Both the position numbers and the translations under genes were made by a program. Positions 1 through 64,000 of a stretch of 64,000 nt of DNA are shown here, in pieces (the first letter of the stretch is position 1; each line of letters opens with the position of its first letter). Where the stretch lies: positions 80,290,001 through 80,354,000 of the forward strand of contig OX597825.1 of assembly GCA_951406725.2 (NCBI GenBank), given 5' to 3'. The notes beneath the pieces were generated by a model. It did not search any database and was not told where the DNA came from. It worked only from the letters and a program-made list of their open reading frames with translations. Source of the stretch: Octopus vulgaris. Lineage: Eukaryota.

Positions 1-389
1 GTGGTGTCTAGTTGAATATGAGGGGCTATAAATGTAATGTGCAAGCAATATCTGGGCCCTTAAGGAGAGGATCATCCTCTGTTGAGGACTGAAACATAAT
101 GTGGCTCAGAATTTTTAAATGCAGCTTTGGTTAGAACTAAGAATGCAACAGTTCCAAGAGAGATCTTTAGAAAATGTATGAAGATCAAACGAGAGATTTA
201 AGGGATAAGTTCCATATTCCAAGTATTTCAAGTAAACAAATATCCGTCTGCTTCAACCCTATGGACTCAAGAGGCCAGAGTTTATCATGGTTTCCATGGC
301 AACTGAAAACCCAAGGACCCACCTCTGAATGGTATGCCAGTTCATTGCAGAGTGAACCTCTCCAATGGCCATTGCTACTCCTTTCCAAC

Positions 390-545
390 TGGCATGGTCG
401 TGTGGTAAAGAAGTTTGCTTCCCAACCACATGCTTTTGGGTTCAGCCCCACTGCGCGTCACCTTGGGCCAGTGCCTTTTATTTTAGCTCCAGGCTGACCG
501 AGGCCGTGTGAGTGAATTTGGTAGACAGAAACTGAAAAAGGAGCT
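390..545 (+). mobile_element. tRNA-derived SINE, family A (5' part)
   Basis: ggcatggtcgtgtggtaaagaagtttgcttcccaaccacatg...ggttcagcccca...ccttggg...gtgagtgaatttggtagacagaaactgaa: A/B-box-like head matching many other copies in the window. Confidence 0.8.
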
Positions 546-2474
546 TGGCAATGTGTAAGTACATGTGTACTTACATAATCTATGTAGATAAATGATAGAA
601 AATGGAATGAACAAAATTATTCAATATCATTACAATCGTTTCAACACATTTTTACACTTTTATTACACTGGTGAGATGTTGGGTTACCATCATCATCCAT
701 CCAAGGTGTAAAACGCACCTCCTTAGGGGATCAAGTCCTTTAGTAGATCCCACTGTCATTTCGCTTGAGCATTCTTATTTCTTTATTGCCTACAAGGGGC
801 TAAACATTGAGGGGACAAACAAAGGGATAAGAAATAAGATTGATGCCCAAGCCAAGTTTCTTCACGTTTTCCATATCACCAAACCAAAGGTGTAGCAACT
901 GAAAATATATGGCAGTGCCTACCTACAAAATGATTTTTATTCTCTACACTGTCCCCTCATAATTAAATTGCCTTACAACCCCATTGAATCCTGAAAGTCA
1001 ACCACAAGGATTATCCACAAATATGGTTGATATACACATCAAGAAACAGAGTATATACAAAGCTGTATTTATAAGAAACTTTAGTATAAAATGTCCTTCT
1101 TTCTAATGCAAAGAAATGACATTGGATGTGAACTATTACAAGGAATTAACTAAATGCAAGTTCATCAGATTTAATCCAAATAAACAACAGTTACTTTTGA
1201 GAAAGTAAGCAAAATTAAAGAATTACAAACTGTGCAAACCCACAGGCTAATTTACACAGTGATAAAGGATATTCTAAACCAATTCTAGAAATAATATATA
1301 TACCAAGGAGTAGCAACTTCATTTTTTGTAACGACTCAGTTTTGACATTTTTTAGGAGGAGGGGGGGGCATTTTCCCCTGGGTCACAATGGGTAATGTAT
1401 CAAATCTTGGATATAAGAAACATTCCAGTATATTCTCCATTTCCACCATTGGCTATGCTTTTTTAAACAAAAAAATTAAATTGTGACATTAAAGACTATT
1501 TAAAAGCCAACACCTTCTCTATGGCCTATGAATATATTACATTTGAAACGCACAAAAAAAGAAAATACCCAGTGTATATCTCTGGTATGCAATTAACTTT
1601 TTCTAAAAATCTAATTACACTAGAATATGCAGAGGGCAGCAGGGAAGTCTACACTGGACATAAGTGTCATTCTTCAGAATAAACCCCTTTGTAATTGAAA
1701 GGGAATGACATGAAGGCAGGAGTGAAAATATATAAAATTACTTAATTCTAATTAATTTCAAATAATTAATTAACAGCTACAGTAACATTGCTACTATTGT
1801 TAAGCAACTTTTGTCAGCTTGTTGCCAGTAGATCTAAAACGAAATGTAAATGTCTCCTTAAGTCCCAGGGTGGGGGATTACTTTTATGGGCATATGGGTG
1901 CTGAACAATTAATATAAGTGAAGTAGATGAGAGACAAATCTCTCCCTGGACAGAATGTAAAATCTCTCAAACATTCTTCAAATAATTAGTAACTATTCCC
2001 AGCATCTGGGTGAAGTGAAACAAAAACAACTCTAGTGTGCAGCCTGAATTTCACACACAAAAAAACCCATTTGAACTGGAATTTAATTCAAGACTTCTGA
2101 TTCAATATTCTGTGTAGCTAACCAAGTTTATTTGCAATAAACCAACAACACAGAGGTGACCCAATCAGATATTCATGATTAACCAACAGGCCTCAGAAAA
2201 TATATGGTGGTTTAATCTATTCTGAGACGATCCTGCATAATGTCCTATAATGCAGCTGGTGCCGTGTGAGTGTTTGTTTATATAATCAGTCAGTGTGCAC
2301 ATGAGGTGCACTGTTGTGATCCAAGTCCGTTTGTGTGTTTTTGAAGGTTCCAGCAGTAATAAGGAAATCCTTATTTTAATTCCTTGGAATATATTGTAGG
2401 ATTTATACTTAGTAAACAACTAAATAATCTATTTATCAACCGAAATGTCTATTAAAAGCAGATTACCTCTTCAC

Positions 2475-2863
2475 CTCTTTTACCTGTTTCAGTCATTTGA
2501 CTGTAGCCATGCTGGAGCACCACCTTTAGTCAAGCAAATCGACCCCAGAACTTATTCTTTGTAAGCTTGGTACTTATTCTATCAGTCTTTTTTCCCGAAC
2601 TGCTAAGTTACGGGGACATAAACACACCAGCATCAGCTGTCAAGTGATGTTGGGGGGACAAACACAGACACATAAACATATACACACACATACATATATA
2701 TATACATATATACGACAGGCTTCTTTCAGTTTCCGTCTACCAAATCCACTCACAAGGCTTTGGTTAGCCCGAGGCTATAGTAGAAGACACTTGCCCAAGG
2801 TGCCATGCAGTGGGACTGAACCCGGAACCATGTGGTTGGTAAGCAAACTACTTACCACACAGC
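2475..2863 (-). mobile_element. tRNA-derived SINE, family A, near full length
   Basis: Reverse complement gives a tRNA-like head (ggctgtgtggtaagtag...ccgggttcagtcccac), ccttgggcaagtgtctt central domain, internal (TA/CA)n and tail gctccagcatggctacagtcaaatgactgaaacaggtaaaag. Other copies lie near 7955, 10550, 22665, 25975, 29180, 31965, 32865, 37150, 41100, 42720 and 45940. Confidence 0.85.
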
Positions 2864-4329
2864 CAATCCTCATAAGATTATGTAAGATTAACTGAGCTGA
2901 GAACACTGATGGTAAAAAATCAAATTCACAGAAGAATTCCACCAATCCACACCACAAAGCACAGGGTCTGATGTTCTTAAAGGCCTGCCAATCCACCTCC
3001 TTGGTTTGGTACATTTAAACAAATTTTTTGGCACCAAAAGGATGAAAGGCAAAGATCTGACTTGTACTTAAACTCAGAGAATCAAATACTTTGAGACATT
3101 TTATTTAATTCTCCGGTAGACTGAAAATGGGTGAGTGAAGTAATGTGAACTTAATTTGGACAATGTCTGCTGGTATTGCAAATAAATAAAAGAAGTTACA
3201 GCTTGGTTAAATTTCATTGAAATGGATAACCATTTTATTAAATTTTTCTTGGAATGGAATTTTGTTTCATAGACTAGAATGGTGTTTGTAGACAAATGTT
3301 TAGAACTGAAAGGCGAGGTCTGACCCATTTTATTGTTAGAGATAAGGAAATTATTCTGCAACCAAAGAATGAGGCAAAGAATCAGCTAATGTTATTATCT
3401 TGATTAGTCTAAAAATATTCTTCATTGGTTTTGAATTGTTTCTTCTTTTTAGAATTGTTCTTTAAACTGAAAAATCAGCACATTTACCATAACAGTAGTG
3501 GAATAAATATTCTTTAAAGTTTGGAGACAAAGTCTACAGACACTTTGACAATACAAAAGGACTTATTTAAAACTCTACCAAACAATATATCATCATCATT
3601 CTTTGACATCCGTTTCTCTGTGCCGGAATTGGTTGAATGGTTCTGCAGAAGCAAACAAGCTGCAGGGCTACATCAGGCACCAATATCTGCTTTGGCATGG
3701 TTTCTACAACTAGATGCCCTTCCTGACACCAACCACTTTACAGATTGCATTGGGTGCTTTTCTATGTGGCACCAGCACTAGTGAGGTCACCAAGTGACTT
3801 TCAAGACAAGAAAGAGCTAGGGTGGGGGTGTAGCATTGGGGGATATGGTTTTATGTCAGGTGATGAAAGGTTACAAGTATGATGGGGGGAGGGGTTGGAG
3901 GTCAGAAATAGGTGTCTTGCTGTGGAGGGACATACATGGAATCCCATTTTGGAAAAAGGGAGATGGTACTAAAGAGGTATCATAGCATACCTTCTAGTTA
4001 TCAAAAGGTGAATATAAATGGTTCAAAGGATTGCACAGGTTGAATGGACCGTGTTGTGTGAGGTGGGGTTATTATGTCACATGGTCTTTACATCACATGA
4101 TGGTTGTTAACAGGTGTCACAAATGATGGTGCTGATTTTCAATTTCTGGAGAAAAGATATCTGGGCCCTGGGGGAATTGGGGGTCGCAGAGTGACTATTA
4201 CCTTGCTTGGAAATAGAGACAGATGAGGGTCAGCAACAGGAAGAGCATCTGTCTGTAAAAAATCTGCCTCATCAGCCTCTATGTGACCCATAAAAGATAT
4301 AAAAAAGTAATCATCAAAACAGTAATATA

Positions 4330-4628
4330 TATGGCGCCATGTAAAAAGCATCCAGTCCACATTGTAAAGTGGCAGGCATTTGGAAGGGCTTCCAGCTGTA
4401 AAAAACTATGCCAAAACTAACCTCACCTGTGCTGGTGCCACGTAAAAAGCACTCAGTCCACTCTGTTGAGTGGTTGGAGTTTGGACAGGCATCCAGCCCT
4501 AAAGACCATGCCAAAAAAAGAAAACAGTAGCCTGGCTTAGTCTTCTACCTGGACTGGCTCCTGTCAAACCGTCCAACCCATGCTAGCATGAAAAGCAGAC
4601 ATTAAATGATGATGATGATGATGATGAT
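4330..4628 (+). mobile_element. SINE family C (RTE-related tail ending in (GAT)n)
   Basis: gcacgtaaaaagcac...gtggttgg...ggcatccagc...gtccaacccatgctagcatgaaaagcagacattaaat(gat)n; many copies across the window. Confidence 0.8.
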
Positions 4629-5141
4629 ATATATATATGTATGTGTGTGTATATGTTTGTGTATCTGTTTGTCCCCCGACCAACATCGTTTGACAACCGA
4701 TGGTGGTTTGTTTACGTTCCCATAACTTAGTGGTTCGGCAAAAGAGATTGATAGAATAAGTGCTCGACTAAAGGCGGTGCTCCAGCATGGCCACAGTCAA
4801 ATGACTGAAACAAGTAAAAGAGTAAAAAGGTAAAAGACACATACACACACACACACACACACATCAAAAGAAAACTTGATGTATCCATAACGACATGCGC
4901 TCATCATTATAGTACAGAAATGGTAAGACAATAATAAGCTCTGCCTTAGCCATCTAATACAGGGTTGGAATGTGGTACTTATTTTCTGTGTGGTACCTTG
5001 AGTAAATAAAATTCACTCAATACAAGCAAAACAAACACTGAGTAAATGTTTTACTCACTTCCAGGGTTGATCTCATCTAATTCTAAGGGTCAAGGTTATG
5101 GTAGACCTTTATGATAGATCGGACGCTATAATCCTGTTTAA

Positions 5142-5801
5142 TCCTTTAGAATTAAGATTACTCTTAAATGTAAATCTTATTCATTCGCTTTGTTTTGAAT
5201 TAATCATGTACTATCTCATAGCATTGAGATTTTGATGACATAACTGTTTATTTGTAGAATGACATTGTTGGGTGGGTGTGAGAGGCTGGATCTGGCCAGT
5301 TTGACCACAAAACAGGTAGAATATTTGGGGTGGAGCTGGCAGAATCGTTAGCATACCGGGCGAAACGCTTAGTGGTATTTCATCTGTTTTTACGTTCTGA
5401 GTTCAAATTCCACTGGGGTTGACTTTGCCTTTCATCCTTTCGGGGTCGATAAATTAAGTACCAGTTGCATACTGAGGTCTATCTAATCAACTGGACCCCT
5501 TACCCCAAATTTCAGGCCTTGTGCCTAGAGTAGAAAAGAATATATAAGATAGTGAGCTGGCAGAAATGTTAGAACACCGGGCGAAATGCTTAGTGGTATT
5601 TCATCTGTCTTTACGTTCCGAGTTCAAATTCTGCTGAGGTCGACTTTGCCTTTCATCCTTTTGGAGTCAATAAATTAAGTACCAGTTGCATAATGGGGTT
5701 GATCTAATTGACTGGGCTCCCCATCCCCAAAATTTCAGGCTTTGTGCCAAGAGTAGAAAAGAATATTTAGGGTGTATATGGCTGGCTCAAATGCTAAAGG
5801 T
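5142..5801. mobile_element. piggyBac-type MITE interrupted by a SINE dimer
   Basis: TTAA at 5138-5141 and 5802-5805 flank tcctttag...ctaaaggt termini. Uninterrupted related copies lie near 27310-27525, 44110-44325 and 57930-58140. Confidence 0.7.
5333..5762 (+). mobile_element. Two tandem copies of tRNA-derived SINE family B
   Basis: gagctggcagaatcgttagc...gagttcaaattcc...gactttgcctttcatcctttcggggtcgataaattaagtaccag occurs twice, with a Meta-domain-like centre. Flanked by a 15-bp duplication agaatattt(g/a)gggtg at 5318-5332 and 5760-5774. Confidence 0.85.
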
Positions 5802-6049
5802 TTAACCAACTTTATACACAATCCACCAAAAATTCAGTTTGAAATGCTTTCCAATCTTTTCATGATCAGTAAAATAAGGTACCAGTTATGAACTGAGGTC
5901 AATGGCATTGGCAAATCAAACTAATCCCTTTAAAATTGCAAAACTTGTGCCTATATTTCAACTTTGCCTTTCAACCTTTTCGGAATCAAACAAATGAGGG
6001 AACCATTCGTATAAACTATCTCCCACCTTTCAAAATTGCTGGTCACGTG

Positions 6050-6942
6050 CGCGCGTGTGTGTATGTGTGTGTGTGCATCTATGTGTTGTGTTGTGTGGTG
6101 TGTGAGTTGTATGTGCGTGTGATGGGTGTGTTGTGTCTGGTGTGTGTGATCGGTGTGTGTGGTTGTGTGTGTGGTGAGTATGTGTGTGTGTGATGGGTGT
6201 GTGTTGTATGCGTGTGATGGGTGTGTGTCATACGTGTATGAGTGTGTGTATTGTACTACTGTGTGTATGTATGTGTACATTTGTGTTGTACTGCTCTGTG
6301 TGTGAATGTGTACGTGTGTGCATGCTATACTGTTGTATGTGTATGTGTGCATGCTGTACTGCTCTGTGTTTGTGTGTGTGCGTGCTGTACTGCTGTGTAT
6401 GTGTGTGTGCATGCTATAATGCTATACGTGTGTGCATGCTATACTATTGTATGTGTGTGTGTGTGTGTGCATGCTGTACTGCTCTGTGTTTGTGTATGTG
6501 TGTGTGTGCATGCTATAATGCTATGTGTGTGTGTATGTGTGTGTATGTATACGTGTGTGCATGCTATACTGTTGTGTGTGTGTGTGCATGCTATAATGCT
6601 ATGTGTGTGTGTGTATACGTGTGTGCATGCTATACTATTGTATGTGTGTGTGTGTGTGTGTGTGCATGCTGTACTGCTCTGTGTTTGTGTGTGTGTGTGT
6701 GCGTGCTATAATGCTATGTGTGTGTATGTATACACACACACATGTGTGTGTGTGTGTGTGTGTGCATGCTGTACTGCTCTGTGTTTGTGTGTGTGTGTGT
6801 GCGTGCTATAATGCTATGTGTGTGTGTATGTATACGTGTGTGCATGCTATACTGTTGTGTGTGTGTGTGCATGCTATAATGCTATGTGTGTGTGTGTGTG
6901 TGTGTGTATACGTGTGTACATGCTATACTGTTGTGTGTGTAG
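6050..6942. repeat. Compound (GT)n-based minisatellite
   Basis: Repeated modules gcatgctatactgttg / gcatgctgtactgctctgtgttt / gctataatgctat separated by (GT)n; source of the spurious C/V/H/T-rich ORFs. Confidence 0.9.
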
Positions 6943-7240
6943 ACCTAAGTATGTCTTCACAATAAACGTGCAATGCATTAAACCCTAAGCGATTGATCTT
7001 ATCGCTGCCTCTTCTACTCGACAATGATTTGGAAACCATCTATAAAAATATTCCATCATTTCTTGTAATCGCAAACAACAGACGAGTGGAATTTGGGTTA
7101 GAGTTGAGAAGACATCTGGAAAAATAATATTAATTTGTTTGTTTGTGAAGATACTTGAACCAACGTAGAACTAATCAGAAACAGTTTACATTGACAAAGA
7201 ATTTTGAAATAATAATAATAATGATGATGACGATGATGAG

Positions 7241-7430
7241 AGCAGAGCTAGTCCCCAAAAGACTGCTTTGCTGGGGACAGCTAGGGTTTTGAGACTGGCG
7301 CTTGGATGTTGAATGTCTTCTACGGTAATTAACAACCAATTATCAAAGCTTATTATGTGCAGAAAGAGACCCTGTGGGACCTCTGACAACAGGCTGCTGC
7401 AGAATCAACCAGAGCAAACAAGACAGATGG
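7241..7430 (+). mobile_element. 3' remnant of an RLE-type (R4/Dong-like) non-LTR retrotransposon
   Basis: 7256-7312 translates QKTALLGTARVLRLALGC*, matching the QKxALLGTARILRxxL C-terminus typical of R4/Dong ORFs; 5'-truncated and next to an (AAT)/(GAT) tract. Confidence 0.65.
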
Positions 7431-8332
7431 CTTTGGGAAGTAAAACGATGGTGGTGGTGGTGGTGATTCCATTACCTAAATAACCAAATTCATAAACATT
7501 ATTTCAACGAGACACTTCGTTAATATAAATTAATCATTCGCTTAAGTAGAAGAAAATATTCAATGATCAGCTGAAGAATGCCGACATTCTTAAATGAGGT
7601 GTATTAATGATGGCAGTAGCAGGGGGGGTGGAGGAGGGAGAGAATGAGGGGGAGCGGAAGGGAGGGCTCGAGGGGAGGAGGTGGTGGTGGTGGTGGTGGT
7701 GGTGGTGGTGGAGGAGGAGGAGGATCTTAAAGTCCATTTTGCCATGCTTGCATGGGTTGGACAGAGTTTATTGGGATAGATTTTCTACAGCTGGATGCTC
7801 TTCCGGTCACCAACTCTTGCCAAGCAAGATAATATTTTCCCACAGCCAGACATGTCTTTGTGGAACATTGGAAATGAACAACATTACTTGTATAACAGTG
7901 ATACTCGTTTACAGCCATCATGTGACATCAAGACAAGGGCACGCACACCAATAAAACAGGTTTCTTTCAGTTTCTGTCTACCAGTTCCACTCACAAGTCT
8001 TTGGTCAGCCTGAGGCAATCATAGAAGACTCTTACCCAAGGTACCATATAATGAAACTGAACCTGAAAACATGTGGTTGGGAAGAAAGCTTTTTAACCTG
8101 CAGAGCCACACCCGTCCCCTAGTAAGTGGGAGTCTCTAGACAGACTGTTTCATGCTCTGTTGACTGCTCCTCAGGAAAGCTGTACACAGCTTCCTTTCCC
8201 AAGCATTGATATTGGGGTAATATTAATGACATTGGTGTTAGGACGGGCATCTTGTCATAAAAACCAAACAAAAAATGAATGAAATACAAGCAAGATGAGG
8301 TTTCCCAGCTCATTTAGTGAGTAGTAAGTACC

Positions 8333-8739
8333 TATTTCTTTACTACCCACAAGGGGCTAAACACAGAAGGAACAAACGGATTAAGTCGATTATATCGACC
8401 CCAGTGCGTAACTGGTACTTATTTAATCGACCCCGAAAGGATGAAAGGCAATGTTAACCTCAGCAGAATTTGAAGTCAGAACGTAGCGGCAGACGAAATA
8501 CCTATTTCTTTATTGCCCACAAGGAGCTAAACATAGAGGGGACAAACAAGGACAGACAAACAGATTAAGTTGATTATATCGACCCCAGAGCGTAACTGGT
8601 ACTTATTTAATCGACCCCGAAAGGATGAAAGGCAAAGTCAACCTCGGCGGAATTTGAACTCAGAAAGTAGCAGCAGACGAAATACCGCTGAGCATTTCGC
8701 CCAGCATGCTAACGTTTCTGCCAGCTCGCCACCTTATAG
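8333..8739 (-). mobile_element. SINE family B partial dimer with TSD
   Basis: Two head-to-tail copies of the family B sequence; gtagtaagtacc is duplicated at 8321-8332 and 8740-8751. Confidence 0.85.
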
Positions 8740-9285
8740 GTAGTAAGTACCACACACAATATGTGCTTACTAACCATGATGACCTTGCATGAAAAGCAGA
8801 CATAAAATGATGATGATGATGATGATGATGACAGCTGGTGAATGATAGGTCTATTCTTTCCAATGGAAAACAGGAAAAAGACACTTTTTTTTTAAAAAAA
8901 AAGAACTTTCTCTCTCTCACTCACTCCCCCCCCTCTCTCTCTCTCTCTCTGATAATTATTTGTTGTTGTTGTTGTATTAAACAGAATCCATTTTATATTG
9001 ATGAAAAACAAACAAAATAAAGCCCAGCTTTCAAACAATGATTACAGTTGCAAAACAGTGCAATGTTCATTGAGACACTTTATTAAAGATTAGAATATTT
9101 ACTCAGACACACCTTGAATAACTCCAGTAAAGACAGAATTTTTTTCCTAGCTTTGTATTTTCATTCCCCCCCCCTTTTATTTAAAAGCAAACAACAGGTG
9201 TTTTATTCTCTGACAGAAACAACACTCCTTATGAATAAATAACAGTGTCAATGGAATCTAAAATTACAGCTAAATACTCTCTCAA

Positions 9286-9327
<42 letters not shown>

Positions 9328-10218
9328 CTCTCTTTTTCTGCAGGTCTCTCTCTCTCTCTCTCTCTCTTTTACTGAATGTCTGTCTATCTGTCTGTCTCTC
9401 TTTTACTGTATGTGTCTCTCCTTCTCTTTTACTGAGTGCCTCACTCTCTCTTTTACTGTATGTGTCTCTCTTTTTCTCTTTCTTTTACTGAATGTCTCTC
9501 TTGCTCTCCCACTCTCTCTCTCTCTCTCTCCTTCTCACTGAATGTCTTTCTCTCTTTCAGTGAAAGTCTCCCCCACCCCCACCCTTCATAAAATTGTAGC
9601 ACATGATTGGACTGCTAAACAATTCCACATTGTTAGCCTATATTTTCTGTTGGTTGGTTACTGTCACTTCAAATCATTTATGGTGTGTGTGTGTGTGTGT
9701 TGTCCAGCTTGCTGGCTCAGGTCAAACTGTCCAGGTGATGCCAGCATGGACAACAGGCATTAAATATATGATCACATGCACACACACACACACAAATGCT
9801 AAAATGCGCTTATAGAAATAACGCAGGGTGGCTGGCAGCATGTATATGAACAACACAAACACAGGTCTATCAAATACCATACAACTTCTTCATGCATTAG
9901 AATTATCTCCCCTGTTCAGGATGGATTATAATTGCCAAATGGCAATTTGGAGCAGCTCCTGTTGACAATGGGAGATAATCTCAAGTTTCATGAATTCTCC
10001 AACGTTTACATACTGAGGACATTTGTGAACAGGTTTCTGCCTCAACAGGGGTCATCTGCAAGGCAACTGTCTCATTGTCTCTCCAGTACCCAAATCACTT
10101 ACACTAAAAAAAGGAGAACACATTTACGATCTCAGTATTTGCACAATTTGAACAGAACCTGAACCAAGAGAAATAACTCAGTGGCCAAGATGCATGCAAC
10201 AAGTACAAGAATGTTTTA

Positions 10219-10280
<62 letters not shown>

Positions 10281-10499
10281 CATCATCATCGTTTAGCGTC
10301 CGCTTTCCATGCTAGCATGGGTTGGACGGTTCAACTGGGGTCTGGGAGGCCAGAAGGCTGCACCAGGCTCAGTCTGATCTGGCAATGTTTCTATAGCTTG
10401 ATACCCTTCCTAATGCCAACCACTCCGTGAGTGTAGTGGGTGGTTTTTACGTGCCAGGCGAGGCTGGCAAACGGCCACGATCAGATGGCGCTTTTTACG

Positions 10500-10541
<42 letters not shown>

Positions 10542-10741
10542 TATATATTAGGCACAGGCGTGGCCGTGTAGTAAGTAGCTTGCTTTCCAACCACATGGTT
10601 CCAGGTTCAGTCCCACTGCATGGCACCTTGGGCAAGTGCCTTCAACTATAGCCTTGGGCAGATCAAAGCCTCGTCAGTGCATTTGGTAGATAGAAACTGA
10701 AAGAAGCCCATCGTACATATATATATACACACACACACACA

Positions 10742-10782
<41 letters not shown>

Positions 10783-11576
10783 GCACATACACACACACAG
10801 AGACAAACAGACATGTAGAAGTGTATGTGGATGGGTGGATGGATGGATGGATGGATGGATGGGGGGGGGGGTGTCTAGCTGATTTGTAAGCATGTTGCTC
10901 AAGCAACTGAAGGGTTTAGCAAGTTGCAAACTCTCAAACCAGGTTGGTTTGTGCTCCTGGAAAGACGCTTAACTATGAGTGAATCGGGAGCCAGACCAGT
11001 TTATTTAATCGTACATTAATGCTTTGGGGACAGGACAAGTCACCATTGTAGCAGACAGGATGTATTTCACTGGCTGCAGGGCTGAAAGTGGAATGTAATC
11101 TGGTTATGTAGACTGGAAAAACTTGCTACAGACTGGTATTGAGAGGGGGAGAGGGGGAGAGAGAGAGAGATATGCGAGAGTAAAGGATGGAAGAGGGGAG
11201 AGAGACAGACAGACAAACAGAAAGTGAGGGAGATATCAGCTTTATGTTATAAAAAAAAAATCAATGATAAGATCCAATCACTGGCCTCCTTGCCTTGCCT
11301 GCTATACAGGAGAATAATCGTCAAAAGTTGATGCCAAGTACAAGAATCTATGGTAAAATAAGCATTCCATGATGTCTGCTTCACCTGCACAACACCAAAT
11401 GTCCCACTCCTTAAACATAGAGACTTAACTTTCTTTGACAGGTGAGTCAAAAGGAGTACATAACTGATTAGACATAAGGTGACTTAACAGGTGAACTCTC
11501 TTTGATTTTAAAGACCCCACAAAAAAGATTTCATTACCACATAGAGAATTGATAATATACAGCATTTGGCATAAGA

Positions 11577-11784
11577 TTACCATATTTGATGGTACATAAA
11601 ATGCCTTTTTTCTTTACCAAAAAAATGTCTCCAAAATACCACCCTGCGTCCCATATGTAAAAATGCTTTAAATGTTACATGCTTTAATGCGTTAAATTTT
11701 CTTTCTTTTTTCCCTGAATATGCTCTACTGAAATTGGAATGCATCTCATATGTTTGTGTGTCTTTTATGCCATCAAATACAGTA
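11577..11784. mobile_element. Tc1/mariner-pogo-type MITE
   Basis: Imperfect TIRs taccatatttgatgg... / ...ccatcaaatacagta with TA ends; related copy near 49235-49425. Confidence 0.55.
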
Positions 11785-12280
11785 ATTATGTTTCTAAATG
11801 CTATTATAAGCCACTGTTGAGTATTATAGAACAGAAAACGTCATCCCCTTATTCAGCAATCAGGGTTTGCAGCTCAGCCATAGTCATTTCACCTCATTAC
11901 CATAAAGGTTCTTTTATGGGCCACAGAAAGGTGCTTTTACATGCCACCAGCATGGGTGCCATTTGCATGACATCGGTGTCTGCCACAACTACGATTTTAC
12001 TTGGCTGGTTGGGTTTTCTTCTCAACCACGACATAATGCCAAAGATCTTGGTCATTGCCTCTGTGAGGCCCAACACTTTCTTTTTTCCCTGAATACACTC
12101 TGCTGAAATTGGAATGCACCTCATATGTCTGTGTGTCTTTTATGCCATCAAATACAGTAATTATGCTTCTAAATGCTATTATAAGCCACTGTTGAGTATT
12201 ATAGAATAGAAAACGTCATCCACTTATTCAGCAAGCAGGATTTGCAGCTCAGCCATAGTCATTTCACCTCATCACCATAA
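11701..12280. repeat. ~205-bp direct duplication flanking a 170-bp SINE fragment
   Basis: 11701-11905 and 12076-12280 align end to end with scattered substitutions; 11906-12075 is a family C SINE piece. Confidence 0.85.
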
Positions 12281-12959
12281 TCAATAGACTTAAGAGAATC
12301 GCTAATGTCAGACAATCTACGTTTCACTCACCAATAATAAATCTGTCAAGCTGGCAAAATCATAAAAGCATTGAGAAAAAATGCTTTGCAGTATTAGCTG
12401 TCTCTTTGATTTCTGAGTTCAAATCCCACCAAGGTAAACATTCGCTTTTATCCCTCCAGGGTTAATAAAAAAAAAAACTACCAGTCAAGTACTGAGCCTT
12501 CATGGTATGGACCAAGCACCTTCCTTCTACAGAATGATCAGGAGATACTCAACCATTTACATAGGTTTGAAATTAAATCACCACCATTTTCCATGCCGGA
12601 ATGGGTTGGACTGTTTTGACAGGAGCTGGCAAACCAAAGGACTAAGCCAAGCTCCAGTGCCTGCTTTGGCCTTCTTAATGCCATCCACTTTACAAAGTGT
12701 ATAGGGTGCTTTTCATTGATGACACCAGCACCAGAGGGGCCACCAAGTAACTTGCAAGACAAAGCTACCCCTCCCACCACCACCATTAGACTGGCAGGGG
12801 AAGTGGTTCAAATTCAGCTGAGGTCGACTTTTAGAGTCAACAATATAAGTACCAGTTATGCACTGGGGTTGATGTAATCAACTTACCCCCTCCCCTGGAA
12901 TTGCTGGCCTTGTGCCAAAATTTGAAACAAATACTTTAAAACAAAATCTAATTCATCAT

Positions 12960-13402
12960 CATTGTCATCCTCATCATTTAGCATCCATTGTCCATGCTGG
13001 CATGGATTGGATGGTTTGACCAGGGCTGGCAAGCTGGAAGGCTGCACCAGACTCCAGTCTGTTTTAACATGGTTTCTACGGCAGGATGCCCTTCCTAATG
13101 CCAACCACTCAGAGAGTGCAATGTGTGCTTTTACATGCCACCAACACAGGCGCCATTTGCATGACATCGGCGTCTGCCACAACTGCGATTTTACTTGGCT
13201 TGATGGGTCATCTTCTCAAGCACAACATAATGGCCAAAGATCTCCGTGAGGCCCAACGCTTGAAAGGTGCTTTTACATGCCATTTGTGTGACACTGGTAT
13301 CTGCCATAACTGCAATTTTACTTGGTTTGTTGGGTCTTCTTCTCAACCATGACATAATGCCAAATGGACTCAGTCTTTGCCTCAGTGAGGCCCAACACTT
13401 GA
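12960..13402 (-). mobile_element. SINE family C, long variant with internal duplication
   Basis: catcatttagcatccattgtccatgctggcatgg...gatgcccttcctaatgccaaccactc, followed by two copies of the gtgcttttacatgcc...cttctcaa...gaggcccaac module. Confidence 0.8.
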
Positions 13403-14189
13403 AATGGAGGCATATACATGGCATATACATGGTTAAGAACCTCTCACTTCACAACCACATGGTTTGGGTCCAGTACCCAACTCTCTGAATATATGTCTTC
13501 TACATTATATAGCACTGGGGCCCTGAGTCAACCAAAGCCTTATAAGGGAATTTGTTTTGTTGGTGCAGATGTGTGTGCGCATACATGTTAGTATTTGCGT
13601 TTTCCTCTCACTGCAACTTGAGAATCAATATCGGTTTGTTTATACGGCGGTGACCTGGCAGAAACGTTTGCACGCCGGGCAAAATGCTTGGCGGTATTTC
13701 ATCTACCACTACATCCTGAGTTCAAATTCCGGATGCCCCAGCATGGCCGCAGTCCAATGAAACCAGTAAAAGAACAATTTCTTAAAGCTTCAAGTTGCTA
13801 AAGAAAAAGAATTTTTAAAAAAAGTTCACTGCAAAAACAAATAAATAAATAAATAAAACAATTACAGTCAGCATTTTAATTTGGCCATGTAAGGAGCGTC
13901 TAAGAATAATGCCAAAGGAAATAAGGTGCCAGATAAAGCAGTTCAGCTGCGTGGTTAACTGATAATTACAGGGTTTAGGGTTCAAGTACAGTGGAAGCCA
14001 TGGGGAAAATAGCTTGCGTGTGTGCGTATGTATGTATGTCTGTGTCTGTCAGTGTGTGTGTGTGTGTGTGTGTGTATGTCTATGTCTGTCTGTATGTGTA
14101 TGTGTCTGTCAGTGTGTGTGTGTGTGTATGTCTCTGTCTGTCTGTGTGTCTGTCTGTCTGTCAGTGTGTGTGTCTGTGTCTGTCAGTGT

Positions 14190-14222
<33 letters not shown>

Positions 14223-14739
14223 GTAAGTTGTCTCCCTTTGAATTCTCTGCTTTTTTTTTTTTTGTTTATTGGTTATTTTTGTGTTGTTTTGTATTTTATT
14301 AAAAGCTGGGGTTTTTTGGGGGTTTTTTTTTTTGTGGTCGGGTTTAAAACAACAGCGTCTATAATCTAGCACATGTGGTGTTTAAAAGGATTATGTGACC
14401 TAGTAAGGAGAAACTGATGAAAAAATTATGTGAGGAATTATCTTACACAAGTGTGAGTGAGCAAGAGAAAAAGCGAGAGAGAGAGAGAGAGAGAGTGTGT
14501 GTGTGTGTGTGTGTGTTGGGAAAGTAGTGGGGGGGACGAGCGGGAGAAGAAAGTAAAGAAAAGAAAAGAAAGAAACAAGAAACAAAAGAGATTTCCTTTT
14601 GCCAGTAAGCAACTCTCTTCCTTTTCTTCCTTTTCTTTTAAAACAGGATAAAAAAAAAAAAAGAGAAAGTCTAAAGATTTCTCCACAGATCCATTTCAGA
14701 AGTTCACTAGACAAGAAAGTAACTTATAACAGGATTATG

Positions 14740-14766
14740 TATACATACACGCACGCATGCGCACAC

Positions 14767-14850
<84 letters not shown>

Positions 14851-15375
14851 ATGTGTATATGTACATATGCATGCATACATATATACACATACACATGTAT
14901 GCCTAATAATATACACACACACACACAAGCACACACATAATATGCATGCATACATATGTATACATACATTACATATAAATATATATATATATTATACACA
15001 TACATACATGTCTAATATATACACACACAAACGCACATATGTGTGCATACATATATATATATATATATACATACATGTCTAATATATATACACACACAAA
15101 CACATGTATAATATGCACGCGTATATACATATATATATATATATATGTATGTATATATATATACATATTTGTTTAATACACACACACACATGTAAACATA
15201 TATAGTTGAAGTTAATGTGCTAGGTGCATGACAAATTCCTATTCTCGCATACAATGTGTCTATATACACACACACATACACACATATATATATATCCATA
15301 TACACATATGTGATACACGCCTGCATATAACTACATGTACACATGTGTGTGTTTTGTGTATGTGTGTGTGTGTGC
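14740..15375. repeat. (CA)n/(TA)n microsatellite block
   Basis: Long perfect (CA)n at about 14772-14848, followed by mixed TA/CA repeats. Confidence 0.9.
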
Positions 15376-16483
15376 ATATTATTTCCGGAGAGTAAACGCC
15401 CATTAAGCTCATGCACAGGTACAGGCTATCAGACAAGACTAATCTGGAGATTGTAATTATGAAACACTTGTATGAAAATCGAATTAACAAACAGGAAGAA
15501 TGAAGTGAAATAAAACTGTAAAATGATGCAATAAAAAGACTTGTTCGTTTGGATTCAATCTGATGAATATAAGTGTATTGTGCAGTAATGTGTGCAACTA
15601 TTGGTGGCTGAGGTGTCATTGAAGTGATAGATACTGAATCAATCTGATAAGGATTAGGCATGAAAATTGTTAGCAAAAAAACAATGATGATGATATGAAC
15701 GTACATACATCACAATATCTGGCACTTATAAGAATCTGCAAGACCTTCTAATGACTTCAAGGGTGATGGCTGTTTCTCTTGGATAACATCGGTGGCGTGG
15801 ATAGGGGGAGACTGGCACGCATGGGTGACTGCTGGTCTTTGATAAACAGCCTTGCCCAGTCTTGTGCCTCGGAGGGGAACCTTCTAGTTGCAATCTCATG
15901 GTCATTCTTGGACATACACATGGACATACACATGCAAACACATACACGGACATTTACAAATACACAACACACAGAAATATACATACATGCACACACCACA
16001 TTCACAAGCACACAATCAGCCGTCCAAGAATTTGGACCTGGAGATTTCCATTTCCAGCGACTTTGAGGACCACCTCCCAGTGGTGTTGGGCGTCAATGAA
16101 GAGCCCTCAACTACAACAAGACGACCAAAGTTTTTTTTTTTTTTCCAAGGTCTGGGGTCTCCCGCCCCTAAGCCCTAGACCATCACCTTATCACCCTTAT
16201 CCGTCTTGTTGCTTAACAACAACAACAACAGCACACAATCACAGACACACACATGCAAACACACATAAAGAAAAGTAAAAACACAAAAGAGGAAAAAAAT
16301 AGACAAAAAGGAAAAAAATAATTAATTAAAAAAAAAAAGAAAAATGAATAATGACATCATTCAGTGAGGGGTGATCAAGATGAATTTGAACTGGAAACAA
16401 AACTAAACTAAAAAAAAATAAAAACAAAACAAAAAAACCCAATTTTCCTGACTCAAACCCAGAGAAAGAAAGCCAGTACTTAC

Positions 16484-16573
16484 CACCAAGTAATTTGACC
16501 GTTCCGAGTGGGCTTTACCACTCCGTTGGTGTGGTTGTGGTTGTTGTTCTTGTTCTTCACCTGTAGCCGTCAT
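16484..16573 (-). CDS. Candidate first coding segment of an unidentified minus-strand gene (MTATGEEQEQQPQPHQRSGKAHSERSNYLV); whole exon 16484-16779
   Basis: Unique sequence with acceptor cttctattttgtAG at 16780-16781, ATG in gccaaaATG context at 16573, exactly 30 codons, then consensus donor GTG|GTAAGT (phase 0). No recognisable domain, and downstream exons were not identified. Confidence 0.5.
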
Positions 16574-16802
16574 TTTGGCAATTTTTTTTTTTTTTAGTTC
16601 AGTTCCTATTGGGATTAATAGTAGTCGATGGGCATAGTCTTGGCAAACAGCGACCGAGGGTAATCCTAACCCAATGTGGAGCAAGATTTTAGATGTCCTC
16701 AACTGTTATGGGGGTGAACCAGTTGGGTTTATGTCTTTGCAGCTAGGCAGGTAAAGTAGTCATCGTACACCAGAAACTCCTACAAAATAGAAGATGATGA
16801 TG

Positions 16803-16847
<45 letters not shown>

Positions 16848-17010
16848 TTTTTTAATTTATTCATTAGACATTCACTAGTACAACACCAAAAAAACCCCCC
16901 AAATATATGGCACACTAGGCATAACAACGTGAACTTCCAACCTGTTGTCTCTTGAGGTCTCTGGGTGAGACTTGGAGCCAACTTGTACAGACATAAAGCA
17001 AAAGTCAAGC

Positions 17011-17078
<68 letters not shown>

Positions 17079-17084
17079 GTAGTG

Positions 17085-17292
17085 GTTCCAAATTTTGGCA
17101 CATGGTCAGCAATTGTAAGGGTGAGGGAGAGTAGATGACATCAACCCCAGATCTCAACTGGAACTTAATTTATCAACCCTGGAAGGAGAAACAGCAAAGT
17201 CAACCTCAGCAGCATTTGAACTCAAAATGGAAAGATGGACAAAATGCCACTAAGCAATTTGTCTGGTGTTCTAAAGATTTTGCCAGCCCACC

Positions 17293-17339
<47 letters not shown>

Positions 17340-17965
17340 CCTTTCTACTAACAACACAAGGCCTGAAATTTTGGGGAGAGGTATAGTTGATTACATCAAC
17401 CCCCAGTCTTTCACTGGTACTTAATTTATCAACCCCAAAAGGATGAAAGGCGAAGTCAACCTCGGCAGAATTTGAACTCAGAATGTCTTTATGATGGACA
17501 AAATGCTGATAAGTATTTTGTCCTGCATGCTAACAATTCTGCCAGCTCACTGCTTTAATAATAATTATAATGATTTCAAAGTTTAGCACAAGGCCAGCAA
17601 TTTCAGGAGAAGGGTTAAATTGATTGCATCAAGCACAGTGTTTATTAACTGGTCCTTTACTCTATCGACCCCGAAAGGATGAAAGGCAAAGTCAACCTCA
17701 GTGGAATTTGAACATGAAAACAGACAAAATGCCAGCAAACATTTTGCCTGGGATGCTCACAATTTTGCCAGCTTTCTGCCTTAATAATAATAATAATCCT
17801 TTCTAATATAAGCACAAGGCCTGAAATTAGGGGGAAGGGGTGTAGTTGATTACATCAACCCCAGTACACAACTGGTATTTATTTTACCGACCCTGAAAGG
17901 ATGAAAGGCAAAGTTGACCTCAATGGAATTTAAACTCAGAATCGGTAAAATCCTGCTAAACATTT
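17085..17965 (-). mobile_element. Array of four family B SINE copies separated by (AAT)n
   Basis: Four successive cacaaggcc...aaggatgaaaggcaaagtcaacctc...gaatttgaactca units with (AAT)n spacers; a similar pair lies at 54958-55470. Confidence 0.85.
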
Positions 17966-17972
17966 CAATAAT

Positions 17973-18348
17973 AACAAGAGCACTCAGAGAGCTCAAACCA
18001 CCACCAAGACAACACCAACGTCCTCTCAACGATTAGCCAAAGATGATTTTTAAAATGGAGAATATCTGAAATAAACTCGACTTCTCTCACAAACGAGAGT
18101 ACTAAAAATAAACCTGACCGCTCTCAAAAATTAAGTGAAAAAAACAGGAAAAATAATCCAGAATCTTTGTCCGGTACCAGATCGATCCCAAAAGCTAATC
18201 AGTTCGTGCCAGTCATGAGGCCAAATATCCCTGAAAGTTTCATCTGAATTCATCCCGTAGTTTTTAAGATATCTTGTCCACAGACAAACAAACAAACAAA
18301 CAAACACAACTGAAAACAATACCTCTGCCTTCGCTAAGGCAGAGGTAA
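17973..18348. mobile_element. Helentron-associated non-autonomous element (HINE / pearl-like)
   Basis: Starts acaagagcactcagagagc..., contains an internal (ACAA)n microsatellite, and ends in the hairpin acctctgcc-ttcgctaa-ggcagaggt-aat; this is the architecture of DINE-1/pearl-type elements. Confidence 0.7.
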
Positions 18349-18895
18349 TAACATGGTGGCAAGAATCTCTGACTGGAAGACTAAGGTCTGATTCCCTGCC
18401 AAGGAGAGAATTGCATGTTTTTCTTTAATGGTGTTGCACCAGCATGGCCACAGGCAATGATTGGAACAGGTAAAAAGAAAAATAAAGTGAAAAATAAAGT
18501 GAAAAATAAAATAAAAGGATAACAGCTGAAATTCTTCCAAAGAAACCTGACACTGTTAAAGAAATGTGAAATCCTGAAAAATGAGAGCAAAGTAGTAGAA
18601 GAAAGTCCCATTCATTACAACCTTAAGTGCTTCTCTCAATGTCTGTGTGTTTGTTTACATCCCATTCATAATTCTTATAAAAGGTATTCCCCTGTAATGA
18701 TTGATAAGTTGAGAGGAGATTTATACTTCACTGACAGACAGCTATGCGTAGGGAAGGGTGGGCACAGATGGACTGCGGATGCTCATCTGTTAACGGCAGC
18801 ATTGTTATATTTAACTTTTAGCTCACTTCTTGGTTCTTGGATGTTGGCAGATTATTTACAGAAGTGTTAACACTTTTATGTACACACAACCTTAA

Positions 18896-19115
18896 CCCCT
18901 TTGATACCAACCCGGCTGAAACTGCCTCTGGCTCTGAGTACAAATGTCTTGTTTTCATAAGTTCTGAATTAAAATCTTCCACCAAACCTTAGCCACAATT
19001 TATGTTCCTAACACTAGCCTAATGATAACTAAGTTCTTTACTAAATTCCTTGTTATAATTAAAATTAATTGAATGAAACACAGAGCATCTCAAAATAAAT
19101 ACGGTAACGAAAGGG
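18896..19115. mobile_element. piggyBac-type MITE (second family), complete
   Basis: TTAA TSD at 18892-18895 and 19116-19119; TIRs cccctttgatacc / ggtaacgaaaggg. Partial copies lie near 24313-24460, 35822-35910, 44860-44960 and 51776-52000. Confidence 0.8.
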
Positions 19116-19160
19116 TTAAACACATCGATGGAGATCGGGTAAGGAAGAGGGTTTAACTGA

Positions 19161-19195
<35 letters not shown>

Positions 19196-19935
19196 CAGGC
19201 ATTCAGGCATGTATGTATAAGTGTCTAGACACATATCTATGTTTTTACATGTGTGTACATAGATCATCGTCATTATTTGCATCCACTGTCCATGCTGGCA
19301 TGGGTTGAACAGGTCTGCTTGCTTAGATGAGTTGTGAGAGCCTCATCTCACTGACCCATCCAGGTGAATACAGTATACACACACCTCTCTCTCTTTCTCT
19401 CTCCCTCCCTCCCTCTGTATTACAGTTTCATCATTGGTAGGATTCAGTGAGATAAATATCACTTATATACACAATTTACACAAGCTACTAATTTATTGTA
19501 TCTTTAAAGCATGAAACTATTACTAGATCTTTTGTAAGTTGAGTGTATTAAATGATATTTATATATATATATATATATATAGAGACACATACATATCTGC
19601 ATGTGAGTATATATAAAAATGCACACACACACACACATACACATATACATACACGCAATCTCTTGTACTAAATATAACATAAACATGTTATGGAATATAA
19701 ATACCAGACTCTAGTTGTGACTCAGACTTTAGCCATGACTTTCCATTCCAACTGCATAATGAACATCTTAATAGTTTCACTCACAAAAACACAAATACAC
19801 ACACAAACACACCAATTAAACATACACACCGATCAACATTAGATCAATAACTATCAATAGATATAAACTAAGTATGAAAAAAAAAAACCCAGCTGAGAAA
19901 GTTATTAGCTTAGATCAGAGAATGTATCAGTGAAA

Positions 19936-19972
<37 letters not shown>

Positions 19973-21697
19973 GTGGAGGGAAACTGTTAAGTGAGGAAAT
20001 GCGGAGAAAAGGAAGTGCAGGGGAACGGATTCAAAGCAGCGGATGGTGAGTGTGAAGTTGAAACAAAACCTGTTTACCAACTTCCTCGTTCCTTGTCCTA
20101 AACTGGAGAACACATCAGCTCATTACTGGGAACGTTATCGGCCGTTCTGGTCTGCTTTACAGATCTGGTTGTTGTTAAGTTCGCTTGTGAAGTGGAGAAT
20201 ATCTTACCTTATAGACCTAGAGATTAGATTTAAGGATTGGGAGAGGAATCTCTTTAAGTGTGTCAAGCAAAAGATGAAGAGATTTAGAGATGGTGAGATG
20301 TTGTTCTGCAAAACCCATCCGATTCTTGCCAACATGGGAAAGTAAAAGAATTAAGCAAATGATGGTAATGAAGATATGGGGAACAAAGGCGGCGGCAGCG
20401 GCTGTGGTAGTGAATGTTTTTGTTGTTTTTACTGTTGGTTTCCCAAATTTTATCAAATGAAACCTTAACTGATGTTGATTCTGTAAATTTTAGGATATTT
20501 TCCTCAGAATATTCGTCCTAACCCTTTAGTGTCTGTTTTTCCATGCTGGCATGGGTTGGACAGTCTGACATGAGCTGGCAAAGCCAGAAACTGCACCGGG
20601 TTTCATTGTATACTTTGCTCTGTTTCTACAGCCGGATGTCCTTCCTAATGCCAACCACTTCAGAGCATACTGAGTGATTTTTATTCCTTATTTCAGGTAC
20701 ATGGAATAACTCAAACTAAACACCACAAACCTAACAAAACATTTCTAAACTTTTTTTTTTTGGAGCCTGGTGCAGCCTCCTCACTTGCCAGCCCTCAGTC
20801 AAACCGTCCAACCCATGCCAGCATGGAAAGCAGACGCTAAACGACAAAGATGATGATGATGATGATGTTAATCCAGAGAAGAAAGACTGCATAATGCTGA
20901 CATGCTGGCTATTGTGGTGAGTCACTCAGTCTGTATTTGGAGGTTTGACAATCACTGCTTCGCCTCCTGTGCTATGTCACCTCTTAGTCACAGCACTTAG
21001 TAAATATTGACTCTTCTTTGCCAGGTAAAATCCAAAACACCCTGACGACCCACAGCCTGTTGCAAATCTAAATAATGGTTTCTTATTTAAGCACAAGGCC
21101 AGCAGTTTTGAGAGGAGTGACGTTAATGCCACTGACACTCTCCCCCACCCCGATTTCCAATATTTGATTGGTATTTTATTTTATCAACTCCAGAGGAATG
21201 TAAGCCAAAGTTGACCACAGTGGGATTAAAACATAAAGGCCAGGTCAGCAATTTTTGAGGGGAAGGGGGGGGGTCAGTTGATACCATTGATCCAGTCCTA
21301 ATTTCTGGTATTTTATTTTATCAACCCCAAAGAAATGAAAAGCAAAGTTGACTTCAATGAGATAAAGGCACAAGGCCCACAGCACAACTAGACTGGCTCT
21401 TTGTATTTCACTGACCGCAGGGGGATGAAAAGCAAACTTGACTCCAAGGAGATAAAGATAGTAAATAAAAGATATTTTTGTCTTTTTTGTCACACCTTTG
21501 ACCTGTAATTTACAGTTACCTGCAAGGTGTATCCAGGTGTGTCAAAAATATTTTAAATTTTAATCCTGGATTTTACAAATCCATATTAATGAGTGATCTA
21601 TTTTAAAAGCATGTTCGTAATTTATTGCAGAATGGAAAGTGTTTATAAGCCATTTAAAACACACAAAAACCGTTAGATTCACTTCAACATTTAAATT

Positions 21698-22107
21698 GGT
21701 TGTATACTGTCAATCTAACGTGAACGTGACAGTAGGGGGTTACACCACCGCTGTTTAGCCCTAGGAAGCATCGACGCTTCCTGATGGCTTTGACACATTA
21801 TTCCTGTGTCCTTATATACATTTACGAAGGGGAGACTCTAGACCGATGAAGGACAATGATCCTGAAACATGCGTGTCTCTAGATGCAGGCCTGTCTGCTG
21901 GGGGTGTTTGTCTCCCCTTCGTAAATGTATATAAGGACACAGGAAAAATGTGTCAAAGCCATCAGGAGGCGTCGATGCTTCCTAGGGCTAAACAGCAGTG
22001 GTATAACCCCCTACTGTCACGTTTGTGTTAGATTGACAGTATACAACCATTCTATCGCCCCACCACCGTACATATCTCTATGAGAGATTTAGAAATTTAA
22101 TATTTCT
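21698..22107. mobile_element. Penelope-like fold-back insertion with 12-bp TSD
   Basis: 139-bp inverted arms at 21698-21836 and 21910-22048; aacatttaaatt duplicated at 21686-21697 and 22108-22119; hammerhead motif in the loop. Confidence 0.7.
21837..21883 (+). ncRNA. Minimal type-I hammerhead ribozyme motif (U4C core variant)
   Basis: Stem I TCTAGA - CCGATGA - stem II AGGA(caatga)TCCT - GAA - stem III ACA(tgcg)TGT - C (GUC site at 21877) - stem I TCTAGA. Confidence 0.7.
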
Positions 22108-22300
22108 AACATTTAAATTTATTTTGCCAAAATATTTTCATCACTTTGAGACCACCACCTTCATTCATCTTAAGCCTGATCTTCCACATTAGCATGGCTA
22201 AGATGAACCATTATTGGGGTATTGCTTTTTATAGTTGGATACCGTTCCTGTTGCTAACCCTTACCTGTTATTTAAACAAGGGATTTCTTATACCACATGT

Positions 22301-22534
22301 ATAAGGCAGCAAGCTGGCAGAAACGTTAGCACGCCAGGCGAAATGCTTAGCGGTATTTTGCCTGCCGTTACATTCTAAGTTCAAATTCCGCCGAGGTCAT
22401 TCTTGCCTTTCATTCTTTCGGGGTCAATAAATTAAGTACCAGATACGCACTGGGGTCAATATAATCAACTTAATCCCTTTGTCTGTCCTTATTTGTCCCC
22501 TCTACATTTAGCCCCTTGGGGGTAATAAAGAAAT
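22301..22534 (+). mobile_element. SINE family B, full length with ~23-bp TSD
   Basis: Complete family B sequence flanked by aagggatt(t/c)cttata(c/a)cacatgt at 22278-22300 and 22535-22557. Confidence 0.85.
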
Positions 22535-23614
22535 AAGGGATTCCTTATAACACATGTCCTCAAAAGTGAAAAGCCCGTGGACAATTTGTTGACAGGTGAA
22601 AATGACAATGCACTGCTTGAAGCCCAAACATTTTGGGGAAATATGCAAACATAAACATATGCACAAACGATGGGCTGCTTCCAGTTTCCATCAGCCAAGT
22701 TCTTCCATAAGGCCTCGGTCAGCCCAGGGCTATAATAGAAAACACTTGCCCAAAGTGTCACACCTTGGGACTGAACCTGAAATGATGCGATTAGAAAGCC
22801 AATTCCTTAACTGCACAGCCACACCTGCACCTGTCTGGTCCCGTAGACACATTGCTATGAAGTAATAGCATCTCTTTGACTGGAAGTTACTCTTTGGCAG
22901 TAATCTTCCCATTGCCTTGTTTAAGAGGGTGTGGAATATAGAGTTTCCAGGTGATGAGAAATGGGTTCTATGATGCATGTTCACATTAATCTGAGAGCCA
23001 GGAGCGATGCTGAAGGTGATACGAAATGAATGCAGCTGTTTGAAGTTAAAAATAAATTGTAGAATTGGTAAACGAGGAATTCAATGTTTGAAGACAGAAC
23101 TCACCTGTAGCACCACCATTTATGCAACATTAATTTCAAGAAGTAATTCAACACTGTAAAACTAACGATACAGTCATCATTTATACTTGTCTTTCATCAT
23201 CCTAACCAGTGAGCTGTGCCTCCCCCTCCATGATGTAACTTGGTCGGTAACGTAATAGCAAGGTCAATGTAAAAAGGTAGATGACGCAGTCAGCGGCATC
23301 ACAGGTATTCACAGTAATCTGGTGAAAGTACAGTCGTAACAAAAAACCGTAAAACTCATCAGTACTTGATTATGTAGACATCTGTGATTAGCAGAATGGT
23401 ATGATAAGAATTATGTTAATTTCATTAAAAGAAAAAAAACAACCTGGTAAGCCACTGAGGTGGTCCCTGTGAACCCCACTCCTTTTCTAAAAGTTTCTCA
23501 AATTTAATGTATGTGTCGCTAAGAAGCAGTTGCTGACTTTTGGTTTTTATTTCATGACTTGTCAAAATGTTTGTTGATATCTGCTTTACCAATGATAGAA
23601 ATAAAGAAATACAT

Positions 23615-23895
23615 GGAGCGTTACCAGCATCGCCTTACTGGCACCTGTGCTGGTGGCATGTGTAAAAGATTCAAGCGAGGTCGTTGCCAGTACCACCAAA
23701 CTGGCCCTCATGCCAGTGGCACGTAAAAGCACCCACTACACTCTTGGAGTGGTTGGCATTAGGAAGGGCATCCAGCTATAGAAACTCTGCCAGATCAAGA
23801 TTGAAGCCTGGTGCAGCCATCTGGTTTGCCAGCCCTCAGTAAAATCGTCCAACCCATGCTAGCATGGAAAGTGGATGTTAAACGATGATAATGAT
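23615..23895 (+). mobile_element. SINE family C
   Basis: Standard family C body and (GAT)n tail. Confidence 0.8.
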
Positions 23896-23940
23896 GTGGA
23901 GATATTTTTATATACAAAGATATTTCAACATTTTCAGTTC

Positions 23941-24312
23941 AAGCTTGCTGAGGAAAAATCTGGTTTCTGTCCTGGACACAACACAACCAGCTGAATATTC
24001 ACTCTCAGGCAGGTCATCAGGAAATTATGAGAATATTACCAAAAAGCTGAAGAGGGAGGGACGTGCTGTGGATGGTTTTGCAGAAGATTGGTATTAATAG
24101 GCTACTTCTGGTTTCCACAAAGTCCCAATACAAATGCCTGGATATTTGTGTTGCAGTAAAAGGTTTGAAAACTTTCAAGGTGGCTGACTTCAGCAGGGCT
24201 GCATATTGCTTCCTCTCTTTTTCATAATTTTCACAAACTGTATTGACATGTGCAGCTATTGTGGAAGTGGTATTACAATCAGTGAGAGTAGGATCAGTCT
24301 TCTGATATTATG
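23941..24312 (+). pseudogene. Decayed RTE-clade LINE reverse transcriptase fragment
   Basis: Manual translation gives KLAEEKSGFCPGHNTTS*IFTLRQVIRKL*EYYQK (cf. EEQxGFRxGRSTxDQIFTLRQ) and *LQQGCILLPLFFIIFTNCID...GITISESRISLLI (cf. GLRQGCxLSPLLF...LLFADD); contains stops and frameshifts. Confidence 0.8.
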
Positions 24313-24460
24313 TTCTCTGTTTCTTTCAATTAATTTTAAATATAACAAAGAATTTACTAAAATAACTTAGTTATCATTAAGCTAGTGTTAGGAACATAAG
24401 TTGTGACTTGTACTATAGAGCCAGAAGTGGTTTCAGATGGGTTGATATCAAAAGGGTTAA

Positions 24461-24693
24461 GATGGTGAGCTGGCAGAATCGTTAGCACGCTGGACGAAAT
24501 GCTTCTCAGTATTTCACCTGTTGCTACGTTCTGAGTTCAAATTCCGCCGAGGTCAACTTTGCCTTTCATCCTTTCGGGGTCGATTAAATAAGTACCAGTT
24601 ACGCACCGGGGTCGATATAATCGACTTAATCCGTTTGTCTTTCCTTGTTTGTCCTCTCTGGGTTTAGCCCCTTGTGGGTAGTGAAGAAATAGG
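24461..24693 (+). mobile_element. SINE family B, full length with 15-bp TSD
   Basis: Close to the in-window consensus; tatcaaaagggttaa duplicated at 24446-24460 and 24694-24708, which copies the end of a piggyBac MITE. Confidence 0.85.
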
Positions 24694-25902
24694 TATCAAA
24701 AGGGTTAATACTTATCACTTTACAGACTACATGGGTGCTTTCTTTTCATGCCACCATCACTAGTGAGGTCACCATGCATCTTGCATGACTATGAACACCA
24801 AGGGGCGAGGGCAAGTTTATGCTATGAGATGAGGGTTTAAAGTATGAGAGAAAGGGCAAGAGCAGGCTACTTGCCGAAGGGGAACAACATGGTAACTCAC
24901 ATTATAAAAAAAGAAGTGAGAATCATCAGATGGAGCTAAAGAGAGATAAAATATTGGTGATAGTATCCAGGTGGCTCCTTCAAGGTGCAAGGTGAATGGA
25001 GACAGGGGAACCAGGAATGGGTGGGTAGGTTGGTGGAGGCTTGGGGGATGGGAGAGAAGGTAAGCAACAGATTCTTCTGCCATGCTTACACCATCAACAT
25101 TATGATGATTAACACTATCATCACCATCATAATCACTACATTAAGGGTCTGTGGGGGTTTTTTGTTTTCTTTTTGTTTCTTTTAAATCATGTTGCCAGAT
25201 TCTGGTTAGAACTGTCAAAGAGCGATTCCTTATCAGTCTCCAGGCTTAATTTTATTGCTTTCAACTAATTCAACTGCAATTAAAGAATTAAAAAATGGCA
25301 CCTCTTACACCCAAAACTAATTCATATTTAATCCATTTATGCTTAATACATTTAGCTACTATATAATACACATCACACCGATTCTGTTATTGAATAACCA
25401 AGGTCAGATAACTCAAATTGACCAATGAAAAAATGGCAGCTGATTAAATACTTAAAAAGGAACCCACAAATGTAGAACACCAGATCAAGAGATTCTTGGT
25501 ACCTTGATTCTACAAATGGTAACCCTTTTTCTATGGCACAGCAGTCAGTAAACTGAAGAATTTTTAAAATATGGTTTCCTTGAAAATGACAAAAATTTTA
25601 TTGTGGATATTTTAGTTTAAAACACTGAACAAAGTTAAATCATTACAAAGTAACTCTGTCACTCTGTTTGTGCAATTTCTAAATTTTTACATCTGTTTTT
25701 CCATGCCAGTATGAAGATGATTGTTTTATAGGAGCATTGTTTTAGAGCCAAATACCCTTTTTGTTGCTAATGCTAAGGTGTTCTTCAAGGAATCTTTCAT
25801 TTCATACGCCTTTAAAGGTGCTAAAGTATGGTAGGATGTGTTGGCAGGAGAAATTTTAATATGGTTGCTTGTAGCTCAGCAATCTTCAGAAATATGCAAA
25901 TG

Positions 25903-25960
<58 letters not shown>

Positions 25961-26198
25961 CACGTGCACACAGCAAGCTTCTTTCCATTTCCACTTCCAA
26001 ACTCTACTTACAAAGCATTGGTTGGTCGAGAGCTGTAGTGGAAGGCAGCTGCTCAAAGTGCCCTGCAGTGACATTGAACCGGAAATCATGTGATTGAGAG
26101 GCAGACTACTTAACCACACAGCCATGCCAGTGCCTAGTGTGTGTGTGTGTGTGTGTGTGTGCCTCTGTGTTTGTGTTCCTGTATATGTGCATGTGTTC

Positions 26199-26238
<40 letters not shown>

Positions 26239-29200
26239 ATGTCTTTGTCCCTCTAATGCTCGCTCGACATGTGTTGGTTTTATTTACATCCCTGTAACTT
26301 AGCAGTTCAGCAAAAAAAGACTGGCAGAATAAGGATCAGACTTGAAAAACAAAACAAACAAAAAAACAAAAAAAAAACAAGGACTAGGATCAGTTTGATC
26401 AATATGGTGCTCCAGTATGGCCGTAGTCCAATGAATGAAAAGAATAAAAGAACAATTAAGCCTGAATGATTCACAACTTAATCAAAACTCATCTTTTTTT
26501 TTTCCCCCAGTCATTTCCTTTTTTTCCATTATTAACAAAGACAAGTGACTCAATTGTCATATTAAGAAACAATTAACAATAAAAAAAAAAACCTGCAATT
26601 CAATGGCACAGGAAATAAATGTCAATGACCCAAAACAGCGGAACAAAAGCTACAGAAAGGTTATTAAATAAAGCACTGACCTTTCAGTCAACATTTTGCC
26701 AAACCCACTATGGTTGATGGTTATGAATTACAGACAGGTGTTCATTCCTTTTGCTAGTAAACCCTTTTGTTACCACATTTCCAGCCAAGTGAAACCATAG
26801 TTCTGTCATGTAACTGGCACCTGTGTTGGTGGCATGTAAAACCCAGCTCTCAAGCACTGGGCCTCATGCAGGCAAAGTGGCTGAGCGCCTTTCGAGTGTG
26901 GGGCCTCACGGAGGCAATGACGGAAACCTCTGGCATTATGTTGTACTTAGGAAGAAGACCCATTACAGCCAAGGGAAATTGTAGTCGTGGCAGGTACCGG
27001 CGTCATGCAAACTGGCACGTAAAAGCACCCATTACACTCTCGGAGTGGTTGGCGCTAGGAGGGGCATCCAGCCGTAGAAACCCTGAAAAATTAGGCTGGA
27101 GTCTGGTGCAGCATTCCAGCTTGCAAGTCCTCGTCAAACCATCCAACCCATGCCAGCATGGACAAAGGACATTAAATGATGATTTCTGTTGCAATATACT
27201 GCCTTTGTTTAAATTAACTTGTAATTTAATTAAAAATTTAGTAAAATACTTCACCAATATGAAGATGGTGCTAGGAACAAATTAACAACATTTTTATGGA
27301 ATTTGTGTTATTCCTTTAACGTTCACATTACTCTGTCAAATATGATGCTTATTTATTCACATTGTTACGACTTAATCTGGCATTATCTGACAGCTTTGAG
27401 ATTTTAATGACGTAACTGTTAATCTTTAGAATGATATTGTAGGGTAGGTGTGAGATGCTGGATCTGGCCAGTTTTGAACATATAACAGATAGAATGTTTT
27501 GGTCAGATGTTGCCAGTTAAGGGTTGAAACACAGAACCCTGTATTATTCACTTTGAGAGGACTTCTCATATGGACTTGTGGTGCATAAAACCACTCGTGT
27601 ATCCATTACTGATGGGCAAGAACTGGCCACTATGGCCACGAGAACTGCCAGATCACATATTTTCACCCTTTCTTGGGTTTATCAATGACAGACGTCCAGC
27701 TAGGTTCTCTCGTGGTAAATAATGCTGTATTCTCTGTTCTAACACAATATCCAGTTTTAAGTGGGGATAAAGATTATCTTTTGGTATTAATACTACTTCT
27801 GTGACTCTTAATTATTTTTTAATAAGTACTCAGGATAATTGCAACCCTAGTTCCTGAATAGACACTGCAATTCTATATATATGAGGTGGGTGTGCTGAAA
27901 AGCTCCTGGCTTTAAGGGTATCATGAAAGGTCTGGACAGACAGTATCAGCCATAGGAAAAAATACAATGAAAAGACAGTCTGATCAAAAGATCAGCAGCT
28001 CTCTCCACCACCACCACCTCCACCTATTTTAAAAAGGTAGACAGGCATTTTAATATTCCTCATATCATCCTTCAAAAAATGTCTCATTTTACCTCAGCCT
28101 TTCTTGCCCAAGACTTCGAACCTACCAAACTTAAGTCTTTCCTATGGTTTCACTTCCAATTAATTAATCGGTCTCAATTAACACTGAAAATCAACCATGG
28201 GTATCATCACTCATTTATCTCTACTCCCAAGTTTGGAAAGTTCCCAAAATTCTACGACAAGCACTGCACATCCCTATCACCCCCCCTTCTTCTTCCCTTC
28301 TTTACAAAAAAAAAAAAAAAACAGACGAAAAAACACTTAACTCTTTAATCCTAAGAGTATTTCTTTGAGTATTTATAATCTTCTAGCGCCATAATGGATT
28401 TCACTTTAAATTGCTTAAGAAAACATTAGTAGGAAATTTTCTCCCAAAACTTCTACATTATATTATTTCATGCGACCACCTGCATTGATTAGGTCACCAA
28501 GGTAACTAATCTCTTCTATAAAATTTTGTAAGCCACTAATGGAGCTAATTGCTTGTGTGTATGGTGTGTGTGTATGTGTTTGTTTGTGTTTGTGTGTGTG
28601 TGTGTGTGTGTATGTGTTTTCGTTTCAATTTTTATATTAACGAGTGTCTCTGGGTGGAAGGATTTCGTTCCCAAATCCATGTGATTCTGCACATGCCTAA
28701 TTATGCGTATTTAAATGTTTTCTACAATAAAGAAACACTTCATTTAAATGGCTCCAAAGAAGCTATAAGATGTTGCATGAATATTCAACTCTAGATGCAC
28801 ATTTACTTACAGCAGAAACAGCCATAAGCTAATGGATGCAATTACATAACCCCTTTTCTTTTGTCCTTCATTAACACATACACACACACACGCAACACCA
28901 TAGCTGTCATTCACCAAGGACAATAAGCCTGATAGCAAATTGTGAGCATAGTCAACCTATCAACCCTCTGTCCATCTAACCCAGGGGAACATGAAGGGTG
29001 TGACAGCTGAGGCAGAGGCAGCACCAGTAGTTGGTTTGTACCCATTTTTAGTTGAGTAGACTGGAGCAACGTGAAATGATGTGTCTTGCCCAGTCCAAGT
29101 ATTGAACCCACAACCTCTTGATCATGAACCCAACACACTAATCGCTAGACAAAAGACACACACACACACACACACATATATATGACAGGCTTCTTTCAGT

Positions 29201-31036
29201 TTCTGTCAACCAAATCCACTCACAGGGCTTTGGTTGGCCTGAGGTTATAATAGAAGATACTTGCCCAAGGTGCCAATCAGTAGGACTGAATCAGAAGCCA
29301 CGTACTTGGTAAGCAAGCTACTTACCACACAGCCACTCCTGTAAATATATATATATATATATATATATTGTGTGTGTGTATGATAGCTAGATAGATAGAC
29401 ATTATTTAAAACACTGAAATTATCAACATTCTTGTATTGATGGTGCTAGGAATGTTCTTTTCTCATCTTCACTAATCTTTTGGCATTAAGCATTGCAGTT
29501 TTCCATTCCAATATATCATTTGTTCTACAATGACTAAGGTACACCAATGTTTTTAAGTCCCAATTTAGTTATTTTTATTCCTACTTTCCAAAGTTGGTAC
29601 TTACATTTTCCAACTTTATCGTGCATTCTTAAGTTCTTGCTGAAATTCAGATTTGAATTCTACATATCAGAATTAAATGGTTTAAGAAGAACCAATGAGG
29701 GAGCTGGTATTTAGTTGCTTGACCTAGTAAAAATATCAGTCAAATCTCCCTCAAATCATGTCCAAACATCTTAAAAGGAAGACATACTGTTAATGTGATC
29801 ATAGATACACTATGCCTGGAAAAACAGAACAGTATAATGACAACTGGAAGAGCTTTGATCATTGGTTAAAGGGCTTAATCAGGACTGCCCTGGGTTAAAC
29901 AATAACAAGAAATAAAATGTGAATTGAACCCACATTTTCCAACTGTTTCTGTGGTTCTCAAATCAGAGATTCATTTAGGGGTTATATGAACCCTTTCACC
30001 TACACTTAATTAGCTCATTAGTCTGTTAGTAAAGGGTCATCACCAAGATACGCTTGACCTATTTACTTGGAATTTAGAATACTTTTAACAGTTAACCAGC
30101 AGACCTTCATATTAGCCAAATTCCATTCTGTATAGAGCAACATAAATCAAATTTCCTTTCGTTTTTTATTTCTTCTGCAATATTTCATTCCTCAAAGACT
30201 TTAGGTGCAAAAATGCAAAAACCAAAACTGAAAATTCATTTAAATTGATGGTGGCAGCCTCCTCCAATCCAAAGTTCTTCATTTATATATTTAACAAGAG
30301 AAGAATCTGTAAAGACATTCTTGAGGAACTACGAAGATGGACATGAAGAACAAGCATATTACAAATAGAAATACCTTTTTTTTTTTAAGTTACATTTAAA
30401 AATATAGGAAAAATATAAAATATACTAGAGTAAAGATTATTTGCCAACATAATGCGGCAGTCCTGGTCAGGACGAATGCTACTGCTATTTAGCCCCAGGA
30501 AACATAGTCTCCGGCTGGCTATAATGACACACTATCTGGCATATAGCCAGCTGGAGACGATGTATCTCTAATTAAAAGCAACTCCTAAAGTGATTGATTA
30601 TAAATTATGGGAAATAACAAAGTGGTGAAAAACACTCTTTGGATGCTGGGCCTCAATGAGGAAATGTCAAAGGACCGGGAGATGTGGTGATTTGTTGTAC
30701 TTGATAAGACATGTGAAACTAAATAAAACCATTGTCTTCCACATATACAGGCTTATCCTTTCAGATGCTGGTGCCACTTAAGAAGCGCCTGTGCCAGTGC
30801 TGGTGGCACATAAAAAGCACCCAGCACACGCTTGAGTGGTTGGTGTTAGAAAGGGCATTCAACCATAGAAACCATGCAATAACAGTCAAGGGAAGTCTTG
30901 AACAGCTATACTGACTCCAACTCACAATATCGTTATTCTTTAATATAAACCAGTTATAACATAAAAGGCCTGCTCAATGTACAAGAGTATGCATATGCTT
31001 TATATGATATGTAGACCACTATCAATTACATAAAGA

Positions 31037-31205
31037 GGAGTCAGAGTCAGAGTCAGAGTCAGAGTCGGAGTCAGAGTAAGAGTCGGAATCGGAGTCAGAG
31101 TAAAAGTCGGAATCGGAGTCAGAGTTAGAGTCGGAGTTAGAGTCGGAGTCGGAGTTAGAGTCAGAGTCGGAGTCGGAGGTGCCAATAGAACAGGAGCTGG
31201 AGTCA
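31037..31205. repeat. (GAGTCR)n hexamer tandem repeat
   Basis: gagtca/gagtcg/gagtta units, which produce the spurious SD- and TL/TP-repeat ORFs. Confidence 0.9.
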
Positions 31206-32744
31206 AAGGTTTTTGTTTCAGGTCCACAGTCCTGATGGAAAGCGGATGCTAAACGGTGATAATGATGATGTTGATGATCATATTGCTTCAATTCATTCAG
31301 CTGGCAAAAATGAGCCATACCAGTAATTCAAAAGGGCCAGCCTTGTCACATTCTGTGTCATGCTGAATCTCCTTGACAAGTGCATCAAGGGTATGTGTGT
31401 CTGTGGAGTACTCGGCCACTTGCATGTTAATTTCACAAGCAGGCTATTCTGTTGATCAATCAGATCAACTTGAACCTTCATCGTCATAACCAACAAAGGG
31501 CCAGGCTATTGCCCAATGTACCATGCAGTAGGAGTGAACCCCAAGCCATGGGATTGAACAATGAGATTCTTAATCACACAGCCATACCTACACAGAGGCA
31601 CATACACACACAGTTCTTTGTCATAAGTCTGAAGTCAATTATGCTAATATCAAAGAAATAGGATAAAAGGAGAGAAAAACAAACTTCGAGCTTTCCCCCA
31701 CAAAATACCTGAAGCATATAAACAACAATAGCCATTAATCTAGAACCATCAAAGACTTTGATCAGCCACCGTCTGTTACTATAAAATCTCTTATGTGGCC
31801 ATCTTGCAAACCAACTGGGTTTAAACTTGTCTGTTTTTGTTTCTGAAGAAATGAAACCCTTCAATGTTATCAGGTCTTGAAAAGATTTGGTGAAATAGAA
31901 AGAGAAGATTTTAAAAAAAGGAAAAAAAAAGGGAACCTGGTGGATATTCTTTCATTCATTTATATTTGTTTCAGTCATTTTGACTGTGGCTATGCTGGAG
32001 CACTGCCTTTAGTCGAGCAAATCAACCCCAGGACTTATTCTTTGTAAGCCTAGTACTTATTCTATCGGTCTCTTTTGCCGAACCACTAAGTTACAGGGAC
32101 GTAAACACACCAACATCGGCTGTCAAGTGATGGTGGAGGGGACAAACACAAGCACACAAACATATCATCATCATCATCATCATCATATATACAATGAGCT
32201 TCTTTCAATTTCCGTCTACCAAATCCACTCACAAGGCTGAGTGAGTGCATACAGGGTTGAACAGAAGTCACCTGACAGTAAATCAAAATTCCATAAATAC
32301 TATTTGTAATTCTGTATTGACTCGAATGGGAAAATGTGTCACTCAAGAAGGACTTCAGTTTGAACAATTTTCATGGTGTTGCATATTTAGACGCTTTTAT
32401 TAAATTCATTCAGTTGGTAAACATACATAAATCTTGGAAATAAATGGTTTTAATTTACTGTCAGCTGACTTTTCGCCAACTCTGTGTATCATCATCATCG
32501 TTTAACGTCTGTTTTCCATGCTGGCATGGGTTGGACGGTTTGACTGAAGTCTGCTCCAATCTGATCTGGCAAAGTTTCTACAGCTGGATACCCTTCCTAA
32601 CGCCAACCACTCAGAGAGTGTAGAGGGTGCTTTTTACATACCACCAGCACAGGAGCCAGTCAGGTAGGCCTGGCATCGATCACGTTCAGATAGTGCTTTT
32701 TATGTATGTATATATATATGTATATGTGTGTGTCTGTATGTATA

Positions 32745-32794
<50 letters not shown>

Positions 32795-33459
32795 CATACA
32801 TATATTTGATGCTGCTACCTTTGCACAAGCCATAAAGAACACAGACACACACACACACACATTAGGTGCAGGTGTGGTTGTGGTGAGAAGTTTATTTCCC
32901 AACTATGTGGTTCTGGGTTCAGTCCCACTGCATGACACCTTGGACAAGTGTCCTCTACTATTGCCCTGGGCCAACAAAAGCTTTTTGAGTGGGTTTGATA
33001 GACAGAAATTGAAATGAGCCTGTCCTATGTGTGTTCGCATGTGCGCACGCAAGAGAGTGAGTTTGGCCCTCATCACTGCCTGACAACTGGTGTTGTCATC
33101 AGGCTTTAAAAAATAAGTGCTGTGGTTGATCTATTCAACTTAAACCCTTCGAGGCAATGCTCCAGTATGGCCACAGTCAAATGACTGAAACATGTAAAAG
33201 ATGAAAGATAAAAGATACACACACACAAATATCGGTGCTACCACAGTATGACGCCTACCAACTGTTGGTAGAATGAAATATGGTAAAGATCATTAAACAG
33301 TTATTCTACAAAATGAAAGGAACATGATAAACAATTTGTTGTGTAAAATCTATAAAAAATATTTAAAACCTTATTTTACAAGATAAAAAAAAAGTCATCA
33401 AAAATTGATTTTAATGTTTGTAAACGGATTTGATATCATTTAAAAAAGCAGTGAACAGG

Positions 33460-33918
33460 TCATCGTTTTTCCGGCTTGCAGGACGGCCAGCTGTGCTAAC
33501 CTTGGATCATAGAGTGACCTACTCTTCTTGAGGAGACCTATTGAGTCAAGTACGTCAACACCAACATCAAAATAAAAATCAAATGGAAATTTTAGTTAAG
33601 ATACCCATGCCGGTGGCACATAAAAAGCACCGTCCGAATGTGGCAGATGCCAGTGCCGTTTGACTGGCATCTGTGTCAGTGACACGTAAAAGCACCAACC
33701 GATTGCGGTCGTTTGCCAGCCTCCTCTGGCCCCTGTGCTGGTGACACGTAAAAAGCACCCACTACACTCACGGAGTGGTTGGTGTTAGGAAGGGCATCCA
33801 GCTGTAGAAACACTGCCAAACCAGATTGAGCCTGGTGCAGCCTCCTGGCTTCCTAGACCCCGGTCGAACCGTACAACCCATGCTAGCATGGAAAACGGAC
33901 GTTAAATGATGATGATGA
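33460..33918 (+). mobile_element. SINE family C, long copy
   Basis: cttgaggagacctattgagtcaagtac... through three gcacgtaaaagcac modules to the (GAT)n tail; sister copy at 53915-54299. Confidence 0.8.
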
Positions 33919-34466
33919 TTATTATTATTTTGTAAAACTCTCTGACCAGAATGGTACTAGTGTGAATAACTAAATGAACAGGAATTAATAGCTGTGGATT
34001 GTTTGGTAGAGTGCATCGTCATTTACAGTAGGTTGCAAATAGCAAAGCAGATATCATACGATAATAGCAGGCAAATATCTCCAAATATAAAAAATAAAAG
34101 ATTCTGTTAGATAGAAGAATTAATACTATAAAACAAACAAGATATTGGTTCAGAAAGAAAAGAAGAAATACACGAATCCTAATAATGCTGTTACAAAACG
34201 GCCTCAAAACTCAGATTCCCTGCAAGACGGAATCTCTTTTACAAAAACCCATAATTTATCCGTTTTTTGATGGATAAATAAATATCCATCTAGGAAAAGA
34301 AAAACAAACTGTGTTGCTGTTAGAATCTTTTGAAGAATGGTACTGACTAAGGAATAATTAATTACAAAAACTCACACGAGATGCAGACTGAACTGACATC
34401 TTTAGACATTGGACAAGAGAATGTGTGATGGATGTTGATGTCGGAGAAATGGCATGTAACTATGGC

Positions 34467-34509
<43 letters not shown>

Positions 34510-34532
34510 GTTGTGTTTATTTTTCCCTTGTT

Positions 34533-34564
<32 letters not shown>

Positions 34565-34944
34565 TATATTTATACATACATGCACACACATATATATGTG
34601 GGTGAAGGAGATCCTGGCTAATTAGGCATAATTTGATATATTCAAAGGAAACCAAGTTTGAAAGTATAAATTACATGCCATATGTAAATATATGTAGAAG
34701 TGAGACAGTTGCCAACGAACATGTTGTGAGTTCAAGCCTGCTGCAGATGTTCCAATATGCTTCTGTACAGAATATTACGGTTTAGGGTGAGGTGAAGTGA
34801 TGTACGTCAAGAATGGGAAGGAAGGATTCCTTGAAAGAGATCATTCACTCCTTCATTGGAATACTAGGCTCTAGAGGTGGTGGTGGCGAGGATGGGGTGT
34901 CAATATCTAATGCTATTTTCATTTTTCTGACAATAATAGGATTA

Positions 34945-35335
34945 TGATGGGGGAGGGGGAAGAGGTGAAAGATGAAACAATGACTAGTATTCTAATTTTT
35001 CTGACAATTCATTATGAAGAAGAGGAAAGTGAAGGGGAGGGAAGAGGGGGAGGGGAAGATGCAGGTGGGGAAGTTGAGGAACAGGAGAGAGAGGTGAGAA
35101 GTAACAGTGAGGGGAAGGGGAAGAAAAGAGGTAAAGAGGAGAACAGAGGGAAGGGAGAAGTGGAAGGAGGAATGGGAGAAATGGAGGAGGAAGGGGAAAG
35201 AAAAGAAGAGGAGGATGAAAGAATAGGATGAAAAAGAGGAGGAGGAAGGGGAGGAAAATGGGATGGGGAGGGTGGCGATGCGGGGGGAGAGAGGAGTGGG
35301 AAAGAGAAAAGGGGGAGAGGGACAGAGGGGAAGAG
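34945..35335. repeat. Polypurine (GA-rich) low-complexity tract
   Basis: Strongly G/A-biased on the + strand; explains the E/G-rich and S/P-rich ORFs. Confidence 0.8.
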
Positions 35336-36334
35336 TGCCTTGTTATTTCCATTTCTGTTAACCAAATCCATTCCGAAGGAACTGGCCAAGCTGTGGCTGT
35401 ACAAGAAGACACTTGTCCAAAATGCAATACACCAAGACGGAACCCAAACCCACACAGTTTCCAAGTGAACTTCTGAACCACACAACCGGACAGAGAATTT
35501 AAAAGTGAAGAGGATATTGGTTTCCATTTTTGGCACAATGGCCAACAATTTTTTTTTGGGGGGGGCAGTCTAGTCAATGACATCAACCCCAGTGTCCAAC
35601 CGGTACTTTATTTCCAGCCTCAAAAGGATGAAAGACAAAGTCAACCTCTGTGGAATTTTAGTTCAGAACATGAAGACATGGAATGTCGCTGAGCGTTTTG
35701 TCTGGTGTAGCAAAGTTTCTGCCAGCTCAGAATATTAGGGGTCCTAAGATCCAGTATGACATATGGAGAGAGATCTGAACAAGTTTAATAAAAAGGATTT
35801 AGCACAATCAATCTTGTTCACTTTAACCCTTTCGTTACCTTATTTCTTTTGAGATGCTATGGTTTCTTTCAATTACTATAAATATAACAAAGAATTTAGT
35901 AAAATAACTTGCAATGATGACGGTAGAGATGATGAGGGTTTCTCAACTTGGCAACAGGTCACAAATATTAAGAGAAAGGGTTTTGTTGAAACAATTGCAG
36001 GGGTGGGTACCGAACTCCTAAACTAGAAAATCCATGTGAGGGAAAGTTGACTCTGGTCCCTTCCGCCCCCCCCCCACACACACACACCAAGAACATTTTT
36101 GGAGCATTTCAACTTGAATTCAAACTGGATGAACAACAATACAAAGGTATAACATTTTAGAGACATCAAATATTAGCCTTTATATGTGTGTGTGTGTGTG
36201 TATGTATATACCTTGGTTAACACAATGAAGCAAGCTGGGGGTGAGGAGGTTCAATGGTAAGAATAGAATGAACAAATGTCAAAAGCTTATATAGCTGTCC
36301 CTAACTAGAACAGAATTAGGTCAAGGATGATAAA

Positions 36335-36353
36335 ACACACACGTACACACACA

Positions 36354-36387
<34 letters not shown>

Positions 36388-36791
36388 TGTGTGCGTACGT
36401 GTGTGTGTGTGTGTGTACGTGTGTGCGTACGTGTGTGTGTGTGTAGGATGTAGCTCTTAGTGCAATCTTTAAGGAGTTGGAACTCTCTCTCTCACACGCA
36501 CATACATAGACATACACACACACATACATGCATACATACATACACGCATACATACACACGCACATACACACACACACATACATACATGCATGCATACATA
36601 CACACGCACATACATACACACGCACATACTCACACACACACACATACATACATGCATGCATACATACACACGCACATACATACACACGCACATACTCACA
36701 TACACACACACATACATACATACATGCATACATACACACGCACATACGTACACACACATACATGCATGCATACATACATGCATACACACGC

Positions 36792-36822
<31 letters not shown>

Positions 36823-36840
36823 CATGCATGCATGCAAACA
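36335..36840. repeat. (GT)n and (CA/CATA)n microsatellite-derived minisatellite
   Basis: Tandem cacacgcacatacata/catgcatgcata units. Confidence 0.9.
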
Positions 36841-37330
36841 AACACCCATCCATCCGTCCGTCCACCCCAGCCAGAAAAAAAACAACTGATGGTGAAATAA
36901 TGAAAAGAGGCTGTCAAAAATGTCTGGGCTGAAATCCCAAACATTGTGTAAATGCTAATAAAAATCAAGCCACGATGTGTGTACGTACCCCACCCCCGCT
37001 CCCCGCCTACCCACCCACCATAGTCACAGTGCAATAACCTCCAGATAATGGGTCACGGGTGGGAGGGGGAATGGGTTCATAATTTTTTTTTCTTTTACTA
37101 TCCAGTTAGATAATTGGACACACTCTGATAATTTTATTAATTTTTTTTTTGTTTGTTTCAGTCATTTGACTGCGGCCATGCTGGAGCACCGCCTTTAGTC
37201 AAACGAATCGACCTCAGGACTTATTCTTTGTAAGCCTAGTACTTATTTTATCGTTATCTTCTGTCTAACTGCTAAGTTAAAAGGGACAAACAGACACACA
37301 AAGTCACACAAAGACACACACACATATATA

Positions 37331-37711
37331 TAGGTTATGAGAGGTAATGGTGTCACTGAGACCCAAAGGTGTCAGGTAGTGCTGAATAAGTGCTATAGAT
37401 AGACAATAGTTAAGTTCCAGGTTCGGTAACTATGCGAATAAAGGGGTTCAACGTTGGTCATATATCAGCGTGTGTATATAAAATTTTTTTTCGTAATGAA
37501 ATAAAAAATCAAGGCTGTGTAGATTTTAGAACATTATAGATAGAAGGTCTTACAGCTGTTTCCAGGATGTTTATTAATTATATCCCTTCATCGGAGACGA
37601 AGGGATATAATTAATAAACATCCTGGAAACAGTTGTAAGACCTTCTATCTATAAATGTTCTAAAATCTACACAGCCTTGGTTTTTTATCTCATTACAAAA
37701 CAAATTTTATA
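37331..37711. mobile_element. Penelope-like fold-back insertion inside the microsatellite of a family A SINE
   Basis: Inverted arms at about 37477-37589 and 37599-37711 with a 9-nt loop. The host SINE (37150-37330 plus 37712-37875) resumes on both sides at its (TA)n tract. Confidence 0.7.
37547..37598 (-). ncRNA. Minimal type-I hammerhead ribozyme motif (U4C core variant, palindromic stem III)
   Basis: Minus strand: GTCT - CCGATGA - aGGGAT(ataattaataaac)ATCCTg - GAA - ACAGCTGT - A (GUA site) - AGAC; the base of stem II is an A-G mismatch. Confidence 0.65.
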
Positions 37712-39708
37712 AATATATATGACGGGCTTCTTTTAGTTTCTGGTTACCAAATCCACTCACAAGGCTTTGGTCGGCCCAAAGCTAAAAGTAGAAGACACTT
37801 GCCCAAGGTGTTACGCAGTGGGACTGAACTCGGAACCATGTGGTTGGTAAGGAAGCTACTTACCACACAGCCACTTGAAGAAAAGAAAAAGATATGAATG
37901 CTAACAACTTTCAACTTGTATAGCATTTGTAACTTCAGAATATCACTAAAAAGCTATAATTAATGAATATAAAAAATATTTAGACTAAGGTGAATCCCTT
38001 CAGCCACAAAACACATTCCAAGAATAATCCACGCTTTCAATGAAGACGATCTGGACCCAAGAGGGGAGTTTTATGAGCAATATTCAGCGCTGGATTAACC
38101 ATTAAGCAAAATAAGCAGATGCTTAGGGCATGGAGGGAAGGCGGGGGACACCACAGAAATGGTAAATGGGGATCTTTTCCTTTTGAACAGCACATGTCAA
38201 CACAATTTCTAGTTAACTAAACACTTTTAAACTTCGTATACTGGTAGAATGTGTTTATAAAACATCATTTTTTTCTTGGCTTTATTGAGAAAATTCTGTA
38301 GTTTGTAAGATATTTCCACTTTAAAATCGAGCATTTCGGCAATTTTAACCAATCGCTCACCTCCATTTAGGGTGAAAACATTCCGTGCTGTATGAATATG
38401 TCCCTCAGAAACAGATTGAGTTTATTTACATTTGCGAAGAAAGAAAGATACCCTTCCCTGGCACCTGTGTCGGTGGCATGTAAAAGCACCCACTACACTC
38501 ACGGAGTGGTTGGCGTTAGGAAGGGCATCCAGCCGTAGAAACACTGCCAGATCAGATTGAGCCTGGTGCAGCCTCCTGGCTTCCCAAACCCCGGTCGAAC
38601 CGTCCAACCCGTGCTAGCGCGGAAAACGGACGTTAAACGATGATGATGATGATCACACACACACACACACCTTCATACAAATACTCCCTCTACTCTCCAG
38701 GTTAAATTGAGTTTATATGTTAAATTTCTTATTTACATCACTATAGTTTAATAACAATGCTTAATTCTGGACCCCAATAATATCCTGAATAATTTTCTTG
38801 TGAAAGGTTTCGACTACAAGTGTGTATAAAAGGGAGAGAGGGGGAAAGAGCAAGAGAGAGGGGGAAAGAGCAAAAGAGAGGGAGAGGAAGAGCAAGAGAG
38901 AGGGAGAGGAAGAAGATAAAAGGTGGGGGGGGATAGTTCCAGTTACAACTTTCAATGGTTGTTATCATAGAATTAGTTCGACATCAGTGGTTTTAGATTT
39001 ATTTCATGTTCCCTTATTTAATATTTATACTTCCTAACAATGCCAGAAGAAAGAAATAATATAAATATGTATTATGTACACTTCAATAACATACATAAAC
39101 AGTGACAAGAGACACAGCAAACACACACACACATATATACACACACACAAATAGCAAATATATGGAGATACACACGCACATAGCAAATACATATATATAT
39201 ATACACTTCAATAATATGTGCAGACTTCAATGGGCGGAACGAATGGTAGAGGATAGATGTGGCCTCTCTTTCTCTGTGTTTACATATGTAAAACATCAGA
39301 GGAAAAAAGGACATAAATGTACAAGTAGCCAAATGTCTTAAGTGTCGTCTTAGATATCTTTCCACCAGACACCTCCATCGCCCTTCACCAATAAAAAACA
39401 AATGAAAATAGTGAAAAAAATAAAGCATGTACAAAAATAGTCGGGTTTTTTAAATACTTATCAAGTTTTAGATTTTCAGAGAAGGTTGGAAGAATGAGGA
39501 GACCAGTGTGACTTACTCATGAGGTATAAATTGATGTCGAAGAGAAAAGTAGAGGTGAACATGTGAATATAGATGTCTCCATATATAAAAGTTTAAAAAC
39601 TTGTCATAGACAAACAGCAATGAGATTTTCTTTTAGTTTGCCTTAAAAATCGTTACAAAATACTCATGAAATAGGCAATGTTGATGTTATGAGCACTTTC
39701 TTTTTTAA

Positions 39709-40091
39709 TCTCTCTCTATAAAGCTGAAGTTGTCTGTGTATGGCAGGTTTGGTAGCCTTCAACTAACACTATCTCCTCCGAGACCCTGCGGCGCAAGTTG
39801 ACCAAAATTGAGAGTATGATAGAAGAAGGCCTGCTCTTCATTCTGTAGAAGATCAAATTGGATCATGTTAACACCAAAAATTATTTACATCAAAAAGATG
39901 CTTTTTTTCTATGCAAATCCCTATTTTTTACGTTTTTTGACTGGTGTGTCGCTATTTTTCGGTGTATTTCAACCAGAAAAATGTTCACTTAAAGAGAATA
40001 ACAAGCTACATAATGCCAAATTTTTACTTTTCAAAAATTCCAATTCTAAAGGTTCGGAACAGACCCGAGCAACGCCGGGCGATACTGCTAG
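39709..40091 (+). mobile_element. Non-autonomous Helitron, complete
   Basis: 5' a|TCtctctctataaagctgaagttgtctgt; 3' GC-rich hairpin cccgagcaacgccggg followed by CTAG|t; inserted between A and T with no TSD. Confidence 0.85.
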
Positions 40092-40182
40092 TAGTTACTA
40101 AATGTACCTGCCGTGATCCGTTGGGTCACAACCACTCCAAGTTGAAAATGTCGATACGGGAAAGGAAAAAATACTATTTCGA

Positions 40183-40710
40183 ACTTAATGCAATAAAATT
40201 CTTAAATAATAACAGTTCTTCTGCCTTTGATGTGACAACATAAACACAACCAAGTGTTTCTTCTTTGAAAACATTCAAATGGCCTTCAACAGTTTTTCCT
40301 CGCTTCCTTCTTTGCCATTCTTTGTCCTTAACTGTTCCAAGTGAAATACATGGGCGCTTCAGCATAAAGTAATGTTTTTTTGCAAAGTCAACATTCTGTC
40401 AATATTGTCCTCATATGTCGTTCATTGACAGCCATAAATATCCTCATTATTTCTGAGCAAATATTGTCTGTTCCTCTGCTTAGATGAACTTGCAGTCTCA
40501 CTATTGCAGGTGCTCCTTTCATGAACTGAAAATCCTAAAATGGATGTAACTGCTTCGGATGGTCCAATATACCTACCTACCTACAAATTATATATTGACC
40601 ATTATAGCAGCTTGGTCATTTCCTTTCAGCGTGTACTTGATGACATATTTAATTGACCTCACTGAGGTTACAATTTCAAGGTACAACCTGAGCACTATAC
40701 ACAATAATTT
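40183..40710 (-). pseudogene. Decayed Helitron RepHel transposase fragment (Rep Y2 motif and Rep-helicase linker)
   Basis: Across frameshifts: EIVTSVRSIKYVIKYTLKGND (KYxxKY catalytic tyrosines), GRYIGPSEAVTSILGFSVHER, PAIVRLQVHL, KTLLYAEAPMYFTWN, KEWQRRKRGKTVEG...LGCVYVV, CYYLRILL, in the canonical Helitron order. Confidence 0.85.
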
Positions 40711-40726
40711 CATCATTATTATTTTT

Positions 40727-40791
<65 letters not shown>

Positions 40792-40941
40792 ACAAAACCA
40801 CTCACAAGCCTTTAGTCGGCCAAGGGCTGTAGTAGAAGACATCTGTCCATGTTGCCACACAGTGGGACTGAACCCTAAGCCAGGTGTTTGGGAAACAAAC
40901 TTCTTACCACACAGCCATGCCTATGGAAGCCGGACGTAAAA

Positions 40942-41007
<66 letters not shown>

Positions 41008-41044
41008 AAATAGTTTTACTGTTGTATCGTCATTATCATGAAAG

Positions 41045-41630
41045 TGGTGAGCAGGCAAAATGGTTAGCACGCCGGGTGAAATGCTTAGCGGCATTTCATC
41101 CATTTGACTGTGGCTATGCTAGAGCACCTTTAGTCAAGCAAATCAACCTCAGGACTTATTCTTTGTAAGCCTAGTGTTTATCCTATCGGTCTTTTTTGCC
41201 AAAACGCTAAGTTACGGGGACGTAAGCACACCAGCATCGGTTGTCAAGCAATATTGGGAGGTGAGGACAAACACAGACATACAAACATATATATATATAT
41301 ATATATATATGACGGGCTTCTTTTAGTTTCCATCTACCAAATCCACTCACAAGGCTTTGGTCGGCCCTAGGCTACAGTAGAAGACACTTGTCCAAGGTGT
41401 CACACTGGGACTGAACCCGCAACCATATGGTTGGTAAGCAAGCTACTTACCACACAGCCACTCCTGTGCCATCTTCACATTCTGAGTTCAAATTCTGCCG
41501 AGGTCCACTTTGTCTTTTATCCTTTCTAGGTCGATAAATTAAGTACCAGTTATGCACGGAGGTCGATGTAATCGATTCAATCCCTTCCCCCAAATTTGAG
41601 GCTTTGCACTTCCAGTAAAAAGGATTATTA
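41045..41630. mobile_element. Family A SINE (minus, about 41101-41470) nested in a family B SINE (plus)
   Basis: Family B head (41045-41100) resumes at about 41470 after a complete antisense family A copy. Confidence 0.8.
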
Positions 41631-42372
41631 TTATCATGAGATTACATGGAATATTGCTTTTTTGGGGGGTGGGGGGTGGGGGTTGTTTGTTTTTGTCCCT
41701 GTATCTAAAATCGAAATTTATAAAAATTAGTCAAAATTTGAAGGAAACTAAATGTGGAAACTGGACAGAAGTGTATGATGAGAATGAGAGGATCTTTCTA
41801 AAGCAGACATTGATGATAAAACGGAAACCGGAGGAAGAGTAACAGGAACAGGGTTGGGATGGGATGGAGTGAAAGTGTAAAAAAAACTGGGGGTGGGGGT
41901 GAAGGTAGGGGCCGATAGCAAAGAAGAGTCAACAAGTGGGGACAGAGGAAGTAGGTTGTCTATCATTTTAAGTCCCCTAACCCCTAACAGTGAGACTTTC
42001 TGCCACTCCTAACTGACATACTTAGGTCAATGCTGATAATTACATATTAATAACATAATCATAAATAGTTGGGCAGTCAAACTTCCTGTTATCACAGAGG
42101 AAAACACACACACACACACATCAATAAATAAATAAATAAAAAGTATTTTGTATGGAAAACAATAGTTAAAAAGCAGTCTAAAGGTCCCACCAAAAATTAG
42201 GGTCAGAGAATATAAAAATATTCTGGTGAAGATTTTTATACAAAATTTTGTTGTTTTAAAGAGAAATATCAGAATTTCGAGAGAATATTTTCCAGACATA
42301 AGCATAATTTAATGAGAGGAAGGGGGTAATTAAATAGCAGATTTCTTATGATAGAAATAATGTTAATTATCC

Positions 42373-42403
<31 letters not shown>

Positions 42404-42651
42404 AGTCATTATCACTGTTATTATATCCACTTTTCTGTGCTTGTATGGATCAAATGATGTTTGTTGAGGCAGATTTTCTATGGCCCCCAGATGCTCTTTC
42501 CTGTTGTCAACCCTCGTTTATTTCCAAGCAAAATAATATATTCCCTTAGTCCGGATATATTTTTAAACAAGATTACAAATAAGCGGCGATGCTTGTATGA
42601 CACTGACAAGTTTGTTTACATTTGGTACATTATATCAAGGAGACACATGCC

Positions 42652-42719
<68 letters not shown>

Positions 42720-43846
42720 CATGATGGGCCTCTACACAGTTTCTGTCTTTGAAATTCACTCACAAGATTTTGGTTACACTTGGGTTATAGTAGAAGACAC
42801 TTGCCCAAGGTATACCACACAGTGGGACGGAACCTGCAACCATTTGACTATAAAGCAGACTTCTTAACCACGCAGCCATACCTGAACCTAGAATCCTTTC
42901 TACTTTTAGGAACAAGACTTGAAATTTTGAGAGAAGGGTCAATTACATCAACCCCAGAGTTGGTTCAACAGGTATTTATTTTATCGACTTGGTTCCAGTG
43001 ACAGTAAATCAGCATCAAATCTTCTCTGGATAAGATGCTAGTCTCCAACAGATAACTTTCCCTCCAGGAAGAATTTACCTCCTCGTTACAAGCCAAAGAA
43101 AAAAATTATCAATTTTACAGCACATCCACTGTTTATGGTAATGGATTACATATCATTAAGTGGTATCTTTTAACAGCCAAGTGGTCTGGGATACCAAAGA
43201 AGCAACTGTCTTCTCTACAAACTCAATTTAATAGCAATCAAAGTGTATGAGACTGACTACGTCTCAGCTGGTTGTCTAGCATTCTGTTGACACAAGCCAT
43301 CCGCGTCTTTTAACGGAAAGTGATACATCAAAGATATTTATATAATAAGAATACAATTAACTGTTTTAATAAAACCTTAAAATACATTTTGGGGACTTCA
43401 AAAGAATGAAAGGGAATTTGCTAAACTCCACAGGCCCACTGGCCCAGATAGCATGATTGTTCCACCTGTTTTGTATTAGTCAGCCAATTGTATGACCCAG
43501 TTTCAATTCCCAGTTGCAGCCATTCCATTCTGTATCCTTTTGGTGCTGAGAAAAATATTACACACACACCATACTCGATTTTATTTACACACCGACCCTT
43601 ACATTACATAGAATTAACACCCTATGTTTATTTAAGAAATTATTAATCTGCTGAAGAAGTGTTAACAGCCAAGTAGTTAAGGTACCATTATTTCTGGGAA
43701 ATAGGGCAAAAGTTCATACACTTCTCCAGGCATTATAGCTGTGACCCTGTTATTATACAATCTATAATTAGACTCACTTCTTAATTAATAACTAATGATT
43801 ATATCAACAGGTTCTATTCTTCTGACGGTGCGCACGCACACTCACA

Positions 43847-43895
<49 letters not shown>

Positions 43896-46359
43896 ACACA
43901 CACACACACACATACCTTCATTGAACAACATGGTTTTTATACCCTAATTATTGAAACAGAAAACAAAATATCAAACACTTCCAGTTCCACTTGTAAGATG
44001 GGCAAATCCACAGAGTTGCTGCCAGCCAAATCTTAAGAATTAATTGTTCATATTTTGTCACCAGTGCCACATGGTATCCTTACCAAAGATAAGCAAATTC
44101 CAACAGCACAGTTTAGCATTCAAACTGGCCATATCCAGGCAAAATATTCTACCTGGTTTACGTTCAAGCCAGCCAGATTTGGCCTCTCACACCTACCCTA
44201 CAAAGTCTATTTATAAACAATCACATCATCAAAATTTCAAAGATACAAGATAATCCCATGATTCAATCAAAACAATGTGAACAAATAAGCTTTATATTTG
44301 ACGGAATAATCTGAATACTAAAGGGCCAAATCATCATCATCATCATCGTTTTACGTCCGCTTTCCATGCTAGCATGGGTTGGACGAATGACTGAGGGCTG
44401 GCAAGCCAGATGGCTGCATCAGGCTTCAATCTTGATCTGGCAGTTTCTACAACTGGATGCCCTTCCTAACGTCAACCACTCTGAGAGTGTAGTGGGTGCT
44501 TTTACATGCCACCGGGTTGGACGATTTGACTGAAGGCTGGCGAACCAGATGGCTGCACCAGGCTCCAATCTTGATCTGGCAGAGTTTCTACAGCTGTATG
44601 CCCTTCCTAACGCCAACCACTCTGAGAGTGTAGAGGGGGCCAGTCAGGCGGTACTGGCAACGACCTTGCTCGAATCTTTATACACATGCCACCAGCACAG
44701 GTGCCAGTAGGCAATGCTGGTAACGATCATGCTTGAATGGTGTGTTTTACATGCCACCAGCACGAAAGCCAGTTAGCTGCTCTGGCAATGATCATGCAAA
44801 TAACTGTAAAAAAAACCCATCAATGTTGAATTATGTATATTGTTTCATATTTGAAAGCACCTTTTGATGCCAACCCACCTGAGACCACCACTTCTGGTTC
44901 TAGAATAGAACTTCCAGTGTAAAGTAAATCAAAAGCCTTTCATCATAAATTAACATGAAATTTTTATGCATAAAAGTTTTGGATCTCTTTGCAGTGTTTG
45001 ATGCCTTTCCACCCTGATCCAGACACAGAAAAACCTTGTTTTTCTATTTGACTCTTAATGCTGTTTCACTTTCTCTTAGCAGACATGCCAACTCAGTTTA
45101 TTTCTAAGATGCAAACATGAAATGATGCCGTATTCAAAATGAAGTTGTACTGTAATGAAGCCATACACAAACTGAAACCATACTCAAAATGAAGTCATAC
45201 TCAATGTAATATCAAACTACACCACCACCACCACTACTACCATCACCACCACCACCACAACCACCACCATCATCATCAGTGTTTTACATCTGCTTTTCCA
45301 TGCCAGTATGGGTCGAATAGTTTTTCTGAGGAAGTGTTTTAAGGCCAGATACCCTTGCTATTGCCAACCATTTTAGTCCCCTCTTATAACACACAGGAAC
45401 ATGGTGTACATATTCTAAAAACAGGATACATGTGGTAATGACCTTTCTTATTTTAAGTCAGCATATATGACTGGAGGGAGATTTAGCTACTATTTCTAGC
45501 AGCTCAAGGGACTTTATATGGGTTCTCTTGTTGGCTGATATACAGACAAGGCAGTGAAGGAATTTCTACATGTTCACCAAACTGTCCAAAGTAATTGGTA
45601 ATTCTTGAATATAATTACAAAATCTCCTTCCATATATTTGCCAAACCACCATGAAGAGTTCACAGACGTCAAATGTTTCAAATGATGCCAATGGTAGAAT
45701 GGAATAGCTACAGTGAGAGGTTGGTTTAGACATGATCCGTTCTTCGTTGGTATTTTGCTCTGAGGCATTCCACTGATTATCTGCTTGACATAGGTCTGGA
45801 AATGCTATCAAAAAAGTTTGACTCCTGCTAATCAACAGCGCCAACATAGACGACAAAAGTGGAAGCAACAGCTAAAATATACAAGAGATAACAAGCAGGA
45901 ATTTCAAAAGTAACACTAACAGACACAGACATGGATGTTGGTGCAAGAATGGCTGTGGGGTTGAGAACTTTGCTTCCCAACCATGTGGTCTTGGGTTCAC
46001 TTCCACTGCATGACACCTGGGACAAGTGTCTTCTAATATCAGCCCCAGACTAACCAAAACCTTGTGAGTGGATTTGGTAGATTGAAACTGAAAGAAGCTT
46101 GTCATGCGTGTGTGTTCTTGCCTTGACATCATGTGATAGTCGTGAGTGAGTATCAGTCATGCAAGTGATGTTCTTTGTTTCAAAACATCTTTGGTGAAGG
46201 GAAAATATTACCTTACTTTGGAAACACGTGAGGGTTGGAGACAGGAAAAGCATCCGCCTGTAGAAAATCTAGCATTATGAAGTCTGTCCATCCCATGCAA
46301 GCATAGAAATATGGACATTAAATAAAGATGTCTATATGTCTTTGTGTATGTTTATGTGA

Positions 46360-46681
46360 AGGCACATGGCCCAGTGGTTAGAGTGTCGATCTTACGATCG
46401 TGAGGTTGTGAGTTCAAATCCCGGACCGGGCTGTGTGTTGTATTCTTGAGCAAGACACTTTATTTCACGTTGCTCTAGTTCACTCAGCTGTAGAAATGAG
46501 TTGTGACGTCACAGGTGCCAAGCTGTATCGACCCCTTGGATAACACTGGTGGCGTGGAGAGGGGAGACTGGTATGCATGAGTGACTGCTGGTCTTCTATA
46601 AACAACCTTGCCCGGACTTGTGCCTGAGAGAGTAACTTTCTAGGTGCAATCCCACAGTCAGTCATGACCAAAGGGGGTCTC
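46360..46681 (+). mobile_element. tRNA-derived SINE, family D
   Basis: A box tggcccagtggttag, B box gagttcaaatccc, then cttgagcaagacacttta; partial copies at about 15730-15910 and 28910-29145 (minus). Confidence 0.8.
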
Positions 46682-49624
46682 AATCTTTATGCAATTGTGT
46701 CTCCTTGTCTTAACATTGTGTAACAGTCGTAAACAAGTATCATTGTCATACAAGCAGTCATGTCATTCGTTTTCAGTTTCCCATGGAAACACACGCAACC
46801 TTGGGGAAATAGTATCTTTCTTGGAAACAGGTGAGGATTGGTAACAAGAAAGGCATCTGGCTGTGGAAAATCTGATTCAATAAATTCCATCTGACCGATG
46901 CAAGCATAGAAAACATGAATTAAAATGACTGATCGCTATCATCCTTTTGGGGTTGATAAATTAAGTATCAGTGAAATTCTGGGGTCAATGTAATTGACTA
47001 GTCCTCTTCCCCAAAATTTCAGCCCTTGTGCCTATAATAGAAAAGATTTGGCATTAGGAAGGGCATCCAGCTGTAGAAACCTTGCCAGATCAGATTGGAG
47101 CTTGGTACACAGCCTTCTGGCTTGCCAGTCCTCAGTCAGACCATCCAACCCATGCCAGCATGGGAAGCGGACGTTAAACAGTGGTGGTGGTGGTGGCGAC
47201 GTCGGTGGTAGTGGCGATGCCGGTGGTGGTGAGGTGATGATGATATGATGATAATGTTGATGATGCTGATGTTGGGTGGTGGTGGTGATGGGGTGATGTA
47301 ATCGACTTTTCCCCTTGCCCCCCAAAACTGCTGGCCTTGAGCCAAAATTTTGAAACCAATACTGAATATAATGTTAGCACCAGCATAAAATAGTTTTAGG
47401 TTTACAACTGTTTATATATCCAAGGAACAAAAGAAACAAACACACCACCACCATTCAAATAAAACTGCCAGATTTTAAGCAGGTCAAAAACTGGCTGCTC
47501 AGATTGTCAACCCTCCAAAAGTTTACATTCTTGAATCCTAAAAATAAAAAAAAAATTTTTGGAATTTATTCCTTTTTTTTCTTCTACTTTTTATATATGT
47601 GTGTGTATATTTGGGGGTGAGGGACGGGGTTCATAAGAAAAACATCAACAAATAATATGAAGTGTTTCAGTTTTAGTTGACACTATTAAAGCATATCTGG
47701 AAAAATAAAAGTGAAAAAATAAGGAATTAAATAAACAGGGAGTTGAGGAGAAAGGAGAGGGGGAAGAAGAAAGAAATGAAGAAAAACAGGGAGCAAAGAA
47801 GGACTCCTGAAGAAATTAATTTTTTTTTTTTCTAAACTCAGCTGTATGTTTACCATCTTTGTAGACTTAATAGGAATAACACAGCATTATCTTTTGGTTC
47901 AGTTTTAATGTTGCCAGAACGGAGTGTGCATGCGTATGTGTGTGTGTGTGTGAATGTGCACACATTGCATTCTTTTTATTTATCTAGCAATAACACGATG
48001 TAATGAAATATTTAACAGGAATATTTTTATTTATTGCGGAGTAAAAAAAGAAAAAAAAATCTCAATTATCACCAAAATCTAGCAAAATATACCAACAGTT
48101 TGAGGATAGAAGAGAGGCAGGCATACACACACACACACATATATATATATATGCATAGAGGCATACTAACCAACTCATCCAAATATAAGTATATATACAC
48201 ACACACACATGGCATACTGTATTTGATGACATATAAAACGCATATTTTCAAGGAAAAAAATATGTCCCCCACCCAAAAAAAATCACCAATCTTAGTCCTA
48301 AATGCAAAGTTGAGCCTATATTACATGGTTTAATACATTAAAACTTTTTATTGCTGAATATGTGCTGCCTACAAAACCTCAAGTTACAAGGGACAGAATA
48401 AAACTGTTTTAAATAGTAATGTATGGAACTCTTCCGAAATTTGAGTGCCTTTTTCTTTTGTTTGTCCACTCACCCTTATATGCATATAAAGATATACGTA
48501 TACATACATACAAACAAATCTGCACACATACACACACATATACATACATACAAAAATACTCTGTTGTTGATGTTGAAATTCCAATGAACGAGCCTTGGAT
48601 CTAGGTTAGAAACCAGCTCTTTCTCTATTGGCATAATGACGTGTGTGTGCGTGTGTATGTATATATGTATAATAATATATATATGCATATATACATATGT
48701 ATATGTACATACTTACATCTATACGTATATATATATATATATATGCATATATGAGCACAGGACGTCATGAAATGTGTACAACAAAAAATACGAAGTACAA
48801 GTACATGGAACATGAACTATTTTTTCGAACAACAAAAGACACAAATGGAAAATAAGACAAACAACATAAAGAACGACCCTTCATCAGTTGTTGGCTGTTT
48901 TTCTAGTCTCGTATTTTGAGCATTTCACAACATGATACGCTTTCGATAAAATAGTTGCTCCCACAAAGCAAATTAAATAAAATTTGGGATTTTGCTGAGG
49001 GTCCAAATTGGTAACAAAAACAGGACAGTGAAAACAAACAGGAAGGGCTGCTAAGCCTAAACAAGGTTTTGGTGGCGTTAGGAAGGGCATCCAGCTGTAG
49101 AAACTCTGCCAGATCAGATTGGAGCCTGGCGCAGCTATCTGGTTCGCCAGTCCTCAGTCAAATCGTCCAACCCATGCTAGCATGAAAAGCGGACGTTAAA
49201 CGATGATAATGATGATGATGATGATGATATATATAGCCTTTTTTGGCATAAAAGACACACAGACATGTTACACACAAGCCAATTTCAACAGTGTATATTC
49301 AAGGAAAAAAGTTTTTAGCACATTAGAGTATGTAATATGCAGCCAACTTCACATATAGGACCAGGAGTGATTTTTGGGGACATTTTTGGAGGGACAAATG
49401 TGTGTCATATAAGCTATCAAATGCAGTAGCTGTCATACTATATTATTAACTACAAGAAGTTAATTCTGCTGATGAGCAATGCTTCACCACCATTTCATCA
49501 TCATCATCGTTTAACGTCCGCTTTCCATGCTAGCATGGGTTGGACAGTTTGACTGTGGGCTGGCGAACCAGATGGCTGCACCAGGCTCCAGTCTTGATCT
49601 GGCATTGTTTCTACAGCTGATTGT

Positions 49625-49880
49625 TTTCTATTTTCTGTCTCTTCTCTACTACAATGACCACTGCTCCACTGGACTAGCAAGTTGCATACCATTCCTACTC
49701 AAGCTCTTCCTGACTGATGTTCTCATTTCTTCTCAGCCTTAAAGTGACTCACCCCCACCTGAAATTATTCCAAGTCATTCCTCCTCTCCTTAGCTGCAAA
49801 CCCCAAGAACCTTCCCCATCCAGTGTCCCGCAACCCACTTTTTTTATGCAGTCTGCAGATGTTGGTCTTCAGAAATTCCA
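49625..49880 (+). pseudogene. Decayed CR1/Jockey-group LINE ORF2 C-terminal remnant
   Basis: YYNDHCSTGLASCIP and YSKSFL...KNLP resemble the YRYxxGxCSxELAxxIP...YxxSFxP...WNxLP C-terminal pattern. Confidence 0.45.
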
Positions 49881-50639
49881 AGGAAATAACCACAATGAAA
49901 TTAGTTTTTTAGAGAATTAAATGACTGAACAGGCAAAAAAACTTCTTGTAAGTATTTCTTCTCGCAGATTTATTCTTATCATGCCAAACACTGGATTCTG
50001 GCAGCCTACAAGACATTCACATTTACAACAGTTGTAATAATTTCTCAGAAGAATATTCTGTTCACTTTTCTTGAAAAAACATGATAGGTTTGATATCTCT
50101 CCCCTGTAAATTGGAACTCAAAGTTGTCTTGCTGAGAGAACACAGAAACAAAGATATGTTTTCTCCAATTAAACTTGGTAATCAGATATAGTATATCAAT
50201 GTACTTTCAGAGTTCCTTCTTCAGCAAACTAATCACTTGTTGGAATTTTTCCAAAGGAAGAATTTTGTAAGCTATTAGTTTTGTAAGAAATAAGCTACAA
50301 GATAAATTACAAACACGAAACAACACAAAAATGAAGTCCATGAAATGGGCAAGTTTAGGGAGCAGTTAATGAGAATTCTGTAATATAGGAATTGGTATTT
50401 ACCATTTTAGAGTAAAACCAGACAAAGAAAAGAGAGGAATGTGTTAATAATAGAATACAAAGGCCTTTAGGAAATGCATTTAACTAAATAATGTAAAAAT
50501 AGAAGAAAATAGATAAAAAATATATATATATAATAATAATACAATAAATATGTATATCTCTGGAGATGAGAACAATCTTAGCAAAATTATTTGCGAGATG
50601 TTTGCTTCAACAGTCTTTAGTAAACTGTCAAAGATATTT

Positions 50640-50774
50640 GTCCTCATCTTGTTTGTTGTAAATACGTTTCGGCTGATATACCATCCAGCCTTCTTCAGGT
50701 ATCTTGGGGAAATTTCGAACCTGGGTTCTCATTCCTAAGGTATTTTTCGATGTTGCTGCTGTTGTTTATTATTA

Positions 50775-50836
<62 letters not shown>

Positions 50837-51028
50837 CATTATTATTATTATCATCATTATTAATCATTATTATTAATTATTATTAACTACTACTACTACT
50901 ACTACAACTACTTCAACTATTACTACTACTTCAACTACTACTACTACTACTACTAATATTATTATTCAGGTCACCTGATGAAGGCTGGAGGGTATATCAG
51001 CCATGTTAACAACAAACAAGATGAGGAC
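50640..51028. mobile_element. Inverted pair of Penelope-like terminal repeats around an (ATT)n/(ACT)n tract
   Basis: 50640-50700 and 50973-51028 are reverse complements. Each carries CTGA(A/T)GA-aggctg...cagcc; only the left copy keeps GAAAC. Confidence 0.65.
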
Positions 51029-51092
51029 ACACTGATGCCACCAGTTTCTTGTCCAACCATGTGGTCTAACAAACTCTCTTTTCTCATGGAAA

Positions 51093-51180
51093 TGACGTTG
51101 CTTAGCAACCAATATCACCCACTGTGACATCATGTGACCCTCTGTGACCAATTGTGACCCATCTCCCGGTAGCCATCTTG
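51093..51180. promoter_or_regulatory. Candidate cis-regulatory cluster (RFX X-box, CCAAT, CRE-like, YY1-like)
   Basis: TGACGT 51093-51098, GTTGCTTAGCAAC 51097-51109, CCAAT 51109-51113, TGACATCA, three TGTGACC, and GCCATCTT near 51170, all in unique sequence; motif match only. Confidence 0.3.
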
Positions 51181-54100
51181 AACTTCCTATACCTCTCCGT
51201 TCGTTTGGCTATTCCACAAGCCTGAGGCGACAGGCTCTGTTAGGGGCTTACAAAACTTGAAGTAGCATAGAATCTGAATCAAACAATGTGAATAAACAAG
51301 TAATTTGAATACTAAAGGGTTAATACTAAAACGTTTTGTGAATCACTCTGTCTAACAGACATGAAATCTTCCAAGAATGCTCTCTATGAAAGACTGACAT
51401 TCTATTCAGTGGGAGTATTTTTTCCTCGCAAGAGTTTTTTGTCCTCATCCGTTTACCAAAAGTGTTTAAGTGTTCTCAAGTGCTATTACTGTCATTCTTA
51501 ACTGGAAGTTCAGTACCATCAATAGTTATGGAGAAGTCACATGTTTTTTTTCCCAAGAAAATGTAAAGTAAAAGCCAACATGTGACAACATAAACCTCAT
51601 TACATGAAATATAAAAGGAACATTGAAAATACAAGTTGTTATTAAACTTGCTGCTGCAGTATCACACTTTAGTTATTCAATTTACCAGACATTCAATCAA
51701 AATTTACTGTCTGATTCCTATAATTCCTTATAAATAAACAAATATTTGAATATTTTCTTGGCAAGATATGGAATTCACCCTTTTGATACCAACCTAGCAG
51801 ACACAACCCTTGGTTCTAGGATACAAACTTCCTCATTAGAAATGATCTCAATTAAAACCTTCCATCAACATTTCAGGCTAATTTATGTTCCAAGCACCAA
51901 ATAGATTAAAGCCAAATTGTTTTAAATTCTTCATTATTTTCAAAAATAGGAGAAACAAGGGCAGAATATTTCAAAGATAGGGTAACAAAAGAGTCAAATA
52001 TTCTTTTCTATTCTAGGCACAAGGCCCAAATTTTGGGGGAGTGGCCAGTCGATTAGATCGACCCCATTACACAACTGGTACTTAATTTATCGACCCTGAA
52101 AGGACGAAAGGCAAAATTGACCTTGGAGGAATTTGAACTCAGATTACTGCTAAGCATTTCGCCCGGCATGCTAACATTTCTGCCAGCTTACCACCTTAAA
52201 AAAGTTAAATATTGTTACCATTTTATTATTGCACCATATAAAGATGGTGGCTTAGCACAGTTCTCAGAGCATTGGACAAAATGGGTGGTTTTTATCCCAA
52301 TACTTTATGTGCCAAGATCGACTTTGCTTTTCACCCTTGCAGGGTCAATAAATTAAAATACTAGTCAAGTACTGGGGTTGATCTAATCAAGTAACCCTAC
52401 CTCCTCCTAAACCAACTGGTCTTGTACCTAAATTAGAAAATTACAATTCAATGATGGCAGAATTGGTAGAGCATCAAACAAAATGTTTTGTGATATTAGT
52501 TCCAGCTCGTTACATTCTGGTTTCAAATCCCACTTTCAGGGGTTGATGAAATGAACTCCCAGTCAAGTATTGAGGTTGATTTCATTGACTAATCTCCCCT
52601 CCCATACACCCACCAAACTCCACACACACACACAAATATGAGACCCTATGCTTGCTTATGTTAAAACTCTTAGTGTTCCATCACACAGAAACATATAATA
52701 GTTTAGCAGTGAATAACAAGGCTGCTAACAAATAATTAATAAAAGCTAAACACCAGTTTCACAAATCTCACCAACCTTTTTTGCTGCTTCGTTTGTGAGA
52801 TTCGGATATGTGCGCACTGGCTGTGATATAACTATCTTATTGCTAACATCACTAACATCACCTTCTTTGATAACTTTTGGAGACATAAATATGTTGATTG
52901 TTTTTATTTTTTGTGTATTCACTGTATTGAAGAAAATGGTTATTCAGCCTGCAGTCGTTCTCTCAGAACCATGAAAAATAGTTTGGTGATCCCTTGCTCT
53001 CCGTTATTGGTTCTCAACCGGGAGCCATATGAACCCTAGGGGTCCATATGCCACCTTGAACAAAATGGTTATTTGGCCTGCACTCATTGTTCTCTCATTT
53101 ACCTGGCCATATCACAAAAATAGTTTGGTGACTCCTGTTGTAGAGTGGTGGTTAAAATACGGAGAATATAATTTGAGGAGAGATGAGGAGAAGAGAGAGA
53201 AGATGTGTATTAAGAAGGTTTAGGTGAGGGTAGAATATATAATCAACATGTGTTATGCGACAGTTATTGTTGTAGTAGTAAACAGAACAGATAGGAGACA
53301 GGAGTCAGCTGAACAATGTTTGGAGCAATGTACAGAGTGATAAGTTAATTAACAAGTAGCTGAAAGTGTAATTAAGAAATAACGAGGGAAATAAATAATT
53401 TCAGAGTTGTATTTGTTTATCAAGTGACTTTGTCATTGTGGAACAGCCACTGTAGCCATTTGATAACCCACAAATACAAACTTATTTCTCGTGGCATCAA
53501 GATTATCCTTGCACAACTGCAACCCGGTCACTGACACAGTTCTACTACTGCAGCACTATAATTTCTATAAATAATGAAGTCAAAGCTGTGTGCTCCCTCT
53601 CTCCCTCTCTCTCATGCACATATGACCGACAACATTTATCAGCTAAACCCCCACCAATATGGTCTCTTCCCTCGAAAGATAACACAACACCACTTGTTTG
53701 CATTGCATGCACCTCGTGAAGTATTATCAGTTTGGCAGACATCAGCACATATCAGCAAATAATTTGTTTGCTGATTTCTATAAACAAGAAATCAAGCTCT
53801 TGTTACGTTCATAGGACTAAGAGACAACTTTTGACTGATGAGACACACAATATGGTCAAAACACCACACTGTCTCAAAGTCTCCTTACACCGGTGAATCT
53901 TGAATGTTATAAACTTGAGGAGACCTATTGAGTCAAGTACATCAACATCAATATAAAAATTCAAATGGAAATTGTAGTTAAGACGCCCGTGCCGGTGACA
54001 CGTAAAAAGCACCGTCCGAACGTGGCAGATGCCAGCGCCACCTGACTGGCGTCCGTGTCGGTGACATGTAAAAGCACCAACCGATCGTGGCTGTTTGCCA

Positions 54101-55200
54101 GCCTGCTCTGGCCCCTGTGCCAGAGGCACGTAAAAAACACCTACTACACTCACGGAGTGGTTGGCGTTAGGAAAGGCATCCAGCTGTAGAAACACTGCCA
54201 AATCAGACTAGAGCCTGGTGCAGCCTCCATGGCTTCCAGACCCCAGTTGAACCGTCCAGCCCATGCTAGCGTGGAAAACGAACGTTAAATGATGATGATA
54301 CACTGTCTAAAGGGAGGTGGGTGTTCTCTCATAACAAAAAACAATTGATCAGATATTTACTTACACTCCAATCTGCCAGAGGGTATCAAGAATGAATATT
54401 TGTTGTTGTAACAACAACAACAACAACAACACAAAACCCATTGTCATGAAATACCTGAGTACTCCCTAATTGTTGCTCTTCTTTTTATTCTTTTAAATCC
54501 ACCCTTGTTATATAATTAGGGTTTAACATTATCATAACTCAATAATTAAGTTGTAATATTGGTCACAATAATTAAGTCTTGGTTATTAGCCATTAAATAC
54601 ATTTAAAGTTCCAGAAGGGAGAGAAATAAGAACATAAAAATACCAAAATGATAGAAATGTTTTTCATCATTCTCAAAAAATACCAGTAATACAAGATGTT
54701 CGGGCTAAATTTGATGAGTTTTTTTTTTTTTTTTTTCATAAAAAGCACCATTTGAGCGTGATCGATGCCAGTGCCAGTGGCAGGTAAAATGCCCCATTCA
54801 AGCATGGCCCAGTGCCGCCTGACTGGCTCCCATGCAGTGACATGTAAAAGTATCCACTACACTGGTGCAGCCTCCTGGCTTGCCAGTTCTTAATCATCAT
54901 CATTATCCATCACCACCACCACCACGGCAACAACGACGATGACAACAACAATAATAATCCTTTTCTACCACAGGCACAAATCCTGAAATTTTGGGGGAAG
55001 GGGTGCCAGTCGTTTAAATCGACTAGTCGATTACATTGACCCAAGTATTTATTTCATTGACTGGTATTTATTTCGTTGACCCCCCAAGAAGATGAAAGGC
55101 AAAGTCAATATTGGTGGAATTTGAACTCAGAATGTAAAGATGGACGAAATGCCACTAACAATTTTGCCCAGGGTGTTAATGAGTCTGTCAGTTCACTCCC

Positions 55201-55235
<35 letters not shown>

Positions 55236-55467
55236 CTTTTTTACTAAAGGCACAAGGACAAAAATTTTGGGGGAAGGGGTGCCAGTCGTTTAAATCAACC
55301 CCCCCCCCCCACACACACACATACACAACTGGTACTTAATTTATCGACACTAAAAGGATGAAAGGCAAAGTCGACCTCGACGGAATTTGAACTCAGAACA
55401 TAACGACAAGGCGAAATACCGCTAAGCATTTCATCCAGCGTTCTAATGACTCTGCCAGCTCAGCACT

Positions 55468-55560
<93 letters not shown>

Positions 55561-56142
55561 CCCCTAAGGTCATGCGCTGTTTATTTTGATATGAGATCAC
55601 CCTGTCACGCACATATGGTTATGATGCATGTGCCTGGTGTACTCTTATCAGACGGGTAGTCATGATGGGTATACTGGGCCTTGTATATTTGTACCTCAGT
55701 GTCACTTCGATGGCATGCACAACTCCCTCACTCAATAATAATAATAATCTTTACATAGAAAGACACAAATTCTCATAGTTGTGGTACCAAAGGCAAAGGT
55801 AGTGTTAGTCATGGTAGGAGGTTTTGTGAGTAGCTTCATGTGTATACGATATTCTTAGAGAAACTTTAATTAATTAAATGTGACGAAGAGGGGGTGGATA
55901 AAGTAAAAATAAAATTAAGACAAGAAATAAAAACAGTTGTAAGATGGCAAACTTGTGTAGATGAATGCAAGATAAGGGATGATCGTGGATGGCTATCACA
56001 TAACATTGATGTCTTAGACTACTGGAGGAAACGGTAGAGATTTTCACAGATAAACACAGTTCATCCAGGACAGAACTTTAGAGGTCAGACTGTGTCTGTG
56101 ATTGTGTTGTTTGCACGTATACATACATATAAACACATACAT

Positions 56143-56178
<36 letters not shown>

Positions 56179-56279
56179 GACACACATATCATCAAACATA
56201 TAAATATACCTACATACACCTACCCTTATATACAAACACACCCATCCATATATACATACAAACCCCTGCAAATATACAG

Positions 56280-56333
<54 letters not shown>

Positions 56334-57040
56334 AGCCGAGAGAGAGAGAGAGAGAGAGAGTGTGTGTGTGTGTGTGGAGGTGAAGTAGGTTCAGAACTGA
56401 CATGCGAAATCTCAAGCTGTGAAAGAGATTAACCCTCCTGATATGGAAGACATCCAAAAACAACTCCAGCTTCACTCGAGCTTCACTCCACCTTTACTCA
56501 TAACTCTACACTCCGTCCTTGCACTCAACATGGAACTGCTCATATTCTAATTATAATATCACATCTCATTATTATTATCATAAAATTGTCTTTGTAATTA
56601 ATGTTTCATTCATCTGATGCTTCAATTACTGCTGCTAATAATAATAATAATAACAACAATAACAATAATAATAATAATAATAATAATAACAATAACAACA
56701 ACAATAATAATTATTATAACAATAACAATAATAATGATAACAATAACTAATTATTATTATTATTATTATCACCGCTGCCGCCGCCACCACGCTCATCATC
56801 ATCATCATCATCATGGTGAGCTGGCAGAATCATTAGCGTGCTGGAAGAAATGCTTAGTGACATTTTGCCTGTCACTATGTTCTGAGTTCAAATTCCACCA
56901 AGGTCAACTTTATTTTTCATCCTTTCAGGGTTGATAAAATAAGTACCATGAAACAATGGTGGGATTGATGTAACCAACTCATCCTTTCTTTAGAATTCCT
57001 GCCCTTGTGGCAAAATTTGAAGCAATTATTATTATTACTA

Positions 57041-57079
<39 letters not shown>

Positions 57080-57090
57080 TATTATTATTA

Positions 57091-57139
<49 letters not shown>

Positions 57140-57143
57140 CATT

Positions 57144-57174
<31 letters not shown>

Positions 57175-58641
57175 TTATTATTATTATCGTTTAGTTAGGA
57201 AGGAAGGTGGTGCCCATGATCCTTTTCAGGGCCTCTGAAACTAGTGGGAGGGAGAGAAGGCCCAAGAAGAACAGATGTCCTCAATGTGGAAATATCGCTT
57301 GAATTTTTGCAGCATAACAAACCCAATGTGCCAAAGATTGCTGTTAACCTGGGCAATGGATAAAAGTCTCCTACACACACATGCCATAGCAGGATTTGAA
57401 CTCAGAATGAAAACAGCCAAAACAAATACTGCAAAGCATACACTCCAACATTCTTGCATCAAAAATGTTCCATGAAAATAAAATGTGCTCCATTCCTTCT
57501 ACTTTGCTTTACAGATTCTATTGGTCCTGTTAAAACACATCCCTATTTATATACAAATTAGCGTTATAGAATTTTAGCTTAAATTTGTTGGCATGAATAA
57601 CAGATATAGAATCATCTGTTTCTTTTACCGATTCCTATAATAAACACTTAAACAAACACATGCATTCTCTCACTCCAAGAGCTTTATGTGTATTATTCCA
57701 AATTTTTGTATATGTATTGTGCTGTGTAAGTGTTCCAATTTCGGTGTATGTACTGCTGAGGCCAAGTACACTCCAAGAACATAGACAACCAACATATGGT
57801 CTGATAACAATACAGTTTGGTATTGGCTTAGTATTATTTCTTCTAGAATTTTATTCTTTATTGTGGGACCATATGCTGCATTGACGATACTACAGGAATC
57901 AAAACTATCTTAGTAGCTTTCCTCTCACTCCTTAGCTTTCAGATTACTCTGTCAAAAAGATAATGCTTATTTATCCACACTGTTTGAATTAATCATGCAT
58001 AATCTCATACATTAGGGATTTCGTTGATATGATTGTATATTTTTAGAATGGCATAGTAGGGTAGGTGTAAGAGACTGGATCTTGATAGTTTCAAACATAA
58101 ACCAGGTAAAATATTTAGGCTGGATATGGCTAGTTTTAAATATACAACTTCAATATTCCAGTCTCACATTTGGCTTTGGTGTTTACGAAAGAGGTGAGAC
58201 GGCCAAGTTGATAGAGAGATTTTTGCTTAAGCAATGCAGTGGTTGTAAGTTCATGACCGTGTTTTGTTGTTTGTCTGGGTAAAATAATTGCTTAGTTAGG
58301 ATTTATAAGTGAATAAGACCTGACAGCTAGAACTAATACCATGCTTTCATTAATTGTTTTAGGTGTCTATGTAATCACGAACAGACATAAACAGCCTCTT
58401 AGCCTTCCTGCTTTTGACCTTGCAAAATACTGAGCATGTGATAACTGGTGGAAGAGAGGATTGCCCCAACACTCAGCTGGTACTCATTTTCTACTGAGTA
58501 CAGTGGAGAAACACAAAATGATGCATCTGGCTCAAGGGTACATCATGCCACCTGGCCCAGGAACAAGCCCATAACCTTTTAATAGCAAGTCCAACAGTGC
58601 AACCACTAGACCATACATCTTCAGAATACTTAATCATATGT

Positions 58642-59172
58642 TCATCATCATCATCATTTAATGTCCGTTGTCCATCTGGTATGGGTTGGACAGTTTGACT
58701 GGACTGGCACACTGGAAGGCTGTGCCAGGAACCAGTCTGATTTGGCATGGTTTTCTATGGCTAGATGCCCTCCCTAATGCAAACCACTCCTAGAGTGTAA
58801 ATGGTGCTTTTACATGTCACCAGCATGGGTGCCATTTGTGTGACACCAGTATCTGCCATGACTGTGATTTTGCTTGGCTTGATGGATCATCTTCTCAAAC
58901 ACAACATAATGCCAAAGGTCTTGGTCATTGCCTCTGTGAGGCCCAACACTCGAATGGAACTCAACCACTTTGCCTCCAAGAGGCTCAATGCTCGAAAGGA
59001 ACTCATCCACCGCAAGACCCGTTCGAAAGGAACTCAGCGACCTCACCTCTGTGAGGCCCAACACCCAAAAGGAACTTAACCACTTTGCCTCCATGAAGCC
59101 TAAGAACTCAGCCACTTTGCTTCCTTGAGACCTGTTCGAAAGGAACTCAGCCACCTTGCCTCCGTGAGGCCT
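58642..59172 (-). mobile_element. SINE family C long variant ending in a ~40-bp minisatellite
   Basis: Family C body followed by repeated gaaaggaactcagccactttgcctcc-tgaggcc units at about 58930-59170. Confidence 0.75.
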
Positions 59173-59423
59173 CTTGGAATAAATTGTATAAATCCAAAAT
59201 AAAGAAACTTATTTAATTGCCTGATGCCATTGAAAGCTGAGCTACGGCACCTTGTTTGAAACAAATATCTATTAAATGCAGTTGATATTCCAAAGAATTT
59301 GTGCTGAATAAAGTCCTGGGGCCGATTTCTTTGACTAAAAACCCTTTAAGGTAGTTCTCCATTATCGGCGCAGTCAAATGACTAAAACATGTAAAAGAAT
59401 ATTACCTTCACCTGAATTTAGGC

Positions 59424-59676
59424 CAGTGGCTCCCAACCGGGGTCCATATGGCCCTTGAAGGTCGACATAAGATTTTGTTGTCAAAATTTATGTCCAATAA
59501 ATTGTTTATGTTTCTACAATCTACAAAATATTTAAACATTTTTAATAGAATTCCTAATATTTAATCATAAAAATATAGTAGTTTTTAGACAGTGAATGAC
59601 TATGAGGGACCCGACCCCTGAGCGAAAAAAAAAAATCAAAAGGGGTCCATAGGCAAAAAATGGTTGAGTTACCAGT
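59424..59676. mobile_element. hAT/Charlie-type MITE
   Basis: Termini cagtggctcccaaccgggg... / ...ggttgagttaccagt resemble Charlie TIRs (CAGTGGTTCYCAAC); related ends near 59731 and 53005. Confidence 0.6.
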
Positions 59677-61290
59677 TTTAGTCTTTAGGATACAAAATTA
59701 GAATTTAATTTATTTTTTTTACACACATTCCAGCACTTCTCAACCGGGGTTCCGCAAAAGGTTCCCAGGAGTTCCACGAGAAAGAGTGAGATAAGCTAAT
59801 GCTAATTTCACGATGTATGATTTGTTTTACCTTGACTCCAGTAGATGAGATGCTCAATTAAATAGAGAACATTTATAGCTTACAGTCATTTGCATGTCTT
59901 TGTTATTTTAAAACAGGTACAATCTAACTTCCTAAAGATATTACTGGTACTTATTGAACAACAGAGTAAAATAAACTGACACCATACAGAGTTTTTTATC
60001 TTTTGTTTTTATTTTATAGCCAGAAGAGAACGCAGAGTCCATGACCCTTTTACAGGGTCTCCAAGACTAGTGAGAGGGAGAGATAGACAGGGAGGAAGTC
60101 TTCTGGAAGCTAGTGACCCCCAACCAAATGATTACAATAGATTGGACATTACCGAAAGAACCAAGGTACCTAGTGGTGATCACCTAGATGGACGATGGTA
60201 GGATTTGAACTTAGAACATAAAGAACTGAAACAAACACTACAAGGTATCAAGTCTAATGCTCTTATAGCTCCACTAACCCACCACACTGGATGAGTGCTT
60301 TTATATTGAACTGAAAGGGTAGAAAGTTAAGTTGAACTCAGAGTACAAAGCCAGAACAAATACCATGAAGCTTTCAGTTTGACGCCCTACCGACTCTGCT
60401 AATGAAATGCTTAAACTATGAATCCAGTAAGGTACACAAGACTTTGAACCCATTAAAGCATTTTCTGGTTCTCTACAGTCATTATCATAATCATCATCGT
60501 TTAACGTCCGTTTTCCATGCTGGCATGGGTTGGACGGTTTGGCTGAGGTCTGGAGAGCCAGCGGCTGCACCAGGCTCCACTCTGATCTGGCAATGTTTCT
60601 ACAGGTGGATGCCCTTCCTAATGCCAACCACTCTGAGAGTGCAGTGGGTGCTTTTTACATGCCACTGGCACAGGAGCCACTCAGTGGGTACCGGCATCGG
60701 CCACATTCAGATGGTGCTTTTTTACGTGCCACCAGCACGGGAGCCAGTCAGATGGACCTAGCATCGACCATGTGGACCTAGCATCGACCATGTGGACCCA
60801 GCATCTACAACAATCATAATACTAAAGAAGATAAGGCATTCATGCCCCTCCCGGTGGTGTATTAAGCAGGAATTGAACCTATATTTTAGATTCCATGGTA
60901 CCATAAAGAAAAAAAAAGAGCAAAGAAAGGGAGAAGCTGTGTGGAGAGGGAGAAAAAGAGAAAAAAAAACAATGAAAGAGAATGAAGGAAAAGAAAGAAA
61001 AACACGAAAAAGAAAGGTGAGTGAAGAAGAATAGATGAAACCAAAGACAAAGGAAACTGGTTGATAGGTTAAAGATAAGACTGGTTTTACCTCCAACACA
61101 CACACATTCACACATGTAGGGTGTGTGTTGAATGCAGTGTGTGTGTGTGTGTATAGGTAAAATCCCAAATCTATAAAATTATATATATACATATATATAT
61201 ATACACACATACATACATACATACATATATGGTGTGTGTGTGTATATATATATATGCGTGTGCGTGCGCATATAGTGTGTGTGTGCGTGC

Positions 61291-61331
<41 letters not shown>

Positions 61332-61434
61332 GTATATATAATATAGTGTGTGTATATGTATGTATATAGTGCTTATGTAAATGTATATTATATGTGTGTG
61401 TATAGTTTGTTTTCGTGTGAGTATGTGTGTGTGA

Positions 61435-61473
<39 letters not shown>

Positions 61474-62693
61474 ACAGCATAGTCACGGATAGAGCTTTCC
61501 TTCCTTTCCTTTCCTTTCCTCTCTCTCTCTCTCCCATCCTCAGCAGACATGGCAAGGAAGGGTTAGGAAGGGCACATTGTGTGATGAGTGAGGTCAGTTA
61601 ACATATGTCTTTCTTATATGTGCTACGTCAGACAGGAGTTAACCGAACATCACAGGTAGGAGAAGGGTGGTGGGGTGAGGAGAGAGAGAGAAAAATAGGA
61701 GTGGAGGAGGAGGAGGGGGGGTAAGACATGAGTTAGCGATTCTGCTGAAATATTTGTTGTCTCTGAATGACAAATGCAGTATTAAAAAAAAAGAACTGAA
61801 AGATAAAGAAGAAAAAGAAAAAAAAGACAAGAGGGGATGAGGAGCGGGGGAGGAAAAAAAGGGGATGAAAAAAGAAACAAACCAGACTCCCAAGAAGATA
61901 GCTAACATTTCAGTTTAAAACAGACATGGAATTGGTGAGAGAGAGACAGACAGACAGACAGAGAAAGAGAAAGAGAGAATTTGGGAGGAACTGTTGATTG
62001 TGGTTAAAAGAAGAAAAAAAAAACAGAACTAATTTAAACAGATAAGACAAGATATTTAACAAAATAAATAAATAATGGTTAAAAACAAGCAAAAAATTTA
62101 AAAAAATAAGATTAAAAAATATATAATAGTTGTTTGTAGTAGTGGAAATCTATAATCAAACATCTAAATAAACACCCTTTGAGATGATGATGATGAGGAG
62201 GAGGAGGAGGAAGAGGATGATGAGGAGGAGGAGGATGATGAGGAGGAGGAGGATCGAAGCTTCTGTCATCATCATCGTAGACATTGTCATTATCATCCTC
62301 AAAACTGATAACATCACTAATGCTGTCATCATCCATCAACATCCTCATCAATCACATCATCACCAATTATTAGTTTGGCCCTTTATAAAGAATTAACTTT
62401 TTGAAAATCCTTTTGAGGTTTTTGATCTTTTGTTACAAACGATCCTTTTCAAGGTTGTACAAAATAAATTACAAGACTTTATACAGCAGCCAATACAAAC
62501 CATCATATATACATTATATGGATTCTGTCAACTGAAATAGTAGCAGAATCACCGTAAATGTTTTTGCTCCATGGATTTTAAACAATGGTAAATCATTCTT
62601 GAATATCCTCTATTTTGAAGTTCGTGAATTCACCTGACAAAAACGGCTTCTTTATAATGAAGTAATATGTTTTTATTAATCAATTAAAGGAGT

Positions 62694-62967
62694 CATAACA
62701 GATTGATACCTGTACCTGTACCTGTCTTTATATATATATATATATATATACATAGTACAAAGTAAGATAGGGGTTATGAAAGTAACCCCCTATGGGATAT
62801 CAGTTATCCAATATACTTCTGGTAAATTACCCAAATATTAAAAATACATAAATGCTTTTAATTGCAATGCAATTAATTCATTTATTGTATTGAATGGGTG
62901 AAGGTAAAAAATATTTTTACCATAAATATATATATATATATATATATATATTTGATACCTGTACCTG

Positions 62968-63008
<41 letters not shown>

Positions 63009-63040
63009 TATAAGACAGGTACAGGTATCAATCTGTTATG
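62694..63040. repeat. Nested inverted repeat around (TA)n tracts
   Basis: cataacagattgatacctgtacctgt... (62694-62730) and a shorter copy (62952-62969) are both complementary to gacaggtacaggtatcaatctgttatg (63014-63040). Confidence 0.8.
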
Positions 63041-63309
63041 GCCATTTGTTATTCTACCAAATATATACGTTTTATTTATTATTTTGCATATTACTTAATC
63101 ATCGTTATATGTTTTATCTTGTATTCAATCTTTTTATAATATGTAATTTTTCTAAATGGTATAACTTAATTTTTCATTATTGAAAAAAGGAGCTTTTTTT
63201 CTAATTTATATTATATTTTGTGAAATTTGATTTAGTATTTCTAAATTGAATTTTTCCCTGTAAGTTTGGAATAATATTTCCTCATATTATTATTATTGAT
63301 TGGGAAATA

Positions 63310-63470
63310 AGACCTAGAAACAACATCAAGTCAAAAGGTGCAGTGGTTTGGGCACATCAAATGGAATGAAAGGGTCACGTGCACATACAACCATGTTTGG
63401 AAAGACAGAAAGTCAAAAGAAGACGAGGGGAAATGGTTCCATTATTGCCGAGATCTGGACTGAGAAGAGA
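63310..63470 (+). pseudogene. Decayed RTE (BovB-like) LINE C-terminal fragment
   Basis: QKVQWFGHIK...AHTTMFGKTESQKKTRG resembles KLxWFGHIxR...xxILxGKVEGKRxRGR. Confidence 0.6.
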
Positions 63471-63474
63471 TTGT

Positions 63475-63790
63475 CACAGTATTGACCAGACTATCAGATG
63501 CTGTATACCTCACTGGTCACAATGTGCTTCCAATTTTGTCTAGATCGTGCTATTCTTTTCTATCTTGACCCAAATTGTCTGACTAAATCATCTTCCCGTT
63601 GTCGTGGAGGCCTTCCTTTTTGATCTCTTGGATACATCTCAGCAACTGCATGGTTCCGCCTGTCTGTGAACCGTGAGACATTCCAACTCAGCAGAACTTA
63701 CACTTTTGGTGTTCTGTAATTACATCATTCACTCTGCTCCATTCTGGAATTATTTCATTTCGAATGCACTTCCCAGGTCTCACCTGCATA
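63475..63790 (-). pseudogene. Decayed RTE-1-like LINE 3' end
   Basis: Minus strand across frameshifts: IRNEIIPEWSRVNDVITEHQKCKFC*VG...RFTDR...AVAEMYPRD...RPPRQREDDLVRQFGSR*KRIARSRQNW, cf. IRNExIR...WAGHVAR.TDxRW...EWYPR...RPPxRWxDD. Confidence 0.75.
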
Positions 63791-63849
63791 TAAAAGCACA
63801 GGTAGGACGGTGCTATTGAAGAGTCTGGCACATATGGAATTGTCTAGCC

Positions 63850-64000
63850 AAATTGTTAGCACGCTGGATGAAATGCTTAGCGATATTTTACCCATTCCTA
63901 CGTTCTGAGTTCAAATTCTGCCATGGTTGACTTTGCCTTTCATCCTTTCAGGGTCAATAAATTAAGTACCAGTGAAACACTGGGGTTGATGTAATTGACT
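63850..64000 (+). mobile_element. SINE family B (runs off window end)
   Basis: gttagcacgctggatgaaatgcttagc...gagttcaaattc...gactttgcctttcatcctttcagggtcaataaattaagtaccag. Confidence 0.85.

Follow-up and report, generated by a model that had tools for sequence, protein, structure and literature searches.

The window, as we call the 64,000-nucleotide stretch of octopus DNA analyzed here, carries a 410-bp non-coding insert that is a feature of a known kind, namely a Penelope-type two-armed stump of a hammerhead ribozyme repeat family. Given its anatomy, we consider it likely that the insert consists of a 5′-truncated direct copy of the family sequence (from 21835 or 21837 to 22107) and a shorter inverted copy without the final 59 nt, and that the two were placed head to head by Penelope-like pasting. 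The inverted arm is likely to be an ordinary scar of such an insertion and not a purpose-built hairpin, and the insert points to neither a new RNA system nor a regulatory hairpin. The anatomy of the insert, its empty target, the continuous order of the family sequence (ribozyme, loop, arm, and tail), and the high copy number of the family are all observed directly. As a compact footprint in which arms, tail, duplication, and empty site can all be read, the insert ties the hammerhead repeats of animals to Penelope-like enzymes. Its mildly unusual point is probably a core substitution, U4C, that extends across the family.

Architecture of the Insert

The insert is enclosed by exact copies of a 12-bp direct repeat (Table 1), and the chance probability of such a repeat at one fixed place is 7e-7. 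Its two arms, each of 139 bp, are complementary at 132 of 139 positions (95%) and are separated by a loop of 73 nt, an unpaired spacer. To this extent, the insertion, duplication, and inverted arms described in an earlier reading made from the letters of the window (the sequence-only reading) are confirmed. That reading also described the whole as a fold-back element. The arms are indeed inverted, but the structure is asymmetric: the left arm adjoins the left duplication, and the right arm ends 59 nt before the right duplication. This gap is the key to the structure. Because the right arm stops short of the duplication, the arms are not terminal repeats.

Table 1. Features of the insert and its target, in positions of the window
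Feature	Position	Strand	Basis or remark
Host repeat, left part	21605..21685	.	Depth bins; outer boundary approximate; element inserted into repeat
Left duplication	21686..21697	+	12 bp, A+T-rich, 3′ end ATT; empty-site joint in 3/4 runs
Inverted 5′-truncated second family copy, mirror of 21910-22048, without tail	21698..21836	-	132/139 complementary; family pieces diverge at 21835-21837
Probable 2-nt microhomology at head-to-head junction	21835..21836	+	Suggested by alignment start at 21835 in 5/8 junction pieces
Predicted type I hammerhead	21837..21883	+	Fold and descriptor match
Remaining hairpin loop, family sequence 3′ of ribozyme	21884..21909	+	6/32 listed pieces span 21909/21910, at least 31 letters each side
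Direct-copy body (right arm), with internal hairpin and TATA-like motif, without long ORF	21910..22048	+	
One-sided 59-nt tail between two putative reverse-transcription start points (22048 and 22107)	22049..22107	+	
Right duplication	22108..22119	+	12 bp, matches left copy
Host repeat, right part	22120..22162	.	X1 loose ends; outer boundary approximate

The same asymmetry bears on whether the arms are the terminal inverted repeats of a DNA-transposon MITE, an outcome that the sequence-only reading had named as fatal to its own view. We reject this possibility, which is hardly credible on the present evidence even though long inverted arms, a lack of coding sequence, and a high copy number would all suit such an element. 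Inverted repeats abutting the duplication at both termini are not found, as the right arm falls 59 nt short, and contig depth is polarized toward one end. Furthermore, the loop is the best-conserved part (no variant in 21837-21872 among the 40 of 47 variant rows listed), and in other copies it is continuous with one arm only.

The arms also carry signs of independent decay. Compared with the family majority, private changes are present in the right arm at 22003 and 22024 and in the left arm at 21800 and at the other base of the 22024-22025 CpG. Thus, the two arms have decayed on opposite strands at one CpG, with no sign of compensation. Private changes in each arm indicate that the hairpin is decaying and is not being maintained. 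The seven differences between the arms are not mainly A-to-G, and fixed A-to-I editing in the arms is therefore unsupported at the DNA level.

Several smaller features lie within the insert. An arm-internal hairpin at 21964-21983 (mirror 21763-21782) reaches about -18 kcal/mol with its flanks. A TATA-like sequence, TATATAA, at 21928-21934 is readable on both arms and could be the promoter of the unit. The first half of the tail is A+C-rich, and the tail closes with a small terminal hairpin at 22091-22107; the tail end (22091-22122), with this 6-bp hairpin, is similar to the reverse complement of the target duplication. We also considered a 61-codon frame that opens from an AUG inside the ribozyme core. 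This frame stops at 22029-22031 in each arm and is disrupted by frame-shifting indels in family copies, so it was rejected as an ORF. An ORF check of the insert found no Met-started frame that extends out through the tail. Within the 64-kb window, no second full copy of the insert was found. A weak match to the arm around its internal hairpin lies at 30481-30535 (72% over 58 nt, with no hammerhead nearby) and is possibly an old relative.

The Repeat Family and Its Empty Target in Public Contigs

The stretch is partly present in 20 of the 24 public runs listed. Contigs from four runs (X1, X2, X4, and X7; three species labels, three studies) were aligned to positions 21450-22350 at 85% likeness. 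With short contigs at this likeness, arm reads fit two places and most joint sides are shorter than 30 letters. Coordinates of minus-strand records were taken in the direction of the record itself, which is consistent across rows. All of the listed runs that contain the stretch are contigs, and none is on record as RNA; runs guessed as RNA contain 0.20-0.28 of the words, a fraction that counts neither way.

An empty target site is present in these contigs. A joint from 21685 to 22108, found in three of the four runs and with 12 letters that fit both sides, corresponds to a site with a single 12-mer. In addition, the loose ends behind 21697 in 168 X1 contigs resemble the sequence that follows the right duplication. 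Together, these observations establish that the duplication is real. The target is itself a repeat (21605-21697 and 22108-22162) that is more abundant than the family, with a depth tens of thousands of times that of single-copy sequence in the bin 21667-21697.

Relative to single-copy flank contigs, the summed depth is about 1,300-4,500-fold over the ribozyme and 12,800-29,200-fold over the tail, where depth is not equal to copy number. On the basis of this summed depth, the family comprises thousands of copies. The tail exceeds the ribozyme by 2.8- to 21.6-fold, a ratio partly inflated by clipping near the junction, and a 3′ excess of this kind is what 5′ truncation predicts.

The order of the family sequence can be read from individual pieces. 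None of the 32 pieces listed (of 123,625 in total) crosses the junction between the left arm and the ribozyme, and eight of them start at 21835-21837 with 5-74 unaligned letters upstream. Bridges with at least 31 letters on each side join the loop to the right arm in six of the listed pieces and the right arm to the tail in two. These bridges and breaks indicate that the family strand runs continuously through ribozyme, loop, right arm, and tail, and that the left arm duplicates part of it locally, in inverted orientation. In five of the eight junction pieces, the alignment starts at 21835, two letters into the left arm, which suggests a 2-nt microhomology at the junction.

Other ends and joints vary in position. 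One listed piece ends at 22047 and is followed by 58 foreign letters, which corresponds to the outer end of the left arm. In all four runs, a joint leaves at 22107 to other sequence, with a weak side of 27 letters. Additional 5′ breaks among the listed pieces fall at 21864, 21946, and 22032. The 15 joints listed, of 110, include other fold-back joints from 21797 to 21971, from 21797 to 22082, and from 21771 to 21971, although the internal hairpin may have given rise to the last one artificially. None of these 15 returns to the ribozyme from the 3′ end. The family sequence seen spans at least 271 nt. In two pieces at another locus (X1 and X4), the match extends 15 letters beyond 22107, across the duplication to 22122, which could reflect a second insertion in the same target or homology between the family RNA and the target.

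Hammerhead Fold and a Variant Core

The loop begins with a predicted type I hammerhead fold. Helix I (21837-42/21878-83) has 6 bp and is itself a palindrome, helix II (21850-53/21860-63) has 4 bp and a 6-nt loop, and GAAA follows at 21864-67. Helix III (21867-21876) is near-palindromic, being self-complementary with two G-U pairs. The GUC site has its C at 21877, and cleavage is predicted after this nucleotide. A relaxed descriptor scan of both strands of the window returned this hammerhead as its sole match, and a stricter descriptor that it also satisfies had no matches in 60 dinucleotide shuffles of the 64-kb window. At gathering score, Rfam matched nothing in the window, and at E up to 10 it gave four chance matches over 21600-22200, none of them a hammerhead.

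The sequence-only reading considered this a complete type I hammerhead. The fold, the helix sizes, and the GUC site bear this out, but the core and the closing pair of helix II do not. The core at 21843-49 reads CCGAUGA in place of CUGAUGA, which is a U4C change at 21844, and all remaining core positions are canonical. The 10.1-11.1 pair is A21850-U21863 instead of the typical G-C pair that closes helix II. Canonical metazoan type I hammerheads have a helix I of 6 bp, a helix II of 4 bp, and a short helix III with a palindromic loop, and G10.1-C11.1 is their typical closing pair of helix II (PMC4209133). The helix sizes and the palindromic loop of the RNA examined here agree with this form, but its core departs from CUGANGA...GAAA...UH by the C at position 4, and it lacks the G10.1-C11.1 pair. 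It also differs from the minimal hammerheads of metazoan Penelope-like elements (PMC4209133), which have a helix II of 7-8 bp, a helix I of 4-5 bp, and an extra unpaired base between positions 9 and 10.1.

Folding calculations do not favor the active structure in this copy. In the whole insert, pair probabilities are 0.06-0.21 for helix I and 0.08-0.11 for helix III, and those for helix I are about equal without the left arm. The folding z-score of the loop is +0.81. As a dimer, the helix III duplex is predicted to have an energy of -12.5 kcal/mol, which would fit the dimer mode of metazoan type I hammerheads (PMC4209133). The ribozyme in this copy is probably without the outer part of helix I, given that the 5′ strand beyond helix I, which is the position of any loop 1-loop 2 contact, has been replaced by the inverted arm.

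These findings weigh against the central proposal of the sequence-only reading, namely that arm, loop, and arm together make up one discrete mobile element whose loop displays a working ribozyme. The loop does start within 2 nt of helix I, and the arms have kept 95% complementarity, as might be expected of such a unit. However, none of the 32 listed pieces crosses its left junction and eight leave there, the other fold-back joints differ, and junction positions look scattered among copies. Moreover, the left arm does not raise the active fold, which is disfavored and has a U4C core, and private changes have accumulated in both arms, including the uncompensated CpG decay at 22024-22025. We consider this proposal very improbable.

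As judged from the contig alignments, U4C is probably the family state, at a position 7-9 letters from many piece starts, where an end filter could hide a variant. In the four-run contig alignment, 21844 lies in the interval that is free of listed variants. The C-to-T counts of X2, X4, and X7 are fully explained by the listed rows, so T at 21844 is below 3% in these runs; X1 has one C-to-T place that is not among the listed rows. The alignment of two divergent pieces begins at 21843, which suggests that they have no mismatch at 21844. Motif variants listed are G21873A (2.9-9.5% of depth across the four runs) and T21878C (4%, one run). G21873A is the one motif variant at about 3% or more in all four runs, and it perfects the palindrome of helix III while keeping the dimer pairing. 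No two-sided change in the helices occurs among the 40 of 47 variant rows listed.

The same substitution is found in a viroid hammerhead, where, in the account consulted, it makes the ribozyme much less active in vitro, yet infectivity is retained in vivo (PMC3088659). That case is a variant of a plant viroid, whereas here U4C is apparently carried by most copies of a genomic repeat family that numbers in the thousands. Should U4C prove to be fixed in the family, it would constitute a natural test of the minimal cleavage that such elements need. In the literature searched, supplements aside, we found no description of a U4C or CCGAUGA ribozyme in an animal retroelement, a point on which the Penelope variants of Lunse et al. 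could bear. The sole literature match for cephalopod retrozymes concerns Naiads. A pattern search returned 109 loci from metagenome contigs and 44 from viral contigs, all rejected as chance matches. In all 153 loci, blastn matches are limited to the pattern itself (25-28 letters), and helices I and III of the family occur in none of the 26 matches with a preceding core-like CY.

A Proposed Penelope-Type Insertion Mechanism

We propose that the insert arose as follows. An endonuclease would nick both strands of the A+T-rich site, 12 bp apart, and each 3′ end would prime reverse transcription on family RNA. The direct copy would be the cDNA made from the bottom-strand nick, with an outer start at 22107, and the left arm (+ strand) would be the cDNA made from the top-strand nick, with an inner start at 22048. 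The two cDNAs would reach about 271 and 139 nt before stopping, and about 2 nt of microhomology would join them, yielding arm, loop, arm, and tail between the duplications. Copying would have ended at the ribozyme, which is why the loop opens with it, and a stop within 2 nt of helix I may reflect chance or a pause. The longer cDNA would pass the predicted cut by about 41 nt, which suggests that the template was uncut, re-ligated, or circular RNA. The mobilizing enzyme is presumably Penelope-like.

The arrangement agrees with published accounts of Penelope-like insertions. In these, an inverted 5′-truncated copy lies beside a direct copy, and one end carries a tail of 30-40 bp (Craig et al. 2021, PMC8557442); another report describes an inverted pLTR with duplications of 8-10 bp and microhomology at its junction (Arkhipova et al. 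2013, PMC3846280). In vitro, an anole element cleaves and extends both strands with a preference for ATT; its reverse transcription begins at two internal sites, one on either side of the tail, and the template is mainly uncut RNA (Frangieh et al. 2024, PMC11167929). With the insertion units described in these three reports, the insert shares the head-to-head arrangement of an inverted 5′-truncated copy and a direct copy, a tail at one end only, a hammerhead near the end, a short duplication at an A+T-rich site that contains ATT, and a probable microhomology junction. Among the options put forward in the sequence-only reading was a 5′-inverted Penelope end, which agrees with the tail at one side only, the duplication, the empty site, and the variation in 5′ junctions among other copies.

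There are also differences from the published examples. The tail is 59 nt long, compared with 30-40 bp in the described units, and the duplication is 12 bp, compared with 8-10 bp in the Adineta examples. Penelope-like elements as described have an ORF and minimal helices, whereas no ORF is seen in the insert and the ribozyme has canonical helix sizes.

An inverted arm could also arise if a cDNA or an antisense RNA folded back and primed its own copying, or if DNA repair followed a simple insertion. In the account of Arkhipova et al. (PMC3846280), self-priming is proposed for Penelope inversions with palindromic junctions, and helix I provides a 6-bp palindrome at the junction here. However, the junction is a 73-nt unpaired spacer and not a palindrome, and the inverted arm starts exactly at the 3′ end of the target, at a point (22048) that is common to one other copy. 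Priming from a second nick explains both the start at the target 3′ end and the shared point directly. We therefore give self-priming or repair only a slight chance of being correct.

Nature of the Parent Element

With two-nick priming as the preferred mechanism, the likeliest candidate for the parent is a tandem non-coding retrozyme, ahead of the end of a coding Penelope-like element. The canonical helix sizes and the lack of a Met-started frame through the tail favor a non-coding parent. Like retrozymes, the family is non-coding and high-copy and carries a type I hammerhead. The sequence-only reading took the insert to be a non-autonomous ribozyme-bearing retroelement, and for the parent family this view is probably correct.

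Non-LTR retrozymes with canonical type I helix sizes have been described from mussel, coral, and axolotl (Cervera and de la Pena 2020, PMC7229834), and a recent preprint argues that retrozymes derive from Penelope-like elements (Li, Clavereau and Pollet 2026, bioRxiv 10.64898/2026.07.22.740005). Such elements are defined by a tandem array whose units, about 170-400 nt in length, each contain a ribozyme, and by monomeric linear and circular RNA. The family examined here has in common with them its non-coding, high-copy nature, a 6-bp helix I, a 4-bp helix II, and a short palindromic helix III, and dispersed monomer derivatives are also described among retrozymes. It differs in its U4C core, and the described elements are tandem whereas this copy amounts to less than or about one unit. 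As far as this likeness in genomic sequence goes, membership of the family among the retrozymes is probable.

The parent ribozyme would act mainly as a dimer through its self-complementary helix III, and the U4C change and the A-U pair at 10.1-11.1 suggest that it is probably slow. The genomic stump, with its one truncated ribozyme, is probably inert. We further speculate, as an idea more likely to be wrong than right, that a retrozyme family may have fixed a weak hammerhead (U4C plus A-U) whose slow, dimer-only cutting would spare uncut or circular RNA for two-nick copying, with copying stalling at helix I. Two start points 59 nt apart would then extend the tail rule known from Penelope.

A less likely alternative, although one that deserves attention, is that the same insertion mechanism acted on a different parent, namely a coding Penelope-like element whose 3′ pseudo-LTR is the source of the insert (e.g., of the Neptune type, with a ribozyme in the 3′ untranslated end). 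The stump would then be an ordinary 5′-truncated autonomous element. The 3′-heavy depth is consistent with this option, as is the TATA-like motif, which is also present in the pLTR described from Adineta (PMC3846280). Single and opposite-strand animal hammerheads have been ascribed to truncated Penelope-like elements (PMC4209133), and no tandem joint appears among the 15 of 110 joints listed. However, the helix sizes are canonical and not of the minimal Penelope form, and no ORF start runs through the tail. Hence, we retain the non-coding retrozyme as the preferred parent.

Genomic Surroundings

No other copy of the target repeat was found within the window. Pfam was searched with 124 of the 140 window ORFs of at least 80 aa (the other 16, mostly within simple repeats, were excluded), and the one match obtained is below the cut-off. 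Among the 124 ORFs scanned, no host gene or retroelement protein, including any of Penelope-like type, was found, although exons are often shorter than 80 aa. The scan thus speaks neither for nor against the host-gene intron suggested in the sequence-only reading.

Other repeats lie elsewhere in the window. A common repeat with a (GAT)n tail is present as two copies arranged tail to tail at 49092-49228 and 49495-49619, which form 100-nt and 25-nt inverted repeats; no duplication or hammerhead was found with this pair. A similar pair lies at 20538-20829. Just to the left of the element, at 21169-21457, are three degenerate tandem fragments of another repeat, 57-74 nt long and 77-79% identical. 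To its right, an extremely high-depth repeat begins at 22287-22350, with summed depth in the millions, and in one family copy elsewhere the end at 22107 directly adjoins this repeat.
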